Assembly (NCBI GenBank): GCA_043815505.1
Contig: JBDRIV010000004.1
Span: forward strand, 113,671-177,670
From: a bacterium
Lineage (GTDB): Bacteria > Patescibacteriota > JABMPQ01 > JBDRIV01
DNA length: 64,000 nucleotides
Direction of reading: 5' to 3'
Part shown: positions 1 to 64,000 of the stretch, piece after piece
Numbering within the stretch: the first letter of the stretch is position 1
How the letters are laid out: each line of letters opens with the position of its first letter
Notes under the pieces: generated by a model
Seen by the model: the letters and a program-made list of their open reading frames with translations, nothing else
Told to the model about the DNA's origin: nothing
The model's database searches: none
Position numbers and translations under genes: made by a program

Positions 1-737
1 TGGCCATATGATTTACTCCTTTTGAATGTTTTTTGGTTCGCCAGTCCGCCAAGATTGGCGGGTTGAATTTCAGTCAATGCTAAAGTTTACCCGATCTCCT
101 AAAACGTCTAATTTACCCATTTCCTTTTTCTAAGGCTTGTAGTATCAGTTGTTTGGACATGTAGCGGTTATAATATACACAACATACGAGTCCAGAACAA
201 AGCTACATATACCCCATTTATCCGAGTAAATTACGGTTTTACTGTGGCTATCGGTTTTCCTTCAGTCATTGCTGAAACTATTGAACGAAGATGTGCAGGT
301 GTGGGTCACGCGGTATGAAAAACATGAATGTTATCAATACGCGACCCACACCTTTAATGAATTTTGAAGGAGGATAATTTATCCTAAACAGTTCTATTAC
401 AGTCAAACTAGTCCCCCTCCTTCTTTTTTTAAGTACCATCTCTTATTAAAGACATGGCGCCCCTTTCTTCCTGGTGGCACATTTTGATTATATCAGCATT
501 TATTCCGGTGATGCTGAATTGGAAGAAGCCGAGCACAATAATAAATTCATTCCTCCACAAGATGTGCCAATATTTTATTTTAACAGTTACTTTACAGCGC
601 GTTGGCACATTACATTATTGTACGCCCTTAAAAGTAACGGTGTATTGTATTACTAATGAATAATTTTGTCAAGTATTTATTCTTATATAGTTTCCTATCA
701 CTATTAAATGGCTCACAAAAGCCATTTATACACATTT

Positions 738-1979
738 TTACACAGTAATTCCGGGTGGTGGAAAGTCCTTACAGAAGCTTAATACTTCATTTTTTACCCC
801 CTTTATCGTATTCTCATTTTCCGGATCTTGCACAATTCTATCCATCCATTTAGCAATTCTTTCCATCTCTTTTTCCTTCATTCCCCGAGATGTTATAGCC
901 GGAGTACCAAGTCTAATTCCTGATGGCTTAAGTGGTGGATTCGTGTCGTAGGGAACTGTATTGGCGTTGCAAATGATGCCAGCAACTGCCAGCGCCTTGG
1001 CAGTTTTTTTACCGCTCAAACTTTTATTTGTCATATCAATTAGCAATAAATGATTATCAGTTCCACCGGTCACAAGTTCAAAACCTTTTTCCAATAATTT
1101 TTCTGCCAGCGCTTTAGCATTGGCTACAATTTGCTTGGCATATTCTTTAAATTCATCTGTCGCAGCTTCTTTCAAAGCAACCGCAATAGCAGCGGTCGTA
1201 TTATTGTGTGGTCCGCCTTGCAGTCCTGGAAAAATTGCCCTATCAATTTTTTCGGCTAATTCTTCTTTACACATTATCATGCCACCACGTGGTCCACGTA
1301 AAGTTTTATGAGTGGTGGTTGTTACAACATCAGCCACACCAACTGGTGAGGGATGAACTCCACCAGCTATTAATCCCGCAATATGAGCAATGTCAGCTAG
1401 AAGATATGCTCCAACACTATCTGCCACCTCACGAAACTTGTACCAATCAATAACTCGCGGATAAGCTGTGGCACCAGCAATAATTAGTTTTGGTTTTTCT
1501 TTTAAAACTTGATCGCGTAGAGTATCAAAATTAATAAGTTTTGTTTCTTTATCAACTGTATATTGAACCGATTCAAATATTTTAGCGGTCGCACTAACAT
1601 TCCAACCGTGAGTCAAATGTCCGCCGTGTAACAAATTCATTCCCATAATTTTATCACCCGGCTCTAAAAGTCCCATGTAAACTGCTAAATTGGCCGGACT
1701 ACCAGAATAAGGTTGTACATTTACATGTTCAGCCTTAAATAATTCTTTAGCGCGCGCAATGGCCAACTCTTCAATCTCATCAATAAATTCTTGTCCTTCA
1801 TAATATCTTTTATGAGCATAACCTTCAGAATATTTGTTGGTCAAAATAGAACCAGTTGCTTCCATCACAGCCTCGGAAGCATAATTCTCTGATGGAATCA
1901 AACGAATAACTTCTGCTTGACGCTTGTTTTCAGAATTTATTAGTTCATAAATTTTGGAGTCACTTTGTTTCAGAGACAT
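738..1979 (-). CDS. glyA: serine hydroxymethyltransferase
   Basis: 413 aa ORF; SHMT PLP-lysine region TTTTHKTLRGPRGG and overall SHMT-like sequence. Confidence 0.9.
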   Translation of the reverse strand: MSLKQSDSKIYELINSENKRQAEVIRLIPSENYASEAVMEATGSILTNKYSEGYAHKRYYEGQEFIDEIEELAIARAKELFKAEHVNVQPYSGSPANLAVYMGLLEPGDKIMGMNLLHGGHLTHGWNVSATAKIFESVQYTVDKETKLINFDTLRDQVLKEKPKLIIAGATAYPRVIDWYKFREVADSVGAYLLADIAHIAGLIAGGVHPSPVGVADVVTTTTHKTLRGPRGGMIMCKEELAEKIDRAIFPGLQGGPHNNTTAAIAVALKEAATDEFKEYAKQIVANAKALAEKLLEKGFELVTGGTDNHLLLIDMTNKSLSGKKTAKALAVAGIICNANTVPYDTNPPLKPSGIRLGTPAITSRGMKEKEMERIAKWMDRIVQDPENENTIKGVKNEVLSFCKDFPPPGITV

Positions 1980-3141
1980 ATTCTTCTTTTTCGTTTAGAA
2001 ATAAATATAGCAAGGAATAAAAAGCGGCTGGTATAAACACGTAAGCTAAATTATCGGTATAATAAACAATTATAAAACAAATGATGGCTGCCAGTATTCT
2101 ACCAAGATTTAAGCTAAGTTGAAATAGGTTGACTCCTTTCATAACGCCGTGGCGGGAAGCGTGACCATAAGCTGAAGCCATTACCGGAATACCGATAGAA
2201 TTTCTGGCGGTGCGAGAAAAAACATCTATAAAGAAAGCTTGGGGAGCAGAACGAATAAAAACTTTCACTATTAAAACCACAAAGTAAACAATTGATCCGG
2301 TTTTTAGGATATTTTTCTTTTTATCAGCTTGTTTGCCTACAGCCAACATAATTAAAACGGTAATAAGGGTTGAAAAAGCAACAATTGAGCCGAGCGCAAA
2401 AGTATCTTGTACAACTAAGTAAATAAAAACTGGCCAAAGAATACAGGTCATAAAATCCTCGGCCACGCCCATATAGCCGAGAACGCGGCGACGGTTTTCT
2501 TTTTTAAATAGGCGTTTATAAGCCTTGGTGTAACTGAATTTACTTGGTGTAAATTTTTCTTTGGTTGTAAAAATAGGAATAATGGATATAAAAAGCAAAA
2601 TTGCAACTATTACAAACAAAGTGCTAAAATTAGAAATTTTTAAGATTAATCCACCAAGAAAGGGGGCAGCGATGGTTACGGTTAACACCAAGCTTTTCAA
2701 CTTACCAATTTCTTTACCGCGCTGATCTTGACTGCCATAAAAAGCCAAATCGCCATGATAAGCTGGCCAAAATATAGTTCGAAAAAAAACCAACAAAAAC
2801 ATCGCCAACGGCAACAACCACAAATAAAATTGCAACATGTAAAGCACAATAAAATAACCAATCAGAATTGGAATTGAATAAAAAATGTTGTGTTCAAAAC
2901 CAAAATGAGCTGACATTTTAGCACCAAACGGTAACAACAAAAAATAAAAGAAAGCAACAAATCCATAAAACATTATTACTTGCAGAATAGATAATCCTAA
3001 ACTGATAAAATAAATCGGCTCAAAAAGCGAAAACATACTCCGCGCAAACTGCTGAATTATAAAAGTTAAGTACAATTCGTTTATTTCCCGACGTGCTTTA
3101 TGATCCAGATAGGAATAATGTGGTTGTGTTTCAGTTGGCAT
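1960..3141 (-). CDS. hypothetical polytopic membrane protein
   Basis: 393 aa ORF with many hydrophobic segments; no recognised motif. Confidence 0.45.
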   Translation of the reverse strand: MPTETQPHYSYLDHKARREINELYLTFIIQQFARSMFSLFEPIYFISLGLSILQVIMFYGFVAFFYFLLLPFGAKMSAHFGFEHNIFYSIPILIGYFIVLYMLQFYLWLLPLAMFLLVFFRTIFWPAYHGDLAFYGSQDQRGKEIGKLKSLVLTVTIAAPFLGGLILKISNFSTLFVIVAILLFISIIPIFTTKEKFTPSKFSYTKAYKRLFKKENRRRVLGYMGVAEDFMTCILWPVFIYLVVQDTFALGSIVAFSTLITVLIMLAVGKQADKKKNILKTGSIVYFVVLIVKVFIRSAPQAFFIDVFSRTARNSIGIPVMASAYGHASRHGVMKGVNLFQLSLNLGRILAAIICFIIVYYTDNLAYVFIPAAFYSLLYLFLNEKEEYVSETK

Positions 3142-3754
3142 TTTGTATTGCTTTTTTAATTTGCTCTAAAGTTATTTTTCCAGTGCGCACAATTTTAGGT
3201 TCTTCTGCGGTTAAATCTACAATAGTTGAATTAGGATTTTCTTCTAAATCACCCGCATCAACTAGCATTTTTATTTGTTTTAACTCAGCAAAATTTTTAG
3301 CCTTACTAATTTTATAAATTGGTTCTAAACCAGATTCATTTAAACTGGTAGAAATTAGAGGAAAGTCTATAGCGTTAAAAAGCTCATTTATAACTGGATA
3401 ATTAGAAATTCTTATCGCCAGTGTTTTATTCATACCTAAATAAGTGGGACAAGAATCCTTTTTCTTTAGAATAACAGATAAACCATCATTCGGAAATGCT
3501 CTTAAAATTGCTTTAGCTTCGTCATTCATTTCAACAATTTCACTTGCCATGGTTTTGTCTTTTACTAAAACGAGAAAAGATTTACTCTTTTCTCTTTGCT
3601 TTATTTGTTCTATTTCCTCTACCAAATCCTTTTTATAAATGGAACAAGAAAGTCCATATGAAGTTTCGGTAGGTAACACCACAACATAATTTTCTAAAGC
3701 TGTGGCAATTAATTCTTTATTTTTAGGCAAATTTGAGGCTAAAATATGTTGCAT
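3131..3754 (-). CDS. tsaC: L-threonylcarbamoyladenylate synthase (Sua5/YrdC/YwlC family)
   Basis: 207 aa; YrdC-like LPTETSYGL motif. Confidence 0.7.
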   Translation of the reverse strand: MQHILASNLPKNKELIATALENYVVVLPTETSYGLSCSIYKKDLVEEIEQIKQREKSKSFLVLVKDKTMASEIVEMNDEAKAILRAFPNDGLSVILKKKDSCPTYLGMNKTLAIRISNYPVINELFNAIDFPLISTSLNESGLEPIYKISKAKNFAELKQIKMLVDAGDLEENPNSTIVDLTAEEPKIVRTGKITLEQIKKAIQNAN

Positions 3755-3835
3755 AGAAATCTTAAACTATTGTGCGACGCGTTAGATTTTTAGTAAATTG
3801 TGCGACACCTCCCCATCATTACACAAAAAAACAGT

Positions 3836-4621
3836 TTAGTTTTTCTTTTCTCTGGCTGCTTGTAACTGTTCTGGTGTATTTACACCATGCCATTCAGCTA
3901 AGTTTTCCAATTTATAAGCAATTACTCTTTCTCTATTCTCTTCTAGGGCCAGTTTAATCAAATCTGGTGCAATTAATTCACCCTTGCCAGTTGTTGAAGG
4001 TTGAAGTTTGGTTATGGAAGCTGCAAGCCATTTTTTATTAAATAAATAGAAACCGGCATTTATTTCTGTGAATTTCCACAAATCCTCTGTCATTGATTCT
4101 TTCTCCACAATTTGTAACACTTTGCCATCATCATCCCGAATCACGCGACCAATGTCACGTGTTTCCGGATACTCAACGGTAATAAAACTTAATAAAGCAT
4201 TATTTTTAATATGGCAATCAATAAAATTAGCGATCGTTTTTTTCTGGTAAAAAGCAGAGTCATCACCTTGAAGGGCGAGTACGTATTCTGACTTGTCAGA
4301 AACTTCTGCTAATCCACAACCAATTGCGTGTCCAGTACCAAGCTGTTCTTCTTGAACAGCATATTTAACGCGATCACCAAAATAATCTTGAATCATGGCT
4401 CTTTTATAACCAACAACAAGAATTTTCTCTAAGATCTCCAGTGATTCTAAAAGTTCCACCGAATATTCCACCATGGGTTTTCCGTTTAATTCCATTAAAA
4501 CTTTAGGAATTTCGGCTGGCTGACCATTATTAATTCTGGTGCCTTTGCCGGCAGCTAAAACTACGGCTGAAATGTTTGTATATTTTGACATAATAAAATA
4601 GAGCCTTAATAGTTTGCTCAA
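3836..4621 (-). CDS. sugar-phosphate nucleotidyltransferase
   Basis: AVVLAAGKGTRI nucleotidyltransferase glycine-rich loop near the N-terminus; true start may be the internal Met (MSKYTNIS...). Confidence 0.65.
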   Translation of the reverse strand: MSKLLRLYFIMSKYTNISAVVLAAGKGTRINNGQPAEIPKVLMELNGKPMVEYSVELLESLEILEKILVVGYKRAMIQDYFGDRVKYAVQEEQLGTGHAIGCGLAEVSDKSEYVLALQGDDSAFYQKKTIANFIDCHIKNNALLSFITVEYPETRDIGRVIRDDDGKVLQIVEKESMTEDLWKFTEINAGFYLFNKKWLAASITKLQPSTTGKGELIAPDLIKLALEENRERVIAYKLENLAEWHGVNTPEQLQAAREKKN

Positions 4622-4624
4622 ATA

Positions 4625-7507
4625 CTATTGTACCACAAAATTAAGAATTTTACCCGGTACAAATATGGTTTTAATAATCTTTTTATCCGCAAGACTTTTC
4701 TTAACCTTATCGTCGTTTTCAGCCAGTTTTATAATTTCTTTTTCCGCAGTATCTTTTTTAACTTGCAAAGTTGCTTTTAATTTGCCGTTAACTTGAATAA
4801 CAATTTCAACTTCTTCTTCTCTAACTACTTTTTTATCATACTGAGGCCATTGTGATGCGGTAATATCAGTTTTTTCCATTTGTGACCAGAGCTCAGAAGT
4901 AATGTGTGGAGCAAAAGGAAATAGAATTTGCAAAAATCTTTTTAGTTGATCATGAGAAACCGACTTAGAATTTTCAAATTCGCGAGCCAGAATCATCATT
5001 TTAGAAATGGCAGTATTGAATTTTAACGCTTCAATATCATCGGTAACTTTTTTAATGGTTTGTTGTAAAAGTTTTTCAATCTCACTTGAACCTTTAGTGT
5101 TGTCAGCAATAATTCTTTCCGAAATTTTCCAAATGCGCTCAACAAATCGTCTCACACCAACAATTCCTTTAGTGCTCCATGGTTTAGAATCTTCCAAAGG
5201 ACCCATAAACATTTCGAACATGCGCATAGCATCAGCGCCATATTCCGCTATTACATCGTCAGGATTTATAACATTGCCCCAACGTTTACTCATTTTACGC
5301 GAATCTTCTGCCAAAATAATTCCTTGATTGCGAATCTTTATAAATGGTTCATCAAAATCTAAGAATTTTAGGTCACGCAAGGCTTTGGTAATAAAGCGAG
5401 CATAAATAAGATGACCAACTGCATGTTCCATACCACCAACATATAAATCAACCGGCAGGAAGAATTTGGCCTTATCTTTGCCAAAAGGCTCTTTATCGTT
5501 TTTTGGATCCAGGAAGCGCAAGAAGTACCAAGAGGAACAAACAAAAGTATCTAGCGTGTCATTTTCTCGTCTGGCTTTGCCAGAACATTTTGGGCATTTT
5601 ACATCATGGAAGGTTTTGGAACTTTTAAGTGGGGACTCGCCAGTTGGTTTAAAATCAACATCTTCGGGAAGTTTAATGGGTAAATCTTTTTCTGGGACGG
5701 GAACTTCACCGCATTTATCACAATAAACAATGGGAATGGGTGCACCCCAATATCGCTGGCGGGAAACCAACCAATCACGAATTTTATATTGAACCTGTTT
5801 TTTGCCTTTAACAAATTTAGTAATTTTTTCTTTAGCAGTTTCTGAATCCAGTCCGTTAAATTGGCCTGAATTAATCATAACACCTTTGCCAGAATAAACT
5901 TCGGTTTTATTGTTCATTCGATCCAACCAAATATCCATCTCACTATGAGTCATGTTATCAACTGTTAGTTTGGAAATATCTTGCCAAACATAATCATGAA
6001 TTTCTTTTTCTTCTGCTGATATTTCATCTTTTTCATCATTATCTAAATCTAAACTAACAAGACTTGTGTAAGCAATTCTGTTTTCCTTTTTATGATTAGC
6101 ATAATAGTTTGCTTTTACCTGACCACCAAGCACTTTAGCATTTTTAAAGTTTTTATAACCCGTTTCTTCTTTCACTTCTCGCATAGCGGCCTCAATTAAA
6201 CTTTCATCATCATCAACACCGCCCATCGGAAAGGTTGTCCAAGGAAACTTTTTCCATTTCAATATTAGAACCTTGTTGTTCTTTGGATTACGAACCAAAA
6301 CATGAATAATCTTTCTAACAACTTCTTTTTTATCAGGTTGGGGAGGATTTTTTTCATCCGTTCTTTCTGGAATAACAACTTCTTCAATTGGTAAATTATA
6401 TTTCTTAGCAAACTCATTATCGCGCTGATCATGAGCTGGGACGGCCATTATAGAACCTGTGCCGTAATCAAGTAGAACGTAATCGGCCACCCAAATTGGT
6501 ATCTCTTTTTTAGTGGCGGGATTTATGGCAGAAATTCCTTTTATTTCCACACCAGTTTTTTCTTTGGCTAAATCGGTTCGTTCCAATTTATTTTTCTTTT
6601 GCGCCTGCTTAATATATTCTTCAACTTCTGACCAGTTAGAAATTTCATTTTTTAAATCTTGCAAAACTTTGTGTTCTGGCGCAATAACCATGTAAGTAGC
6701 GCCAAAAAGAGTGTCTGGACGCGTTGTAAACACCTCTAAAGCCTTATTTTTGGCTGTAAGAGCGAATTTTATGCTCGCACCCTCAGATTTACCAATCCAG
6801 TTCTTTTGCGTTGTTTTAAGCGATTCTGACCAATCTAAATCATCAATTTTTTCTAATATTTCCTCAACATAAGCAGTTTGTTTAAAAAACCACTGTTCCA
6901 ATTCTTTTTGAATAACTTCTGCACCACAACGTTCACATTTACCATCAATAACTTGCTCGTTAGCCAAAACAGTTTTACAGTCATCACACCAATTTACTGG
7001 CGCTGATTTTTTATAAGCCAAACCTTTTTTATATAATTGCAAAAATAACCACTGCGTCCATTTATAAAATTTAGGATCAGAAGTATTTATTTCGCGATCC
7101 CAATCATAAGATAAACCAATGGCCTTAATTTGTTTTTTGAAGTTGGCAATATTAATTTCAGTTTTTTTGGCTGGATGTGTTCCAGTTTTTATAGCAAAGT
7201 TTTCTGCTGGCAATCCAAAAGAATCCCAACCCATGGGATGTAAAACTTCAAAACCATTTAATCTTTTGTGATGTGAGATAATATCGGTGGCTGTATATCC
7301 TTCTGGATGTCCAACGTGTAATCCATCTCCTGATGGATATGGAAACATGTCTAAGCAATAGAATTTTTTCTTATCGGTGGGGAAGTCAGTTGAAAAAGTT
7401 TTTTCCTCTTCCCATTTCTTTTGCCATTTTGATTCAATTTTTTGATGGTTATATTCGTACATATCAGATGTTAAATACCCTCTTAGCATTGTGCGACGCA
7501 TGGGCAA
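4625..7507 (-). CDS. leuS: leucyl-tRNA synthetase
   Basis: 960 aa class I aaRS; HVGHPEGY (HIGH) and KMSKRWGN (KMSKS) motifs; start is TTG at 7507 or ATG at 7501. Confidence 0.9.
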   Translation of the reverse strand: MPMRRTMLRGYLTSDMYEYNHQKIESKWQKKWEEEKTFSTDFPTDKKKFYCLDMFPYPSGDGLHVGHPEGYTATDIISHHKRLNGFEVLHPMGWDSFGLPAENFAIKTGTHPAKKTEINIANFKKQIKAIGLSYDWDREINTSDPKFYKWTQWLFLQLYKKGLAYKKSAPVNWCDDCKTVLANEQVIDGKCERCGAEVIQKELEQWFFKQTAYVEEILEKIDDLDWSESLKTTQKNWIGKSEGASIKFALTAKNKALEVFTTRPDTLFGATYMVIAPEHKVLQDLKNEISNWSEVEEYIKQAQKKNKLERTDLAKEKTGVEIKGISAINPATKKEIPIWVADYVLLDYGTGSIMAVPAHDQRDNEFAKKYNLPIEEVVIPERTDEKNPPQPDKKEVVRKIIHVLVRNPKNNKVLILKWKKFPWTTFPMGGVDDDESLIEAAMREVKEETGYKNFKNAKVLGGQVKANYYANHKKENRIAYTSLVSLDLDNDEKDEISAEEKEIHDYVWQDISKLTVDNMTHSEMDIWLDRMNNKTEVYSGKGVMINSGQFNGLDSETAKEKITKFVKGKKQVQYKIRDWLVSRQRYWGAPIPIVYCDKCGEVPVPEKDLPIKLPEDVDFKPTGESPLKSSKTFHDVKCPKCSGKARRENDTLDTFVCSSWYFLRFLDPKNDKEPFGKDKAKFFLPVDLYVGGMEHAVGHLIYARFITKALRDLKFLDFDEPFIKIRNQGIILAEDSRKMSKRWGNVINPDDVIAEYGADAMRMFEMFMGPLEDSKPWSTKGIVGVRRFVERIWKISERIIADNTKGSSEIEKLLQQTIKKVTDDIEALKFNTAISKMMILAREFENSKSVSHDQLKRFLQILFPFAPHITSELWSQMEKTDITASQWPQYDKKVVREEEVEIVIQVNGKLKATLQVKKDTAEKEIIKLAENDDKVKKSLADKKIIKTIFVPGKILNFVVQ

Positions 7508-8225
7508 TTATTTTATCGATCGCTTTTCCTTTTAACTCCGCGACTCTTTTGTAAATATACTTTACATTAGCAGGTTCATTGCGTTCTCCCCTCACTGCTT
7601 GCGGAGAAAGATAGGGAGCGTCCGTTTCAATCATAAACTTGTCCAAAGGAATTTCTTTTACCACTTCATATAGTTCATCATTTTTTGGATACGTAATAAT
7701 TCCCGTAAAAGAAATTGTGAATCCTAAATCTAAAAACAATTTCGCCTCTTCCCTACTCCCGGCAAAGCAATGTAGGTTTCCTTTTAGCCATCCTTCATGC
7801 TTTATCACCTCGGCCATATCTTTATAGGAATTCCGGCAATGAAGCATTAGTGGCAAATCATTTTCTTGTGCAATTCTAATTTGCTCTACTAAAAGTCTTC
7901 TTTGTAGTTTTTTCTCATCATCAGAAATTTCCCCGAAAAAATCTAAACCGCATTCCCCCACTGCCACAACCTTATTTTTCTTGGCCATCTTGGCAATCCT
8001 TATTACGTCTTCATCGCCATATTTTTTGGCTGCATGAGGATGAATACCAACTGAAGCCCAAACGAAATCGTACTTTTTGGCTAACACAAGGGATTTCTTA
8101 CTGGTTCTTGCATCAACACCAACGTTTATAATTTTCTCAATTCCCTCTTCATGATTCTCTTTTATTACCTTGTCGCGATCAGAATTAAATTTCTTAAAAT
8201 CTAAATGCGCGTGAATGTCATTCAT
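7464..8225 (-). CDS. TatD-family metal-dependent DNase/hydrolase
   Basis: 253 aa; TatD-like H..H..GIHPH, GECGLD, ETDAPYL motifs. Confidence 0.8.
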   Translation of the reverse strand: MNDIHAHLDFKKFNSDRDKVIKENHEEGIEKIINVGVDARTSKKSLVLAKKYDFVWASVGIHPHAAKKYGDEDVIRIAKMAKKNKVVAVGECGLDFFGEISDDEKKLQRRLLVEQIRIAQENDLPLMLHCRNSYKDMAEVIKHEGWLKGNLHCFAGSREEAKLFLDLGFTISFTGIITYPKNDELYEVVKEIPLDKFMIETDAPYLSPQAVRGERNEPANVKYIYKRVAELKGKAIDKIIAHASHNAKRVFNI

Positions 8226-8229
8226 AAAT

Positions 8230-9831
8230 TTATTTATCTTGTCCTGAGCCTGTCGAAGGATCCTCTAGTCTTGGAAATAATGGTTCTGCTTTTTGAATTT
8301 CATTAATATCAAGTTTATTATTCTTAACATCAATACCTAATTGTTTAAATATCTCATTTTCTGTTTCCGGCATGATGTGTTTCAAATAATAAGCAATATA
8401 TACTAATGCGTTAACAATATTCCATAGTATTTCGTACACTTTTTCTTTTTTGTTTTTCTTGAACAGAGTCCATGGTTCAGTATCGGCAATATACTTATTT
8501 GTTTTATCTACTTTTTCCCAAATAACTTTGATTACCTTATCAAATTCAAAATTTTCATAATACTTTTTTACTTCTTCCTCATTAAATCTCAATTCTTTGT
8601 TTTGAGTTTTAGAATATATAGTTTTAAAAGGGACTTTTTTATTTTCTGTATATTTTTCAATCATAGTAACCGTTCGAGACAATAAATTTCCCAAACCATC
8701 TGCTAGCTCACCTTTGTATCGCGCTTCCAGTTTTTTAATTGAAAAATCACCATCATCTCCGAACGGGATTTCGCGCAACATAAAATAGCGCAGAACGTCA
8801 TTTCCATATTTTTCAGATAATTCCAACGGATCAATGGTATTCCCAAGTGATTTACTAATTTTTTTACCATTCAATGTAAAGAATCCATGAACATATATTT
8901 GTTTCGGTAAAGGTAGTCCGGCTGACATTAGCATTGCCGGCCACAGAGCACAATGAAATTTGGTGATGTCTTTACCAATTAAATGTGTACCTGGCCAAAA
9001 CTTTTTCATTTTATAATCATTATCTATTCCGAAATCTAACGCAGAAATGTAATTTATTAAAGCATCAAACCAAACATAGAAAACATGATCTTTTTCACCG
9101 GGCACAGGAATGCCCCACTTAATATCACCTGAGCGAGAAATACTTATATCTTCCATTTCATCTTTTATATAATTTATTATTTCTCTCTTCCTTTTTTCAG
9201 GTTTTATAAAATCAGGATTGGTTTTTATATATTCAAGCAATTTTTCCCTATATTCTGAAAGTTTAAAAAATAGGTTATCTTCTTCAATCTCTTTTAAGGC
9301 TTCTTTATGATCAGGACACTTTCCATCAACCAAGTCGGATTCCTTTTTAAAAGCTTCACAACCAACACAATATAGGCCTATATACTTTCCTTTGTAAATA
9401 TCTCCTTTTGCCTTAATTAAGCCATATAACTTCTCAACAGCTCTAATATGTCGTTTTTCTGTTGTATGTATAAAGCTTTCCTTTTTATTTGATCTTACAA
9501 TACTTAAGCCGAGCTTTTCCCATGTATCAAACCAAATATCATTCATTTCTTTCAAATATTCTTCTGGGGATTTTTTAGCTTTTTCGGCTGCTTGTATGGT
9601 TTTTAAACTATTTTCATCAGTACCAGTCATTAACAAACCTTCTACATTATTCACCTTTTTACTCCGGATAATTTCACCTGCACCAGTCATTAAGCTTTTA
9701 GTTCTATTAATGCTTGTATGAAAACGTAATGCCACGTCCGCCATAATTGTAGTATAAGCATGACCAATATGTGGTTTGTCGTTAACGTAATAAATTGGAG
9801 TTGTGATATAAAATGTATTTTTTTCTGCCAT
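8230..9831 (-). CDS. metG: methionyl-tRNA synthetase
   Basis: 533 aa; PHIGHAYT (HIGH) and KISKSLGN (KMSKS). Confidence 0.9.
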   Translation of the reverse strand: MAEKNTFYITTPIYYVNDKPHIGHAYTTIMADVALRFHTSINRTKSLMTGAGEIIRSKKVNNVEGLLMTGTDENSLKTIQAAEKAKKSPEEYLKEMNDIWFDTWEKLGLSIVRSNKKESFIHTTEKRHIRAVEKLYGLIKAKGDIYKGKYIGLYCVGCEAFKKESDLVDGKCPDHKEALKEIEEDNLFFKLSEYREKLLEYIKTNPDFIKPEKRKREIINYIKDEMEDISISRSGDIKWGIPVPGEKDHVFYVWFDALINYISALDFGIDNDYKMKKFWPGTHLIGKDITKFHCALWPAMLMSAGLPLPKQIYVHGFFTLNGKKISKSLGNTIDPLELSEKYGNDVLRYFMLREIPFGDDGDFSIKKLEARYKGELADGLGNLLSRTVTMIEKYTENKKVPFKTIYSKTQNKELRFNEEEVKKYYENFEFDKVIKVIWEKVDKTNKYIADTEPWTLFKKNKKEKVYEILWNIVNALVYIAYYLKHIMPETENEIFKQLGIDVKNNKLDINEIQKAEPLFPRLEDPSTGSGQDK

Positions 9832-10559
9832 TATAATTTCCTTAAAACAATTACAAATTCCCCTTTTAATTTTTTATCCTTTATTTGAGCGCTAACTTCT
9901 GCCGTTGTACCCCTAAATTTTTCTTCATACATTTTTGTTAGTTCACGGGCTACCATTATTTCTCTATCTGGTTGCCTACTAGAAATTTCTGCTACTGTTT
10001 TTATGATTCTAAATGGTGATTCATACAATACTGTTGTTTCTGTAGTTTCTGCTAGCTCATTAAAAAATGTTTCTCTCCCCTTTTTTACTGGCACATAACC
10101 TTTGAAAACAAATTGCTGGGTGGGAAATCCAGAAATGCTTAAAGCAGAAATTACAGCGGACGGTCCGGGAATTGCTTGAACATCAGCTTTAGTTTCTACT
10201 ACTACTTTTTCTACTAATCTGGAACCAGGATCAGAAATGGCTGGTGTACCAGCATCAGAAACAAGAGCCACCTGTTTTCCGCTTTTTAACTCCTTCACAA
10301 TTTCATCTGCTTTCAAGTCGTGATTATGTTCGTTGTAAGAAGATAAGGGTACGGAAAAATCATAAGCGTCCAGGATTTTTTTTGTTTGTCTGGTGTCCTC
10401 GCAAAATATAATATCTACCGCTTGTAAAATGTTTAGCGCTCTAGTTGAAATATCGTCAAGATTTCCAATGGGAGTGGCAACCACAAACAGCGTGCCAAGT
10501 TGTTTTCTTTCGCTTGTCATATAGAGATGGTTATGAAATTCACTTTCGTTGCGAAGCAT
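9831..10559 (-). CDS. rsmI: 16S rRNA (cytidine1402-2'-O)-methyltransferase
   Basis: 242 aa tetrapyrrole-methylase fold; LFVVATPIGNLDDIS N-terminus typical of RsmI. Confidence 0.8.
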   Translation of the reverse strand: MLRNESEFHNHLYMTSERKQLGTLFVVATPIGNLDDISTRALNILQAVDIIFCEDTRQTKKILDAYDFSVPLSSYNEHNHDLKADEIVKELKSGKQVALVSDAGTPAISDPGSRLVEKVVVETKADVQAIPGPSAVISALSISGFPTQQFVFKGYVPVKKGRETFFNELAETTETTVLYESPFRIIKTVAEISSRQPDREIMVARELTKMYEEKFRGTTAEVSAQIKDKKLKGEFVIVLRKL

Positions 10560-10560
10560 T

Positions 10561-10650
10561 CAAATTTTGTAGCGAAAAAAGTGAATGGCGACAAGCTTAT
10601 GTTGAAAAACATAGGCGAGAAGAAATGAACTTTTTGCAGCCAAAATTTGG
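10561..10650. repeat. copy 1 of a roughly 90-nt conserved leader-like element (upstream of rsmI)
   Basis: About 70% identical to 33634-33720; shared words TAGCGAAAA, GCTTATG, CATAGGCGA, GGCGACAAGCT. Confidence 0.45.
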
Positions 10651-10730
10651 TTGCTGTAGTAGATAGTGAATTTTATAAGTATCTCTCAATAGAATACCCT
10701 ACTTTTACCTTTGTTTCAAGCACAAAAAAA

Positions 10731-10769
10731 CCGCCCAGCTTCAGTTACAAAAAAACTGAGGCTGGGCGG
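10731..10769 (-). terminator. intrinsic terminator downstream of the AI-2E transporter gene
   Basis: CCGCCCAGCTTCAGTT/AACTGAGGCTGGGCGG hairpin, followed by a U-run on the minus strand (A7 at 10724-10730 on plus). Confidence 0.6.
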
Positions 10770-10777
10770 AAAATAAA

Positions 10778-11842
10778 TTATTTAGCTTTTACAGTTGATT
10801 GATGCGGTACTTTTTCTTTATCAAATCGATCATTAAACAAATCATCAATAAAGACCGATAAAGCGGTGGCTATAGGAACAGATAAAATCATACCTAAAAC
10901 ACCAGCCAATTTTGAACCTATTAGAACAACAATTATTACAATTATGGGGTCGAGCCCGACAGCTTTGGACATAATTTTAGGTACCAGAATGTTATTTTCT
11001 AATTGCTGAACTATTATAAACAATGCTAATACTGCCAAAGCCAACCAAGGATTATCAGTAAAACCTAAAAATATTGCAGGAATAGCAGAAATAATTGGTC
11101 CAACATAGGGCACAATTTCCATAATACCAGCAAATAGAGCTAGGATTAAAGCAAATTTTACACCCAGTGACAAGAGACCAATATATATCAATATTCCGAC
11201 TGCTAAAGCGAGAAGCATTTGACCACGAAACCAGTCACCAATTCTATTCTGAATGCGTCCTAATAAATCGTTAATATATACTTCATGTTTGTTGGGAATC
11301 ATACTAGCAAATTTTTGGATGCCCTTTTCTCTGATCAAAAGATAAAAAGTAATTACTAAAATCATTATTAGGGAGAAAACTCCACCAAAGAATTGCGAAA
11401 TACCACCAAAGAAACTTTGGCTTACATTTCCGAGCTGTGAAGAAACGGTACTTAAGAAATCAGAAATACTATCAACAATACCTTGATTTTGCGAAACCTC
11501 AATATTGCCAACAACATCTGATAAATAACTTGGTAGAGATGAAGCTAAATTTCTTGCCTCATCAACAATAGTTGGAATTAAGGCAATGGTAATTAAGGAA
11601 ACGATGAGCAAAAAGGAAAAATAAATTACCAGTACACTTACAGAACGCGGAAATTTTATTTTACGATGCAACCATTCTACACTGGGAGTTAAAGCAGCCG
11701 AAAGTACTGCAGCCACAAACAAAATTAAAATAATATCTCTAATCATAAACAGAAAAGCACCGATTAAAATAATTATAATTGCTTTGAAAAATGTTTGGTA
11801 AGAAACATCTATTGTGCGACGATCATTTTGATTTTCTGTCAT
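10778..11842 (-). CDS. AI-2E family transporter (UPF0118/PerM-like)
   Basis: 354 aa multi-TM protein with AI-2E-like architecture. Confidence 0.7.
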   Translation of the reverse strand: MTENQNDRRTIDVSYQTFFKAIIIILIGAFLFMIRDIILILFVAAVLSAALTPSVEWLHRKIKFPRSVSVLVIYFSFLLIVSLITIALIPTIVDEARNLASSLPSYLSDVVGNIEVSQNQGIVDSISDFLSTVSSQLGNVSQSFFGGISQFFGGVFSLIMILVITFYLLIREKGIQKFASMIPNKHEVYINDLLGRIQNRIGDWFRGQMLLALAVGILIYIGLLSLGVKFALILALFAGIMEIVPYVGPIISAIPAIFLGFTDNPWLALAVLALFIIVQQLENNILVPKIMSKAVGLDPIIVIIVVLIGSKLAGVLGMILSVPIATALSVFIDDLFNDRFDKEKVPHQSTVKAK

Positions 11843-11843
11843 G

Positions 11844-13115
11844 TTATAAAGCTAATAATTTTAAAAACGATTTTGTGTCCTGGTGAGGACTAATCATGGC
11901 TAAATTTAATTTATCGGTTGTAAATATTTCCTGGGCTACTTCTTTTATATCAGCGGCTGTTACGGCATCAATTTTTTTAAAGAATGAGTTTAGTGATGGA
12001 ACTTTTTGTCTAAACAATTCGTTAACTGCTATCCAAACGGCACTTTCGGACGTGTCTTCTAAACTCATCATGGTTTGACCCTTCAAATGCTCTTTGGCTT
12101 TTTTTAATTCTTTAGCTGGAACTGTCTGTTTTTTAATCTTTTTTAGTTCTTGAATAATTATCGCGATTGCTTCTTTAGCCTTACTATTATCACAACCAGC
12201 AGTAATTGCCAAATAACCTGTATCTTTGTAAGCTTCAACACTGGAACGAACATAATAAGCTAAACCTCTTCTTTCTCGCACAGCAATGAAAAGCCGTGAA
12301 CTCATGTAGCCACCCAGCAAAGCTGACAGTATACTTAAAGCATAACGTTTTTTGTCATACATATCAAAGGCACGAACACCGAGTGATAAATGAGACTGAT
12401 CAGTTTTTTTATAAAATAATTTTATTTGCGGAGCTACTTGCTTGTCTTTTGTTTCTGGCATTACTCGCGGTTCTTCTTTTGGCAATTTATTAGCAAAATA
12501 TATTTTTACTAATTCCCTACTTTTATTTTCAGAAATTCCTCCGGCTACTCCAACAACAATATTTTTAGCTACATATAAATCTTTTTTGTAATCAACAAAT
12601 TGCTTTCTTATCATGCTACGAACAGTTTTTTTACTACCAATAATCAAACGACCACCGGGCTGATTGCCATAAAGAAGTTGTTCAAACAAATCACCAATAT
12701 AACGCATAGGCGTATCCTGATACATGTTCATTTCTTCAATAATCACACCTTTTTCCCGCTCAATTTCAATAGCTGGCAATTTGGCGTTTTGAAGCATGTC
12801 AGAAATGAAATCAAAGGCTTTCGGAGCGTGTTGTTTGGCCACTTTAGCATAATAACCGGTAAATTCTTTGTGAGTGAAGGCATTATATTCACCACCAATT
12901 TGATCCATAAACTCGGCTACAATTTTAGCGCTTGGTCTTTTTTTTGAACCTTTAAAAAACATGTGTTCTAAAAAGTGCGAAAGCCCTGCTTCGTCTTTAG
13001 TTTCATATTTGGAGCCGGCACCGACCAAAACTAAAACGGTTACGGTTTTTTGATCAGCGGGTGCAGCCAATAAGCGTAAGCCACTAGAAAATGTGTGTCG
13101 GGAAATTTTAGGCAT
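11844..13115 (-). CDS. M16 family zinc peptidase (insulinase-like)
   Basis: 423 aa; [11 protein letters not shown] inverted zinc-binding HxxEH motif. Confidence 0.75.
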
Positions 13116-14436
13116 ATCTCTTTTTCAAATTCGTTAATAAATCAGTTATCGCCACGCGATCTTGTTGCATAGAATCACGATCCCGTACAGTTACTTGTTT
13201 ATCTTCTAAGGAATCAAAATCTATAGTTACACAAAATGGTGTGCCAATTTCGTCCTGTCGGCGGTAGCGTTTTCCTATTGAAGCAACTTCATCATAAGTT
13301 ACAGATAAATCTTTTTGTAATTCAGTTAATATTTCTTTTGCCAATTTGGTAAGAGGTTCTTTTTTTGATAAAGGTAAAACTGCAACTGTGTAAGGTGCCA
13401 ATTTATACGGCAAGCGCAACACAACTTCTTCATCTTTTATGCTTTCCGTTGTGGTTGATCTACCACCTTTTACTGCTTCGTAAGAATCCATCAGCACTGC
13501 GAGTACCGCTCTGTCAATTCCACCAGAAGTCTCTATGATCCAAGGAATATATTTTTCGTTTGCTTCTTGATCAAAATATTTTAAGTCTTTTTTAGAATGT
13601 AATTCATGCTGAGTTAAATCAAAATCACCTCGATTATGAATCCCCTCAAGTTCAATCCAACCCCAAGGCGCCTGATATTCAATATCAACGGCGGCCTTAG
13701 CATAATGGGCTAACTTGTCTTTTGGATGTTCATAAAATCTAAGCTTCTTTTTATCAATTCCTAAATTTATATACCAATTCATTCTATTATCTTTCCATTG
13801 TTCAAAATATTTATCAGCTTCCTCCGGTTTTACAAAATATTGCATTTCCATTTGCTCAAATTCGCGGGTGCGAAAAATAAAATTGCCAGGAGTTATTTCG
13901 TTACGAAAAGCTTTCCCAATTTGTGCCATTCCAAAAGGTAATTTTTGCCGCATACTTTCTTGTACATTTTTGAAATTTACATAAAGTCCTTGGGCAGTTT
14001 CTGGACGAAGGTATGTTTTACTAGCATCATCTTGAACCGGCCCTAAGAAAGTTTCCATCATCATATTAAAGTCTTTGGCGATTGTTAATTCCCCTTTACA
14101 ATCGGGACACTTTTCCTGATTTTCTAAGTCTTCAGCTTTAAATCTATGGTGGCACTTTTTACATTCCACTAACGGATCAGAAAATTCTTCTACATGTCCA
14201 GAAGCTTCCCAAACTTTTGGATGCATTAAAATGGCAGCGTCAAATCCCACAATATCTTCTTGCTTTTGCACCATTTCCTGCCACCAGAATTTTTTTAAGT
14301 TGTTTTTCAATTCTATGCCAAGGGGTCCGAAATCGTACGTACTCCCTAATCCCCCATAAATTTCTGATGACTGAAATACAAAACCGCGCCGTTTGGCGAG
14401 TGAAACAATTTTTTCCAGTGTTAATTTATCGGTCAT
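13108..14436 (-). CDS. glyS: glycyl-tRNA synthetase (dimeric GlyQS type)
   Basis: 442 aa class II aaRS with anticodon-binding C-terminus; start codon directly abutted by the GTAC-core motif. Confidence 0.85.
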
Positions 14437-14542
14437 CTCGGTAGTACGATTTAATGATTAATTTAAATTAGATTTCTAGTTTACCTCGATTCTTAAGAAA
14501 AGTATCTTCTACATCTTTTTTCGCCCGATTGTACTACCGGGC
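14437..14542. promoter_or_regulatory. GTAC-core inverted-repeat cassette upstream of glyS
   Basis: Proximal CTCGGTAGTACGATTT abuts the glyS ATG on the minus strand; distal GCCCGATTGTACTACCGGGC at 14524-14542. Confidence 0.5.
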
Positions 14543-14614
14543 ATAACAAAAATTAGTAACAAAAAATCACCTGTATTATATCACAAGTGATTTTTAGCTT
14601 CAATAAGGGTTTTT

Positions 14615-16159
14615 CTATTGCACAACGTCAAAATAGGCGCATTCACCATCTTCGGCGTCAGGATAAGTTCCCACCTTAAAACACATTCGATAAGTTCCAA
14701 ACGGAGCAGTACCAGGAACAAGGACGGATTTATTTGCAGAAAGAGATCCATTTGGTCCGATAGTTGTTGAAGATGGACTTATTGGATTTCCTCCATAACT
14801 GCTTCCATTTGGTAAATAAGCTTCTAACCAATAATCAAATTGTTTGGTAATTTCTTCATAATTTTTTACAGTGAGTTTGAAAGTGGCATATTCATTTCTG
14901 TGTACTACAGGAGTATTGGCTGTAGCAAATGCTTGGAAAGGAACTGTGGCTGTGTCATAAAAGATATCGCGCCCGGTTCCAGCAAACAAATCATTGGAAA
15001 ATGACACGTGAGCCGATTTATCATTAGCCATTTGAACAAACGAATAAGAAACATCAGGAGAATATCCAGGATTATCATCTTCAAAATTTGTTTCATCAGT
15101 CCAAGTTTCTCCACCATCAAACGATCTCATAAAATATCCTTCTGAAGCAAACCCTGATGTGTTTCTATTATCATCCCAAGCCATATAAATATAGGCAGGG
15201 CGAGCAGAATCAATAGTTACTGTTTGAGCAACTGCTTCTTCAGTACTTACTATTCTAATTGGCTCAAACGATGTGTTACCATGCTTCATTCTGGTAAAAT
15301 ATATATCACCATCAAAATCAAACGACAAATACAAATAATTTTCATCAACTGTACATCCCGGACTATACTGAAAAGAAGTAATTTGTGCTGGGTCAGCCAT
15401 TATGGGTTGTGTGAAAGTTTGTCCACCATCTGTAGAAACTGCTGCCCAAGCATATTCAGTATTATAATCATCTAAAAATCCTTGCCAACAAACTCCAATT
15501 ATATCATTGCGGGTATCTGTACCTTCAAGCACATCCATATGCACAGTTGTACCTTGATAACGTTCAACAATGTTTCCAGCCATGTCACCATCTATAACTT
15601 TAGGTGTGGAAAAAGTTTGACCATTGTTGGTTTTAGAAAAATAAAGCTTTCCATTCAAATATGTATCAAAGTTTTTCCAAACAATATAAGCACTACCACT
15701 TTTTCCCATATCTGCTTCAGGAAACATATTATAACCCACTGTTGAAACAGCAGCCGGATTAGAAAAGGAATCACCACCGTTGGTGGAATAAGCAAAATGA
15801 ACTTGGGTTTCAAAATTATTTCCTCTTACCCAGGAAGCTACTAAAGTTCCTTGTTTGTTAATATCTATAGCTTCATTTTTAGCACCGTCTCCAGCTGGAT
15901 CTAAAACATAAGATGTAAAAGGTCCGACTCCGGCTGTTTGCTTAGCAAAAAGAAATTTAAGTGGTTCTATTTCTTCATTATCATAAACAACATAAACAGA
16001 TTTGTCTGGTCCAACTGCCAATGAATCATGTTGTATGAATTGCCATCCTGGTAGTGCCGACACAACTTGATCAATCCCAAATGTTGTCATGGTGGCTAAA
16101 GCTACAGAAGCTACACCAAAAATTATTAACGAAATTCCGAAAAATAAAACTTTTTTCAT
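14615..16159 (-). CDS. secreted BNR/Asp-box repeat protein (sialidase-like beta-propeller)
   Basis: N-terminal signal peptide; repeated S-x-D-G-G-x-T-F/W boxes (STNGGDSF, STDGGQTF, SFDGGETW). Confidence 0.6.
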   Translation of the reverse strand: MKKVLFFGISLIIFGVASVALATMTTFGIDQVVSALPGWQFIQHDSLAVGPDKSVYVVYDNEEIEPLKFLFAKQTAGVGPFTSYVLDPAGDGAKNEAIDINKQGTLVASWVRGNNFETQVHFAYSTNGGDSFSNPAAVSTVGYNMFPEADMGKSGSAYIVWKNFDTYLNGKLYFSKTNNGQTFSTPKVIDGDMAGNIVERYQGTTVHMDVLEGTDTRNDIIGVCWQGFLDDYNTEYAWAAVSTDGGQTFTQPIMADPAQITSFQYSPGCTVDENYLYLSFDFDGDIYFTRMKHGNTSFEPIRIVSTEEAVAQTVTIDSARPAYIYMAWDDNRNTSGFASEGYFMRSFDGGETWTDETNFEDDNPGYSPDVSYSFVQMANDKSAHVSFSNDLFAGTGRDIFYDTATVPFQAFATANTPVVHRNEYATFKLTVKNYEEITKQFDYWLEAYLPNGSSYGGNPISPSSTTIGPNGSLSANKSVLVPGTAPFGTYRMCFKVGTYPDAEDGECAYFDVVQ

Positions 16160-16220
16160 TAGAATTTTATTAATTACTAAAGTAAAATTATTATATAACT
16201 ATATTTTTATTTTGTCAATA

Positions 16221-18971
16221 CTAGAGAATTTCTCCCGATTCCACACGAATTTTTCCACCTTGTTCTAAAATAGCTACATCTCGTCTTTTTAAATTACCGC
16301 TTAATATTTTTTTTGCCAAAGCACTATCAACCTGATCTTGTAAAACCCGACGCAGAGGCCTGGCCCCATATTTGGGATCATAACCGGAGTGGGCTAATTC
16401 CAAAATAGCTGTTTCGGTAACCCGTAAATTTATGCCTTTTTTAAGCAGTCTTTTCTCAACTTTATTTAGAAGCAATCTAGTAATATCAACTAAATCTTTT
16501 TCACTTAGTGGTTTAAAGACAACAATTTCATCAAAGCGATTTATAAATTCGGGACGATAAATCTTTTGTAATTCTTCTTCCATTAAAATTTTATGAATTT
16601 CTACTACAGTTTTACCTGCCTCTAATTGATCTTGAATAAAACTGGTATTGGCATTTGAAGTCGCAATTAAAATTACATTGGTAAAATCTATAGTTCTGCC
16701 CAGACCGTCTGTTAAACGTCCGTCATCCATAACTTGCAAAAAGAGATTTAAAATATCAGGATGAGCTTTTTCTAATTCATCTAAAAGTAAAAGTGAATAA
16801 GGACTTTTGCGTACGGCTTCGGTTAAATAACCACTACTTTCTTCGTCGCCAATTAATCTGGCAATGCTAGTAACTTCCTGATATTCCGACATATCCACGC
16901 GAATCATATCGTTTTCACTACCAAAATAAGCTTCGGCTACAGTTTTTGAAAGTTCAGTTTTACCAACTCCAGTTGGTCCCAAAAATAACAGAGTAGCAAT
17001 TGGTCTTTTTTCATCGCGCAGTTCCGCTCGAGCGCGACGTAAAGCTTCAGCCACCGCCGTTACTGCTTGATCTTGACCAATAATTCTGTTGTGAATTAAA
17101 TCTTCTAATTTTAACAACTTAGCTGATTCTGAGGCTGTAACGTTTTCCGTTGGAATATTTGTTTTATCGGCAATAATTTTGGCTACTTCATCAGCCGAAA
17201 CAATAGAACCTTCTCCTTTTTCCCCAGCTGCTAAAACAGCTGCTTCTTCTAAAATATTTATCGCTTTATCTGGCAAATGGCTTTCATGAATATAACGACT
17301 ACTCATATCAACCGCTGATTGAATAGCGCCATAAGAAAAATAAACATTATTTTTTGCTTCAATTCCCAGTGCCTTAATTTCTGAAATTCTAATAGCATTG
17401 TCTTCATCCACTTCTGTAATATCAATTTTGGTCATCACCGAATCAAGACTGGATTTATTTTCAATGACATCGGAAAAATCTTTGGAATTGGTCGTAGCAA
17501 TAATTAGTAAATTAAATTTCTTTATTGCTTCTGTTAAAATATCAGAAATATCAAAAGTTTGACCGCCACCGGTGGCCACCCCAACTAAATCATGAACGTT
17601 TTCTATTACTAAAACAATATTCCGAGCTCGAGCAATTTCGTTCATAACTTTTTGAATACGACCTTCTAATTGACCAACCCCAGCTCCAGAAAGCATGGAC
17701 GAAACTGACAAATTGATCAATCTTTTATCTTGTAATATTTTTGGAACATCTTCAACCGTCATTAAACGAGCCAGTCCATTAATGATGGCCGATTTTCCCA
17801 CTCCATCTTCGCCCACTAAAACTACGCTATTACCACTTTCCACGACGCGCAAAATTTCGTCCGTTTCTTTTTCACGATTAACACAAACTTCCAAAACACC
17901 GCGGGAAGACAAATATGTTAAATCTGTACTCATGCGCTCCAGCACAGGTGAAGCCACAGCCGTCATGGCTCTATCCATCACTCCCTTGGGTTTAAACATC
18001 GCCAATCTTTTTTCTTCACGGTAACGTCTCATAATATCATGGCGCGTGTTATACCATTCTACAATGTGACGAATTTTATTTTGAGACATATCTAAATCAA
18101 GCATAATTTCGTTTGCCGCTGAATCAGTATTAGTTATAGCTGATAGCAGTTCTGCTAAATCGATTTTCGGTCTTCTGTTTTCAACTGCTTCGTAATATGA
18201 ATAAAGAAGTAATCTAATAGTTTGTGGTGCAATAACTAATTTACCTTTTTCTTTTGGTTGTTTAGCTAAAACACTTTTAATCATTTTTATAAAACGCTCG
18301 TTGTCAAAAGCAATTCGGCCAAACACTTCAGAGATTTCTTTTTTGGTCAGGAGGGCTGCCAAAACATGTACCGGTAAAACTTGAGCATGATTACTGCTTT
18401 TAGCCATACTGTAAGCATCTTCAATTACATCTAAAGCCTCTCCCCTCATTACATTATGAATTCTGATGGTATCTTCTTTTGGTAAAGATAAAAGTTCTGT
18501 GGTGTTTAATTCCTTTGGCAACTGACCAATATTTTTTAATTCACTTTTTTTAATTACCCATTCTTCTTTTTCGTCACGAGATTTAAACCGATAAAGTAAA
18601 TACATATTACTTAAAATACTTATCCAAAATAGTAAATGGGTAAACCGCCCGACATCTGCCAGTTTATAATTACCACTGCTGAACATGTCGAAAAAGAGTA
18701 TCGTAATGGCCAGCGCGCCAAAAGAAAAAAGAATAATATCAATTAAAACATCTAGTTTTCTAGTGAGTTGTCTGGTTTTATTGCTAAGAGTGCTGAGTGG
18801 CAAATCCCATAACAATATTTTATTACCAATCACACCAACTTCATGATAACCACCGCATGCTTGGCACTCAGAACCAATTGTTTGACACTGAGAGCAGGTG
18901 GCTAGACGCAGTGTAATATTTTTTTCTAAATCGTTATTCATAGAAGAAATAAAAAATCTGCCGCACCACAA
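16221..18971 (-). CDS. Clp/Hsp100-family AAA+ ATPase (ClpC/ClpB-like) with N-terminal zinc ribbon and TM segments
   Basis: Two Walker A motifs (GEDGVGKS; GPTGVGKT); C-x2-C...C-x2-C at the N-terminus, followed by hydrophobic helices. Confidence 0.8.
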   Translation of the reverse strand: MWCGRFFISSMNNDLEKNITLRLATCSQCQTIGSECQACGGYHEVGVIGNKILLWDLPLSTLSNKTRQLTRKLDVLIDIILFSFGALAITILFFDMFSSGNYKLADVGRFTHLLFWISILSNMYLLYRFKSRDEKEEWVIKKSELKNIGQLPKELNTTELLSLPKEDTIRIHNVMRGEALDVIEDAYSMAKSSNHAQVLPVHVLAALLTKKEISEVFGRIAFDNERFIKMIKSVLAKQPKEKGKLVIAPQTIRLLLYSYYEAVENRRPKIDLAELLSAITNTDSAANEIMLDLDMSQNKIRHIVEWYNTRHDIMRRYREEKRLAMFKPKGVMDRAMTAVASPVLERMSTDLTYLSSRGVLEVCVNREKETDEILRVVESGNSVVLVGEDGVGKSAIINGLARLMTVEDVPKILQDKRLINLSVSSMLSGAGVGQLEGRIQKVMNEIARARNIVLVIENVHDLVGVATGGGQTFDISDILTEAIKKFNLLIIATTNSKDFSDVIENKSSLDSVMTKIDITEVDEDNAIRISEIKALGIEAKNNVYFSYGAIQSAVDMSSRYIHESHLPDKAINILEEAAVLAAGEKGEGSIVSADEVAKIIADKTNIPTENVTASESAKLLKLEDLIHNRIIGQDQAVTAVAEALRRARAELRDEKRPIATLLFLGPTGVGKTELSKTVAEAYFGSENDMIRVDMSEYQEVTSIARLIGDEESSGYLTEAVRKSPYSLLLLDELEKAHPDILNLFLQVMDDGRLTDGLGRTIDFTNVILIATSNANTSFIQDQLEAGKTVVEIHKILMEEELQKIYRPEFINRFDEIVVFKPLSEKDLVDITRLLLNKVEKRLLKKGINLRVTETAILELAHSGYDPKYGARPLRRVLQDQVDSALAKKILSGNLKRRDVAILEQGGKIRVESGEIL

Positions 18972-19302
18972 AAATTGGCAACAACAGATAAAACAAAATA
19001 GTTAACACCGCCACAACTAAAATTAAGAAATATAATATTATATCAAAAGTGAGAACAAATGTTCTGATGATAATTCCTATAACTAAACCAGCAAAGGTAT
19101 AATCCTGAAACATTGGTTTGAAAAGATTTTTAATTTTTATTAGCAGACCTAAAATCTTTTCAAAATAAACCAGCTGTTTCCCAACAAATTTTAATAAGCG
19201 CAGAAAACCTTTGGTATACCACCAAATTGGAAAGTTTAAAACATCACCTACTAAATTCAGGCTCAAATATTTCACACTATGACTAAAAGCAGAATTTTTC
19301 AT
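18934..19302 (-). CDS. hypothetical small membrane protein
   Basis: 122 aa hydrophobic ORF overlapping the clp gene start; weak. Confidence 0.3.
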   Translation of the reverse strand: MKNSAFSHSVKYLSLNLVGDVLNFPIWWYTKGFLRLLKFVGKQLVYFEKILGLLIKIKNLFKPMFQDYTFAGLVIGIIIRTFVLTFDIILYFLILVVAVLTILFYLLLPIFVVRQIFYFFYE

Positions 19303-19458
19303 TTATTTTAATTTTCTAAAAGATCTATTATATTATACAATTTTTTGATAGATTTGGAAACTAAAATGACTTTCTTCTCACCTTCCAGAGATTGTCTAGA
19401 TTCCCTGGAAGGAGAGCAAAAAGCCATTAATTACATTATATTACTTAATATTTTATCG

Positions 19459-20034
19459 TCAAACTTTAAGAGCGGAAACTAAAGATATTGGCCCTGATTG
19501 AATTTTAATTTTTTGAAAACCATTTTGTTTAAGAAGTCTAGGTAAAAAAGACGAAGGCCAAAATGTTGTATGCCCATCTCCAATTTTACGAAAATATTTC
19601 TCTAAAATTCTTGCTACTAGCGAGTCGCGAAAATAATCATAAATATAAATTTTTCCGTACGGCCTTAAAACGCGGTAAGTTTCAGCAATGGCTTTGTTCG
19701 GATCGGTAAAATGATGAAAAGCGTCAATGCTAGAAATAGCAGAAAAAAAATTAGCTAACCAAGGAAGCTGTTCGGCCAGTCCTAGTTCAAAATTAGTATT
19801 GGGTAAAAAAGGAGAATAATTTAAGGCTTTTTCTATCATATTTTCTGAAACATCTAAACCAAAAACTTCGCTCTGAGGAAATTTATTGGCAGTTTGACGA
19901 ACAAATTCTCCCGCACCACATCCTAAATCTAAAAGTTTTTCTTTAGGACGCAAAAAAACATTGGTCAATAATCTTTTTGCCTGGCGACGCGACCAAGATT
20001 CGTTGAAAGGATTGTATAATATTTTATTTGTCAT
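19459..20034 (-). CDS. class I SAM-dependent methyltransferase
   Basis: LDLGCGAGEF motif I; start codon abutted by a GTAC-core motif variant. Confidence 0.75.
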   Translation of the reverse strand: MTNKILYNPFNESWSRRQAKRLLTNVFLRPKEKLLDLGCGAGEFVRQTANKFPQSEVFGLDVSENMIEKALNYSPFLPNTNFELGLAEQLPWLANFFSAISSIDAFHHFTDPNKAIAETYRVLRPYGKIYIYDYFRDSLVARILEKYFRKIGDGHTTFWPSSFLPRLLKQNGFQKIKIQSGPISLVSALKV

Positions 20035-20137
20035 CCCGGTAGGACAACTTACTGCTTAATTAATATATTAACTTTACTTTTGTGTTCAATTTTTAGAAAG
20101 TTTTGTATGAGTTTTGTTCCCAGTTGTACTACCGGGC
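20035..20137. promoter_or_regulatory. GTAC-core inverted-repeat cassette upstream of the methyltransferase gene
   Basis: Proximal CCCGGTAGGACAA abuts the ATG on the minus strand; distal CCCAGTTGTACTACCGGGC at 20119-20137. Confidence 0.5.
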
Positions 20138-20140
20138 TTT

Positions 20141-20761
20141 TTAAGTGGTGATGGCAATTACTCGAGCAGGAGCACCACCGAGAGCTAATTTTATTGGTAA
20201 AGCCACCACAGTAAATTCTTCTTTATCTAAAAGTTTTTCTAAATTAGTAAGATTTTCTATCAGTAACACATCGTGATCAAGTAAAATTTTATGAACAGGA
20301 TACGGATTATGATCTATGCTATGGGAATCAATTCCCACCATAGCTACTTTTTTCTGTACTAAAATGTTGGCAACTTCCTGAGTTATTTGCGGACCAGTAG
20401 TAAAATAATTATCCTCAAAATAGTTTTCAATGTGATCAGTATAAAACAAAACTATATTACCCGGTTTAATATTCAAATTCATAACTAAATTACGATCAAT
20501 TATCTTTTCACCGCGGGCGTCGACCAAAACGCCGTCGCCAATAAAACATTTGGGAGCGTAATTGGTAATTAGTTTTCCCTCTTTAAAAAGATGGGAGGGC
20601 GCGTCAATGTGCGTACCCACGTGAGTAGGCAAACTTAATTCCGACTGAAAATATCCTTCGTTGGCAACGGTGGTAACAGGAGAAATTTTCAGCTTGGGAT
20701 CGCCAGGATAAACTGGCGTTTTTTTATTTAGGGAAACTGTTAAGTCGATGTAATCTATCAT
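20141..20761 (-). CDS. cyclase-family protein (kynurenine formamidase-like)
   Basis: HVGTHIDAPSH cyclase motif; the first 41 codons of the tracked ORF look non-protein-like, so the start is probably Met at 20761. Confidence 0.65.
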   Translation of the reverse strand: MIDYIDLTVSLNKKTPVYPGDPKLKISPVTTVANEGYFQSELSLPTHVGTHIDAPSHLFKEGKLITNYAPKCFIGDGVLVDARGEKIIDRNLVMNLNIKPGNIVLFYTDHIENYFEDNYFTTGPQITQEVANILVQKKVAMVGIDSHSIDHNPYPVHKILLDHDVLLIENLTNLEKLLDKEEFTVVALPIKLALGGAPARVIAITT

Positions 20762-20983
20762 TTTTAAATGATAATGATGGAGATTATTTCCCCTCCTGAA
20801 GCATAAGAAACCTGTTATAATTTTATTATAGCATATTTTGGACAAAAAAATCCCACTTAAGTTTCCAGTTACTATTGTTGTCATATTAAAAGAAAAAGAC
20901 CCGCGCTAGTTTTTAGAAAACTAACGCGGGCCGAAACGACGAATCCAAGGACTAAGACCAAAGTTCAGATGAGAACTGAGAGC

Positions 20984-21658
20984 TTAAGTCCAAAGAACTC
21001 TAGTTACTTTCGAGGACGGACGCAGGATTTTGCTGGCGCTCCCGTCGTCATGGTCGACCCAGGAGCAGCCCCAGTCCCAGGAACCATCGCCAAACCGACA
21101 GAGGTAAAGAACGTTGCGACCGCCGTCGGGGTTGCGGAGAATGGCACCCCAGAACGACAGGAACTTGATGCCCTTCGTGTCATACAGCCACTTGAGGGTC
21201 TTATGACCCTTCTCCTGCCACAGCGCCATGAAGTCTTGCTCATCGAGCTGGACATCTTCGGGAACTGCCTTGATGCGCTGAAGACGTTCCTTTCCGTTGA
21301 TGTAGGATTCACCTTCGAGATAGTCCTTATTGACAATCCTTCCAGCATCCAGATTGCCACTTTCGCGCTTTCCCACTCGCTCGATGATGCTCCAGCCTTT
21401 GCCCAGGAACTGTTCGGGGTTGAAGAGCTGGCGCTCGAGCAGATGAGGCTCGGTGGCACGCAGGTGAGCTTCCACGCGAGTACGCAGGTCGGCGAGGGTG
21501 TTTTCGGCGATTTCTGCTCCCTGTGCTTCGATCACCTGCTGGCTCGCCTCTCTTGGCAGATCGCTTTTCCTCCCCTTTGCCACGATGACATCGGCGAGTT
21601 TTGTCAGCTGTCCACCAGTGATAGTTTCTGCGGATGGGGACACGGTGTCTTTACCCAT
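20984..21658 (-). CDS. hypothetical protein in a high-GC island (about 224 aa)
   Basis: About 58-60% GC against about 33% genome; strong SD (AAGGAGG, 8-nt spacer) before ATG at 21658; no recognisable domain. Confidence 0.6.
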   Translation of the reverse strand: MGKDTVSPSAETITGGQLTKLADVIVAKGRKSDLPREASQQVIEAQGAEIAENTLADLRTRVEAHLRATEPHLLERQLFNPEQFLGKGWSIIERVGKRESGNLDAGRIVNKDYLEGESYINGKERLQRIKAVPEDVQLDEQDFMALWQEKGHKTLKWLYDTKGIKFLSFWGAILRNPDGGRNVLYLCRFGDGSWDWGCSWVDHDDGSASKILRPSSKVTRVLWT

Positions 21659-21785
21659 GGCGACATCCTCCTTATGTTGTATAGTACACGTCCTAGAACG
21701 CACAGAGCCTATCTCTGCACATTACTAAGACTGTGTATTATATATTATTATATCTTTTTTTCAACCATTTTCAGGAAAATATCCC

Positions 21786-22910
<1,125 letters not shown>

Positions 22911-22929
22911 TTAATCTTTGCTTTTTAAA

Positions 22930-24708
22930 TTAGTCTATTACGACGCCGTCATCAGTGGCATAAATATCATCAGCTAAATCGGTATCAACAAGTCCTGAAG
23001 GATCAGACAAAGAATCGTCAGTAGCATCGTCAGTAGCTGTAAAAGTTGAACCATTTAATAATGTTACCAGTGAACCAGCTTCATTTGGTGTAATGCTTAA
23101 GGTAAAAGTTCCTTCCATTTCTCTAATGACTGATGAGCTGTTTTTCAGTATCCCTATGTCCCAAGTAATTTGTCTGGTGGCTGCTTCGTAAGTTATGGTT
23201 CCTTGTTCGGCTGTAGTGGTGCCAACAAATTTTACACCCGCTGGCAAAATGGTTGTAACTTTAGCATTATTTAATTTATCAACACCACTTGAGACAAACC
23301 AATAAATCCGATAAGTTGTAGTTTTACCAACTTTGGGCGGAATGGGACCAGTTCCAAGTTGAATTCCTTCATAATCGTAGTAGTGACCTTCGGTAACAAG
23401 AGAAATGCTTCCAGCAATGCTGACGGTAATGGTATCACTTTCTGAAGTAATGGTTGCTTCTCCATCCTGCACAGTTCCAGCTGAAACCCGAGCTTTGCCT
23501 AATAGTTGTAAACCATTTGTTGCTGAAGGCAAAGTATCTTTTAAATTAATTTTGAAACTCAAAGTTTCTTCAGCATTCGGTTCAATGGTAGCAATTTCTG
23601 AAAATGTAACTTTGTTGTCAACCAAGGTTCCTGGTTCTGAAACAAAAGTGGTGGCATCATATAAATCGGAACGATTAAATTCTTCCGTTATTTCCACATT
23701 CTGCAAAGTCACATCACCTTCATTTTTATATGTAATTTTATATTCCAACTCGTCGCCTGCAGACACGTTGGCAGAATCGCCGTCGTTAACAGTTTGCGTC
23801 AAAGTTAAGGCTGGTTTTACAATGGTAACAGAAAATTCTTCGGCTGCTTGCACGACATAATTACCGTCAGCTTGCTTAACTTCCAAAGTGGCTACAAATT
23901 TTTGGACATCGCCTTCGTCGCCAGTTAAATCACCGCTTACTGCAATGGTTGAACTTTCATCGGAATTAAGTTTAGCAATATCAAAAATATTGTTCTCTAA
24001 ACTAGCATTTGGTTCTGAAGAAGTGTAAGTGAAATTTTCTGGATAGGAAAATCTTAATCTAATATCATCTAGTTCTTCTTCTAAATCATTTGTTAAAGCC
24101 ACTGAAAAACTTAATGAACTGCCGGAAGGAGAATTTTCTGGTGTGGTAATTTCCATAGTTAAAGCCGACTGACTAATAGCAGTGGAAATTTCTGTTTCAG
24201 TTGTAAAAGAAGAACTTAAATTACCAGGCAAATAGGACATGGTAACTTTTATATTTTGCCGATCATTCACTTCACCAAAAAGTTTCCCTGAAATTTCAAT
24301 ACTACCAGATTGCAATGGACGCAATTCTTCAATCTGCCATAGTGAATTGCTTTCTTTAGCTTCTGGTGAAGTGGCGCTTACTTCAAATCCAGCTGGATAC
24401 TGAACCTGAATTTCCACATTATTTAAAGCCACCCCTTCATTATTTAAATATTTGACTGTATATGTTGTATCTTTGCCAGAAGCAATTTGCGACGGACCAT
24501 CAATGCTCAAAATTACATTTTCGCTGGAAAAATTAGGATTGAGGTTTTGCACAGTTAAATAAATTCCCACGCCAATCAAAATTAAAACTACTACCACCGC
24601 CATAATAATTTTAGCTTTTCTTTTGTTGTCCATTTTAGGCTTGGCTTTTTTGCTAGAACCAGAGCTTTTATAAGGAATATTTGATTTTCTGGTATATTGT
24701 TTGGGCAT
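22930..24708 (-). CDS. membrane-anchored surface protein with repeated beta-rich domains
   Basis: 592 aa; basic N-terminus, single TM, Thr/Ser/Asn-rich repeats. Confidence 0.5.
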   Translation of the reverse strand: MPKQYTRKSNIPYKSSGSSKKAKPKMDNKRKAKIIMAVVVVLILIGVGIYLTVQNLNPNFSSENVILSIDGPSQIASGKDTTYTVKYLNNEGVALNNVEIQVQYPAGFEVSATSPEAKESNSLWQIEELRPLQSGSIEISGKLFGEVNDRQNIKVTMSYLPGNLSSSFTTETEISTAISQSALTMEITTPENSPSGSSLSFSVALTNDLEEELDDIRLRFSYPENFTYTSSEPNASLENNIFDIAKLNSDESSTIAVSGDLTGDEGDVQKFVATLEVKQADGNYVVQAAEEFSVTIVKPALTLTQTVNDGDSANVSAGDELEYKITYKNEGDVTLQNVEITEEFNRSDLYDATTFVSEPGTLVDNKVTFSEIATIEPNAEETLSFKINLKDTLPSATNGLQLLGKARVSAGTVQDGEATITSESDTITVSIAGSISLVTEGHYYDYEGIQLGTGPIPPKVGKTTTYRIYWFVSSGVDKLNNAKVTTILPAGVKFVGTTTAEQGTITYEAATRQITWDIGILKNSSSVIREMEGTFTLSITPNEAGSLVTLLNGSTFTATDDATDDSLSDPSGLVDTDLADDIYATDDGVVID

Positions 24709-24747
24709 ATTTATTTATGAAAATTCTTAATTAATATCTTACCTTGT

Positions 24748-25518
24748 TTAAGCGCTTTTTTCAAGCGCCTTAATGTGACGAACAAAGTCTTTGCTAGGCA
24801 AATGGCGATCTAATATGGCTTTTATAAAATCACTTAAAATATCTTCCAAATTTTGCCAAGCTTGGTCTTCAGGAGAAATTTTGGCCACAGTGGCCAATTC
24901 ATTTTTTGTTATCAATCGCAAAAGTTTGATGGCGCCATCAGAAATTGCCACCGCTTCATCTCTTTTCGAAGCACAACCTGAACAAACCACGCCACCAAGC
25001 AAATCCGAAAAACCATTTCTTTGAGGTTTTAAAGCGCGCCCGCAACGCACACATTTATCAGCTACTGGGGCGTGACCTGTAATAGTTAGAAGTTTAATTT
25101 CAAAAGCGCGCAAAATAATATGCCTATTTTTTGATTGCGCATTTTCATTTAACCATTCTAAAGTATTTTTTAGCAGTGTAAATATTCTAGTATCGTTGTG
25201 GCCTTCTGGTGTCATCAAATCAACCATTTCTAAAACACTTCCCAGCTGACTATAAATTTCTAAGTCGTTGCGCAAATGTTTGTAAGCTTCAATATTTTCA
25301 GCTGAAGTTATCACATCAAGATTTTTGCCATTGGCAATAATTAAATCGGTCAGCATGAATAATTCTAGATGTCCGGAACGACGACTCTTTGCCTTGCGAA
25401 TACCTTTGGCAATAGCGCGCAGTTTTCCCTGATGACGAGTATAGAAAGTAATAATCTGGTCGGCTTCAAATATATTGTTTTTTCGAAGAATTATTCCTTC
25501 GGTTTTATATGTTGGCAC
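24748..25518 (-). CDS. recO: DNA repair protein RecO
   Basis: 256 aa; RecO-like N-terminus and C-x2-C...C-x2-C zinc motif. Confidence 0.75.
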   Translation of the reverse strand: MPTYKTEGIILRKNNIFEADQIITFYTRHQGKLRAIAKGIRKAKSRRSGHLELFMLTDLIIANGKNLDVITSAENIEAYKHLRNDLEIYSQLGSVLEMVDLMTPEGHNDTRIFTLLKNTLEWLNENAQSKNRHIILRAFEIKLLTITGHAPVADKCVRCGRALKPQRNGFSDLLGGVVCSGCASKRDEAVAISDGAIKLLRLITKNELATVAKISPEDQAWQNLEDILSDFIKAILDRHLPSKDFVRHIKALEKSA

Positions 25519-25751
25519 AAATTAGATTAAAGATAAAAGAGCAAGGAGAAAAATAACTAGTACTTATATTCTAACAGATTTTATCGCATTTTACTTAAAA
25601 AGGAAACTCTTGCTTAAAACCCCCTTAGGACTTTTCTATAGAATAGTCCTATTTTAAATTTTGCTTGACTATTTTTACAAATAGCTCATTATTAACTGAA
25701 ATGATCTTTATGAATTGAAACGTTCATTTGTTTAACATCAGGAGGCACACC

Positions 25752-26261
25752 ATGAAATACTGGCTATTGTCTTTGCTTCTGCTGCTGACAACTGTGAGTT
25801 GTCTGGCGCAAAATTCTCCCCTCTCCAATCTGGTTTATCCAGAAATTCGGGAGGAATTTAGAAATTTGGTTGAGGCTCGTGATGAAAATGTTATAGATCT
25901 GATTCTAACTCACTGTTATAACACCAAATTTCCCTGTTGTGTGGGATCAAGTTATAAGGAGTTGCGAGAAGCATTTCCTTATGCCAACGAAAATTCAGTC
26001 CACTTTATGGTAGAAGTTTGTGAACGCCTGACGGAAATTGAGAACTACTATCAGTGGTCAGAATTTCTGGCTAAGTTCTGGCAACACAATCCTAACTATC
26101 TTAATCTCAGATTTTTAAAGTCTAAATGTCGTAGTAACGTTAATGAAAATTGGATAATTCGCAGTGTTCTTATCGGTTCAATTTTCATTTTGATGGCAGA
26201 CAATCCGGAAATTACTATTCCTGATGAAGTACTGAATTTCTTCCAAATCGCCCGGGAATGA
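25752..26261 (+). CDS. secreted Cys-containing hypothetical protein
   Basis: AGGAGG SD 6 nt before ATG at 25752; signal peptide MKYWLLSLLLLLTTVSCLA; GC higher than genome. Confidence 0.5.
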   Translation: MKYWLLSLLLLLTTVSCLAQNSPLSNLVYPEIREEFRNLVEARDENVIDLILTHCYNTKFPCCVGSSYKELREAFPYANENSVHFMVEVCERLTEIENYYQWSEFLAKFWQHNPNYLNLRFLKSKCRSNVNENWIIRSVLIGSIFILMADNPEITIPDEVLNFFQIARE

Positions 26262-26287
26262 GCAATCATTCCCTTTCTTTTTGCCTT

Positions 26288-26385
26288 CCCAGTAGTACAA
26301 TTAAATGATTCTTGTGTTTTATATTTTCTTATCTAATTTGCTAAAAAAGTTAGACTTTTCTATGTTCTACATTGTACTACTGGGC
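26288..26385. promoter_or_regulatory. GTAC-core inverted-repeat pair
   Basis: CCCAGTAGTACAATT (26288-26302) and its exact reverse complement AATTGTACTACTGGG (26371-26385). Confidence 0.5.
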
Positions 26386-26423
26386 TTATTTAAGCTATTT
26401 TATGTTTTATGTTTGCTAGAAGC

Positions 26424-26452
26424 TTGACAATTTTATGTTTTGGTAGTATAAT
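26424..26452 (+). promoter_or_regulatory. consensus sigma70-type promoter TTGACA-N17-TATAAT
   Basis: Exact TTGACA (26424-26429) and TATAAT (26447-26452) with a 17-nt spacer, about 85 nt upstream of the GTG-start gene. Confidence 0.5.
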
Positions 26453-26536
26453 ATAGCTCAAATAAAAATAAAGAAAGTTCTCTAACCCCCGCTTTCCGTA
26501 TTCTGGAAAAACAACTTAAAAAAGGGAGGACGGAAA

Positions 26537-26860
26537 GTGACAAAAAGAGACGTTTTGGTGGTGATGGCAATGTTACTCTGCATGACCGCGGGAAACATTG
26601 CAGGATTATTCCTCGCAAATGAGAACCCAATCCAGCAGATCTGGGAAGGTCCCGACGGGAACTTCAAGCTCCTGTTGGTTCTGTTCCCCTTCATCGTCAT
26701 CACCTTCTGCGTTCTCTGCATCCGCGAGGTGCGGAGAACCAGAAACAAACAGTGGGTGACACTGTATACCGTTTTGGCTATCGCCGGCATGGCAGCGGCC
26801 ATCGGAGTTGGGATTTGGAGTAGTAAGTGCTTCATCGCACTTATGGCTCCATCCTGCTAA
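26537..26860 (+). CDS. small membrane protein (107 aa)
   Basis: GTG start preceded by a GGGAGGA SD; three hydrophobic helices; about 50% GC. Confidence 0.5.
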   Translation: MTKRDVLVVMAMLLCMTAGNIAGLFLANENPIQQIWEGPDGNFKLLLVLFPFIVITFCVLCIREVRRTRNKQWVTLYTVLAIAGMAAAIGVGIWSSKCFIALMAPSC

Positions 26861-26869
26861 CCCCCTCAA

Positions 26870-26914
26870 CCCGCTCGTAGCAACCTTAATTGGAAGCTGC
26901 AGCGGGTTTTTTTT
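26870..26914 (+). terminator. intrinsic terminator
   Basis: CCCGCT...AGCGGG hairpin followed by T8. Confidence 0.5.
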
Positions 26915-26990
26915 GACAAAAATAGTATTTTTCGCTTTACTGCAAATATAAACAAGTGATCTTTTTACAAACTACATAAGGAGAATATTG

Positions 26991-27263
26991 ATGACCACAA
27001 AAGAATTTTTCAGAAGTTGGAGATTTCTCGTCTACTTGATATTATTGGTTCCGCTTTTTCTATCTGGATGGTGGACTGGTCATCTCATGCAAATGGGTGA
27101 AAATTCCACAAACTCTCCGGTCATTGGGATGGTCCTTATCAGTATTTTGTTCGTACTTTCAATCTTTACTTACATTGAAAAGGTAAGTGAGGGATTTGGA
27201 TTCTGCATTTTCTTTTTCTCACTTCTTGTCGTGGCTGGTAGCATGATCCTGTCATGTTATTAA
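26991..27263 (+). CDS. small membrane protein (about 90 aa)
   Basis: AAGGAG SD 8 nt upstream of ATG; two TM helices. Confidence 0.4.
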   Translation: MTTKEFFRSWRFLVYLILLVPLFLSGWWTGHLMQMGENSTNSPVIGMVLISILFVLSIFTYIEKVSEGFGFCIFFFSLLVVAGSMILSCY

Positions 27264-27327
27264 GCAAATCAAAAAGACCTCGGGATTTAGTTTTACTAAA
27301 TTCTCAAGGTCTTTTAAATTTGTAAAA

Positions 27328-30300
27328 CTATTTTGCTAGGGCAAGTAGAATTCTCTCGCCTTCTATTTCCAGTTCTTTTTCAATTTTAAATTCACTTTTT
27401 TTGTGAATAATATTTTCTGCCAGCACTTCTTTTTTTATTGTGTCAGAATATTTTTCTAAAACCTTTTTTAAATCTTTAGAATCTGTTTCAGCAAACAAGG
27501 TAATTCTATCTTCCACATTAAATCCCGCTTCTTTACGTAATTCCTGAACAAAGCGCACCAAATCGCGCATCATGCCTTCAAGTTTCAAATCTTTATCTAT
27601 TTCTATGTTTAAGAATAATACTTTGTCTTTTTCTGCAACAACAATATATTGAGAATTGAAAACAATTTCACTTTCTTTTTTTGGCACATAATCAATCCTA
27701 TATTCGTTATCCTCTAAGATATAATTTCCTATTTTTAGTTTTAATCCATCGTCAGTGGTAACAAAAGAGAATTTTTTTGAACCTTTTTCAATTTCTTTAA
27801 GTTTTTCTTTGTATTTTTTACCTAAAACAGAGTAATTTAAATTTATTTTTGCTTCTGTTAGATCATCAAAATCGCCTCTATTAATAATTTCATATTCTTT
27901 CACATTTAGTTCTTCACAAATTGCTTTAACTAAATCTATATCATTTATTAATTTGCTATTAAAATTAAAGACTCGAATTCCTTTTAATGGTTGACGAACT
28001 TTAATTTGAGCTTGATCGCGAGCGGTATGACCAAGACTTACCATAGTTAGAACATCTTGCATTTGTTCGTTTAATTCAGTATCAATTAATTTTTTATAAC
28101 TTTTAGGGAAATCACAATAATGAACTGACTCTGGAGCTTTTGTGTCAACTGCTCGCACCAAATTCTGATACATCTCCTCGGTCGCAAAAGGAATAATTGG
28201 AGCGAGAATTTTGATAACTGTTGTTAATACTTCATATAAAGTTTGATAAGCGGCCAATTTGTCGTTGTCAGATTCAGACTTCCAGAAACGACGACGACTC
28301 CGCCTCACATACCAAGTGGAAAGATCTGTTATAAATTTCTCCACCTTTTTCATTAACTTCGTTAAATCATATTTTTCATAATCCTTGGTAGCATCTTCTA
28401 CAAAAGCATTTAGGGCAGAAAGAATCCAGCGATCCAATTTATTTTCTTTTTTAACCTGTTTTTGCTTCGGATCAAATTTATCCAAAGCTGCATAAGTTGT
28501 GAAAAATGAATAGACATTCCAAAGGGTTAGCAATTTCTTGCGCATTTGATCAGCCAAACCGTAACCAAAACGAATATTCATAAAAGGATTTTGCGAAACA
28601 TACAACCAGCGCATGGCGTCGGCTCCCATTTTTTCCACCGCTTCATCGAACCAAATCGTATTGCCTTTACTCTTGTGCATCGACTCACCTTTTTCGTCCA
28701 TCAAAGTCGCATAAGCTAAAACTTTTTGATATGGAGTTACGCCTTCAAGAGTTACTGACATAAAAAGCGTGGCATAAAACCAAAGTTTAATTTGCGGCAC
28801 TGATTCGGAAACAAATTCAGCTGGAAACCACTTCTGCCAGTATTTTTTATCTTCCAAATATTTTAAAGTTGAGAAATAAACAATTCCCGCATCGAGCCAA
28901 CAATCCCCCACATCAGTCACGCGGGAAACAACTTCTGCACATTTTGGGCATTTAATTTTTATTTCGTCAATCCACGGTCGGTGTAATTCTGGAAGTTTAT
29001 CAACCCTTTCCGGTTCCACAGCCAGCTTTTTTAATTCTTCTTTGGAACCAACAACCATAAATTCACCACATGTACATTCATAAAATGGTAAAGCTAATCC
29101 CCAAAATCTCTTGCGAGAAATCGGCCAGTCGCCCATATTATCCAACCAATCCTGCATGCGCTTCCCTGCCGATTCTGGCATCCAATCAACTTTGCCTGCT
29201 TCTTTTTTCATCAGTGGACGAATTTGTTCCACATCAATAAACCATTCACTGGTGATACGGAAAACTAATTCTTCTTTACAACGCCAACAAATTGGATAAC
29301 GATGTCTAGTATTAGTAATGCGAAAAACGAATTTTTTCTCTTTCAAATCTTTAAAAATTTCGTCGGCGGCGTTCGCTGCCACTTGGCCGGTAAAATCACC
29401 GAAGCCGTCAATGTAAACACCAAACTCATCTAGCGGAGCAATAACTTTTAGCTTGTGGATTTTTCCCAATTCATGATCTTCCTCACCACAACCCGGGGCA
29501 ATATGAACAATGCCAGTTCCTTCTTCTTCGCCAACTTCTTCCCAAGGAATTACGATTCGTTCAGAATTTTTTTGCGCTGGCAATTCATCAAACGGCCCCT
29601 GGTATTTCAGACCTACTAAATCTTTTCCTTTTATTTCTTCAATTACTTCACCGTCTTTAATTAAATCTTTAGTTCCTTCAGATAAAATATATATATTTTT
29701 ACCACTTTTTACTTTGACATATTTTAGATCGGGATGAACTGCAATAGCCACATTGGCCAGCAATGTCCATGGAGTTGTTGTCCAAACGAGAAAATTTTCG
29801 TTATTTTTTCCTTGAAGCGGCATAGCCACATAAACTGAACGATGTTCCAATTCTTTATAACCTTCGTCGGAAAGTTCGTGGGCAGAAATGGCTGTACCAC
29901 AACGCGTACACCATGGCATTGAATCTGTTCCTTTTTTCAACCAACCTTTGGCCTGACATTTTTTCAAGAAATACCAAATATATTCATTATTGGTCTCAGA
30001 CATTGTGTAATAAGAATTCTCCCAATCCATCCATTGTCCGAGGCGAATTGACTGGTCAGTTTGAACCTTAGAAAATTTTTCTACGCGCGCCCGACAAGCT
30101 TTAGAGAATTTGTCCAAACCAAATTTTTCAATGTCTTTTTTGGAATTAAATCCTAAATCTTTTTCTACCTCTACTTCCACCCACAAGCCTTGGCAATCAA
30201 ATCCATTTTGATAACGCTGATCAAATCCCTGCATGGCTTTATAGCGCTGAAAAGCATCTTTAATGGCTCGCCCCCAAGCATGGTGCACACCCATGGGATT

Positions 30301-30453
30301 ATTGGCAGTTATGGGACCATCAATAAAAGACCAGGGTTCTTTGCCCTCGTTTTTCTTTTGTAATTTGACAAAGGAATTATTCTCTTGCCAAAACTGCAAA
30401 ATCTTTTCTTCCAGCTTGGGAAAGTCAACTTTGGGATCTACTTTTTTGAACAT
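27328..30453 (-). CDS. ileS: isoleucyl-tRNA synthetase
   Basis: 1041 aa class I aaRS; KMSKS-like MHKSKGN; editing and C-terminal domains. Confidence 0.9.
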   Translation of the reverse strand: MFKKVDPKVDFPKLEEKILQFWQENNSFVKLQKKNEGKEPWSFIDGPITANNPMGVHHAWGRAIKDAFQRYKAMQGFDQRYQNGFDCQGLWVEVEVEKDLGFNSKKDIEKFGLDKFSKACRARVEKFSKVQTDQSIRLGQWMDWENSYYTMSETNNEYIWYFLKKCQAKGWLKKGTDSMPWCTRCGTAISAHELSDEGYKELEHRSVYVAMPLQGKNNENFLVWTTTPWTLLANVAIAVHPDLKYVKVKSGKNIYILSEGTKDLIKDGEVIEEIKGKDLVGLKYQGPFDELPAQKNSERIVIPWEEVGEEEGTGIVHIAPGCGEEDHELGKIHKLKVIAPLDEFGVYIDGFGDFTGQVAANAADEIFKDLKEKKFVFRITNTRHRYPICWRCKEELVFRITSEWFIDVEQIRPLMKKEAGKVDWMPESAGKRMQDWLDNMGDWPISRKRFWGLALPFYECTCGEFMVVGSKEELKKLAVEPERVDKLPELHRPWIDEIKIKCPKCAEVVSRVTDVGDCWLDAGIVYFSTLKYLEDKKYWQKWFPAEFVSESVPQIKLWFYATLFMSVTLEGVTPYQKVLAYATLMDEKGESMHKSKGNTIWFDEAVEKMGADAMRWLYVSQNPFMNIRFGYGLADQMRKKLLTLWNVYSFFTTYAALDKFDPKQKQVKKENKLDRWILSALNAFVEDATKDYEKYDLTKLMKKVEKFITDLSTWYVRRSRRRFWKSESDNDKLAAYQTLYEVLTTVIKILAPIIPFATEEMYQNLVRAVDTKAPESVHYCDFPKSYKKLIDTELNEQMQDVLTMVSLGHTARDQAQIKVRQPLKGIRVFNFNSKLINDIDLVKAICEELNVKEYEIINRGDFDDLTEAKINLNYSVLGKKYKEKLKEIEKGSKKFSFVTTDDGLKLKIGNYILEDNEYRIDYVPKKESEIVFNSQYIVVAEKDKVLFLNIEIDKDLKLEGMMRDLVRFVQELRKEAGFNVEDRITLFAETDSKDLKKVLEKYSDTIKKEVLAENIIHKKSEFKIEKELEIEGERILLALAK

Positions 30454-30668
30454 TAAAATCTTTGTTAGTCGTTAAAATTCTAAACTTATAAAGCGCTTTT
30501 GTCAAAGGCTGGTTCTGTTTGTAGAATAAAAATTGGTTTCAAAATTTTGTGGAATGGTAGCAATGGAATCGGCCAGCGTCCAAACATAAATTCCGAAGCC
30601 CAAACAAAACAAAGCAATTGAAATTAGAATAACGATAGTTGTAGTTTTCGAAAAAACGAAATTTAATC

Positions 30669-31775
30669 TCATGTTTCTTTAACACTTTTATAAACTTCTA
30701 AAGTTTCTCTGGCACATTTTTCCCAGGAAAATTTTTCTAACTGCTTTTTGCCTTTTTCAACTAACTCGGCTCGCAATTCTTTGTTGGTATAAATATTGCG
30801 CATAGCCAGAGCAATCGACTTGTAATCTTCGGGGTCAGTTAGAATAGCGGCGTCCCCCGCCACCTCAGGAATGGAAGTAGTATTAGAAGTTATTACTGGC
30901 GTGCCTTCACGCATAGCCTCCAAAATTGGCAAACCAAAACCTTCATGTAAAGATGGGAAAACAAACATAGTTGAATTTTGTAGCAGAATTCTTTTTTCAA
31001 TTTCTGAAACATACCCGAGCTGTAAAACTTTTGGGTTGGCTTTGATGGCGGTGGAAATTTCTTCTGTGCGCCAGCCCATATTTCCTGCTAGAGCTAATTT
31101 TAGTTCGGGAAAACTCCCTGACAAAGACTCAAAGGCTTCTATTAAAGTAATTATGTTTTTACGCGGTTCAATAGTGCCAATAAACAAAATGTAAGGTTCT
31201 GTTAATTTGTATTTCTGCAGAGTTTCTGAAGCTTGAGGAAGTTTAATGGGTGTTTGATCGACGCCATTATAAACAACTTTTATTTTATCCGGTGCAATCG
31301 GTAGCAGTTTTGTAATATGATTCTTAGTGTGATTGGAAACGGTAATAATCTTGGCAGCTTTGCGCAAACTTTTTGGTACCACAATATTTGTAGAAAATCC
31401 CTGACCTTTAGGAAACCATTCGGGATGATCATAAATCGCCATGTCGTGAATCGTTAGAACCGAAACACCTCCATAAAAAAGTGGGATGAAAGAAGCGGGT
31501 GAATGAAAAACCTCAACCTTGGCTCCCTTTATTGTTTCGGCATCAAAAACGTGCGAGGAAAAAAGTGGTAAACTTTTTTTAGCAAATTTCACTATTTCTC
31601 CGCCTTTCTTAACAAATTCTGGAACTTCTTGATCAGCTCCTATAAAAAACACTAGTTCATCTTTTTGCCCAAGCGGAATTAAATTCTTTAACAAATGATA
31701 AGTATAGTGCCCCACTCCGGCACCTTCACCTGCTTTAGAATCTAAAATTGTCCTAATGTCTATTCCGATTCTCAC
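30669..31775 (-). CDS. glycosyltransferase family 4 (GT-B)
   Basis: EGFGLPILEAMREGTPVITS motif. Confidence 0.8.
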   Translation of the reverse strand: MRIGIDIRTILDSKAGEGAGVGHYTYHLLKNLIPLGQKDELVFFIGADQEVPEFVKKGGEIVKFAKKSLPLFSSHVFDAETIKGAKVEVFHSPASFIPLFYGGVSVLTIHDMAIYDHPEWFPKGQGFSTNIVVPKSLRKAAKIITVSNHTKNHITKLLPIAPDKIKVVYNGVDQTPIKLPQASETLQKYKLTEPYILFIGTIEPRKNIITLIEAFESLSGSFPELKLALAGNMGWRTEEISTAIKANPKVLQLGYVSEIEKRILLQNSTMFVFPSLHEGFGLPILEAMREGTPVITSNTTSIPEVAGDAAILTDPEDYKSIALAMRNIYTNKELRAELVEKGKKQLEKFSWEKCARETLEVYKSVKET

Positions 31776-31857
31776 AAATATAAATTAAAGCAAAAAATTA
31801 GAAATAATCAGTTATAAAAGTTTTCTTTGCATTTTATCTTTACTCTTTACTCTCTTT

Positions 31858-33570
31858 CTACATTTCCTCTACAGTTTCTATTCCCAGTAACAATAAACCA
31901 TTTTTCAAAATCTCAGCTGAAGCTTTAACAATAGCTAATTTCAATTCCTTGTTTTCGGTAGCTTTTAAAACTGGAACTTTTTGGTAATAGGAATTGATCA
32001 TTTTAGCTAAATCATACAAATAGTTAGCAATGGTATGGGGGAAATAATTTTTAGCGGCGTCCTCAACAATTTCTGGAAAACGATATAAATATCTAGCCAA
32101 GATTTCTTCTTCACTTTTTAAATCTCCGGAAACTTCTTTAATTTCGGTTTCTGCTTTTCTTAAAATACTTTGCAAACGAGCATAAGTGTATTGCAAATAT
32201 GGTCCCGTGTCGCCATCAAAACTCAACATCTTGTCCCAAACAAAAGTTACATTTTTGGTACGCGATTGTGAAAGGTCGCCATATTTAATGGCTCCCACAC
32301 CAATTTTTTTAGCAATCTCTTCTTTGTTTGGCAAATCAGGATTCTTTTCCGCAATTATTTTCTTGGCTTTTTTAATCGCTTCATCAATAAATTTTTCTAA
32401 ATCAACAACATTGCCTTCTCGGGTAGACATTTTTCCTTCTGGCAATCTCACCATACCAAAACTTACATGAACATTTTCTCCCGTTTTATCACCCAGTAAT
32501 TCTACGATCTTGAAAAGTTGATTGAAGTGATGAGTTTGGTCTGAAGCCACAACGTAAACATTTTTCTTATAATTATATATTTGCTGACGATATTTTAAAG
32601 TGGCTAGATCGCGCGTGTGATAAAGTGTGGCGCCGTCCGATTTGATTAAAATACAACGACCTAAATCATATTTTTCTAAATCAATAAAAACGGAACCGTC
32701 GGTATCAATGGCAGCAATTTTTTTCTTTAAAAGCTCATCAATGACAACCTGCATTTTATCTTTGTAAAAACTTTCGCCCAGTTTATTGTCAAAAGGAAGA
32801 ATTCCCAAAATATTATAAAGCTTTTCAAATTCTGTTAAACTAATTTCTACAAACCATTTCCACAACTGCAAATTCTCTTCGTCACCTTCTTCTAATTTTT
32901 TAAATTCCTTTTTGCCTTTTTCACGCAAATCTGGTTGATCATTTATTTTCTGCGTCATTTCCTGATAAAGTTTAGCCAGCTCTTGAACTGGATTGGCTTC
33001 AACTTTTTTCTTATTGCCATCATGTTTGTAGGCGTAAAGTAAAATTCCAAATTGCACTCCCCAGTCTCCCATGTGATTATCGGTTACAACGTCGTATCCC
33101 AAAAATTTAAAAATTCTGGTTAATGAGTCGCCAATAATGGTAGAACGCATGTGACCGACGTGCATAGGCTTAGCAACATTGGGCGAAGAATATTCAATGA
33201 TTACTTTTTTATTCTGCCCCAAGGTAGAAGCGCCATATTTATTTTTAGCTTCCAAAATATTCTGCAATTCCTTCTGCAAAATTTCTGTTGCTAAAGTTAT
33301 ATTTATAAATCCCGGACCAGCCACTGCCACTGCTTTTATTAGTTCATTTTTCTCTAGCTGCAATTGTTCAGAAATTTCTGTTGCTAAGTTCTTTGGATTT
33401 TCTTTCAATTCTTTCGCTAAAATCATGGCAATATTGGCAGCAAAATCACCATGAGCAAGATCATCTGGATGTTCTAAAATCCATTTAGGCATCTTAAAAT
33501 TTGCCTGTTTTTTGTTTGTAACAGACAATGTGGCCTTGGCAACCAATTGTTTTACCCTATCTCTAATCAT
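31858..33570 (-). CDS. argS: arginyl-tRNA synthetase
   Basis: 570 aa; SSPNVAKPMHVGHMRST HIGH region. Confidence 0.9.
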   Translation of the reverse strand: MIRDRVKQLVAKATLSVTNKKQANFKMPKWILEHPDDLAHGDFAANIAMILAKELKENPKNLATEISEQLQLEKNELIKAVAVAGPGFINITLATEILQKELQNILEAKNKYGASTLGQNKKVIIEYSSPNVAKPMHVGHMRSTIIGDSLTRIFKFLGYDVVTDNHMGDWGVQFGILLYAYKHDGNKKKVEANPVQELAKLYQEMTQKINDQPDLREKGKKEFKKLEEGDEENLQLWKWFVEISLTEFEKLYNILGILPFDNKLGESFYKDKMQVVIDELLKKKIAAIDTDGSVFIDLEKYDLGRCILIKSDGATLYHTRDLATLKYRQQIYNYKKNVYVVASDQTHHFNQLFKIVELLGDKTGENVHVSFGMVRLPEGKMSTREGNVVDLEKFIDEAIKKAKKIIAEKNPDLPNKEEIAKKIGVGAIKYGDLSQSRTKNVTFVWDKMLSFDGDTGPYLQYTYARLQSILRKAETEIKEVSGDLKSEEEILARYLYRFPEIVEDAAKNYFPHTIANYLYDLAKMINSYYQKVPVLKATENKELKLAIVKASAEILKNGLLLLGIETVEEM

Positions 33571-33633
33571 GTGATTATTATAACTTAAGACCTCTTGTCA
33601 AACAACCTTTCGCAACGAAATGCGGAAATTCTT

Positions 33634-33720
33634 TAGCGAAAATTATGAAGAGCGCGGAGCTTATGCTGTAAGCATAGGCGACAAGCTCTGAATAATTTGG
33701 AGCAAGAATTTCAAATTGCA
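33634..33720. repeat. copy 2 of the roughly 90-nt conserved element (upstream of argS), flanked by a 19-bp perfect inverted repeat
   Basis: Homology to 10561-10650; flanked by AGACCTCTTGTCAAACAAC (33588-33606) and its exact reverse complement (33730-33748). Confidence 0.45.
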
Positions 33721-33814
33721 GTAGAAAGAGTTGTTTGACAAGAGGTCTCTAATTTTGGCTTTGTTAAAGGGGTTTTCTTTGCTTTCTTGCCAATTTTGCT
33801 CTAATATTAACAAT

Positions 33815-34534
33815 ATGGAAGAAAATAGTACTAAAAATTTAATTTCAGTTATTGTCCCGGTTTTTAATAGTGGCTGGATTATTACTGATTGTCTGAATAG
33901 TTTGCTTAATCAAACTTACAAGAACTGGGAAATTATTGTGGTTAATGACGGCTCAACTGATAATTCGGTTGAGATTCTAAACACTTTTTCCGATCGCGTG
34001 AAAATTATCAATCAGAAAAATAGTGGTGCCAATTCAGCACGTAACCGAGGTTTGAAGGAAGCACGAGGAGATTTTTTACTTTTTAGTGATTCTGATATTA
34101 TTTGGCAAACAGATGCTTTAGAAAAACTTTTTTCAGCTTTAGAAAATAATCCTGATAAATCTTATGCTTATTCATCTTTTAAATTTGGTTGTAAAAGATT
34201 TAAATTATGGAAATTTGATGCTAACAAATTAAAAACGGTAAATTATATTCACTCTTCATCTTTGGTCAGACGAGAACATTTTCCAGGCTGGGACGAAAGC
34301 ATAAAACGATTACAAGATTGGGATGTGTGGCTAACAATGCTTGAACAAAACTATACAGGTATTTGGGTGCCAGAAATTTTGTTTGTTTCAAAAACAAAAA
34401 ATAACAGTATAAGTTCTTGGTTACCATCCTTTTTCTACAAAATTCCTTTTGCAAAATTAGGTTTAAAAAATCCTCAAAAAATTGCAGATTATAAAAAAGC
34501 TGAACAAATTGTAAAAGCGAAACATAATTTATGA
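33815..34534 (+). CDS. glycosyltransferase family 2
   Basis: ISVIVPVFNSG...VVNDGSTD GT2 N-terminal motif; start chosen at the internal Met rather than the tracked 33731. Confidence 0.7.
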   Translation: MEENSTKNLISVIVPVFNSGWIITDCLNSLLNQTYKNWEIIVVNDGSTDNSVEILNTFSDRVKIINQKNSGANSARNRGLKEARGDFLLFSDSDIIWQTDALEKLFSALENNPDKSYAYSSFKFGCKRFKLWKFDANKLKTVNYIHSSSLVRREHFPGWDESIKRLQDWDVWLTMLEQNYTGIWVPEILFVSKTKNNSISSWLPSFFYKIPFAKLGLKNPQKIADYKKAEQIVKAKHNL

Positions 34535-35502
34535 GCGATAAACTTCTAGACATCGTAATAATAACTTATAACTCACAAAGTGATATTTCTAATCTATTGG
34601 ATTCTTTGCGCTTACAAACTTGGCGTGATTTTTCTATTACCGTAATTGATAATTTTTCCCAAGATAAAACTCGTGGGATCATAAAAAAGAACTATCCGGA
34701 AGTTACACTTATTAAAAACAATGAAAATAATTATTTTTCTCCAGCTTGTAATCAGGGTTTGAAAAATACTTCCGCGCAATATGTTTTATATTGCAATCCT
34801 GACATGGTAATTGATAAAAATGCTTTGCAAGAATTTTACAATTATTTTAAAACTCATCCTAAATTTGGATCACTTGGTGGCAAGATATATCAATTATCAA
34901 TGTGTAAAAACAAAACTGAAATGCTTGATTCAGCTAGTATTAAAATACTTTCCAGTCTACAAGCCATAGATCGCGGATATAATGAAAAAGATTCTGGGCA
35001 ATTTGAAAATGTGGAACAGGTATTTGGTCACTCTGGTGCTTTTGTGTTGTATAATCGTAAAGCTTTAAATGATATTGCCATTAACGGAGAAGTTTTTGAC
35101 AACGACTTCAAAATGTACAAAGAAGATGTTGATGTTGCCTATCGTTTAAATCTACGTGGTTGGAAAAATTTCTATTTGCCGCGCGTTTTTGCTTGGCATT
35201 GTCGTTCTATAAATGCCAAACAAAATAGAAAAAGTCGTTCCGTTTTAATTAGGCGCTTGAGTTATACCAATCATATTCTCACAATTTTCAAAAATATTCC
35301 TTGTGGAATTTTTATGAAACATTTTTTGCCCTTTTTTTGGTACGAAATAAAAAAGAAGGTTTATATTCTTATTTTAGATTGGCCAGTTGTGCCGGCTTTA
35401 TTTGCCATAGTTCCTGGATTTTTCCGTATGATAAAAAAACGCCGCCAAATGCCGCGCCGTGTAATTAATAATTCAGATTTAGAAAAGATTATTTTCGGAT
35501 AG
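34531..35502 (+). CDS. glycosyltransferase family 2
   Basis: IVIITYNSQ...VIDNFSQD; 4-nt overlap with the upstream GT2 gene. Confidence 0.75.
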   Translation: MSDKLLDIVIITYNSQSDISNLLDSLRLQTWRDFSITVIDNFSQDKTRGIIKKNYPEVTLIKNNENNYFSPACNQGLKNTSAQYVLYCNPDMVIDKNALQEFYNYFKTHPKFGSLGGKIYQLSMCKNKTEMLDSASIKILSSLQAIDRGYNEKDSGQFENVEQVFGHSGAFVLYNRKALNDIAINGEVFDNDFKMYKEDVDVAYRLNLRGWKNFYLPRVFAWHCRSINAKQNRKSRSVLIRRLSYTNHILTIFKNIPCGIFMKHFLPFFWYEIKKKVYILILDWPVVPALFAIVPGFFRMIKKRRQMPRRVINNSDLEKIIFG

Positions 35503-35560
35503 TAATTTAGCATTACTATTTTCCATAGCGGAAACGATTTGAAAATATATTTAATTTAAA

Positions 35561-35625
35561 CATTCTGACATTCTTGAGAATGTTGGAATGTTTTATTCTG
35601 GTGTTCTTAAGAATTTAAGAATAGA
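35561..35625. repeat. 3'-end repeat family copy 1
   Basis: 24-nt exact match ACATTCTTGAGAATGTTGGAATGT with 61386-61409, plus shared GTTCTTAAGAATTT. Confidence 0.5.
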
Positions 35626-35653
35626 CGTAGCAATTTTATAGTTTACAATTTGA

Positions 35654-36361
35654 TTATTTTCGGATAGTTGCAAAACTTAAATTTTTAGGACATTTTGTCA
35701 GGCACCTACTGCCTTTTTTTGTGACCAAATAATCATCTTCTATTCTCACTCCACCAAAATCCTTAATGTAAATACCCGGTTCAATGGTAATTACATCTCC
35801 AACTTTTAAACGTTCAAACTTTTTAGCTTTGCGGGATAGAAAAGGACGTTCGTGAATTTGTCTTCCTACTCCGTGTCCGAGACCATGATTAAAATATTCT
35901 AAATAGTTTTTCTTTTTCAAATTAGCGCAAGCGATTTCATAAAGTTTTTTTGCTCCCCGACCAGATTTTATTTCCCCCGCTGCCAGCTTTTGCGTTTGTA
36001 AAACTAGATTATAAATTTCTTTTTGTTTTTTTGTAGGATTTCCCATAATAAAAGTTCTGGTAATATCTGAGTGCCAGCCAAAATATTTCGCACCAAAATC
36101 TATAAACACCACATCCCCTTTTTTTAATTTTGTTGAATTTGGTTTATGATGAGGATTAATTCCGTTTTTTCCGGTAGCTACTAAAATTGGAAAAGCTAAA
36201 TCATCGGTTCCCCTTTTTAAAATTTCTGCTCTAATAAAATGAGCGATTTCTATTTCTGTTCTTCCTACTCGCAAGAACTTTCTAACTAACAACATAACCT
36301 GATCAGAAATTTGACAACCTTTAGTGATATAAAAATATTTTTTCTTTAACTTCTTTGTCAT
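35654..36361 (-). CDS. map: methionine aminopeptidase type I
   Basis: 235 aa M24 peptidase with conserved metal-binding D/H/E residues. Confidence 0.85.
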   Translation of the reverse strand: MTKKLKKKYFYITKGCQISDQVMLLVRKFLRVGRTEIEIAHFIRAEILKRGTDDLAFPILVATGKNGINPHHKPNSTKLKKGDVVFIDFGAKYFGWHSDITRTFIMGNPTKKQKEIYNLVLQTQKLAAGEIKSGRGAKKLYEIACANLKKKNYLEYFNHGLGHGVGRQIHERPFLSRKAKKFERLKVGDVITIEPGIYIKDFGGVRIEDDYLVTKKGSRCLTKCPKNLSFATIRK

Positions 36362-36691
36362 AAATCTATTTTAGCATGAATAAAAAATATTGACTTCAAA
36401 ATAAAAACCAACTATCATTGTATCAGATATTTTTCGACTCTTTTCTAACAAATAGGTGAATCATGAAAATTGCACTAAAAATGTTCGAGACGAATGGATT
36501 GACTGAATTGGCCGTGCAACGTCTGCATGAACTTAATCCAAACCAAACAAATGAAGAGGAAATAAACTTTTCTCACCATGCACCTCCCACAGAACAAAAC
36601 AATTCACCTGCAAAATAAAATAATCAATGATCTTTTTTCTCCTGGGGACTCAACGTTCCCCTCTTTTTTTGCTTTATGATACACTTGTTAT

Positions 36692-37162
36692 ATGAAAATA
36701 TTAGCGAAAAATCGCAGAGCAAAATTTGATTACCACCTGAAAGAATTTTTTGAAGCAGGTATTGTTTTGACTGGTCAAGAAACAAAATCAACCAAAGGTG
36801 GAAATATTAGCTTGAAAGGAAGTTACGTGACTTTGCATCCGGTTAAAGGTAAGCCCGGCTATATGGAAGCCTTTCTCTTAAATGCTCATATTTCCCCTTA
36901 TAAACACGCGGGGGAATTACCGGATTATGACCCGGTGCGCACCAGAAAATTACTGTTGAAAAAAGCAGAAATTAGAAAATTGATCGGTAAAAAGCAGGCA
37001 GAAGGCTTGACAATAGTACCTACAAAAGTGTATACTAAGCGACGCAAAATTAAAGTTGAAATCGCCCTTGCCCGCGGTAAGAAACAATATGACAAGCGCG
37101 AAGGAATTAAGCAACGCCAAGATGATCGCGCCGCCGAACGCGAATTGCGGGGAAAGATATAA
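36692..37162 (+). CDS. smpB: SsrA-binding protein
   Basis: 156 aa with SmpB-like sequence; immediately upstream of the tmRNA locus. Confidence 0.9.
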   Translation: MKILAKNRRAKFDYHLKEFFEAGIVLTGQETKSTKGGNISLKGSYVTLHPVKGKPGYMEAFLLNAHISPYKHAGELPDYDPVRTRKLLLKKAEIRKLIGKKQAEGLTIVPTKVYTKRRKIKVEIALARGKKQYDKREGIKQRQDDRAAERELRGKI

Positions 37163-37163
37163 T

Positions 37164-37628
37164 ATGTATAAAAAAGAAGATTTTTTTCAAGTTATAGGCC
37201 ATGTAAGTGTTTTTTTCTCAACATTAGATGTTTTAACCTCAATTCTAATTAGTGAATTAGTTAAGAAATCAGTAGCCAACAAACCAAAATATGATGATAC
37301 TTTAGGTATAAAATTCCGTTTTTTGAAAGGTTTAAATAATGAAGATGTAAATAGTGTTAAAACTTTAAAAAAGTTAAACGGGTTAATTGATGAAGCAATT
37401 AAGATAAGCGATGAAAGAAATAGATATATTCACGACCTATGGGTATTTGATGATAAAAATATAAGAAAAGGATATATTGATCGGTTGCGCATGAAAGGAA
37501 CCAATAAAATAGGATTTGAAAAAGAAGTTTCAACGCTATCAATTAATGATTTATACGTGTTTCTGAAAGGAATTGGTAATATGCAAGAATCGATTGGTAA
37601 GATGATAAAGAATAAGGGTAATATATAA
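37164..37628 (+). CDS. hypothetical protein coupled to smpB
   Basis: ATG overlaps the smpB stop (TAATATG); 154 aa, AT-rich, no recognised motif. Confidence 0.45.
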   Translation: MYKKEDFFQVIGHVSVFFSTLDVLTSILISELVKKSVANKPKYDDTLGIKFRFLKGLNNEDVNSVKTLKKLNGLIDEAIKISDERNRYIHDLWVFDDKNIRKGYIDRLRMKGTNKIGFEKEVSTLSINDLYVFLKGIGNMQESIGKMIKNKGNI

Positions 37629-37912
37629 TATTTTTAGTAAGTAGTATGGTTAAACCGACACTTAAAACTTCATATAAGGATTTAGTATTATGGATTAATG
37701 GTAGTAATGGTTCATCTTTTCCCCACAGTATGATAAAGCAAAAGCTGTTTTAGATGCTAAAATAGCAATTCAACAAACTGAACAAACTAAACAATTAAAA
37801 TTTGCAACTTGGATACTTGCTTTTGCAATAATTGGACTTCTAATCGCAAATATTGTATTAATAATAGTAACTTTGTGCCATTAGCTATATGCTATTGGCC
37901 ATAGGCCAATAC

Positions 37913-38308
37913 GGGGATGCACGGCTTCGATAGTTTTGTTCCCTAAGAATTTGCAAACCGAGCTGTTATCTCGTAAATCTAACACCTGAACACGTGCAAA
38001 CACTGTTCAAAGAATGAAAGACAAAGTTGTTAGCTTTGCTCGCAGCCTTACGCCTTCATTCGCTCCTGTAGTTGCTTAATTAAGTAACTACCATCGCACT
38101 CACCTGCCTGAGGGGGAGGTTCGCGGTGTCATTTATCAGGCTTAGATTCTAAATGCTAATCATCCATTTATAATCGACATCTCTTGATGATTATGATTTA
38201 TTCGCTTTTGTCTATTTTTATGAATAAATCGAGAACTCCAAATAGACTATGTTTGTAGAAGGTTTTTAGATACGATGCTAGACGTGGGTTCGATTCCCAC
38301 CATCTCCA
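37913..38308 (+). ncRNA. ssrA: tmRNA (ssrA)
   Basis: 5' GGGGAUGCACGGCUUCGAUAG tRNA-like start; 3' T-arm GUGGGUUCGAUUCCCAC plus acceptor strand CAUCUCC complementary to the 5' GGGGAUG; candidate tag ORF ending ...PVVA-UAA; located just after smpB. Confidence 0.75.
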
Positions 38309-38310
38309 TA

Positions 38311-38340
38311 AAAGAATCCCTTAAGAAAGGGATTTTTTTA
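38311..38340 (+). terminator. intrinsic terminator after ssrA
   Basis: AAAGAATCCC-TTAAG-AAAGGGATTTTTTT hairpin plus T-run. Confidence 0.55.
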
Positions 38341-38517
38341 TTAACTACAATTCAAACGAGGCGCGCAGTGAACGAAGTGAACGAGCACGCGTTTGAATTA
38401 AGAGGAAGAATAATATGCAAGCTGTAGCAAATAAATTTATTTGTTTGCGAAAGCTGGAGAATTATTCTGACGAGAGGCCGGACCAAAAAAGATTTACGTC
38501 AGTAAATCTATTTTTGG

Positions 38518-38535
38518 CGATTCCCACCATCTCCA
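38518..38535 (+). repeat. 18-bp direct repeat of the tmRNA 3' end (att-like)
   Basis: CGATTCCCACCATCTCCA is identical to 38291-38308. Confidence 0.6.
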
Positions 38536-38795
38536 CCAAAAATATTCATGCTTTTGTATGGATTTTTTTGATTGAGATGCATGAACATTTATTCTTTAAG
38601 GATTTGCTTTAATAAATATAATAGTATAATTTAATATTAATGTGGGGAAACGGCGTGTTCCTACCTAACAAACTCGTTAATGATCTCACCAAATATGTTT
38701 AAATACTGCTTGTTTACCTTCTCTAGGTAAACACCAACTATGTCCCATAACTGTCTCAGAAACAGTTTAACACGCCGTTTCTCCGTTTCTCTTGA

Positions 38796-38893
38796 CCCAG
38801 CCCCAGTTTTATAGAACTCGTGGTTTTGAAAATTATTAATGCTAATGAATTTCTGAAATTCAAGTACTTGAATTTAGCAAAACTGGAGCTGGG
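38796..38893. repeat. long-loop member of the CCCAGCYCCAGTTTT/AAAACTGGRGCTGGG hairpin family
   Basis: 15-bp arms with one mismatch and a loop of about 68 nt; related copies at 55346-55440, 48298-48328 and 10731-10769. Confidence 0.5.
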
Positions 38894-38921
38894 TTGACAG
38901 ATTTTACAGTTTAAGTATAAT
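38894..38921 (+). promoter_or_regulatory. consensus sigma70-type promoter TTGACA-N16-TATAAT
   Basis: Exact hexamers at 38894-38899 and 38916-38921. Confidence 0.45.
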
Positions 38922-38929
38922 TTCTAATG

Positions 38930-39450
38930 CCATCAATCGGCACTTGATCATTTGATAATATGGGGATACGGGGGCGTAGACGAGAGAGTTTGTTTGCATG
39001 TAACTTAGTGGAAATTCGACGAACAGCACCATTGGCGCCCGCACATCGGTTAACGCGGTTTCGCCAGACTTGGTGCTACGTGGTTTATCGCCATCGACGC
39101 AAGACGCGGATTAACTATCCGCGCATCCGCCGGACAGCCCAGCGAGCCTTGCTCGCTGACGTTATCAACATTTTCACGCAGGTGTAGATCTTATTGGAAG
39201 ACCTTCGTCCTCGCAAAATAAAAACGCGACTCTATCGAATGTCTGCTATCAGCACCATAAACACCATGCAATCCAGTATGGCTTTATGGATCGTTGATCC
39301 TTGACTGCATCTAACCTGCGTCTTCGTGCTCTCTCTGATGCGCCTCCGTCCCCTACCCATACCCAACCAGAGGAGAATTTCTACCCCCTTCCCCTCTGCC
39401 CACCGGGGCCACAGCAAATCTTCATCGAGATGCTGTGGTCCCATTTTTTT
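38930..39450 (+). ncRNA. candidate structured ncRNA (about 520 nt)
   Basis: Promoter-to-terminator unit with no credible ORF, GC-rich with many local hairpins; terminator GGGCCACAGCA...UGCUGUGGUCCC plus U7 at about 39405-39450. Confidence 0.3.
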
Positions 39451-39499
39451 ATTAAATATTTGACAAAATATTTCTTGATATTATACTAATAAAGCTCTT

Positions 39500-39830
39500 T
39501 AGATATAAATATGTGGTGTGGTGCGGGGTGGCTGATAAGCTGATACGGTTGAGTGCTGTGTAAAAATCGTAATGGATATCCTTATTGGGGTCACGGCTAG
39601 ATTCCCATGATGTCCGAGGAACAGGAGTAAACCTGTACACACGTGCTGTGTCGCAGCATCGCGCAAAGTCAGTTAGTTCTGCATGCGCAGGCCCGCCAAG
39701 ATCAGTACCGAAAGGGAAAAATCGTTGGCCAATAATTCTGGGCACCATCTCGCCGAAATATCGCTTTTTCATCCCCCCGCACCCACCCTTTTTCAAGGCA
39801 GATTTGGACCAAGTCCTTTCTGCCTTTTCT
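39500..39830 (+). ncRNA. candidate structured ncRNA (about 330 nt)
   Basis: TTGACA-N16-TATACT promoter at 39461-39488; 5' GGTGCGGGG pairs with 3' CCCCGCACC; terminator AAGGCAGA...TCTGCCTT plus U-run at about 39787-39830. Confidence 0.25.
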
Positions 39831-39840
39831 TTTTCCTTGA

Positions 39841-39937
39841 CCCAGCAGCACAAGTATCTACACAAATATTAAGTATTTAAATTATTTATACTATTCTATT
39901 ATATCTGAAATAATAAAATGGAATTTGTACTACCGGG
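39841..39937. promoter_or_regulatory. GTAC-core cassette upstream of infC
   Basis: Degenerate distal CCCAGCAGCACAAGTA; proximal AATTTGTACTACCGGG (39922-39937), 57 nt before the infC TTG start. Confidence 0.4.
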
Positions 39938-39993
39938 TTGACCAAATGGTCATTTTTTTGTATTTTAAAGGTACTAACTACTAATTTTACATA

Positions 39994-40503
39994 TTGAAAA
40001 AACGTACCCGCATCAACGACCAAATCAGAGTTCCTCGTGTTAAAGTAATCGACGAAAACGGCGAGATGATTGGCGAAATAGAAACATCCGCAGCCCTACA
40101 AATGGCCAAAGAAAAAGAATTGGATTTAATAGAAGTTTCTCCTAATGCCAATCCACCAGTAACAAAGATCTTGGATTTTGGTTCATATCAGTATCGCCAG
40201 AAAAAACAAGAGCGCAAGCATAAAAGTAAACAGAAGAAATTTGAGATAAAAGGTGTCAGAATTTCGATGCGTATTAGTGACAACGATTTCAATTTTAAAG
40301 TGAAACAAGCCAATAATTTTTTAGATCAAGGACATAAAGTTAGAGTTGAATTGATTGTTAAAGGTCGTGAAAATCAGCATATTAATTTGGCTTATGATAA
40401 TATTCAGAAATTTGTTGATGCTTTGGAAGGAGAAGTTGTGATTGAACAAAAAGCTGCTAAACAGCGCTTGGGACTAGCTTGTGTGGTTGCTAGAAAAAGC
40501 TAG
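39994..40503 (+). CDS. infC: translation initiation factor IF-3
   Basis: 169 aa IF-3; non-ATG (TTG) start as usual for infC; followed by rpmI-rplT. Confidence 0.85.
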   Translation: MKKRTRINDQIRVPRVKVIDENGEMIGEIETSAALQMAKEKELDLIEVSPNANPPVTKILDFGSYQYRQKKQERKHKSKQKKFEIKGVRISMRISDNDFNFKVKQANNFLDQGHKVRVELIVKGRENQHINLAYDNIQKFVDALEGEVVIEQKAAKQRLGLACVVARKS

Positions 40504-40578
40504 ACTTGCTAAAATTTCAAATATTAGTTAAAATGATTAACGCATAAATTTACGCAATTAACTGCGATTTTTTAATAG

Positions 40579-40685
40579 CTCGGTAGTACAACCGGACTAA
40601 TAAAATAAGTATAATCCTTTCTGATAGTATTATGCTGATTAAATAAGTAAAAAACATTAAATAATCATTAAGTTGTACTACCGGG
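40579..40685. promoter_or_regulatory. GTAC-core inverted-repeat cassette upstream of rpmI
   Basis: Distal CTCGGTAGTACAACCGGA; proximal AGTTGTACTACCGGG ends at 40685, ATG at 40686. Confidence 0.55.
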
Positions 40686-40883
40686 ATGCCCAAACTAAAG
40701 ACTCATAAAGCAACTGCCAAAAGAATCAGATTAACTGCGAAGAAAAAACTGATGCAACGCTATACTCATCAGGATCATTTTAATGCTCGTGATACTGGCA
40801 ATAAAACTCGCAAAAAAAGAAGAGATGTTGTTTCTAGTTCAACCAACGTTAAGAAAATGAAAAAATCTCTTCCCTATCAATAG
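40686..40883 (+). CDS. rpmI: 50S ribosomal protein L35
   Basis: MPKLKTHKATAKR L35 N-terminus. Confidence 0.9.
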   Translation: MPKLKTHKATAKRIRLTAKKKLMQRYTHQDHFNARDTGNKTRKKRRDVVSSSTNVKKMKKSLPYQ

Positions 40884-40963
40884 AGATTAAAAAGCAAAGA
40901 GTAAAGAGCAAAATACTCGTTTCGTTTCTTTAATCTTTTATCTCTTAATTTTTATTTAATATT

Positions 40964-41317
40964 ATGCCGAGAGTAAAACGCGGAGTACAAGCTTCCAAAA
41001 GAAGAAAAAATGTTTTAAAAAAAGCCAAGGGCTATAGATTAGAACGTCATAAAAAATATCGAGCTGCTAAACAAGCTCGTATTAAAGCCGAATCTTATGC
41101 TACGCGCGATCGCAAAGTTCGTAAACGAGCAGTACGCCAATTGTGGATTGTTCGTCTAAACGCTGCTTGTAGAAAACACGACTTAAAATATTCGGAATTT
41201 ATGTCCCTGCTGAAAAAGAATAAAATTGAATTGGATAGAAAAATATTAGCTGACATTGCTATTAAAGAACCAAAAACATTTAAGGCCATTGTTGATCAGG
41301 TCAAACCGAAGAAATAA
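40964..41317 (+). CDS. rplT: 50S ribosomal protein L20
   Basis: MPRVKRGVQASKRRK L20 N-terminus. Confidence 0.9.
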   Translation: MPRVKRGVQASKRRKNVLKKAKGYRLERHKKYRAAKQARIKAESYATRDRKVRKRAVRQLWIVRLNAACRKHDLKYSEFMSLLKKNKIELDRKILADIAIKEPKTFKAIVDQVKPKK

Positions 41318-41327
41318 TAATTTGAGT

Positions 41328-41358
41328 TAAAAAAATAAGGGCTGCCCGAATGGGTAGC
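41328..41358. terminator. hairpin terminator after rplT
   Basis: AAGGGCTGCCC-GAAT-GGGTAGCCCTT. Confidence 0.5.
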
Positions 41359-41395
41359 CCTTTCTAGTTTGTTGTGTTCGTGTCGTCACCTGTTG

Positions 41396-42049
41396 TTAGG
41401 CGACGGCGGTTTCTTCGACGGTGGGTTCGGCCGGCTTGTCTTCCGACTTGGGGGGAAGCCACGCTTCTTCGACGATCGGCGGACGCATGTCCTCCGGCAT
41501 GTCGAACTCGTTGGTGCCGGGACGCGGGTCGTAGGCGAAGTCGACCCACAAGTAGTTGTTGAACCACTGGAACCAGGCCGATGTCTTGACGCCGATTTTC
41601 ATTCGCACCTGGTAGTCGAAGTGAGTCGGAAACAGCTCCCGCATCTCACCGAAATCAATGGCACGCTGGTAGACCTGTTGTTGCCCCCGCTTGTCGATGT
41701 AAACCAGTCGCACCTGCGACTGGACGATCCTCGAGACGCGCTCGAAGTCGGCGGCCGGTGCCCAGGCGATGGCCTGGTACTTGGCCCGATGTCCTGGGGG
41801 AGCCTCGACGATCCGCATAGGGATCACCTTCTCCAGTTCGGGGCGTGCGAAGAGCCGTTTCTTCTTCAAATCGAAGAAAAAGCCATTGCCGATGGGCTCG
41901 ATGGCTCGACCCGCCAAACGATGGACGTAGCATCCTTCGCGTCGTCCGTTGATGACGACTGTAGTGAAGAAAAACTCACTGTCGCCGATCTTGGCAACAG
42001 TACCGACCGTATTGATCGGCTTGGACTGACTCTGATATTGTCCTCTCAT
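41396..42049 (-). CDS. hypothetical protein in a high-GC island (about 217 aa)
   Basis: About 60% GC; AAGGAGG SD 7 nt before ATG at 42049; acidic Pro-rich C-terminal tail; no recognised domain. Confidence 0.6.
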   Translation of the reverse strand: MRGQYQSQSKPINTVGTVAKIGDSEFFFTTVVINGRREGCYVHRLAGRAIEPIGNGFFFDLKKKRLFARPELEKVIPMRIVEAPPGHRAKYQAIAWAPAADFERVSRIVQSQVRLVYIDKRGQQQVYQRAIDFGEMRELFPTHFDYQVRMKIGVKTSAWFQWFNNYLWVDFAYDPRPGTNEFDMPEDMRPPIVEEAWLPPKSEDKPAEPTVEETAVA

Positions 42050-42151
42050 GGCTTTTCCTCCTTGCCTTAGAGAGATTATATTATGGCGCAAAATTTTACA
42101 TGCGCCACCGAACACAAATTGAAACGAACATCATAACAACAAAAACATTGC

Positions 42152-42179
42152 ATTATACATTATTTGTAATATTTGTCAA
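42152..42179 (-). promoter_or_regulatory. consensus sigma70-type promoter (minus strand) TTGACA-N16-TATAAT
   Basis: TTGACA at 42179-42174 and TATAAT at 42157-42152, reading the minus strand. Confidence 0.45.
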
Positions 42180-42240
42180 TATTTAGAGGCTAAAACAAAA
42201 ACTGTCCATTTTTATAGACAGTTTTTTATACCTTATTTAA

Positions 42241-42340
42241 GCCCAGTAGTACAATTTACTTATTGAATTTTATCCTATTTTTTTGAACTTGTGAATAAAG
42301 AAGAAAATATTATTATCTAAGACAATTGTACTATCTGGGA
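42241..42340. promoter_or_regulatory. GTAC-core inverted-repeat pair
   Basis: GCCCAGTAGTACAATTT and CAATTGTACTATCTGGGA, between the subtilase stop and the promoter of the high-GC gene. Confidence 0.45.
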
Positions 42341-42347
42341 AGCCTTT

Positions 42348-44915
42348 TTAAAACAATCCAGCCGTTACATCAGCGCCTCCTCGAAAAGCGGAATCATAGG
42401 CAAAGAAATTTGGATAATTTCTGGGATAACCATTTACCTCAAATCCTCTTATGTGCGGACCACCACCATTGACTGCAGCAGTTAAAATTTCGGTGCGTCC
42501 GTCTTCATCAATATCAAACAAATCTACATGTGCTCCAATTTGGATATCGCCGTAGGCTTTAAATTCTCCTAATTGTGTATGATCTGAATTATAACGATAA
42601 ACTTTTATCCAAGCTTGCTCAGAAGAAGAACTTTGCGAAACGACAATTTCATCTTTACCATCGCCATCGTAATCCCCTGTCCCTACATCTACCCCACCAC
42701 GATAATCGGGATGAAAGGCAAAAAACTGAATTCCTTTAGCTGTGCCGTCCGCTTCAAAAACTCTAATTTGTGGTCCACCACCTGGTCCAGCACCGACAAT
42801 CACTTCGTCCTTACCATCATTATCAACGTCTCCCATAGCCACCGAGGCACCGGATTCCACATTACCAAAAGCATTCCATTCGCCCACAATTGTTTTGTCA
42901 TTATTGTAGCGATAAATTTTTACCCAGGCTTGTCCACCTTGCGCTTGCGCGGCAGCAATTTCTGCTTTGCCGTCGCCGTCCGTATCGCCACAAGCAATGT
43001 TAGTTCCAGTTCGAGAATCGGGATGAAAAGCAAAAAATTGAATTCCGCGCATCGAACCATCGGCTTCATAAACTTTAATGTGCGAACCAGCTCCAGCCAT
43101 CGGGGCAGTTATAACTTCATCAGCTCCGTCGCCATCAATATCACAAGCAGCCACATTAACACCGGATCGCATGGAAGTTCCATAAGGAAAAACATTTAAA
43201 ACTGATGGTGTTCCCGTTGGGCCGAAGCTTCTAACCTGACCACTACCTGGTCCAGAACCAGTTATAATTCGTAAATAATTTGGCATTGCTGAAACTTTGG
43301 TTTTAGCAGAATAATTGGGAACTTCATCATAAGAAAATATACTATAATAATATGTTTGACCGTTTGTAACCGAGGTATCTTCTTTGTATTCTCTACTACC
43401 AGAATAAATAGATGTTCCATCAGTGACGCTGGAAGGATAACCTGAAGTTTTTCGTCTGATCTTCACACCAGCAAAATCGTTGGTAGAGGGATTATCCCAG
43501 GTTAAAGAAACAAATCCATCATGTGGAATGGCAGTAAAATTACTAACTTTTGCAGGGGGTGTAGAATCATTGTTTAAAGCAGCAGAAATATTTATTAAAC
43601 CGTAACCATATTTATTATCTCTACCAGCCGCACCTAAATCAGTTGCGGTGTTTTTTATTGTTGTCCAAATATTAGCGGGAGCGATGCCTTTAGCTAACAT
43701 TAAAGCGACAGCTCCAGATACGTGAGGTGTAGCCATCGAAGTTCCCTGCCAAAATTGATAGGAAAAAGTAGTACAAGCTGAAGTGTTGCAAGTATCTTGT
43801 ATAATTCCATCGCCATGGCCATCACCGTTTTGATCAACAGAAGTATCTCCACCTGGCGCCATAATATCTAAAGCTGAACCGTAATTGGAATAACTAGCAC
43901 GCGTGGCATCATAACGAGTGGCACCAACCGCAATTACACCAGAGTGCGAAGCAGGATAATCAAGAGTGGGATCACCAATACTATCGCCTCCACCATTGCC
44001 AGCGGCAGCAACCACAATAACATTATGGGAAATAGCATGATCAATTGCTGATTTTAATGTAGCGCTATAACTTCCGCCCAAACTTAAATTTATAACGTCG
44101 GCGCCATGATTAACGGCATAATTAATTCCATCTGCTACAGCTGAAATTGGCCCCCAACCTACATCATCTAAAACTTTAACGGGCATTATTGTAGTATTGA
44201 AAGCAATTCCCGCTGTACCTAAATTATTATTGGTAGCTTGGGCAATCGTTCCAGAAACGTGCGTGCCGTGTCCATTATCATCATTGGGATGCGCATCACC
44301 ATTTATATAATCATAACCAGAGGTAAAATTTGTTCCTGCAAAATCTGGTGCTTTTTTATAACCACCATAATTCTCATAAGAAACTCCTGTATCAACAACT
44401 GCTACTACCACACTAGCAGCACCACCATATTTAGGATTTTTTTGATCAACGTTCCAAGCACTGGGCATATTAACATCTGAATTTGTTCCATTTCTAGTAT
44501 TGTGAAAATTCCATTGTAAATAAAAATAAGTGTCATTGGGCACATAGGAAGCTGTGTAAATATAATTCGGCTCGGCAAATTCCACTGCTGGGTTGTTATT
44601 TAATTCTGTAACAAATTCTTCTACACTTTTATTTTGTGGCACAGAAGCATTTGTTATTTTTTGCTCTGTAACACTTTTTACAGTCGAATTTTTTGCTGAC
44701 AATATTTTTAAACCACCAGTTTCTGATACATTATCTTTGAATTTAACTAAAACTTCACCTTCTACATAATCGGTAGCAGGTTCAGTGATGAAAGTTTTTC
44801 TTCCCAAATCGTCTTGAGCTGCTTGCAAATAAAAATCCGGATTAAATCCAGACATAGAAAACATGGTTGCCACAGCAATTAGACAAATCAAATAAAGGTG
44901 TTTTTTGTTTTTCAT
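42348..44915 (-). CDS. secreted subtilisin-like serine protease (S8) with C-terminal FG-GAP/VCBS-like repeats
   Basis: D (VVAVVDTGV), H (HGTHVSGT) and S (GTSMATPHVSG) catalytic triad motifs; signal peptide; Gly/Asp-rich repeats. Confidence 0.8.
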   Translation of the reverse strand: MKNKKHLYLICLIAVATMFSMSGFNPDFYLQAAQDDLGRKTFITEPATDYVEGEVLVKFKDNVSETGGLKILSAKNSTVKSVTEQKITNASVPQNKSVEEFVTELNNNPAVEFAEPNYIYTASYVPNDTYFYLQWNFHNTRNGTNSDVNMPSAWNVDQKNPKYGGAASVVVAVVDTGVSYENYGGYKKAPDFAGTNFTSGYDYINGDAHPNDDNGHGTHVSGTIAQATNNNLGTAGIAFNTTIMPVKVLDDVGWGPISAVADGINYAVNHGADVINLSLGGSYSATLKSAIDHAISHNVIVVAAAGNGGGDSIGDPTLDYPASHSGVIAVGATRYDATRASYSNYGSALDIMAPGGDTSVDQNGDGHGDGIIQDTCNTSACTTFSYQFWQGTSMATPHVSGAVALMLAKGIAPANIWTTIKNTATDLGAAGRDNKYGYGLINISAALNNDSTPPAKVSNFTAIPHDGFVSLTWDNPSTNDFAGVKIRRKTSGYPSSVTDGTSIYSGSREYKEDTSVTNGQTYYYSIFSYDEVPNYSAKTKVSAMPNYLRIITGSGPGSGQVRSFGPTGTPSVLNVFPYGTSMRSGVNVAACDIDGDGADEVITAPMAGAGSHIKVYEADGSMRGIQFFAFHPDSRTGTNIACGDTDGDGKAEIAAAQAQGGQAWVKIYRYNNDKTIVGEWNAFGNVESGASVAMGDVDNDGKDEVIVGAGPGGGPQIRVFEADGTAKGIQFFAFHPDYRGGVDVGTGDYDGDGKDEIVVSQSSSSEQAWIKVYRYNSDHTQLGEFKAYGDIQIGAHVDLFDIDEDGRTEILTAAVNGGGPHIRGFEVNGYPRNYPNFFAYDSAFRGGADVTAGLF

Positions 44916-44984
44916 TTTATTTCCCTCTTTTAAAAGTCTTTTACTATTTAAGTATACACCAAAATAGCAATAAAATCAAGGTTT

Positions 44985-46169
44985 TTAAATAACTTTTACC
45001 GCTTTAATGGCAAAAAGACTTATTACTCCCAAAATTAAAACAGTAATTCCTAAAACTATAAAAGTTTGTGAAATCGAATAAATATCGGCAAAATAACCGG
45101 CAAAAGGAATTATTAAGGCATATGTTATGCTATTAATTAATCCATGAATAGACAAAACGGTTGCGCGGCGATCAGAAGTGGTTAATTTGTTTATGTAATC
45201 GGTTAAAACAGTTTTGGCAAAGGCTCTCACAAATTGTTGAATAAAAGCAAAGGAAAAACTAAAAAGCCAAATAATGTTACCCATCAACAAATAACTGATA
45301 CCAATTAAAAATGGCAACATTACTAAAGAATAGCGCGCGCCCAGTTTCTTTTCCAGTTTGTAAGTTAATTTAGAACTGATAGCTGCCACAATTTGGAAAG
45401 ATGCAAAAATAACTCCAAAATAAATAATATCAACACCGGTTTCTTTTACATAAGGTTGATAAAACCACAGCACCGCTTGATTAAAACCAAAAATAATTCC
45501 AGCATAAATTATCAACCACTTCAATTTTTTGCTATGTAAAAATATTTCTTTAAGTATGTTTACAAGCTCTTTCGTATACCCTTCTTTAATAACTAATTTT
45601 GTTCTAACTGGTTCATACAAAGAAAAGGCTATAGGAATAAGCAATATTTGAAAAGGTAAAACTAAATAAAAAGTTAAACGAAAACTATAGTCACCAATAA
45701 TACTTCCTAAAATGGAAGAGATGGCAATAAAAGTTAAAGTTATAAAATAAGTATTGCCAAATATTTTTTTGTAATCTTTTGTTCTGCCCAGCCCTTTTAA
45801 AGTATCAAAAATAAAAGCGGAATCAGTTCCAGAAATGAAGGAAATGGCCAAAGCCAAAGAAAATTCTGCTAAAAAGAATTCTAGGAAAGAATCGCTAATA
45901 CTATAAATAGCCATTCCTAAAAATGAAAATAAGCCAGCCCAAATTAGAATTTTCTTACGACTAAAAAGATCGGCCAAATATCCTGATGGCACTTCTAAAA
46001 CCACAACTGAAATAGCAAACAAAGATTGCAGAACCATAATTTGCGTTAGTGACAAACCATGTTCCTGCCAAAACAAAACCACAATGGGCAAAGCAAAAAA
46101 TATACCTCTTATGGCCATGAAGAGGTAGAATTTCCAAATATTACTTTGTAACTTCAATTCTTCATTCAT
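44985..46169 (-). CDS. MFS transporter
   Basis: 394 aa with about 12 TM segments. Confidence 0.65.
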   Translation of the reverse strand: MNEELKLQSNIWKFYLFMAIRGIFFALPIVVLFWQEHGLSLTQIMVLQSLFAISVVVLEVPSGYLADLFSRKKILIWAGLFSFLGMAIYSISDSFLEFFLAEFSLALAISFISGTDSAFIFDTLKGLGRTKDYKKIFGNTYFITLTFIAISSILGSIIGDYSFRLTFYLVLPFQILLIPIAFSLYEPVRTKLVIKEGYTKELVNILKEIFLHSKKLKWLIIYAGIIFGFNQAVLWFYQPYVKETGVDIIYFGVIFASFQIVAAISSKLTYKLEKKLGARYSLVMLPFLIGISYLLMGNIIWLFSFSFAFIQQFVRAFAKTVLTDYINKLTTSDRRATVLSIHGLINSITYALIIPFAGYFADIYSISQTFIVLGITVLILGVISLFAIKAVKVI

Positions 46170-46512
46170 TTTTTACTCTGCGTACAATTAAATAAGAAAC
46201 AAAAATACCCACACCGTCTATTAAAACATCCATACTGCTGCCCATTCTACCCAGAATAAACAATTGATGAAACTCATCCAGTACCGCATACAAAATTGCC
46301 AATAGAATTGCATAAGTTACCAGTTTTTTATCATATTTCAAGGCGCGATAAACTAACCAAAACAAAACGCCAAATTCTACCATATGAGCAATTTTACGCA
46401 AGACAAAATCCCAATTTCCCAGACCGGAACTTAAGTTGGGTTGATTGGAAAAAAAGAAAATTAGGCCAGCCCATAAAATTGGTGGCAATACCTTGTAGAA
46501 AAAGTGTTTCAT
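46162..46512 (-). CDS. VanZ-like family membrane protein
   Basis: 116 aa with three or four TM helices, VanZ-like pattern. Confidence 0.5.
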   Translation of the reverse strand: MKHFFYKVLPPILWAGLIFFFSNQPNLSSGLGNWDFVLRKIAHMVEFGVLFWLVYRALKYDKKLVTYAILLAILYAVLDEFHQLFILGRMGSSMDVLIDGVGIFVSYLIVRRVKNE

Positions 46513-46561
46513 TGCTATGCTAAATAAGACCTTAAATGGTTTCTTTTATATTATAACATTT

Positions 46562-46676
46562 TTGGAAAAAAGCCCGGTTGTACAACCGGGAACAATCAGA
46601 ATACAAACCTCTCTTATTAATAATATCGTAATAGAAAGATAAATACAATTATTAATCATTAATTTGTACAACTGGG
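46562..46676. promoter_or_regulatory. GTAC-core inverted-repeat cassette upstream of the PHP gene
   Basis: Distal perfect palindrome CCCGGTTGTACAACCGGG; proximal AATTTGTACAACTGGG ends at 46676, ATG at 46677. Confidence 0.55.
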
Positions 46677-47510
46677 ATGGCGACTTTGCGGTTAAGACGT
46701 GAAAAATTAGATGCTAAAAAATGGCACGATCAGGGTTATCAGCTTTTTGATATGCATTTGCATACCAAATTTTCTAATGATGCTTTTTCTTCAGTTAATA
46801 GAGTTTTAAAATTGGCCAAGAGAAAAGGAATTGGTTTGGCAATTTCCGATCACAATGAAATTCGCGGCTCGGTAATTGCTGCCAAAAACAAAATGGGCGT
46901 GCCCATAATTCCCGGTATTGAATTGAAATTTCAGCGTAATTTAGACATTTTATGTTACTTTTATTCAGTGGAAGATTTACAAAATTTTTTTCGTAAATAT
47001 GTCGAACCACATTTAAAAACTCCTTTCGCACCAACCAATATTCGCTTCATCGATATGGCGCCGGAATATTTCTTTTCCCAGATTCATGATATTAATTACG
47101 TTGTAAGTATTGCTCATCCTTTTGTTTTTCGAGCTGGTGCCGCTGTTTTAATAAAGGAAAAATTCATTTCGGCTCATTTATTAGATTATGCTACTATGGT
47201 AGAAATTATGAATGGTCACATGACAAAAGGAACAAATTTGAAGGCAGCTCGTTGGAAACTAGCATCACACAAGAACGCTTCGGGCGGCTCCGATTCTCAT
47301 ATGGGAATCAATGTTGGACGCATGGTCACAGCTACTAAAGTTATGGATGCCGAGCATTTTTTAGATGCTGTTAAGCGTGAATCAATTGCTATTGGTAAAG
47401 AACCTTTTTATATGAACACGATTGTTTCTTTTGCCATTGGATTATTAAAAATTATTATATTACATTTTAAAGATTTAATTTTTAAATCATCAAGGAAAAA
47501 AGATGTCTAA
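46677..47510 (+). CDS. PHP-domain phosphoesterase
   Basis: HLHTKFSND...ISDHN PHP motifs; ATG directly abutted by the GTAC-core motif. Confidence 0.7.
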   Translation: MATLRLRREKLDAKKWHDQGYQLFDMHLHTKFSNDAFSSVNRVLKLAKRKGIGLAISDHNEIRGSVIAAKNKMGVPIIPGIELKFQRNLDILCYFYSVEDLQNFFRKYVEPHLKTPFAPTNIRFIDMAPEYFFSQIHDINYVVSIAHPFVFRAGAAVLIKEKFISAHLLDYATMVEIMNGHMTKGTNLKAARWKLASHKNASGGSDSHMGINVGRMVTATKVMDAEHFLDAVKRESIAIGKEPFYMNTIVSFAIGLLKIIILHFKDLIFKSSRKKDV

Positions 47511-48102
47511 TATTTCTGGTCTTAGTAAAGAAGAATCTGGATTTTGGAATAAATGGAATAATATGAAAAAGCCAATTTTTGAACCATTTGTTAAAATTTG
47601 CCAGATTTTAAAAATTCAACCCAATTGGATAAGTTATACGGCTATTGTCTTGTCGATTGTATTTTATTTCTTAATTAGCAAAGATATTTTATGGGCGACT
47701 GTAATTTTGTTTGCCGGATTACTACTAGATGGTTTAGATGGACCAGTTGCTCGCGCTACAGGCAAAGCCGGTCCGCGTGGTGCTATTACAGATGTAACAG
47801 CTGATATGCTCGCTATTACTTTTACGGCGATGGCTTGGGCGAAAATTGGTTTGGTAGAATATAATTTAACTGTGATTTACGTTTTGTTTTACGCTTTGAT
47901 TTTATTTTCTACTTTTGTACGCAATGCTATGGATAAACCGCATGGTTATATGATAATTCGTCCTCGCCTTACAACTTACATTTTGTTTTTGTTTTTTGTA
48001 ATTTGGAACGTGAATTTGCTCCCAGTCGCCTTTTGGATGTCCGTAGTTTATTTAGGAATTGTGTTAGTGATGAATTTTGTGGTTATTCGAAGAGAGTTAT
48101 AG
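47503..48102 (+). CDS. CDP-alcohol phosphatidyltransferase
   Basis: DGLDGPVAR...G...D...D signature. Confidence 0.75.
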   Translation: MSNISGLSKEESGFWNKWNNMKKPIFEPFVKICQILKIQPNWISYTAIVLSIVFYFLISKDILWATVILFAGLLLDGLDGPVARATGKAGPRGAITDVTADMLAITFTAMAWAKIGLVEYNLTVIYVLFYALILFSTFVRNAMDKPHGYMIIRPRLTTYILFLFFVIWNVNLLPVAFWMSVVYLGIVLVMNFVVIRREL

Positions 48103-48297
48103 ATTTTGGCTTTTTGAAAAAGCCAGGTGGAAAAACCTGGTTTTTTGTATAAATAATTATCATTATGGCTTTAGTCTTCCACCTTTTGGCAGCAATTTCT
48201 CCTCTACCTTTTGGCGCCAAAAGGTAGCCAAAAGCGCCTCGCGGTGGTTGATTTTTGAAGCTCACTATCAGCTCGACCTTATTAATTTCCTGAACTC

Positions 48298-48328
48298 CCC
48301 AGCTCCAGTTTTTTAAACTGGGGCTGGG
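48298..48328. repeat. short-loop member of the CCCAGCYCCAGTTTT/AAACTGGGGCTGGG hairpin family
   Basis: Near-perfect 14-bp stem with a 2-nt loop. Confidence 0.5.
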
Positions 48329-48387
48329 TCAAACAGCAGGAAATTTTGCTAACGCAAACATTCGGTCTTTGCTTGAGTCGAGCAAAC

Positions 48388-48417
48388 AAAAATCCCCACA
48401 TGCTCGGGGATTTTTTT
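48388..48417. terminator. bidirectional hairpin terminator
   Basis: AAAAATCCCC-ACATGCTC-GGGGATTTTT perfect stem flanked by an A-run and a T-run. Confidence 0.5.
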
Positions 48418-48603
48418 ACGACGACTTATACTCTTACTCATCAAGTCAAGTTAACCAACCTCACCCCAGGTTGGAAATCGTGCTATTAGCCATTAGCTCT
48501 TGGCTATTTGCCAATTATGCTCACCATAGGCTCGATAAACGACGTCGGACAAAGTTAAGTTTACCAAATTCAACTCAGATAGGATTACAAATTAAATACT
48601 CTA

Positions 48604-49251
48604 TTAGGGAATATAATTAGAGTAAATTATTCTCCAGAATAGAATAACTGTATAAAGTATTGAAAAGATAGAATACAACAATACAAAATAAAATAAAAAT
48701 AAACCATAATCTAATTTAATAAATTCAACCGATAAAAGAATTAAGCTTATTATAATATTTATTGATAAAAATATAAAAGAGTGCCTTAAATTTCTAAATA
48801 CTTCATTTTTTCTTTTGTAATTAATTTTATAATATTCAAATAGTGTTTTTATTAAATCTATTGTCCCTGTATTTGTGTTTGGTTCTGGAATAAATCCGAA
48901 GCTTGAAATTAAATATTTTCTTAATTCATCAAGTTTTTCAGCTGTCAATATATCGACATTTATTTTCTTAAATTCTTTTATAATTTTAAAGTTATGAATG
49001 TTTGGATATTTATATTTAGGTAATTGTGTTTTCTTTATCTTGAATATTAAATCTATAATGATTTCTCTGTATTTATAAATACAAGTTGTAATTTTATCAA
49101 TTTTAAACACAACAAATGTTCCACCCAACGCTAAAATGGCCGCACAAACTTGAGCAATTGTACTAAAAGTCCAAAACCAAATTTCTTGTGTAATAATCAT
49201 ATATTTTATAATAAACCAACTACATTGTAGTTGGTTTGAGTGATTTTGCAA
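48604..49251 (-). CDS. hypothetical very AT-rich membrane protein
   Basis: 215 aa, Lys/Ile/Phe/Tyr-rich, several TM helices. Confidence 0.45.
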   Translation of the reverse strand: MQNHSNQLQCSWFIIKYMIITQEIWFWTFSTIAQVCAAILALGGTFVVFKIDKITTCIYKYREIIIDLIFKIKKTQLPKYKYPNIHNFKIIKEFKKINVDILTAEKLDELRKYLISSFGFIPEPNTNTGTIDLIKTLFEYYKINYKRKNEVFRNLRHSFIFLSINIIISLILLSVEFIKLDYGLFLFYFVLLYSIFSILYTVILFWRIIYSNYIP

Positions 49252-49258
49252 GGTTTAA

Positions 49259-49864
49259 TTAACCTCTTAATTCTTTTTCGTACAAAATTTTTCTACAAGT
49301 GCAGTAGTTCCCTAAATGACACAACGCTAAACGAGTTGCTGTGAATTCTATTGGATAACTAAGCTCATCCTTTAGATCTCCTATCCCCAATGTTATGTGA
49401 GGATTATAATTTTCATAACTGCTTTCGTTTAAATAACTATTGACCCAAATATCTGCAACCTCAACTTCTGGTGGAGTAAAAAACATCTTATTTTTCGCAT
49501 TCCATTTTAGTAATTCCAAGTTTTTATTTATAATTTTCTCGTGCAATTCCTGTATTTGATCATTTGCATGTATTAAAAAATATGGACACAGTTCATTTGT
49601 AGGAATTTTTTCAATGGTAGTATCTTGAATTTGCAAATTTATTGATTTTGTTTCTTTAGCAATTTTATCTAGATTCTGTCCAATTGTTGGTAAATTCACA
49701 TAATCTATAACACCCATAGCCAAAGATATATGTGGTAAACATTTTTCTTTGTCTAAGACTATTTTTTCTTTTCCCTCAACTATAAGCTTTCTATTTTGTT
49801 CTATTGCCAAATCCATTATTTCATCTGGTGGCAATAGAACAATATCAATAGCAAGTTTTTTCAT
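49259..49864 (-). CDS. 2H phosphoesterase superfamily protein (LigT/cyclic phosphodiesterase-like)
   Basis: Two H-x-T/S-x motifs (PHISLAMG and PHITLGIG). Confidence 0.6.
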   Translation of the reverse strand: MKKLAIDIVLLPPDEIMDLAIEQNRKLIVEGKEKIVLDKEKCLPHISLAMGVIDYVNLPTIGQNLDKIAKETKSINLQIQDTTIEKIPTNELCPYFLIHANDQIQELHEKIINKNLELLKWNAKNKMFFTPPEVEVADIWVNSYLNESSYENYNPHITLGIGDLKDELSYPIEFTATRLALCHLGNYCTCRKILYEKELRG

Positions 49865-49876
49865 AATATTTTTTAA

Positions 49877-51100
49877 TTACATAGCATCTGCTATGCGCTT
49901 CACTGCTAACAGATACGCGCCCATGCGGAGGTCTGCTTTGTGTTTTTTTGCCATTTTATAAATATCTTGGAAAGCTTTCTTCATTATCGGTTCAAGTTTT
50001 TGTAAAACTTCTTCCTCTGTCCAATGTTCATTTTTCATATTCTGATCCCATTCAAAATAACTTCCAGTTACTCCGCCAGCGTTGGCTAAAACATCAGGAA
50101 TAAGGAGAATATTATTCTGGAATAGAATTTCATCTGCTTCAGGAGTTGTTGGACCATTGGCTAATTCCACAACAATTTTAGCTTTAATATTAGCTGTATT
50201 AACATCGGTAATCTGATTTTCAAGTGCTGCTGGCACTAACACATCTACATCGAGTTCCAATATTTCTTCGTTAGAAACTTTTTTAGGAGCTTCGAAGTTC
50301 ACTACGCTCCCCTTCTCTAATTTCATTTTTTCAACTGCATCTGGATCCATACCATCAGGATTATAAATTCCACCTTGCGAATCAGAGACAGCCACAATCT
50401 TCATATCTTTTTTATGAAGTAATTTTGCCATGTGAGCGCCAGCATTGCCAAAACCTTGAATGGCAACCGTAGTTCCCTCTTCTAGCTTTTTTAATACTTT
50501 AAGCGCTTCTTCCAAAACATAAACTCCGCCTTGGGCTGTGGAAAAACTTCTTCCTTCCGAACCGCCATCTTCAATTGGCTTACCGGTAATTACAGCTGGT
50601 GTGTCTTTACCAACAATTTTTGAATATTCATCTTTCATCCACGACATAATTTGTGGCGTGGTATTTACGTCTGGTGCTGGTACGTCTTTGTTTGGTCCAA
50701 TAAATTCATGAATTTCTTGAATAAAACCGCGGGTAAGTTTTTCTAATTCTGTGTTAGAAAGTTCTTTCGGATTAACTGTAATTCCCCCCTTACCACCACC
50801 GAAAGGAATATTAACAGCCGCACATTTTATCGCCATCCAAGCTGACAACGCTTTTACTTCATCCATATTTACTTGTTCATGGTATCTGATTCCGCCTTTG
50901 TAAGGACCGCGCGCATTATTAAACTGAACTCGGTAGCCGTGAAATTTTTTAGTTTCGCCATTATCCATTTGCACGGGAACTTCAACTTCAATTATATTTT
51001 TTGGTTTTGTTAATTTGGCAATTGTGTCATCATCCAAATTTAACATTTTAGCCGCTTTGGTAATTTGACTTACAGCAGTTTGAAAAGGATTGTTTTCCAT
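49877..51100 (-). CDS. gdhA: Glu/Leu/Phe/Val-family glutamate dehydrogenase
   Basis: 407 aa; FGGGKGG glycine-rich motif and catalytic Lys region. Confidence 0.85.
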   Translation of the reverse strand: MENNPFQTAVSQITKAAKMLNLDDDTIAKLTKPKNIIEVEVPVQMDNGETKKFHGYRVQFNNARGPYKGGIRYHEQVNMDEVKALSAWMAIKCAAVNIPFGGGKGGITVNPKELSNTELEKLTRGFIQEIHEFIGPNKDVPAPDVNTTPQIMSWMKDEYSKIVGKDTPAVITGKPIEDGGSEGRSFSTAQGGVYVLEEALKVLKKLEEGTTVAIQGFGNAGAHMAKLLHKKDMKIVAVSDSQGGIYNPDGMDPDAVEKMKLEKGSVVNFEAPKKVSNEEILELDVDVLVPAALENQITDVNTANIKAKIVVELANGPTTPEADEILFQNNILLIPDVLANAGGVTGSYFEWDQNMKNEHWTEEEVLQKLEPIMKKAFQDIYKMAKKHKADLRMGAYLLAVKRIADAM

Positions 51101-51199
51101 TGAGATAATTAAATATTTAGAATTTCATTATAGCACATTTCAATATATAAAAAGTTAGAAAAACCGCTTTTTTGAAAACGGTTTAATTTATTATCATTT

Positions 51200-53023
51200 C
51201 TATTTATCGCTCTTTTTTGTGTCTTCTTCCACCTCAAAACCATTTGTGGTGGCGGTTTGTTGAACTTGATCAGAGATTTCTTCCAACACGGAATTATTTA
51301 TATCTCGATTACGAGCAGATTCTAGGGCATCTAGAATTTCATAAAAAGTATCAATAGTAGGGTCATTGCCAAAATCTTTGAGCTTAGTTTGTAAAATTTC
51401 AATATAGATTTGGTTAGCACTCTCTTTCAAAATATTAATTTCGTCCTGCGGTAAACTTAAAATATCAGCTCTAATCATACTATCAGCCAACTTTTGATAA
51501 TTGCTTTCGGACGGATCGTTAACATATTCATCCAAACGAAAATCAACCACACTTTGTTTATAATTCTGACCAGCTTCACTTAATTTATTTTCATCAATAT
51601 CAACTCTTAATTGCAGCAATTTTTCATAATAAAGAGCAAATTTGCTAAAGTTATCTTCACCACCATCACTTTTCATACGATTCACTTCATTATTAAATGC
51701 TTGCCCATAAAATTCTGCTGCTTCTTGTGGCTGCAATAATTCTGCTTGGGGAAAGGTAGTGAGAGTTGGTGGAACTTCTCCTAAAATATAAGCCGCTACA
51801 ATTCTGGAATCTGTAATTCTTTGAGGTTGAAAGAAACTACCTGTTACATCAAGAACTTTTCTTTGCTCAGAATTATTTATAATTCTAACGTCCAGTTCCA
51901 TAAAACCTCCCCGCGAAACAGCTAATATTTCCAACTCTCCTTTTTCATACATTCTATCCAACTCGGAAACATTCACCACTTCCTCATCTTCAGCATATAC
52001 TGTCGGCACCAAACTAAGTTTAATTTCACCAGAATCAAAATAGTTATAGGTTAATATTACAAGCATTAAAAGCAGAATTGTAAAAGCTATTAAAATTAAA
52101 GCCATCAGATATGGTTTTTTGGAAAAGAAAATTCTTTTTTTAACCATAACTATAAATGCAATAATAACCAAAAGAAAACTGAAAAACATTCTAACAATAT
52201 CTAGAAGATCTAAACCACCAAATTTTAATTCTTCAACAGAAAAGAGTTCAGTGTCTTCCAAACCAGCCAAACTGGAGGCGCCTTCAGTTTTAGCGTCATC
52301 CAAAATTGATTTTTGAATATTATAAGGATCAGCAATATCAGCTTTAGCAGCACTTAGTAACGTTGACAAAGAAGATCTTTTTAAATTGACTTGATTTCCT
52401 TGATAAAACATTTCTTCACCAGTATAAGGAATTCCCCTTTCGCCATCAAGCGCATAAGTACGCAAACGCAAGTATTTTTCTTCGCCCGCTTCAAGAATAA
52501 CTGAAGATTTTTTGACAGCAACGCTAGTTGAACAATTGAAACTTGCTAATAATTTTTTCTGATTAACTATTTTCTGTCGCCAATTTTTTGTAGCTTCAGC
52601 TTCATATTTAGCATCTGTATTATTGATCAAACAAGTAAAAGAAGAGTTGGCTAATTCTACTTCAGCTTTTCTGGTTGCTAATTCTCCCTGACAACGAAGA
52701 ACTTCGGTATCGTCAGTTTCTTGTTCACTAATTCCAGCAAAAACGGTTTCTCCTAAAGATTTAAAATAGTTTCGAGAAACTAATTTGATTTTATTTTCCG
52801 CTAAGGAAATAAATTCGTTGTGTAATACATCTAAACTGTCTAATTCAGAAACCTCGTCAGCAGAATCTGATTCACGCGGCACAGCTCCATTTTCATATGA
52901 AATTTGATAAGAATCGACACACTGACCATTTAAGTCATCAATTTCGGCAAGAGAAAAAGCCAGACTGGTTACTGGTACAATTAGAAACAAAGCAATAAAA
53001 AAAGTAAAAATTAGTCGCTTCAT
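51200..53023 (-). CDS. hypothetical secreted/membrane-associated protein (607 aa)
   Basis: N-terminal signal peptide, central TM region, acidic coiled-coil-like segments. Confidence 0.45.
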   Translation of the reverse strand: MKRLIFTFFIALFLIVPVTSLAFSLAEIDDLNGQCVDSYQISYENGAVPRESDSADEVSELDSLDVLHNEFISLAENKIKLVSRNYFKSLGETVFAGISEQETDDTEVLRCQGELATRKAEVELANSSFTCLINNTDAKYEAEATKNWRQKIVNQKKLLASFNCSTSVAVKKSSVILEAGEEKYLRLRTYALDGERGIPYTGEEMFYQGNQVNLKRSSLSTLLSAAKADIADPYNIQKSILDDAKTEGASSLAGLEDTELFSVEELKFGGLDLLDIVRMFFSFLLVIIAFIVMVKKRIFFSKKPYLMALILIAFTILLLMLVILTYNYFDSGEIKLSLVPTVYAEDEEVVNVSELDRMYEKGELEILAVSRGGFMELDVRIINNSEQRKVLDVTGSFFQPQRITDSRIVAAYILGEVPPTLTTFPQAELLQPQEAAEFYGQAFNNEVNRMKSDGGEDNFSKFALYYEKLLQLRVDIDENKLSEAGQNYKQSVVDFRLDEYVNDPSESNYQKLADSMIRADILSLPQDEINILKESANQIYIEILQTKLKDFGNDPTIDTFYEILDALESARNRDINNSVLEEISDQVQQTATTNGFEVEEDTKKSDK

Positions 53024-53075
53024 ATAATAGTATTATAACATTTTTACCATAGAAAAAACAGGCTATTTTAGCCTG

Positions 53076-53795
53076 TTACATAACCATTTTTTCATTAATA
53101 TGCTTTATGTATTTTTGCAAAGCATTTTTGATTGCCTTATCACTAACTGTATCGCGAATAGGATCAATTATTACTTCCGAAGCAATAGTTTTAACGGCCG
53201 TTGCTTGTTTACTTAAATCAGAATAATTTTCCATTAACAAAGTAGCATAACCCAATTGTTTTTTTCCCACCACCGCTTTAATGTGAATGACGTCCTGACA
53301 AGGATAATTGGCCACCACAATTATTTCCCTTTTTTCTTCGTCTTCAAATTTCATACCTTGATCAATGGCATAACGAAAAGAAGGATCGTGATCGTGTTGA
53401 GCAATTTCAAAAGCCAGTGTGTCCATACCAAAAAGAATTTCTTGTTGTTTGGTTATCTCATCAGCGCGAGTTGAACCGTGGGCCGAAGCATAAGGTTGCT
53501 TAAATTTTTGGGAGAATTCTTTTACTTCACGTTTAATTGCATCTTCATCGTTTTCTTTATCTTTACCATAAACAAAAATATAGCGACGTCGATTCATATC
53601 ATAATAAACAAAAGGGTTGAGATTTAGAACAAATGATTTCTTACAATGTGGGCAATCGGCCTGATTCATTCTTTCCAACACAATTTCTTTTTTTAAATCT
53701 GCGTCCATAGACACATTTACCGACGCATAGTAGTCGGTAAGAAATTTTTTTCCGCAATAAATGCATTCGACTTTTTCACCAAGGCGCCTAGTCAT
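53076..53795 (-). CDS. zinc-ribbon (CpXC-like) protein
   Basis: CIYCGKKF ... CPHCKKSF paired C-x2-C motifs at the N-terminus. Confidence 0.45.
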   Translation of the reverse strand: MTRRLGEKVECIYCGKKFLTDYYASVNVSMDADLKKEIVLERMNQADCPHCKKSFVLNLNPFVYYDMNRRRYIFVYGKDKENDEDAIKREVKEFSQKFKQPYASAHGSTRADEITKQQEILFGMDTLAFEIAQHDHDPSFRYAIDQGMKFEDEEKREIIVVANYPCQDVIHIKAVVGKKQLGYATLLMENYSDLSKQATAVKTIASEVIIDPIRDTVSDKAIKNALQKYIKHINEKMVM

Positions 53796-54774
53796 TTTTG
53801 TTATTTATGGTTGTAATCAAATTTTTAAAAGCAATCGATTCCTGCATCATACTGGTTGCATCTTCATTTAAATCCTGCAAATAGTTTATAATTTGTTTGT
53901 ATTCTTCTCTGTCCAATTCATTTTCTGATTCTTGTAATTCTTTGGCGCGAGCAATGACTTCTTGCATTAAATTTAAATGCTCCGACATTTTTTCAACAGC
54001 TTCATTAACTTTGTCTAAATCTGAACTTTCTTCATCCAATTCTTCAGAGATTGTCATGGCAGCAATATGCGTTTCCTGCATTTTTTCAATTAAATCTTCA
54101 CCTTGAGAAATTATAGTCTTGGCCTGTTCCTCATAAGTACCAGACATACTAGCTACAATTTCGGGATCTTTTTCCTCAATTGCCATTCGACTTTCTTCTG
54201 CATCAATGAAGGATGAATAATTATCAATTTCACTTGGCCAAGTATAAGAACTATTATAAAGATCTAAATTCTTTTGCGATATTTTATTGGTAGCAATTTT
54301 GGTTACTGACGATTCCTTGGTTTCTGTTTCTTTGTTATTTTCTTCTTCTTTGGGCATACTTGGGGTTGTGGTTTTTGTTTCCGGTTCTTTGACAATTTGA
54401 ACATCAGAATTATTAAATCTATAAACGGCAATGACAGCCACTATAAGAATTGCCAATACAGCTAAAACAGCTGTGTAGCGCCATAAATATCCAACCACAG
54501 AAACTTCTTCTTCAACCTTGCCTTCTTTTTTACTGACAAGAACAGCTTTAATTTCATTAACTTTAACCGGATTAATTTCTTTATCCGCTTCGTTTAACTG
54601 CCTAGCCAGTAGAGTTAATTCTCTTGTCTTTTTGTCCATCTTTAAACTGGATGGCTTTTCTCCTTTAGCCAAGCTTTCTAAATATTTATCTAAATTTTCT
54701 ACCTGTTTATTCTTCATTGCTTGTAAATTTATCTCTAACTTTTTGTAAGGCGCGGTATTGTCTAACTTTAACAT
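53788..54774 (-). CDS. membrane-anchored coiled-coil protein, candidate anti-sigma factor
   Basis: Single TM (LWRYTAVLAVLAILIVAVIAV); directly downstream of and overlapping the ECF sigma gene; start uncertain. Confidence 0.4.
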   Translation of the reverse strand: MLKLDNTAPYKKLEINLQAMKNKQVENLDKYLESLAKGEKPSSLKMDKKTRELTLLARQLNEADKEINPVKVNEIKAVLVSKKEGKVEEEVSVVGYLWRYTAVLAVLAILIVAVIAVYRFNNSDVQIVKEPETKTTTPSMPKEEENNKETETKESSVTKIATNKISQKNLDLYNSSYTWPSEIDNYSSFIDAEESRMAIEEKDPEIVASMSGTYEEQAKTIISQGEDLIEKMQETHIAAMTISEELDEESSDLDKVNEAVEKMSEHLNLMQEVIARAKELQESENELDREEYKQIINYLQDLNEDATSMMQESIAFKNLITTINNKND

Positions 54775-55276
54775 TATTAACAGTAATACTCATTTCTTCA
54801 GCAATTTCAGCTGTAGAATATCCTTTTAAAAACCTTAATTCTAGGACTTGTTTGTATTTGTCGGGAAGTATTTTTAATAACTTCTTCACTTTGGCCTCCT
54901 TCATATTTAACTCAGCCTCAATTTCTGCTTCATCTTCAAAATTTTTAGGATCTTCACCCGCACAGAATTCTAATAGCGGTAATGAACCTTTTTTATAATG
55001 CCAGCGCCAAGAATCCATTACGGTTACATAAGCGATGTGATATAACCAAGTTTTAAAAGACGACCGAAACTCAAATCTTTTAATTGATTTCATTACTTTA
55101 ATGAAAGTTTCCTGCAAAACATCTTCTGCTTCTTCGCGTGAACCTAAGCGAGAATATAAATAACGGTATAATTTCTCATAATGTAAATCAAATAAAACAG
55201 ACAGCGCATCGGTATCGCCAGATTGCGCTTTTTTTGCCAATTCTTCTTCTGATAAATTACTATCTTTCGTGTTCAT
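54707..55276 (-). CDS. ECF-type RNA polymerase sigma-70 factor
   Basis: Region 2 (LYRYLYSRLGSREEAEDVLQETFIKV) and region 4 HTH (GYSTAEIAEEMSITVNNVKVRQYRAL). Confidence 0.8.
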   Translation of the reverse strand: MNTKDSNLSEEELAKKAQSGDTDALSVLFDLHYEKLYRYLYSRLGSREEAEDVLQETFIKVMKSIKRFEFRSSFKTWLYHIAYVTVMDSWRWHYKKGSLPLLEFCAGEDPKNFEDEAEIEAELNMKEAKVKKLLKILPDKYKQVLELRFLKGYSTAEIAEEMSITVNNVKVRQYRALQKVRDKFTSNEE

Positions 55277-55345
55277 AAAGTAGTCGCTATCCTGTTACAA
55301 TATTGAAAATCTATTATAACATTTTGTTGTGAATTTCAAAAATGA

Positions 55346-55440
55346 CCAGCTCCAGTTTTTTTAGCATTAGAAATTGACAGATTTAACATATTATTTTGAT
55401 TTATCAATAATAACTGTTAGAAACTGAAAAAACTGGGGCT
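55346..55440. repeat. long-loop member of the CCAGCTCCAGTTTTT/AAAAACTGGGGCTG hairpin family
   Basis: Arms match the 38796, 48298 and 10731 copies; the loop shares TTGACAGATTT and TAATGCTA words with the 38.8 kb copy. Confidence 0.5.
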
Positions 55441-55576
55441 GATCATTTTTTAATATCACGATATTTTTTATCTTCTTTGCTCTCACTTCTTCTTTCATAG
55501 ATTTTCATAAACACCGCCCCTACAACTGCCAAAGCAATCAGAATTTCTATACCTAAAATTATGTATCCAAGTATCA

Positions 55577-55897
55577 TTATTTTTTAGCTAATTTTACAGC
55601 GGTACCATAAGCCAATAATTCTGCAGCTCCCTGGGTAATAGTTGAAGTTGTAAATCTAACATTTACTATGCCGTCGGCGCCTTTGCTTTTAGCATCTTCT
55701 AGCATACGATCGTAAGCTTGTTCGCGCGCTTCGGCCATAAGTTTGGTATATTCGTGAACTTCGCCACCAACAATGTTTTTAGCAAAAGCCATAATGTCGC
55801 GACCAACATTGCGAGCTCGAATGGTATTGCCACGTACAATTCCTAAGGATTCGGTTATAGTTTCTCCAACAATGGTTTCGGTGTTTGATACTTTCAT
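55577..55897 (-). CDS. YbjQ/UPF0145 family protein
   Basis: 106 aa; characteristic YbjQ-like sequence throughout. Confidence 0.7.
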   Translation of the reverse strand: MKVSNTETIVGETITESLGIVRGNTIRARNVGRDIMAFAKNIVGGEVHEYTKLMAEAREQAYDRMLEDAKSKGADGIVNVRFTTSTITQGAAELLAYGTAVKLAKK

Positions 55898-55910
55898 AGT
55901 TTTTTGTTAA

Positions 55911-57146
55911 TTATCCAAACATTAACATTTCGGGACGAAAGATTAGTAACAGTCCCACTATTAACATTATAATTCCACCAATCAAATTTGAAAAGCGCGC
56001 ATATTTGGTGTTCATGGTTACAGATTTTAGTGATGTCATAGCAATTCCAAAAACAATAATATCATCAAGCATGAAGAAGAAAATATATCCTAATAAATAT
56101 AAATAATATTGGAATGTTGAGAGATTAGACAAGGCCAATACTCCTGTAAATACTACCGGCAGACCAGCTGAACAAACAAGCTCTACCATATTTACAGCGG
56201 CTGCTAAAACAATTATGCCACCAATGGCCAACCAAAACTTTTTTTCTTGGGTAGCTTCTTTTAGTCGAGCAAAAGTTTTCTGACGCTTATCGCTGGCCGT
56301 CACTTTACAAGTGCCGTCTTTATTTTTTCTATATTCACGTAAATTAAATATTCCACCGCCCAAAGAAACTAAACCAATAACAAACCTTACCCAAAATACG
56401 AAACCGAGCAGAATTAACACATTTAGCCAAGCCGCCATAAAAATAAAATATACAGTACCGGAAGCAACAATAAAAGTAATTCCTAAAATCCACATACGCG
56501 TGCGATTCTTCATGCCTAGTAGCAAACTGATTAGGAACAATAGTACCCACATGGCGCAAGGATTGAAACCATCAATTAATCCTATAACAATTGTAAAAAC
56601 TGGCAAAGATAAAGACGAGGTATTAATTTCACCAAAAACTGGAATTTTAATTGATTCTGGGATAGCAGATTCGTCAGATTTTTTTATTTCTTCGGTGTTA
56701 CTTAACGTGGCGGTACTTTTAGCCTCGCTATCAGCTAAAACATCTGTACACTCATTTTCAGTACAATATTGAAACGCATTCTCTATTTGAACGCCAGTAA
56801 CTTTATCACTCAAATAGCCAACTATACCTTCCGAGCCAATTACCGTTAGAGGAACACCATTAACAGTTTTTCCTAATTTGTCAGCCACTTCTCGCATAAG
56901 AGCAGCGTTGTCAGTATCATACCAAACCTCGTAACGATCAATTTTCAAATTGTCATAGCGGTTTTCTAAATCAGCTAAAAAGACTTCTTCATCGGCACAA
57001 TGCGGACAACCGTCGCCATAGAAAAAATAAATGGTTACTTCATTGCTCTCGGCTTCTACTGAATGATTAAAAAATGTAAAACCACCCAAAATGAGAGCTA
57101 TAAAAAATAGTGTTGCTACACTAAATATTTTTAGTGAATTTTTCAT
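55911..57146 (-). CDS. thioredoxin-like domain fused to a CcdA/DsbD-type thiol-disulfide transporter
   Basis: GDGCPHCADEE CxxC motif; C-terminal multi-TM region with the conserved Cys FNPCAMW. Confidence 0.65.
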   Translation of the reverse strand: MKNSLKIFSVATLFFIALILGGFTFFNHSVEAESNEVTIYFFYGDGCPHCADEEVFLADLENRYDNLKIDRYEVWYDTDNAALMREVADKLGKTVNGVPLTVIGSEGIVGYLSDKVTGVQIENAFQYCTENECTDVLADSEAKSTATLSNTEEIKKSDESAIPESIKIPVFGEINTSSLSLPVFTIVIGLIDGFNPCAMWVLLFLISLLLGMKNRTRMWILGITFIVASGTVYFIFMAAWLNVLILLGFVFWVRFVIGLVSLGGGIFNLREYRKNKDGTCKVTASDKRQKTFARLKEATQEKKFWLAIGGIIVLAAAVNMVELVCSAGLPVVFTGVLALSNLSTFQYYLYLLGYIFFFMLDDIIVFGIAMTSLKSVTMNTKYARFSNLIGGIIMLIVGLLLIFRPEMLMFG

Positions 57147-57160
57147 TAGATTTTGATTTT

Positions 57161-57769
57161 CTAGATTTTTAATTCTTTAGCACTAGCTATAATATCATCT
57201 GGCACTCCGATGTCAATCACCTTGGCCCCAGGAATTTTGGCAAAACCCAAACAATAAATTTCGTCAGCATCAAAATCTGGTGCAGGAATATCAATTGCGA
57301 TTCTTGTGGTCGGCATTTTATTAAGTTTGTCAATAATGTTTTTCTTTTCTTCTGACAAATCACCTTTTAAACCTGAACCAACAATTCCTTCAATTACTAA
57401 ATCATAATCTCCTTTAATTGAATCGGCAGTGGCATTTTCGGTCAAAGATAGTTTGGAGGAATCATAATTCCAGTTGTTGCCTGTAATGAAGGACATAAAA
57501 ACAGAATTGTCATCAAGTAAATAAAGATGCACGTCGTTGTTAACAGCGAGAATTAAAGCTGCCAACATGCCATCTCCTCCATTGTTTCCGCTCCCGCAAA
57601 CAAAAGCGATTTTTTTACCGCTTCCATACGCGCTCGTAATTAAATCGGCAATACCTTGACCAGCTTTTGCCATCATGTCTTTAATCTGAATCCCTCTTTG
57701 TAAGGCATTGTCATCCATGAACTTTGTTTGAGCGCTAATTAATTTTCTTTGCTCAAAATCTATTTTCAT
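57161..57769 (-). CDS. NAD(P)H-hydrate epimerase (YjeF N-terminal domain)
   Basis: FVCGSGNNGGDG motif. Confidence 0.7.
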   Translation of the reverse strand: MKIDFEQRKLISAQTKFMDDNALQRGIQIKDMMAKAGQGIADLITSAYGSGKKIAFVCGSGNNGGDGMLAALILAVNNDVHLYLLDDNSVFMSFITGNNWNYDSSKLSLTENATADSIKGDYDLVIEGIVGSGLKGDLSEEKKNIIDKLNKMPTTRIAIDIPAPDFDADEIYCLGFAKIPGAKVIDIGVPDDIIASAKELKI

Positions 57770-57969
57770 GGTAAAAAGTTTAATTTATATAGGCGTTGCC
57801 AATGTTCACTACCACTACAAAACCCATAACAATCATAAATAAAACCAGCACTAAAATCCAGATGCTGGCGTGTTGATGACCGTCGTTAGATGATTTCTTT
57901 TTATCATCGGCCATAGTCATATGTTAATAATATGCTTTTATTATAAAACATTTAAGGAAGATTGTAAAA

Positions 57970-58896
57970 TTACTTTTTCACTTCAGCAAACAACCAATCT
58001 ACAAAGCGCTCTACAGCCGGTGCGGGACTGTGTGGAACAAGAGCTGGGCGCGTATTTACTTCAATAATATTATAACTTTTCATATTTTTAGGAATAATCA
58101 TGTCAATTCCCATGGTTGGTAGACCAAAAGCTCGCGAAATTTCCTCAGCAGTTTTTCTTAAAGTCTTCGGAAACTCGTTTGTAACATCAACCTTTTTTCC
58201 ACCGGTTGAAAGATTAGCTGTATCACGTACTCGAACAATTCTACCTTTTTGCAAAACAGAATCGAGCTTGCGTCCTTTTCTTTCTACAGCATGTTTTGTT
58301 GAACGATCCAAAGGAATTCTATATGGACAATCTCTATTTCTAAAATCTTCATTTCTTTTTTGAATCAACTCTTTGATTGTCTTTCTGCCGTCTCCTTTTA
58401 CTCTAGCTGGAATACGTTTTGCCGCAGCCACAAATTTATGTCCTATTACCAAGGCTCTGTAATCTGAGCCTCTAGCATATTCTTCAAGCAGAACTTTGTT
58501 TGAATATCTCATGGCTAAGCGGAAAGCGCTTGGATATTCTCTATTAGAAACTTTTATACTGATCCCCTCACCCTTTTGGCCATCAACTGGTTTAACAACT
58601 ATTTGCTTATACTTTTTTATAAACCATAAGCCATCTTTGTTTCTGCAAACACAAATTTGATCAGGAACTTTAAAATTTCTTTCTGCTAAGTACTCTCTAG
58701 TTAAATGTTTATCTCGACAAATTTTGGCAGTAGCACCCCCAGTAGCATCAGTAATAGAAGTCCAGAGTCTGATTTTTTTACCGTTAAAACTCATTTCAAA
58801 GATGCTGTATTCAGGATCAATTACTTTTATGCTAGCACCACGTCGCTCTGCTTCTTCTGCTACGCGCTTAGCATCTATATCCTTTAAATTGATCAT
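57970..58896 (-). CDS. ATP-grasp ligase (RimK/cyanophycin-synthetase-like)
   Basis: 308 aa; ATP-grasp pattern IVVKPVDGQKGEGI. Confidence 0.65.
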   Translation of the reverse strand: MINLKDIDAKRVAEEAERRGASIKVIDPEYSIFEMSFNGKKIRLWTSITDATGGATAKICRDKHLTREYLAERNFKVPDQICVCRNKDGLWFIKKYKQIVVKPVDGQKGEGISIKVSNREYPSAFRLAMRYSNKVLLEEYARGSDYRALVIGHKFVAAAKRIPARVKGDGRKTIKELIQKRNEDFRNRDCPYRIPLDRSTKHAVERKGRKLDSVLQKGRIVRVRDTANLSTGGKKVDVTNEFPKTLRKTAEEISRAFGLPTMGIDMIIPKNMKSYNIIEVNTRPALVPHSPAPAVERFVDWLFAEVKK

Positions 58897-59076
58897 AAAT
58901 TTAAACTAAAAAAACACTCAAACTAAAATGTTAGTAAGTGTTGTTATTAACTTGTGGCTTCTCTTTCTGGTAGTGGAAAGCATTAAGCCTATTTAATATG
59001 AGGTAATAATATCAATAAATAAAATTATTGCAAATATGAACAAAATAAAGCGAGGGCAAATTTCTGCACTCGCTAT

Positions 59077-59340
59077 TCAAAACGATTCCCACTGATTTTT
59101 TATGCTGGGTTTTTTAATGAGGATGCACCAGGGCGGAACACTTATAATTTTTGAACGCAGGAGACCATCGGTGGCAACATCTACATCTACAATGACCAGC
59201 AACTGGCTGATAGAGTTTACTTTGCCACTAAAAGTAATCAGCTCAAGTCCCTTCATCCCATCAATAGCATATAGAACGTCTACCTCTTGTTGGGGTTGAA
59301 TGATGTCGCCGCGCAAATTCATAAGTCGTGGAGATGCCAT
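59077..59340 (-). CDS. hypothetical small protein (87 aa)
   Basis: Strong SD (AAAGGAGG, 7-nt spacer); about 45% GC. Confidence 0.4.
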   Translation of the reverse strand: MASPRLMNLRGDIIQPQQEVDVLYAIDGMKGLELITFSGKVNSISQLLVIVDVDVATDGLLRSKIISVPPWCILIKKPSIKNQWESF

Positions 59341-59498
59341 AATTAACCTCCTTTAAAACGGTTTTAAATCAACAAGACCTTTTTTACCTCTATTTTTCGT
59401 TTTGTTTTTGTTTTAAAGAGATCTTTTATTTCTACTATTATTTTACTATTTTAGCTAATATTGAAAAGGTTTATTTGCATGATTTTGTCATACTATTT

Positions 59499-59526
59499 AA
59501 AAAATCCCGCATTGCGGGATTTTTTG
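59499..59526. terminator. bidirectional hairpin terminator
   Basis: AAAAATCCCGC-ATT-GCGGGATTTTT. Confidence 0.55.
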
Positions 59527-59547
59527 TCATACTTTTTCTTATCTTAT

Positions 59548-59862
59548 TTAGGCTAAAACCGCTAAAATTATTAGTGTAATTAATGTGATCAAAAATAGCC
59601 AGCCAATTGTGTATAACAAAAATTGCACGCCTTCTTTTTTCTGTCCTTCCATATATAAATAAACTGGACGGAAAACAACTAAAGAACCAGTAATGGCGGC
59701 CGAAACTGTGAAAATCATAACCATAATCATAAATCCCCAACTGTCATCTATTTTACCCATCACACTTTCCATCGAAAACATAATTTGTGCAATCAGAAAA
59801 ATGTATAGAGCAACGCCAAGAGCGTGCAATAAACTTTGTCCAGTGATTTTTTGAATTGTCAT
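59548..59862 (-). CDS. hypothetical membrane protein (104 aa)
   Basis: Three TM helices. Confidence 0.4.
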   Translation of the reverse strand: MTIQKITGQSLLHALGVALYIFLIAQIMFSMESVMGKIDDSWGFMIMVMIFTVSAAITGSLVVFRPVYLYMEGQKKEGVQFLLYTIGWLFLITLITLIILAVLA

Positions 59863-59875
59863 TGTATTTTGTTAA

Positions 59876-60733
59876 TTATGGTAAATGTAATGTTTCTCCG
59901 CGAGGAAAATGTTTATTTAAATCATCAATATCGATATCATCCAATTTCCATTCCAAAGCTCCTAAATTTTCTTGAAGATGATCAATGTTTGAAGTTTTTA
60001 CAAGAGTCACAATATTTGGTTTGCTTAACAACCAATTGATGGCTATTTGCGATGGCGGTTTTTGATATTTATCAGCCAACCTTCTTAAAATGTCATTATT
60101 TCCCGTTGCAAATACTCCTTTATCTAAAGGTCGGTAGGCAGTTACCAAAATATTATTCTTTTGACAATATTCTATGGTGCCATTTGTTTCGTAATCGCGT
60201 GCTGACAAGTTGTAATGTATTTGATTATTTACAATTTTATATTTCGTAAGAGAAGCTGCTTCTTCAACTAAAGGAACATCAAAATTACTCACCCCAATAT
60301 TCTTTGTTAATTCATGTTCCAACAAATAATCCATGGCCGGCATAGTTTTTTTCAGAGGCACATCCAAACTTGACCAATGAATTAAATATAAATCAACATG
60401 ATCTAGCCCGAGTCTTTTTAAGCTAGCTTTCATTGATCTCTTCAGATCAAAGGGTTTTAGATTTTCACCTTTTACTTTAGTTGTAATAAATAATTTCTCT
60501 CGCGGTACATCTTTTATCGCCTCGTGAACTAATTCTTCCGCGTGACCAGCCGCATAAACTTCGGCGGTATCAATATGAGTTACACCCAGTTCTATAGCTT
60601 TTTTAATAGCTTTAATGTCTTTAGTATCATCGTTGTTAGGATCCCTTTCTCTTTCTCCACCCATTTTCCATGTTCCTAAACCAAAAACTGGTAGGGAAAA
60701 TTCACCGGCGGTTTTTGTAGAAATACTATACAT
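59876..60733 (-). CDS. aldo/keto reductase
   Basis: 285 aa AKR-like sequence (DTAEVY..., IGVSNF). Confidence 0.8.
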   Translation of the reverse strand: MYSISTKTAGEFSLPVFGLGTWKMGGERERDPNNDDTKDIKAIKKAIELGVTHIDTAEVYAAGHAEELVHEAIKDVPREKLFITTKVKGENLKPFDLKRSMKASLKRLGLDHVDLYLIHWSSLDVPLKKTMPAMDYLLEHELTKNIGVSNFDVPLVEEAASLTKYKIVNNQIHYNLSARDYETNGTIEYCQKNNILVTAYRPLDKGVFATGNNDILRRLADKYQKPPSQIAINWLLSKPNIVTLVKTSNIDHLQENLGALEWKLDDIDIDDLNKHFPRGETLHLP

Positions 60734-61334
60734 ATTACTTGCTTAGAGTTTTATTATGTTAATTTTAACAACAAAAATGGTGATTGTAAATTATTTTGAG
60801 CATGAAAAAGCGGGCCCAGAAATTTTTGAGTCCGCTTGTGGAGTTTTTGCAATTACTATTTCGGAGCCATCGAAATAATGCAGATACCATGCTCTTGATT
60901 TAGAAACCATAATTAACCTCTAAAAATATTATCGATTTCAATGAGCGACGGTCAGTCACAATAGTGGATAACTTTGAAAACGGCCAAATCACAAAGATCG
61001 AATAAGGAAGTTCTATCACTGCCATCCAATCCGATGTTCGTTTCTATTTTGTGGCAGCTTCATACATCACAATCTCCTTTTTAATTTATAAAAATTTCCC
61101 ATAACCATTTTTTAACATATGGCCATATGAAGGTGAAAAAAATGTAAGCTACAAAAACAAAATTCAATCCGAGTACCAAAATTCTATCATACCGAATTTT
61201 AATTTTCCCCTTATTCATAGCAACCTCCCATTTTTTTTGTGAAAGTTCATCGAACGCAGAAAACTAATAAGTATATGTTATTGAGTGATTTTTGTCAACT
61301 CAAAAATGCTTACATAAATTATTTCATATTCTCA

Positions 61335-61410
61335 TGTTCTTAAGAATTTGAGAATGGGTTTTTTTAAGAATTTGTTAACATTCCAACATTCTTGAGAATG
61401 TTGGAATGTC
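61335..61410. repeat. 3'-end repeat family copy 2
   Basis: Same 24-mer and GTTCTTAAGAATTT word as 35561-35625; a near-palindromic 14-bp hairpin just beyond the 3' end of the HD-domain gene. Confidence 0.5.
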
Positions 61411-61956
61411 TTAGAAGCCGAGTTCTTGGGAAATTTCTTGCATGGCTTCAATTATCATCATAATATGCTCATTTTCATCCGCTCCCAGCTCTTCTATTCC
61501 TTGTTTGATTATACTGCGGTCAACTTTAGCAGCAAACCCTTTTTTCTTCAAATTCTTTTTTACAGATTTTGGTTTCATTCCCTCTAAATTTGTTGGTCGT
61601 ACATAAGCGCAAGCGGTAATAAAACCAGCTAATTCGTCCACGGCATACAAACATTTCGCCAGTTGCGATTCACGAGAAATTCCTGTTTCGTCGTTGTGTC
61701 CTTGAATTGCCTCAATTATTTCTGCATCATATCCTTTTTCTTCTAGAATCTTTTTTCCTTCCTGCGGATGATTATCGGGATATTTTTCATAATCAAAATC
61801 GTGCAACAAACCTGTAACAGCGTATTTGGCTTCATCTTCATTATACTTTTTAGCACACGCAATCATCGCTGCCTCAACCGCCAAAGCATGTTTAATCAAC
61901 GAATCAGAATTCGTATATTCTTTTAGCAATTTGTAGGCATCTTCGCGATTTGGCAT
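61411..61956 (-). CDS. HD-domain phosphohydrolase
   Basis: H...HD motif (HALAVE...LLHDFD). Confidence 0.7.
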   Translation of the reverse strand: MPNREDAYKLLKEYTNSDSLIKHALAVEAAMIACAKKYNEDEAKYAVTGLLHDFDYEKYPDNHPQEGKKILEEKGYDAEIIEAIQGHNDETGISRESQLAKCLYAVDELAGFITACAYVRPTNLEGMKPKSVKKNLKKKGFAAKVDRSIIKQGIEELGADENEHIMMIIEAMQEISQELGF

Positions 61957-61960
61957 TGAT

Positions 61961-63511
61961 TTAATTTAATTTTTTAACAATTCCTTTGTTGGCGTCAACT
62001 TCTACTTTATCTCCGTCTTTTAAAACTTTTGTAGCAATGTTAATACCTGTTATGCAAGGTGTGCCCATTTCACGCGATACAATAGCGGCATGGCAAGTTA
62101 TTCCCCCGTCTTCAGTAATAATCGCCGCCGCCTTTTTCATAGCTGGAACTAGTGCTGGATAAGTGGTATGAGAAACCATAACATCACCTGCTTCCATTTT
62201 GCTCATTTCTTCTGGTGAGTTTACAATTTTTACTTTGCCTTTGGCTTGACCAGAACAAGCACATGTCCCTTGTAATTCTTTTAAATTCTCATCAATTTCT
62301 TCTTCTTTAATATTTTTGTCACTTAGGAAATCATCAGCTTCTTTGGCTGTTAAAATTTTTACATCTTCACCGTTGTAATACATAACTGCTTTTTTAGCTC
62401 TTCTGCTTAGTTCCTGTAAATCAATATCTTGACCATCAATAAAAATATCTTGCACCTCCCAATAGCTTAATAAATGCATTTGGTTTAACGATAAATATAT
62501 CCTTTTGCCCATTTCCCTTAATATTTTGTCCAGCGCGTAAAAACCGTGATACATTATTTCCTTGCGATGTCCTTTTAAATAAGAAATGTCGGCTGCTAAA
62601 TCAAAGATTCTCATATCTTCCTTACTAATACTGAGTTTTTGAACCAGTTCTTCTCTTTTTTTCTTTACTTCACTGGGCCGATTTTCTAATTTGGCAATAG
62701 CTTTATCTAAGTCTGTTTTTTCCTTTATTAAACCTGACCAAATCTGTAAATAGGTATCAATGTTGTAGGCTGGGCCCATATAATTAAACGGTAACCAGCG
62801 CCATTTCTGGTGATGCTTCTCAATTCCTGCTAAAATTACAGGATTTAAACCATCAGGTATTTTTGAAAAATCCTCTAATTCTGCAAATAATTTTTTCGCG
62901 GTTTCGTCTTCTGAAATTTGTTGAGCGAATTTCAAAGATTCTATTTCTTCATTTATTACAAATCCATTTCTCTCATCTGTTGTTAATTTGCTAAAAGTAT
63001 CGGCCACATCTAAATCTGAATTGGAACCTTCTATTAATTCTTCCGTTCTTTTCATAAGTTTTTTAGAAAAATTCTGTTTGTAGCCATCTGAGAACCAGGT
63101 CGTTGATAATGAGTGCTGATGACCCTTTTTTTGATTTTTTATTAATTCTTTGTAAATACTTCCGAGTTCTTCATTGGAAAGTTCCTCTAAATTTAGATCG
63201 AGAATTTCTTTGGCATAATTAAAATATCTATCGTTAATTTTGTAAGTTTCCTTATTTATGTCTTCCGCTTTGGCAGGATTCATGTAAATTGTTTCAATAA
63301 TCGCATTCTCCAGTTTTTCAAGTTCTTTTTCTGGTTCATAAAAAGCTATTAAGTCAACTCCATCCCAAACTGCTATCATTTCCTTCAGAATCACATTACC
63401 TTTGCCAAGTAATATTTCTTGACAATTTTTAAAGTTTTTAAAAGTCGGGGTTATTAAATGATACCCCGATTTGTCTATCTTAAAATTTTCTACCCAGACT
63501 TTTTCTTTCAT
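61961..63511 (-). CDS. PEP-utilizing-enzyme family protein (PEP synthase/PPDK-like N-terminal region plus mobile phosphohistidine domain)
   Basis: C-terminal GGITCHAAIVSREMGTPCITG swivel-domain motif. Confidence 0.6.
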   Translation of the reverse strand: MKEKVWVENFKIDKSGYHLITPTFKNFKNCQEILLGKGNVILKEMIAVWDGVDLIAFYEPEKELEKLENAIIETIYMNPAKAEDINKETYKINDRYFNYAKEILDLNLEELSNEELGSIYKELIKNQKKGHQHSLSTTWFSDGYKQNFSKKLMKRTEELIEGSNSDLDVADTFSKLTTDERNGFVINEEIESLKFAQQISEDETAKKLFAELEDFSKIPDGLNPVILAGIEKHHQKWRWLPFNYMGPAYNIDTYLQIWSGLIKEKTDLDKAIAKLENRPSEVKKKREELVQKLSISKEDMRIFDLAADISYLKGHRKEIMYHGFYALDKILREMGKRIYLSLNQMHLLSYWEVQDIFIDGQDIDLQELSRRAKKAVMYYNGEDVKILTAKEADDFLSDKNIKEEEIDENLKELQGTCACSGQAKGKVKIVNSPEEMSKMEAGDVMVSHTTYPALVPAMKKAAAIITEDGGITCHAAIVSREMGTPCITGINIATKVLKDGDKVEVDANKGIVKKLN

Positions 63512-63512
63512 G

Positions 63513-63971
63513 TTAAATTATTTTTACTTTACCATTTGTGGCATCAACTTCGACTTCGTCGCCATCTTTTAGAACTTCGGTCGCGATTTTGGTTCCGACG
63601 ACGCAAGGAATTTGTAACTCCCGCGACACAATAGCTGCGTGACATGTTAACCCTCCCTCATCAGTAATAATGGCTTTGGCAATCCTGATGGCCGACATTA
63701 AATTGGGGTTGGTAGCAGCAGAAATCAAAATGTTACCCGATATCATTTTTTTTATTTCCTCTGGTCGGTTGATTATTTTTGCCACACCCGTAACTTTTCC
63801 TCGGTATGCGGTCGTTCCTGTCAGCTCTTTTTTAAGGGAATATTTTTTAGACAATGGGAAATTGTCTCGCACAAATGCCGTTGCCGATGAACCGTCGTAA
63901 CAGAATTTTTTATTGTCGATTTGGCCATAAACAACTAGTTTAATTCTAGAATTAATTTTTTTTAAATTCAA
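63513..63971 (-). CDS. PEP-utilizing-enzyme mobile-domain protein (152 aa)
   Basis: GGLTCHAAIVSRELQIPCVVG phosphohistidine-domain motif. Confidence 0.6.
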   Translation of the reverse strand: MNLKKINSRIKLVVYGQIDNKKFCYDGSSATAFVRDNFPLSKKYSLKKELTGTTAYRGKVTGVAKIINRPEEIKKMISGNILISAATNPNLMSAIRIAKAIITDEGGLTCHAAIVSRELQIPCVVGTKIATEVLKDGDEVEVDATNGKVKII

Positions 63972-64000
63972 TGATTTGCTTTGTAAGCCTTTAGCTATTT

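Follow-up and report, generated by a model that had tools for sequence, protein, structure and literature searches.

In an AT-rich CPR bacterium, the 1.68-kb interval that separates ssrA from infC contains no credible CDS. Within it we find two units, here called A and B; each has a body that lies between a promoter and a terminator of its own, all on the + strand, as judged from sequence evidence only. We give about an even chance to the interpretation that A and B are two horizontally acquired, independently transcribed structured non-coding RNAs. Their organization makes them credible as new candidate RNA genes that resemble nothing known, and they represent a well-defined candidate, not a demonstrated discovery.

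The locus and its base composition

The tmRNA gene (ssrA) occupies positions 37913–38311 on the + strand of the 64-kb stretch of DNA that we analyzed (the window), where it scores 131.9 bits in Rfam and is also called by ARAGORN, and infC starts at 39994. The NCBI annotation, judged by its run of locus tags and accessions, places no gene between the two, and the genes neighboring the units are housekeeping genes according to a scan of the flanking genes. From 38900 to 39850 the GC content is 46–54%, compared with 35.6% for the window, and it is roughly 50% in the body of unit A.

Two long-loop hairpins stand upstream of unit A, both previously noticed by eye. The first (38644–38784) has arms of 16 nt at 38644–38659 and 38769–38784 that are 94% complementary, with 109 nt between them; it is the 134-nt hairpin that an earlier note on this DNA had anchored at 38647 and 38768, the second arm being one base off. 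The second (38788–38901, arms 38788–38810 and 38879–38901), first delimited as 38796–38893, is by alignment and family mapping a variant of a roughly 100-nt long-loop inverted-repeat element of this genome, and its right arm abuts and enters the –35 box of unit A. A canonical copy of the element (CCCAGCAGCACAAG ... TTTGTACTACCGGG, 39841–39937) marks the downstream edge of the insertion and is followed, before infC, by a promoter-like site, TTGACC-N17-TATTTT.

Promoters, terminators and predicted folds

Unit A is headed by a TTGACA-N16-TATAAT promoter (38894–38921, + strand) that matches the consensus at 12 of 12 positions, and its predicted transcript of ~520 nt extends over 38928–39452. The intrinsic terminator (39405–39450) consists of a 12-bp stem (39405–39416 with 39431–39442), a 14-nt loop and seven T (39444–39450); one G-U pair in the stem becomes a C-A mismatch on the opposite strand, so that the terminator is specific to the + strand. 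The perfect promoter and the GC-rich body of about 500 nt closed by this terminator are thus both found as the earlier note had described them. Perfect TTGACA-N15-18-TATAAT promoters are rare, with four in 64 kb against 0.11 expected; the unit A promoter is one of the four, three of which stand at the head of GC-rich islands. In the minimum free energy (MFE) fold, a predicted closing helix of 23 bp (38962–38989 with 39328–39353) joins the 5′ and 3′ ends around a multibranched core, and is followed by a C-rich 3′ linker and a hairpin at 39368–39398.

Unit B follows on the same strand, with a TTGACA-N16-TATACT promoter (39460–39487, 11 of 12 consensus matches), which lies one base from where it had initially been placed, and a predicted transcript of ~335 nt (39495–39837). 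The pairing of its ends, claimed earlier for a unit of about 330 nt, was recovered: GGTGCGGGG (39520–39528) pairs with CCCCGCACC (39775–39783) as part of a predicted, interrupted closing helix of ~30 bp between 39515–39549 and ~39745–39787. The terminator that closes the unit was located at 39795–39837, with a stem (39795–39802 with 39819–39826) and a T-rich tail. An automated terminator scan missed the terminators of both units because their loops exceed 8 nt, and generic promoters are not enriched in the region (12 found, 9.7 expected).

The MFE z-scores of both units are negative. For unit A the score is –7.4 over the whole unit, the lowest of all those measured in the window, and –5.8 for its core; unit B reaches –4.6 and –3.5, respectively, and the closing helices of both are kept in the centroid structures. 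Control folds gave z-scores of –3.7 and –4.65 for GC-rich coding cassettes in the same window, and of –4.2 and –5.0 for units A and B read on the antisense strand, so the z-scores alone do not single out the units, unit B least of all. After these controls we dropped the z-scores as decisive proof of structure. The MFE energies of the two strands are nearly equal for both units, meaning that the structure signal is not strand-specific and could come in part from composition or from palindromes at the DNA level.

Coding potential

The region's longest ORFs both start with TTG and encode 95 aa (+ strand) and 137 aa (– strand), and no SD-led ORF of at least 8 aa is present on either strand of the units. 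Exact sequences of the region's ORFs are not in the protein collection, and none of these ORFs has a significant Pfam match. Looking for the frameshifted protein remnants that the earlier note had raised, we searched six-frame pieces of at least 30 aa against 5.8 billion proteins and obtained no match at E≤10. An intact gene of a neighboring cassette, P0067, is equally without a homologue among 5.8 billion proteins, so a missing protein match is weak evidence against a pseudogene.

Composition points in the same direction. Period-3 power is 2.0 in unit A and 0.7 in unit B, compared with 7–11 in the coding cassettes, 6.6 in infC and 1.0 in tmRNA, with the caveat that the native gene smpB also reaches only 2.1. 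Each of the six frames has a negative codon log-likelihood in the units, as in tmRNA. The initial impression that the stretch holds no credible CDS is therefore borne out by the missing SD-led ORFs, the lack of a period-3 signal, the negative codon scores and the lack of protein homology.

The window also holds three GC-rich orphan protein cassettes (GC 52–58%) built on the same plan of promoter, body and terminator, with an AAGGAGG ribosome-binding site, in a genome where even a 4-mer SD-like motif precedes only 4 of 36 native genes. PHROGs yielded no match for the neighboring cassette proteins. Tandem arrays of related protein cassettes, with conserved flanks, occur in at least two further CPR genomes; the repeated junction of those arrays, ACTTGCCAAAGAG, is not enriched in the window.

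Known RNA families and homologue searches

At gathering thresholds, tmRNA is the only Rfam match in the whole window. A cmscan with Rfam 15 at E≤10 over 38300–40000 gave no match to RNase P, 6S, SRP, an intron or a large non-coding RNA, in agreement with the earlier failure to recognize RNase P, SRP, 6S or a group II intron by eye, and ROOL, GOLLD, OLE, raiA, HEARO, group I and II introns, ribozymes and riboswitches all stay below the gathering threshold. The few low-scoring matches were rejected. Plant miRNA models on the 38788–38901 hairpin (28.6 bits, gathering score 100) reflect a hairpin look-alike, and SR6 on terminator A (23.8 bits, gathering score 55) a terminator look-alike; the matches to SprC and SR6, with E of 0.3–1.7 and far under their gathering scores, are at chance level.

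For a comparison with relatives, infC was used to retrieve 75 GTDB loci together with the closest contigs in the protein collection. The lineage is very poorly sampled, the nearest infC relatives being 67% and 58–60% identical. An nhmmer search of the units against 91 related loci (~1.3 Mb) found nothing, nor did blastn in distant mode against phages and plasmids. Viral and metagenome contigs were scanned with exact 18–24-mers, which find near-identical copies only, so diverged homologues could be missed; metagenome contigs gave 0 matches, and four exact-pattern matches in viral contigs fall within a phage coding region, were rejected by nhmmer and are attributed to chance. Within the window, the units have no complementarity of 13 nt or more to possible targets; the longest is 12 nt, which is at chance level.

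Accessory DNA and a probable integration at ssrA

The synteny around infC is conserved in relatives, and none of those examined has units A and B in the syntenic interval. One relative (L086, GCA_034520665.1) has ssrA ~150 nt from infC, two others (L076 and L079) have the interval occupied by genes that include a hypothetical one and one for a phosphoribosyltransferase, and in L080 similar genes lie directly upstream of infC, with no ARAGORN tmRNA in the part of the locus examined. The ssrA–infC stretch is a lineage-specific accessory insertion of about 1.7 kb at a variable spot.

The 17-nt 3′ end of tmRNA (GATTCCCACCATCTCCA, 38292–38308, + strand) forms the first copy of an att-like repeat, and a second exact copy lies 227 bp downstream of it on the same strand (38519–38535). 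The window has two exact copies where 0.07 would be expected. We read the second copy as the probable scar of an old element integration at ssrA. Units A and B lie 3′ of it, outside the segment bounded by the repeat, and among the flanking genes scanned there is no integrase, transposase, relaxase or recombinase. Their absence from relatives and the 17-nt repeat are consistent with the suggestion that the units are cargo of an element integrated at ssrA.

Discussion

A model that accommodates these data is that the insertion carries two autonomous sigma-70-type units on the + strand, each specifying one predicted non-coding RNA, ~520 nt from A and ~335 nt from B. In this model the units would be transcribed, and the G-rich 5′ end and C-rich 3′ end of each RNA would form a long helix that closes a multibranched core rich in GC, with the intrinsic terminator next to it. 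Such RNAs may be stable, end-protected and trans-acting, and a protein-binding or scaffold role is suggested by the lack of long complementarity to other transcripts in the window. They would share a horizontal route of arrival with the GC-rich SD-led orphan protein cassettes, and our guess is that they serve in mobile-element or host-conflict biology and not in housekeeping. The proposal of new structured RNAs holds as far as the units are non-coding, form two co-oriented promoter–terminator pairs and belong to no Rfam family; it is weakened by the negative homologue searches and by the overlap of their fold signal with that of the coding cassettes.

The main rival explanation is that A and B are decayed orphan cassettes, once GC-rich SD-led protein genes whose frames have since been destroyed, and we consider it unlikely while giving it real weight. 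The plan of promoter, GC-rich body and terminator is common to the coding cassettes, which also reach similar folding z-scores; P0067, intact and yet an orphan, shows that the negative six-frame search leaves room for an orphan pseudogene; and unit A has one local codon-score peak of 6.4, weak, confined to one frame and of a height that antisense frames of real genes also attain. The units nevertheless retain no SD remnant, their ORFs on the transcribed strand do not exceed 95 aa, period-3 power is tmRNA-like even in 150-nt windows, and the overall codon score is negative in six of six frames. Both promoters and both terminators are near consensus, and neutral decay that erased the reading frames should have damaged them too. 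The closing helices fall exactly inside the bounds set by promoter and terminator, where mRNAs do not need them, and the GC content of the units is about 50% as against 52–58% in the coding cassettes. For decayed foreign genes, which the earlier note had held open as an alternative, the combination of absent homology and periodicity, six negative frames and expression signals at consensus is unfavorable. More doubtful still is the idea that the region is mobile-element DNA debris, made of att sites, terminal hairpins and origin or transfer sequences, with signals that are not used for functional RNAs. Debris would sit comfortably with the adjoining att-like duplication, the two long-loop inverted repeats immediately upstream, fold energies that are nearly symmetric between strands and the fact that conservation was not detected, but it would have to produce two full promoter–terminator pairs that share a strand and are correctly ordered and spaced, one of them with a promoter pattern as rare as the perfect consensus is in the window (four against 0.11 expected). 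No integrase, transposase or relaxase is nearby, and the helices are imperfect and multibranched, unlike simple DNA palindromes.

Two further readings have a very low probability in our estimate. A housekeeping RNA (RNase P RNA, 6S RNA or a long SRP RNA) so divergent that Rfam models fail to reach it would typically have a size of ~330–520 nt, a helix closing the 5′ and 3′ ends and GC enrichment in an AT-rich genome, and the lineage is remote enough, with infC relatives 67% and 58–60% identical, to make such divergence thinkable. However, the same library that scores the resident tmRNA at 131.9 bits finds nothing in cmscan at E≤10 over 1.7 kb, the units are missing from the syntenic interval of all relatives examined, sequence searches are empty in ~1.3 Mb of related loci, and the P4 consensus of RNase P was not seen by eye. 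The least probable reading, by a little, is that the units encode small proteins translated without SD, for example from a 75-aa Arg-rich ORF at 38960–39187. Native genes lack SD, so its absence is not disqualifying by itself, and the ATG at 38960 is preceded by an AU-rich leader; however, with ~32 nt separating this ATG from the predicted transcription start, the mRNA would have a leader, and in the predicted fold the closing helix has this start codon at its base. Rich in Arg, the ORFs resemble translated GC-rich noise, they have no period-3 signal, codon bias or homologue, and their exact sequences do not occur in the protein collection.

If the interpretation as two structured non-coding RNAs is right, the units would add new large structured RNAs from CPR, whose non-coding RNA content is almost unexplored, and these would be RNAs arriving on accessory DNA, not housekeeping genes. 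The wider pattern may matter more: self-contained units of high GC content, equipped with canonical promoters, terminators and strong ribosome-binding sites, stand in a genome otherwise without SD or long leaders, which is indicative of a distinct mobile-cargo pool in reduced episymbiont genomes that could be tracked by its expression signals. In the most far-reaching version of this idea, A and B would found two new classes of large structured RNA, as the non-coding cassettes of undescribed, promoter-bearing, GC-rich, SD-using accessory units that colonize intergenic sites of SD-free, largely leaderless CPR genomes; we regard this version as improbable, more so than cassette decay and slightly less so than element debris.

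Comparison with known systems

Screens of GC-rich intergenic regions in AT-rich genomes yield candidate structured RNAs (Stav 2019, PMC6429828; PMC11109978; DIMPL, PMC8723152). Units A and B have the identical signature, a long, GC-enriched, ORF-free intergenic region in an AT-rich genome, but these pipelines require covariation in homologues, a step that fails for the homologue-less units. Among large RNAs, ROOL and GOLLD are often found on prophage or accessory DNA adjoining tRNA-type genes (Weinberg 2017, PMC5737381), and GOLLD, ROOL and OLE form RNA-only homo-oligomeric complexes by cryo-EM (Nature 2025, PMC12286853). With ROOL, GOLLD, OLE and raiA, the units share a length of hundreds of nt, GC enrichment, a multibranched fold and self-contained transcription, a general description that unit A, ~520 nt long and beside ssrA, fits; unit B is much smaller than these RNAs. 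Neither unit matches any of their covariance models at E≤10, and those families were defined from hundreds of covarying sequences, whereas A and B are without known homologues.

The adjacent tmRNA is another point of reference. Unit A has a 5′ end, GGGGAUAC..., that looks superficially like that of tmRNA, GGGGAUGC..., on the same strand, but the unit lacks both a T-arm and a CCA-type 3′ end. A tmRNA paralogue was considered and rejected: nhmmer sees no similarity between unit A and tmRNA, and ARAGORN and Rfam each call one tmRNA.

Island-encoded sRNAs, of which the Spr RNAs of Staphylococcus pathogenicity islands are examples, reside on elements that have integrated at a tRNA or tmRNA gene. 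Typical base-pairing sRNAs are much shorter and less structured than units A and B; like the Spr RNAs, the two units are accessory, lie downstream of a putative integration scar at ssrA and have stand-alone promoters and terminators. Phage morons are self-contained inserts of promoter, gene and terminator with atypical composition, placed between conserved genes; they are protein-coding and reside in prophages. Although units A and B appear non-coding and have chromosomal housekeeping genes on both sides and no phage genes in the vicinity, they share with morons the character of autonomous inserts that combine an atypical composition with a promoter and terminator of their own.

Results

The metagenome-assembled genome studied here (locus tags ABIE68_) carries, on a 255,102-bp contig, the gene order smpB (36692-37162), tmRNA gene (37913-38311; Rfam 131.9 bits, with ARAGORN in agreement), the region in question, infC (39994-40503), rpmI and rplT. 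The IF-3 of this genome shares 67% identity with a protein of an uncultured groundwater bacterium (ACD_68C), 58–60% with a few raw-read assemblies and no more than 50% with any species representative in GTDB, where Moraniibacteriota and Parcubacteria score best; these distances place the host among the poorly sampled lineages of the candidate phyla radiation (CPR).

The promoters, terminators, hairpins and end-pairing listed in an earlier note were all found between the tmRNA gene and infC, two coordinates being one base off, and the units of about 500 and 330 nt that it claimed are both bracketed by a promoter and a terminator on the + strand. Unit A, a predicted transcript of about 520 nt (38928..39452), follows a TTGACA-N16-TATAAT promoter (38894-38921, +), has a body of about 50% GC in a window of 35.6%, and ends in a terminator with a 12-bp stem (39405-39416/39431-39442, +) and seven T. 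Unit B, predicted at about 335 nt (39495..39837), follows a TTGACA-N16-TATACT promoter (39460-39487, +) and ends in a stem (39795-39802/39819-39826, +) with a T-rich tail. Four perfect copies of the promoter pattern are present in the 64 kb, where 0.11 would be expected. Two long-loop inverted repeats (38644-38784 and 38788-38901) lie upstream. Just inside the predicted transcript boundaries, an end-to-end closing helix surrounds a multibranched core in each unit, with 23 bp in A (38962-38989 with 39328-39353) and about 30 bp, interrupted, in B (39515-39549 with about 39745-39787); both helices are retained in the centroid structures.

The claim that this stretch has no credible CDS was borne out by ORF, period-3, codon and homology tests. 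On both strands, no SD-led ORF of at least 8 aa was found in the region. Period-3 power was 2.0 in unit A and 0.7 in unit B, compared with 7–11 in three GC-rich coding cassettes elsewhere in the window, 6.6 in infC and 1.0 in the tmRNA gene, and is also weak in a native gene, smpB (2.1); 150-nt sliding windows left the picture for A and B unchanged. When trained on the GC-rich cassettes and checked by leave-one-out, a codon model scored true cassette frames at +12 to +25, while all six frames of the units, and likewise the tmRNA gene, were negative. Six-frame pieces of at least 30 aa, concatenated, had no match at E≤10 among 5.8 billion proteins. Pfam gave no significant match in the region, and consecutive accessions and locus tags indicate that the NCBI annotation places no gene there.

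The earlier failure to match RNase P, SRP, 6S or group II introns by eye agrees with Rfam 15, which matches only the tmRNA at gathering thresholds. Over the 1.7 kb, a scan at E≤10 returned only sub-threshold matches, all far under the cut-offs (the 38788-38901 hairpin was matched by plant-miRNA models, the terminator of unit A by an sRNA model), and nothing similar to RNase P, 6S, SRP, ROOL, GOLLD, OLE, HEARO, raiA or introns.

The z-score of the unit A fold is –7.4 (–5.8 for its core), more extreme than any other measured in the window; that of unit B is –4.6 (core –3.5). However, the mRNAs of two coding cassettes, folded as controls, gave z = –3.7 and –4.65, A and B in antisense gave –4.2 and –5.0, and MFE energies are almost equal between strands; thermodynamics alone thus fails to set the units apart from the GC-rich sequence of this genome, and the structure evidence is only moderate. 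The stronger argument is architecture, with two complete same-strand promoter-terminator pairs at or near consensus, bodies between them that carry no coding signal, and closing helices that fit just within the predicted transcript ends.

No search that we ran found homologues of A or B: nhmmer gave no match in any fetched locus of the relatives, blastn none in phage and plasmid collections, and exact-pattern scans no genuine match in viral or metagenome contigs. Synteny is strong in relatives (IleRS, GT4 glycosyltransferase, ArgRS ... SmpB, tmRNA, variable interval, infC, L35, L20), but the contents of the tmRNA-infC interval vary from genome to genome. In GCA_034520665.1 (SmpB 56% identical), only about 150 nt separate the end of the tmRNA gene from infC; two raw-read relatives (L076, L079) have a hypothetical gene, a phosphoribosyltransferase, and an acetyltransferase or another hypothetical; and in a third locus (L080), genes of a similar kind immediately precede infC, with no tmRNA reported by ARAGORN on its available part. 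The lack of homologues and the differing intervals therefore mark the 1.68 kb as a lineage-specific insertion at a site that varies. The tmRNA gene of GCA_034520665.1 (locus L086, about 4085-4482, –; GGGGATGTTATAAATTCGATAG ... GCCCGCCATCTCCACCA) was recognized by eye directly downstream of smpB; ARAGORN reports none there. Between smpB and the tmRNA gene of the present genome lies a 155-aa AT-rich ORF (37161-37628, +), with no match in Pfam or PHROGs, where L076 and L079 have a gap of only about 40–55 nt; it is a second lineage-specific insertion at the ssrA locus.

An exact copy of the 17 nt that end the tmRNA gene (38292-38308) lies 227 bp downstream, at 38519-38535. Integration at ssrA usually leaves a duplicated tmRNA 3′ end as its scar, and here the element that left it seems to have since been almost entirely lost. 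The idea that the units are cargo of such an element is consistent with the scar and with the lineage-specific insertion, but A and B lie beyond the second 17-nt copy and no integrase was found in the neighbourhood of the scar.

A canonical long-loop element (39841-39937) follows unit B. This intergenic family of about 100 nt, with 14-nt inverted-repeat arms (CCCRGTAGTACAAY / RTTGTACTACYGGG) flanking an AT-rich centre, has further copies at 14437-14541, 20035-20136, 26288-26384, 40579-40685, 42242-42338 and 46573-46676, the 38788-38901 repeat being a variant; arm matches number 18 against 3.6 expected. Four copies have an arm that adjoins a native gene's ATG, and two an arm that adjoins a TTGAC(A/C) –35 box; three copies neighbour GC-rich cassettes. 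None of the 91 fetched loci contains the right-arm consensus (TTGTACTACYGGG) in exact form. Such elements may serve as promoter or operator modules, or may be MITE-like repeats. A separate 37-nt palindromic motif (AACATTCCAACATTCTTGAGAATGTTGGAATGT), also intergenic (35559-35595, 61325-61361 and 61377-61413), could act as a terminator or operator common to these sites.

The GC-rich cassettes (20900-21750, –; 26424-26905, +; 41340-42180, –; GC 52–58%, genome 36%) are self-contained. In each, a promoter of the TTGACA/TATAAT type, at or near consensus, is followed by a 5′ UTR of about 50–100 nt and a strong AAGGAGG-type RBS; the ORF is an orphan or poorly known, and an intrinsic terminator closes the unit. 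None of their proteins matches Pfam or PHROGs. Among the 36 native ATG-start genes with upstream regions in the window, only four are preceded by so much as a 4-mer SD-like motif, which amounts to a near-complete lack of SD sequences. In 12, a TAnnnT box, a hallmark of leaderless mRNAs, ends 4–9 nt upstream of the ATG, which suggests that such mRNAs are widespread among native genes. Given the strong SD of the cassettes, the expression signals of the GC-rich units are therefore foreign to the host genome.

Discussion

We propose, with about even confidence and from sequence, that A and B would be horizontally acquired, independently transcribed, structured non-coding RNAs inserted downstream of ssrA. 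The earlier suggestion of new structured RNAs thus stands as a well-defined proposal: unit anatomy, non-coding character and the lack of an Rfam match speak for it, while the lack of homologues and the undiscriminating thermodynamics weigh against it. Such RNAs may be stable protein-binding or scaffold RNAs rather than antisense regulators, as suggested by the long closing helices, which would shield the RNA ends, and by the finding of no long complementarity of A or B to other transcripts within the window.

The main rival, akin to the decayed foreign genes of the earlier note, is that A and B are dead orphan cassettes, whose plan and raised GC they have in common with the coding ones. P0067, the intact 217-aa product of a neighbouring cassette, itself has no homologue among 5.8 billion proteins, so absent homology is no proof against a dead orphan gene. 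However, the bodies of A and B have lost every coding signal, or never had any, and neutral decay that erased frame, RBS and periodicity is unlikely to have spared four short signals; we therefore consider this explanation rather improbable. Smaller possibilities are that the units are mobile-element debris without function, a housekeeping RNA diverged past recognition, or small SD-less proteins.

About 500 proteins make up the family of a second cassette protein, P0068, whose closest relatives, in two other CPR genomes, also lie in GC-rich islands, as tandem arrays immediately upstream of IleRS (L084 4700-7000, the same contig region as L086 8700-11000; L087 2150-4140). The TTGACA promoter and the leader hairpin (AGCCATAGCCA...TGGCTATGGCT) of each array cassette are conserved, and each also has an SD and a terminator; in L084, a conserved 3′ end is common to both ORFs. 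Every cassette is followed by a repeated junction, a copy of ACTTGCCAAA(A)GAG, the IleRS –35 region. These arrays resemble a site-specific cassette array; by eye, they gave no match to the integron attC consensus. Units A and B are like the cassettes in their promoter-body-terminator plan and raised GC, but are non-coding where the cassettes encode proteins.

What the first reader, a model, noticed from the sequence alone, without database searches (positions are those of the whole stretch)
41330..42240. Second high-GC island with an SD-led 217-aa gene driven by a perfect consensus promoter
The ORF 41396..42049 (minus) is about 60% GC. It is preceded by AAGGAGG (7-nt spacer) and, about 95 nt further upstream, by an exact TTGACA-N16-TATAAT promoter.

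It is wedged between the rplT terminator and the subtilase terminator, next to a GTAC-core pair. The protein has a beta-rich N-terminal portion and an acidic, Pro-rich tail (PPKSEDKPAEPTVEETAVA), with no recognisable motif. The tracked ORF 41369..42070 (+) is a shadow.

This shares composition, strand, size and translation signals with the 21 kb island, so the two may be parts of one horizontally acquired system, or independent acquisitions from a similar high-GC donor.
Basis: partly seen in the sequence, partly recalled or inferred. Interest (0 to 1): 0.55.

Follow-up and report, generated by a model that had tools for sequence, protein, structure and literature searches.

The report
Foreign high-GC orphan gene cassette
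A real 217-codon gene with foreign (high-GC) codon usage and its own strong expression signals sits between rplT and a protease gene in an AT-rich Patescibacteria genome; it has no detectable relative anywhere, so it is a horizontally acquired orphan gene of unknown function and not part of a system with the 21 kb island.

Summary
ORF 41396..42049 (-) is 58% GC, with GC3 0.74 against a host median of 0.28. It has strong codon periodicity (p=5e-12). It is led by AAGGAGG-N7-ATG and an exact TTGACA-N16-TATAAT, and it ends at a hairpin/T-run terminator. The + strand ORF is a codon-aligned shadow.

The protein is a strict orphan. Only itself was found among 5.8 billion protein clusters, 1.84 billion HMMER-scanned representatives, Pfam, NCBIfam, PHROGs, PADLOC, PDB, phage and plasmid records, and viral and metagenome contigs. 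A single-sequence AlphaFold model is unusable.

The 21 kb island protein (B) is unrelated to it (hhalign probability 0.4%). B belongs to a small family that is native to 55-60% GC Patescibacteria and appears as a GC island in several low-GC ones, never with an A-like gene. The "one system" idea is therefore not supported. Independent acquisition from higher-GC donors is the best reading.

New context:
- A third GC-rich cassette lies at 26.4-26.9 kb.
- Host genes almost never have a Shine-Dalgarno site, so the SD itself looks imported.
- The host lineage is very poorly sampled (closest L20 is 70% identical), so no empty-site test was possible.

This is an ordinary kind of thing (an HGT orphan), clearly demonstrated. 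Function is unknown.

The parts
42152..42179 (-). Sigma-70-type promoter, exact TTGACA-N16-TATAAT
   Evidence: 12/12 match; 4 such sites in the window against 0.04 expected. It is AT-rich and host-like: promoter plus leader is 29.8% GC.
42050..42145 (-). AT-rich 5' leader of about 96 nt, with a GC-rich hairpin (GGCGCA...UGCGCC, about 42083-42108) roughly 20 nt upstream of the SD
   Evidence: Sequence. RNA fold gives -30.3 kcal/mol, z = -2.4. No Rfam match at E<=5. The transcription start is inferred from the -10 box and is not measured.
42057..42063 (-). Shine-Dalgarno AAGGAGG, 7 nt before the ATG
   Evidence: Only 4 of 48 ORFs of 150 aa or more (starts crudely assigned as the first ATG) have any GGAG/GAGG upstream. 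The SD therefore marks the foreign segment.
41396..42049 (-). Protein-coding gene, 217 aa, an orphan. It has a basic body (residues 1-175, pI 9.8) and an acidic Pro-rich tail (residues 176-217, pI 4.1). No signal peptide or TM segment.
   Evidence: No homologue was found.
41363..41395 (-). Short 3' UTR
   Evidence: 45.5% GC.
41337..41362 (.). Bidirectional intrinsic terminator (11-bp stem, 7 GC pairs). The T-run TTATTTTTTT lies on the minus strand. Shared with rplT.
   Evidence: I18; sequence.
42197..42226 (-). Neighbour, not part of the gene: terminator hairpin of the subtilase/FG-GAP gene (42348..44915, -). It insulates the promoter from read-through.
   Evidence: (I9).
42241..42339 (.). Neighbour: one copy of a repeated intergenic inverted-repeat element (arms CCCAGTAGTACAA / TTGTACTATCTGGG), lying in the subtilase 3' UTR
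   Evidence: (I1). RNA fold z = -5.0.

Best explanation
This is a genuine protein-coding gene that entered an AT-rich (about 36% GC), largely SD-less Patescibacteria chromosome by horizontal transfer. The donor had roughly 58-60% GC.

**What the foreign segment looks like.** It is only about 700 bp (roughly 41363-42065): SD, ORF and short 3' UTR. It sits in the rplT / protease intergenic gap. From there it is transcribed as a monocistronic unit from a host-type consensus promoter, through a leader of about 96 nt. It is translated from a canonical SD and terminated at the bidirectional rplT hairpin. Codon usage is not ameliorated at all (GC3 0.74 against 0.27). This indicates either recent arrival or continual re-seeding from a GC-rich reservoir.

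**Relation to the other islands.** It was acquired independently of the 21 kb gene (B) and of a third cassette at 26.5 kb. All three illustrate the same process: gene flow from higher-GC genomes into this one. For B the source is demonstrably higher-GC Patescibacteria.

**Product.** The protein is a soluble cytoplasmic 25-kDa orphan with a basic globular body and an acidic, proline-rich, probably disordered tail. My best functional guess is inference only, at about 20-25% probability. It is an accessory nucleic-acid-binding or conflict-related (defence or counter-defence) factor whose acidic tail self-masks the basic body or recruits partners, as in SSB or T7 gp2.5.

**Shown:** coding status, foreign composition, expression signals, absence of relatives, independence from B.
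**Inferred:** transfer direction and timing, actual expression, function.
For: - **Coding.** Three-base GC periodicity p=5e-12. GC3 > GC1 > GC2 holds in the minus frame only. The identical gene call exists in NCBI.
- **Foreign composition.** GC is 58% against 35.6%. GC3 is 0.743 against a median of 0.278. RSCU correlates at r=-0.38 with host genes and +0.43/+0.34 with core genes of 57-60% GC Patescibacteria contigs. The compositional boundary is sharp at the SD: the leader is 29.8% GC and the ORF 58.1%.
- **SD is rare in the host.** In a crude ATG-first start survey, only 4 of 48 ORFs of 150 aa or more have any SD-like motif, and two of those are A and B. An exact AAGGAGG-N5-10-ATG occurs 3 times, and two of those are A and B.
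- **Autonomous unit.** It has a promoter, an SD and a terminator, with an upstream insulating terminator.
- **Not conserved at this position.** The nearest sampled relatives (L20 65-70% identical) have other genes after rplT. One (L084) keeps a homologous FG-GAP gene (34% identity over 390 aa) with three different genes in between.
- **Same phenomenon elsewhere.** B-family genes stand out as GC islands in several independent low-GC assemblies, but match their surroundings in 55-63% GC contigs, two of which are labelled Patescibacteria.
Against: - No mobility signature was found: no target-site duplication, terminal inverted repeats, integrase or transposase next to the gene.
- No donor or homologue was found in about 15 billion proteins or in viral, metagenome, plasmid or phage DNA. 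Transfer is therefore inferred from composition alone.
- The host lineage is so poorly sampled (best L20 70% identical) that no true empty-site comparison exists. The gene could be older and lineage-specific.
- The promoter and leader are host-like in composition. How an ORF-sized foreign piece came to lie behind a perfect promoter is unexplained.
- The functional guess rests only on charge distribution. The structure model is unusable (pLDDT 39.7).
Confidence: 0.7

Rival explanations
1. A and the 21 kb island gene B are two components of one horizontally acquired system that function together.
For: Both are on the same strand, of similar size (217 and 224 aa), with similar GC (58% and 56%) and the same AAGGAGG SD. 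Their RSCU correlates at r=0.40.
Against: They are unrelated in sequence and profile. They lie 20 kb apart, separated by tgt, an aminoacyl-tRNA synthetase-like gene, tmRNA and infC-rpmI-rplT. The B family occurs in about 35 loci without any A-like ORF. A has no homologue at all. The RSCU similarity is what shared GC3 bias alone would give; B correlates better with 57-60% GC Patescibacteria core genes (0.53-0.60) than with A.
Confidence: 0.04
2. A is an old, native, lineage-specific gene whose high GC is maintained by selection (for example on mRNA structure or expression), not by recent transfer. Its orphan status would simply reflect the unsampled lineage.
For: The lineage is extremely under-sampled (best L20 70% identical among 5.8 billion clusters). 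The promoter, leader and terminator are host-like. No mobility scars were found.
Against: Highly expressed native genes (rplT, infC) have GC3 0.26-0.31, so expression does not drive GC upward here. A GC3 of 0.74 with anti-host codon choice (r=-0.38) has no known selective rationale. The SD is alien to a genome that otherwise lacks SDs. The gene is absent at the equivalent position in the nearest relatives. B shows that real transfer from high-GC genomes produces exactly this picture.
Confidence: 0.1
3. A is cargo from a phage or other mobile element (a 'moron'-like or defence / anti-defence gene) left behind, or delivered without the rest of the element. This is a special case of the main explanation.
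For: Its features are typical of morons and defence islets: single-gene size, own promoter and terminator, strong expression signals, orphan status and foreign composition. Two further GC-rich single-gene cassettes lie in the same 64 kb.
Against: There are no hits in PHROGs or PADLOC, 50,697 phage records, IMG/VR contigs or plasmids. No phage or integrase genes are adjacent. The one cassette whose origin can be traced (B) is chromosomal in its native genomes, next to recA, ftsK and efp.
Confidence: 0.15
4. The island is an assembly or binning artefact (a chimeric insertion of reads from a GC-rich organism), or it is a GC-rich structured RNA rather than a protein gene.
For: The source is a MAG. 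The window does contain GC-rich non-coding, promoter- and terminator-bounded elements (38.9-39.8 kb) that look like structured RNAs.
Against: The segment is internal to the contig, with host sequence on both sides. Its ends coincide with functional signals (SD and terminator) rather than with repeats. The same pattern recurs for B in independent assemblies from other samples. Codon periodicity is very strong for A but absent in the RNA-like elements (p = 0.5 and 0.9). There is no Rfam hit.
Confidence: 0.03

Closest known systems
Single-gene horizontally acquired 'islets' / ORFan accessory genes (for example prophage morons)
   Same: Compact foreign ORF with atypical GC and codon usage, its own promoter and terminator, inserted between housekeeping genes. 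No homologues.
   Different: There is no prophage, integrase, tRNA or repeat boundary. The promoter and leader have host composition, whereas the SD and ORF are foreign.
The B family of the 21 kb island (P0002-P0015; about 35 loci; no Pfam, no PDB or BFVD fold match)
   Same: Same genome, strand, size class, GC excess and AAGGAGG SD. Monocistronic with its own terminator. Appears as a GC island in low-GC Patescibacteria.
   Different: There is no sequence or profile similarity to A. B has homologues, a conserved SD-spacer (AGGAGGATGWCGCCATG), a conserved leader hairpin and 3'-UTR motifs, and a traceable native home in 55-60% GC Patescibacteria. A has none of these.
Integron gene cassettes
   Same: ORF-sized mobile units with minimal non-coding DNA.
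   Different: Integron cassettes are usually promoterless and end in an attC imperfect inverted repeat next to an intI/attI platform. Here there is a private promoter and no attC-like repeat. No integrase gene flanks A: its immediate neighbours are rplT and the subtilase/FG-GAP gene. The rest of the window was not screened for integrases.
SSB / phage T7 gp2.5-type nucleic-acid-binding proteins with acidic C-terminal tails (functional analogy only)
   Same: A basic, apparently beta-rich body of about 175 aa followed by a Pro-rich linker and an acidic tail. Similar size to gp2.5 (own knowledge).
   Different: There is no sequence similarity to any SSB or OB-fold family. The fold is unverified. 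The tail does not end in the canonical acidic-aromatic tip.

Membership tests
Any curated protein family (Pfam-A, NCBIfam, PHROGs, PADLOC) | Significant profile-HMM match | tested here: not met
   There are 0 families in Pfam, PHROGs and PADLOC. The best NCBIfam hit is RlmH at E=0.079, 13 bits against a cut-off of 141. The extended 239-aa form and the + strand shadow ORF also give none.
Any sequenced protein family (homologues at all) | At least one non-self homologue at E<=1e-3 | tested here: not met
   Only a self-hit was found among 5.8 billion clusters and 1.84 billion representatives read in full by HMMER. PDB gave none. Phage and plasmid tblastn gave none. IMG/VR and JGI metagenome contigs gave none.
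B family (21 kb island protein) | Profile similarity to the 14-sequence alignment A1 | tested here: not met
   hhalign probability 0.4%, E=0.15 over 21 columns.
Horizontally transferred genomic islet | Composition and codon usage deviating from the host | tested here: met
   GC is 58% against 36%. GC3 is 0.74 against 0.28. RSCU correlation with host genes is r=-0.38.
Horizontally transferred genomic islet | Absence from the same site in close relatives (empty site) | tested here: inconclusive
   The nearest sampled relatives are distant (L20 65-70% identical). They lack the gene after rplT and show only loose synteny.
Horizontally transferred genomic islet | Mobility scars (direct repeats, terminal inverted repeats, integrase or transposase, tRNA target) | tested here: not met
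   No flanking repeat stands out from chance. There is no tRNA in the window. The neighbours are rplT and a subtilase/FG-GAP gene.
Prophage moron / phage-derived gene | Phage gene neighbourhood or phage homologues | tested here: not met
Known anti-phage defence systems | Match to a PADLOC model | tested here: not met
   One search gave no match at E<=1.
Integron gene cassette | attC recombination site at the 3' end | tested here: not met
   The only 3' inverted repeat is the 11-bp terminator stem.
SSB/gp2.5-like ssDNA-binding proteins | OB-fold core | tested here: inconclusive
   The single-sequence AlphaFold2 model has pLDDT 39.7 and pTM 0.26, which is too poor for a fold search. There is no sequence match to OB or SSB families.
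SSB/gp2.5-like ssDNA-binding proteins | Acidic C-terminal tail after a flexible linker | tested here: met
   Residues 176-217 have pI 4.1, with 11 D/E against 4 K/R, and are Pro-rich.

The most novel reading that the evidence does not exclude
A, B and the 26.5 kb cassette could be products of one dedicated capture route in SD-less, AT-rich Patescibacteria. In this reading, ORF-sized GC-rich genes from higher-GC Patescibacteria (or the organisms they live on) are installed behind host consensus promoters, next to the repeated CCCGGTAGTACAA/TTGTACTACCGGG inverted-repeat elements, which would act as landing or recombination sites.

Copies of that element lie immediately upstream of the promoters of A and C, in the same orientation, with an extended shared flank (GGGCTTAnnTAAGnTAT). 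Another copy lies one gene away from B.

A would then be a strongly expressed, novel-fold effector acquired through this route.
Probability: 0.06. Interest if true: 0.7.

Novelty: new member of a known kind. Interest (0 to 1): 0.3.

Why it matters
The gene itself is one more horizontally acquired orphan: interesting mainly as a clean example, and as a strictly unique protein among roughly 15 billion.

The wider pattern is more useful. In a Patescibacteria genome that essentially does not use Shine-Dalgarno sites, the few SD-led genes are compositionally foreign single-gene cassettes wired to the strongest promoters. For one of them, the source is other, GC-richer Patescibacteria. That gives a simple sequence signature (GC3 plus SD) for spotting recent imports in such genomes, and hints at gene flow within the radiation.

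If the donor of A could be found, it might point to the ecological partners of this uncultured organism.

Tried and rejected
- **Family scans.** Pfam, PHROGs, PADLOC and NCBIfam scans of A gave nothing. The first attempt failed on a wrong frame for B.
- **Homologue searches.** Word-indexed and full HMMER searches of the large protein collections returned only A itself.
- **Other sequence collections.** PDB by sequence, phage and plasmid tblastn, and IMG/VR and JGI metagenome scans gave nothing.
- **Structure of A.** Single-sequence AlphaFold2 gave pLDDT 39.7, so no fold search was attempted on it.
- **The + strand ORF as the real gene.** Rejected on its mirrored GC pattern and lack of family hits.
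- **RNA element or riboswitch in the island or leader.** No Rfam match. The leader hairpin is only modestly stable (z = -2.4).
- **Empty-site test.**
  - 80 GTDB loci around rplT relatives were at most 61% identical.
  - The best L20 anywhere was 70% identical.
  - GC-rich stretches downstream of rplT in some relatives turned out to be unrelated things: a secreted protein in L007, non-coding DNA next to a reverse transcriptase in L065, and TA genes in L059.
  - The 212-aa GC-richer gene next to the FG-GAP gene in L084 is unrelated to A.
- **Exact look-up of A's contig.** Failed.
- **Inverted-repeat elements next to B islands in other genomes.** None comparable were found; only B's own conserved leader hairpin appeared.
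- **Literature search** on GC-rich imports in Patescibacteria found nothing pertinent.

Full report
**1. What is there**

The window is 35.6% GC. It comes from a Patescibacteria-type genome:
- It carries tmRNA and infC-rpmI-rplT.
- The closest L20 proteins are all from Patescibacteria/Parcubacteria MAGs.
- NCBI lists the gene as 'MAG: hypothetical protein ABIE68_04625 [bacterium]' on a 255-kb contig.

Between the stop of rplT (41317) and the stop of a minus-strand subtilase/FG-GAP gene (42348) lies a sharply bounded GC-rich block. 100-nt windows rise from about 0.30 to 0.55-0.69 between about 41350 and 42050, then fall back to 0.26-0.29.

The block is filled by ORF 41396..42049 on the minus strand (217 aa). 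Its GC is 58.1%, and GC at codon positions 1/2/3 is 0.60/0.40/0.74. This periodicity is highly significant (chi2 51.9, p 5e-12). It is absent from two GC-rich non-coding elements elsewhere in the window. The block is therefore a protein-coding gene, read on the minus strand.

The 233-aa ORF on the + strand uses the same triplet partition. It is open simply because the sense gene lacks the codons TTA, CTA and TCA. It has the mirrored GC pattern and no family or PDB match.

**2. Expression signals**

| Signal | Position |
|---|---|
| AAGGAGG, then a 7-nt spacer, then ATG at 42049 | 42063-42057 |
| Exact TTGACA-N16-TATAAT | 42179-42152 |
| Leader of about 96 nt, 30% GC, with one GC-rich hairpin (fold z = -2.4); no Rfam match | about 42145-42050 |
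| Subtilase terminator upstream of the promoter | 42197-42226 |
| Hairpin 33 nt after the stop codon | 41337-41362 |

The 7-T run of the 41337-41362 hairpin lies on the minus strand. It is a bidirectional terminator shared with rplT. The gene is thus an insulated monocistronic unit.

Exact consensus promoters are selected in this genome: there are 4 against 0.04 expected. The others drive a native secreted protein (16.2 kb), a GC-rich non-coding element (38.9 kb) and a further GC-rich ORF (26.4 kb). The promoter is therefore host-type.

The SD is not host-type. In a crude survey of 48 ORFs of 150 aa or more (start taken as the first ATG), 44 have no GGAG/GAGG within 20 nt of the start. Two of the four that do are this gene and the 21 kb gene. 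The compositional boundary falls right at the SD. The imported DNA is therefore about 700 bp: SD, ORF and short 3' UTR.

**3. Foreignness**

- GC3 of 0.743 is the highest in the window; the median is 0.278.
- Relative synonymous codon usage is anti-correlated with host genes (r = -0.38). It is positively correlated with core genes of 57-60% GC Patescibacteria contigs (0.34-0.43).
- Native highly expressed genes (rplT, infC) have GC3 0.26-0.31, so expression level does not explain the bias.
- No target-site duplication, terminal repeat, tRNA or recombinase accompanies the gene.

**4. The protein**

It is 25.1 kDa, with no hydrophobic segment (maximum Kyte-Doolittle-19 score 1.13) and no signal peptide. 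Residues 1-175 are basic (pI 9.8). Residues 176-217 are acidic and Pro-rich (pI 4.1). A short motif recurs (IGDSEFFF / IGNGFFF, 31 residues apart), visible as DNA repeat D6.

No relative was found anywhere:
- Curated libraries: Pfam, PHROGs, PADLOC, NCBIfam.
- Solved structures: PDB by sequence.
- Large protein collections: 5.8 billion clusters and all 1.84 billion representatives read by HMMER.
- Annotated records: phage records and plasmids.
- Contig collections: IMG/VR contigs and JGI metagenome contigs.

Single-sequence AlphaFold2 gave pLDDT 39.7, so the 'beta-rich' description is unverified and no fold search was justified.

**5. Relation to the 21 kb island (B)**

B (20984..21658, -, 224 aa, GC 56%, GC3 0.65) is likewise foreign and SD-led, with its own terminator. 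However:
- It is unrelated to A (hhalign probability 0.4%).
- B has 13 homologues in the protein collection and 24 metagenome loci.
- Among the closer homologues (>=53% identical), the SD-spacer AGGAGGATGWCGCCATG, a leader hairpin and 3'-UTR motifs are conserved.
- Genomic contexts differ from locus to locus.
- In low-GC contigs the gene is a GC island. In 55-63% GC contigs it matches its surroundings.
- In two of the high-GC contigs it sits among rpoC, ftsK, recA and efp. EF-P and the B homologue of one contig, and RpoC of the other, are labelled 'Patescibacteria group bacterium' by NCBI.

B therefore moved from GC-richer Patescibacteria into several AT-rich ones. None of these loci carries anything like A.

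B's AlphaFold model is good (pLDDT 79.8) but matches no solved or viral fold. It gives no functional lead for either gene.

'Independent acquisitions from GC-rich donors' stands.

**6. Presence in relatives**

The host lineage is very sparsely sampled. The best L20 among GTDB species representatives is 61% identical, and the best in the whole protein collection is 70%.
- Relatives at 70% have a NIF3-like gene after rplT.
- One relative at 65% (L084) has rplT, three unrelated genes and then an FG-GAP protein. That protein's C-terminal half is 34% identical to the window's subtilase/FG-GAP protein.

A is therefore not conserved at this position, but these genomes are too distant for a proper empty-site test. 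This is the main weakness of the transfer inference.

**7. Most likely mechanism**

*Shown:* a real, compositionally alien, SD-led ORF, wired to a host consensus promoter and terminator, unique in public data, and independent of B.

*Inferred:*
- It arrived by horizontal transfer from a donor of about 58-60% GC. By analogy with B, that donor is plausibly another Patescibacteria lineage or its mobile elements.
- It arrived recently, or is repeatedly re-seeded, since there is no amelioration.
- It is strongly and constitutively expressed.
- Its function is unknown. The basic body plus acidic Pro-rich tail is reminiscent of nucleic-acid-binding proteins with regulatory acidic tails (SSB, T7 gp2.5; own knowledge). 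Single-gene, strongly expressed, rapidly turning-over imports are often conflict genes. I give this functional guess about 20-25%.

**8. Rivals**

| Rival | Probability |
|---|---|
| Joint system with B | 0.04 |
| Old native gene with selectively maintained GC | 0.10 |
| Phage or mobile-element moron or defence gene (a sub-case of the main reading) | 0.15 |
| Assembly artefact or RNA element | 0.03 |

**9. Novelty and interest**

The kind of thing, a horizontally acquired orphan gene, is well known. This is a new and unusually clean member of it. The side observations listed below are arguably more interesting than the gene itself. Overall interest is 0.3.

Noticed in passing
window 26424-26916 (+): A third GC-rich monocistronic cassette. 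It has an exact TTGACA-N17-TATAAT (26424-26452), a leader of about 80 nt, SD GGGAGG and a GTG start. The ORF 26537..26860 encodes a 107-aa hydrophobic, probable membrane protein (only weak sub-threshold Pfam hits to transmembrane families). GC is 51.5%, GC3 0.67, periodicity p=4e-4. A terminator lies at 26868-26916. No viral relatives were found. The gene just upstream (25752..26261) also has an SD (CAGGAGG) and the highest GC3 (0.376) among the otherwise native-looking ORFs.
   Followed up: partly
window 38894-39450 and 39461-39840 (+): Two adjacent GC-rich (50-52%) elements lie between tmRNA and infC. They have no long ORF and no codon periodicity. Each has a consensus or near-consensus promoter (TTGACA-N16-TATAAT; TTGACA-N16-TATACT) and a hairpin/T-run terminator. 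In the predicted folds, the 5' and 3' ends pair in long closing stems. There was no Rfam match even at E<=1, and no similar DNA in 1 Mb of related loci. They are candidate large structured RNAs of about 500 and 340 nt.
   Followed up: partly
The arms CCCGGTAGTACAA / TTGTACTACCGGG are conserved; the AT-rich loop of about 75 nt is not. There are 12 arm matches against 0.94 expected. In at least four cases the arm abuts a start codon directly (TTGTACTACCGGG-ATG): rpmI at 40686, and the genes at 19459..20034(-), 13108..14436(-) and 46677..47510(+). Copies lie immediately upstream of the promoters of cassettes A and C, in the same orientation.
   Followed up: partly
whole window: Host genes essentially lack Shine-Dalgarno motifs: 44 of 48 ORFs of 150 aa or more have no GGAG/GAGG within 20 nt of a crudely assigned first-ATG start. 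Several start codons lie a few nt after TATAAT-like boxes, which suggests leaderless or SD-independent initiation. The SD-led genes are the compositionally foreign ones.
   Followed up: partly
window 20885-21730 (-); L001, L086, L088, L089, L090-L113: The B-family cassette carries conserved non-coding parts across hosts: the SD-spacer AGGAGGATGWCGCCATG, a leader hairpin (GATAGCC.TAGC...GCTATGGCTATC) and 3'-UTR TTAGNCCTTGG-like motifs before the terminator. The family is native to 55-60% GC Patescibacteria (next to rpoC, ftsK, recA and efp) and island-like in AT-rich ones. The AlphaFold model (pLDDT 79.8) has no PDB or BFVD fold match.
   Followed up: partly
L065 6607-8269; L007 6475-7056: In other Patescibacteria the region just downstream of rplT also holds atypical inserts. 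L065 has a 385-aa reverse-transcriptase-like ORF with an adjacent GC-rich non-coding stretch. L007 has a GC-richer (49% against 34%) 193-aa secreted protein.
   Followed up: no
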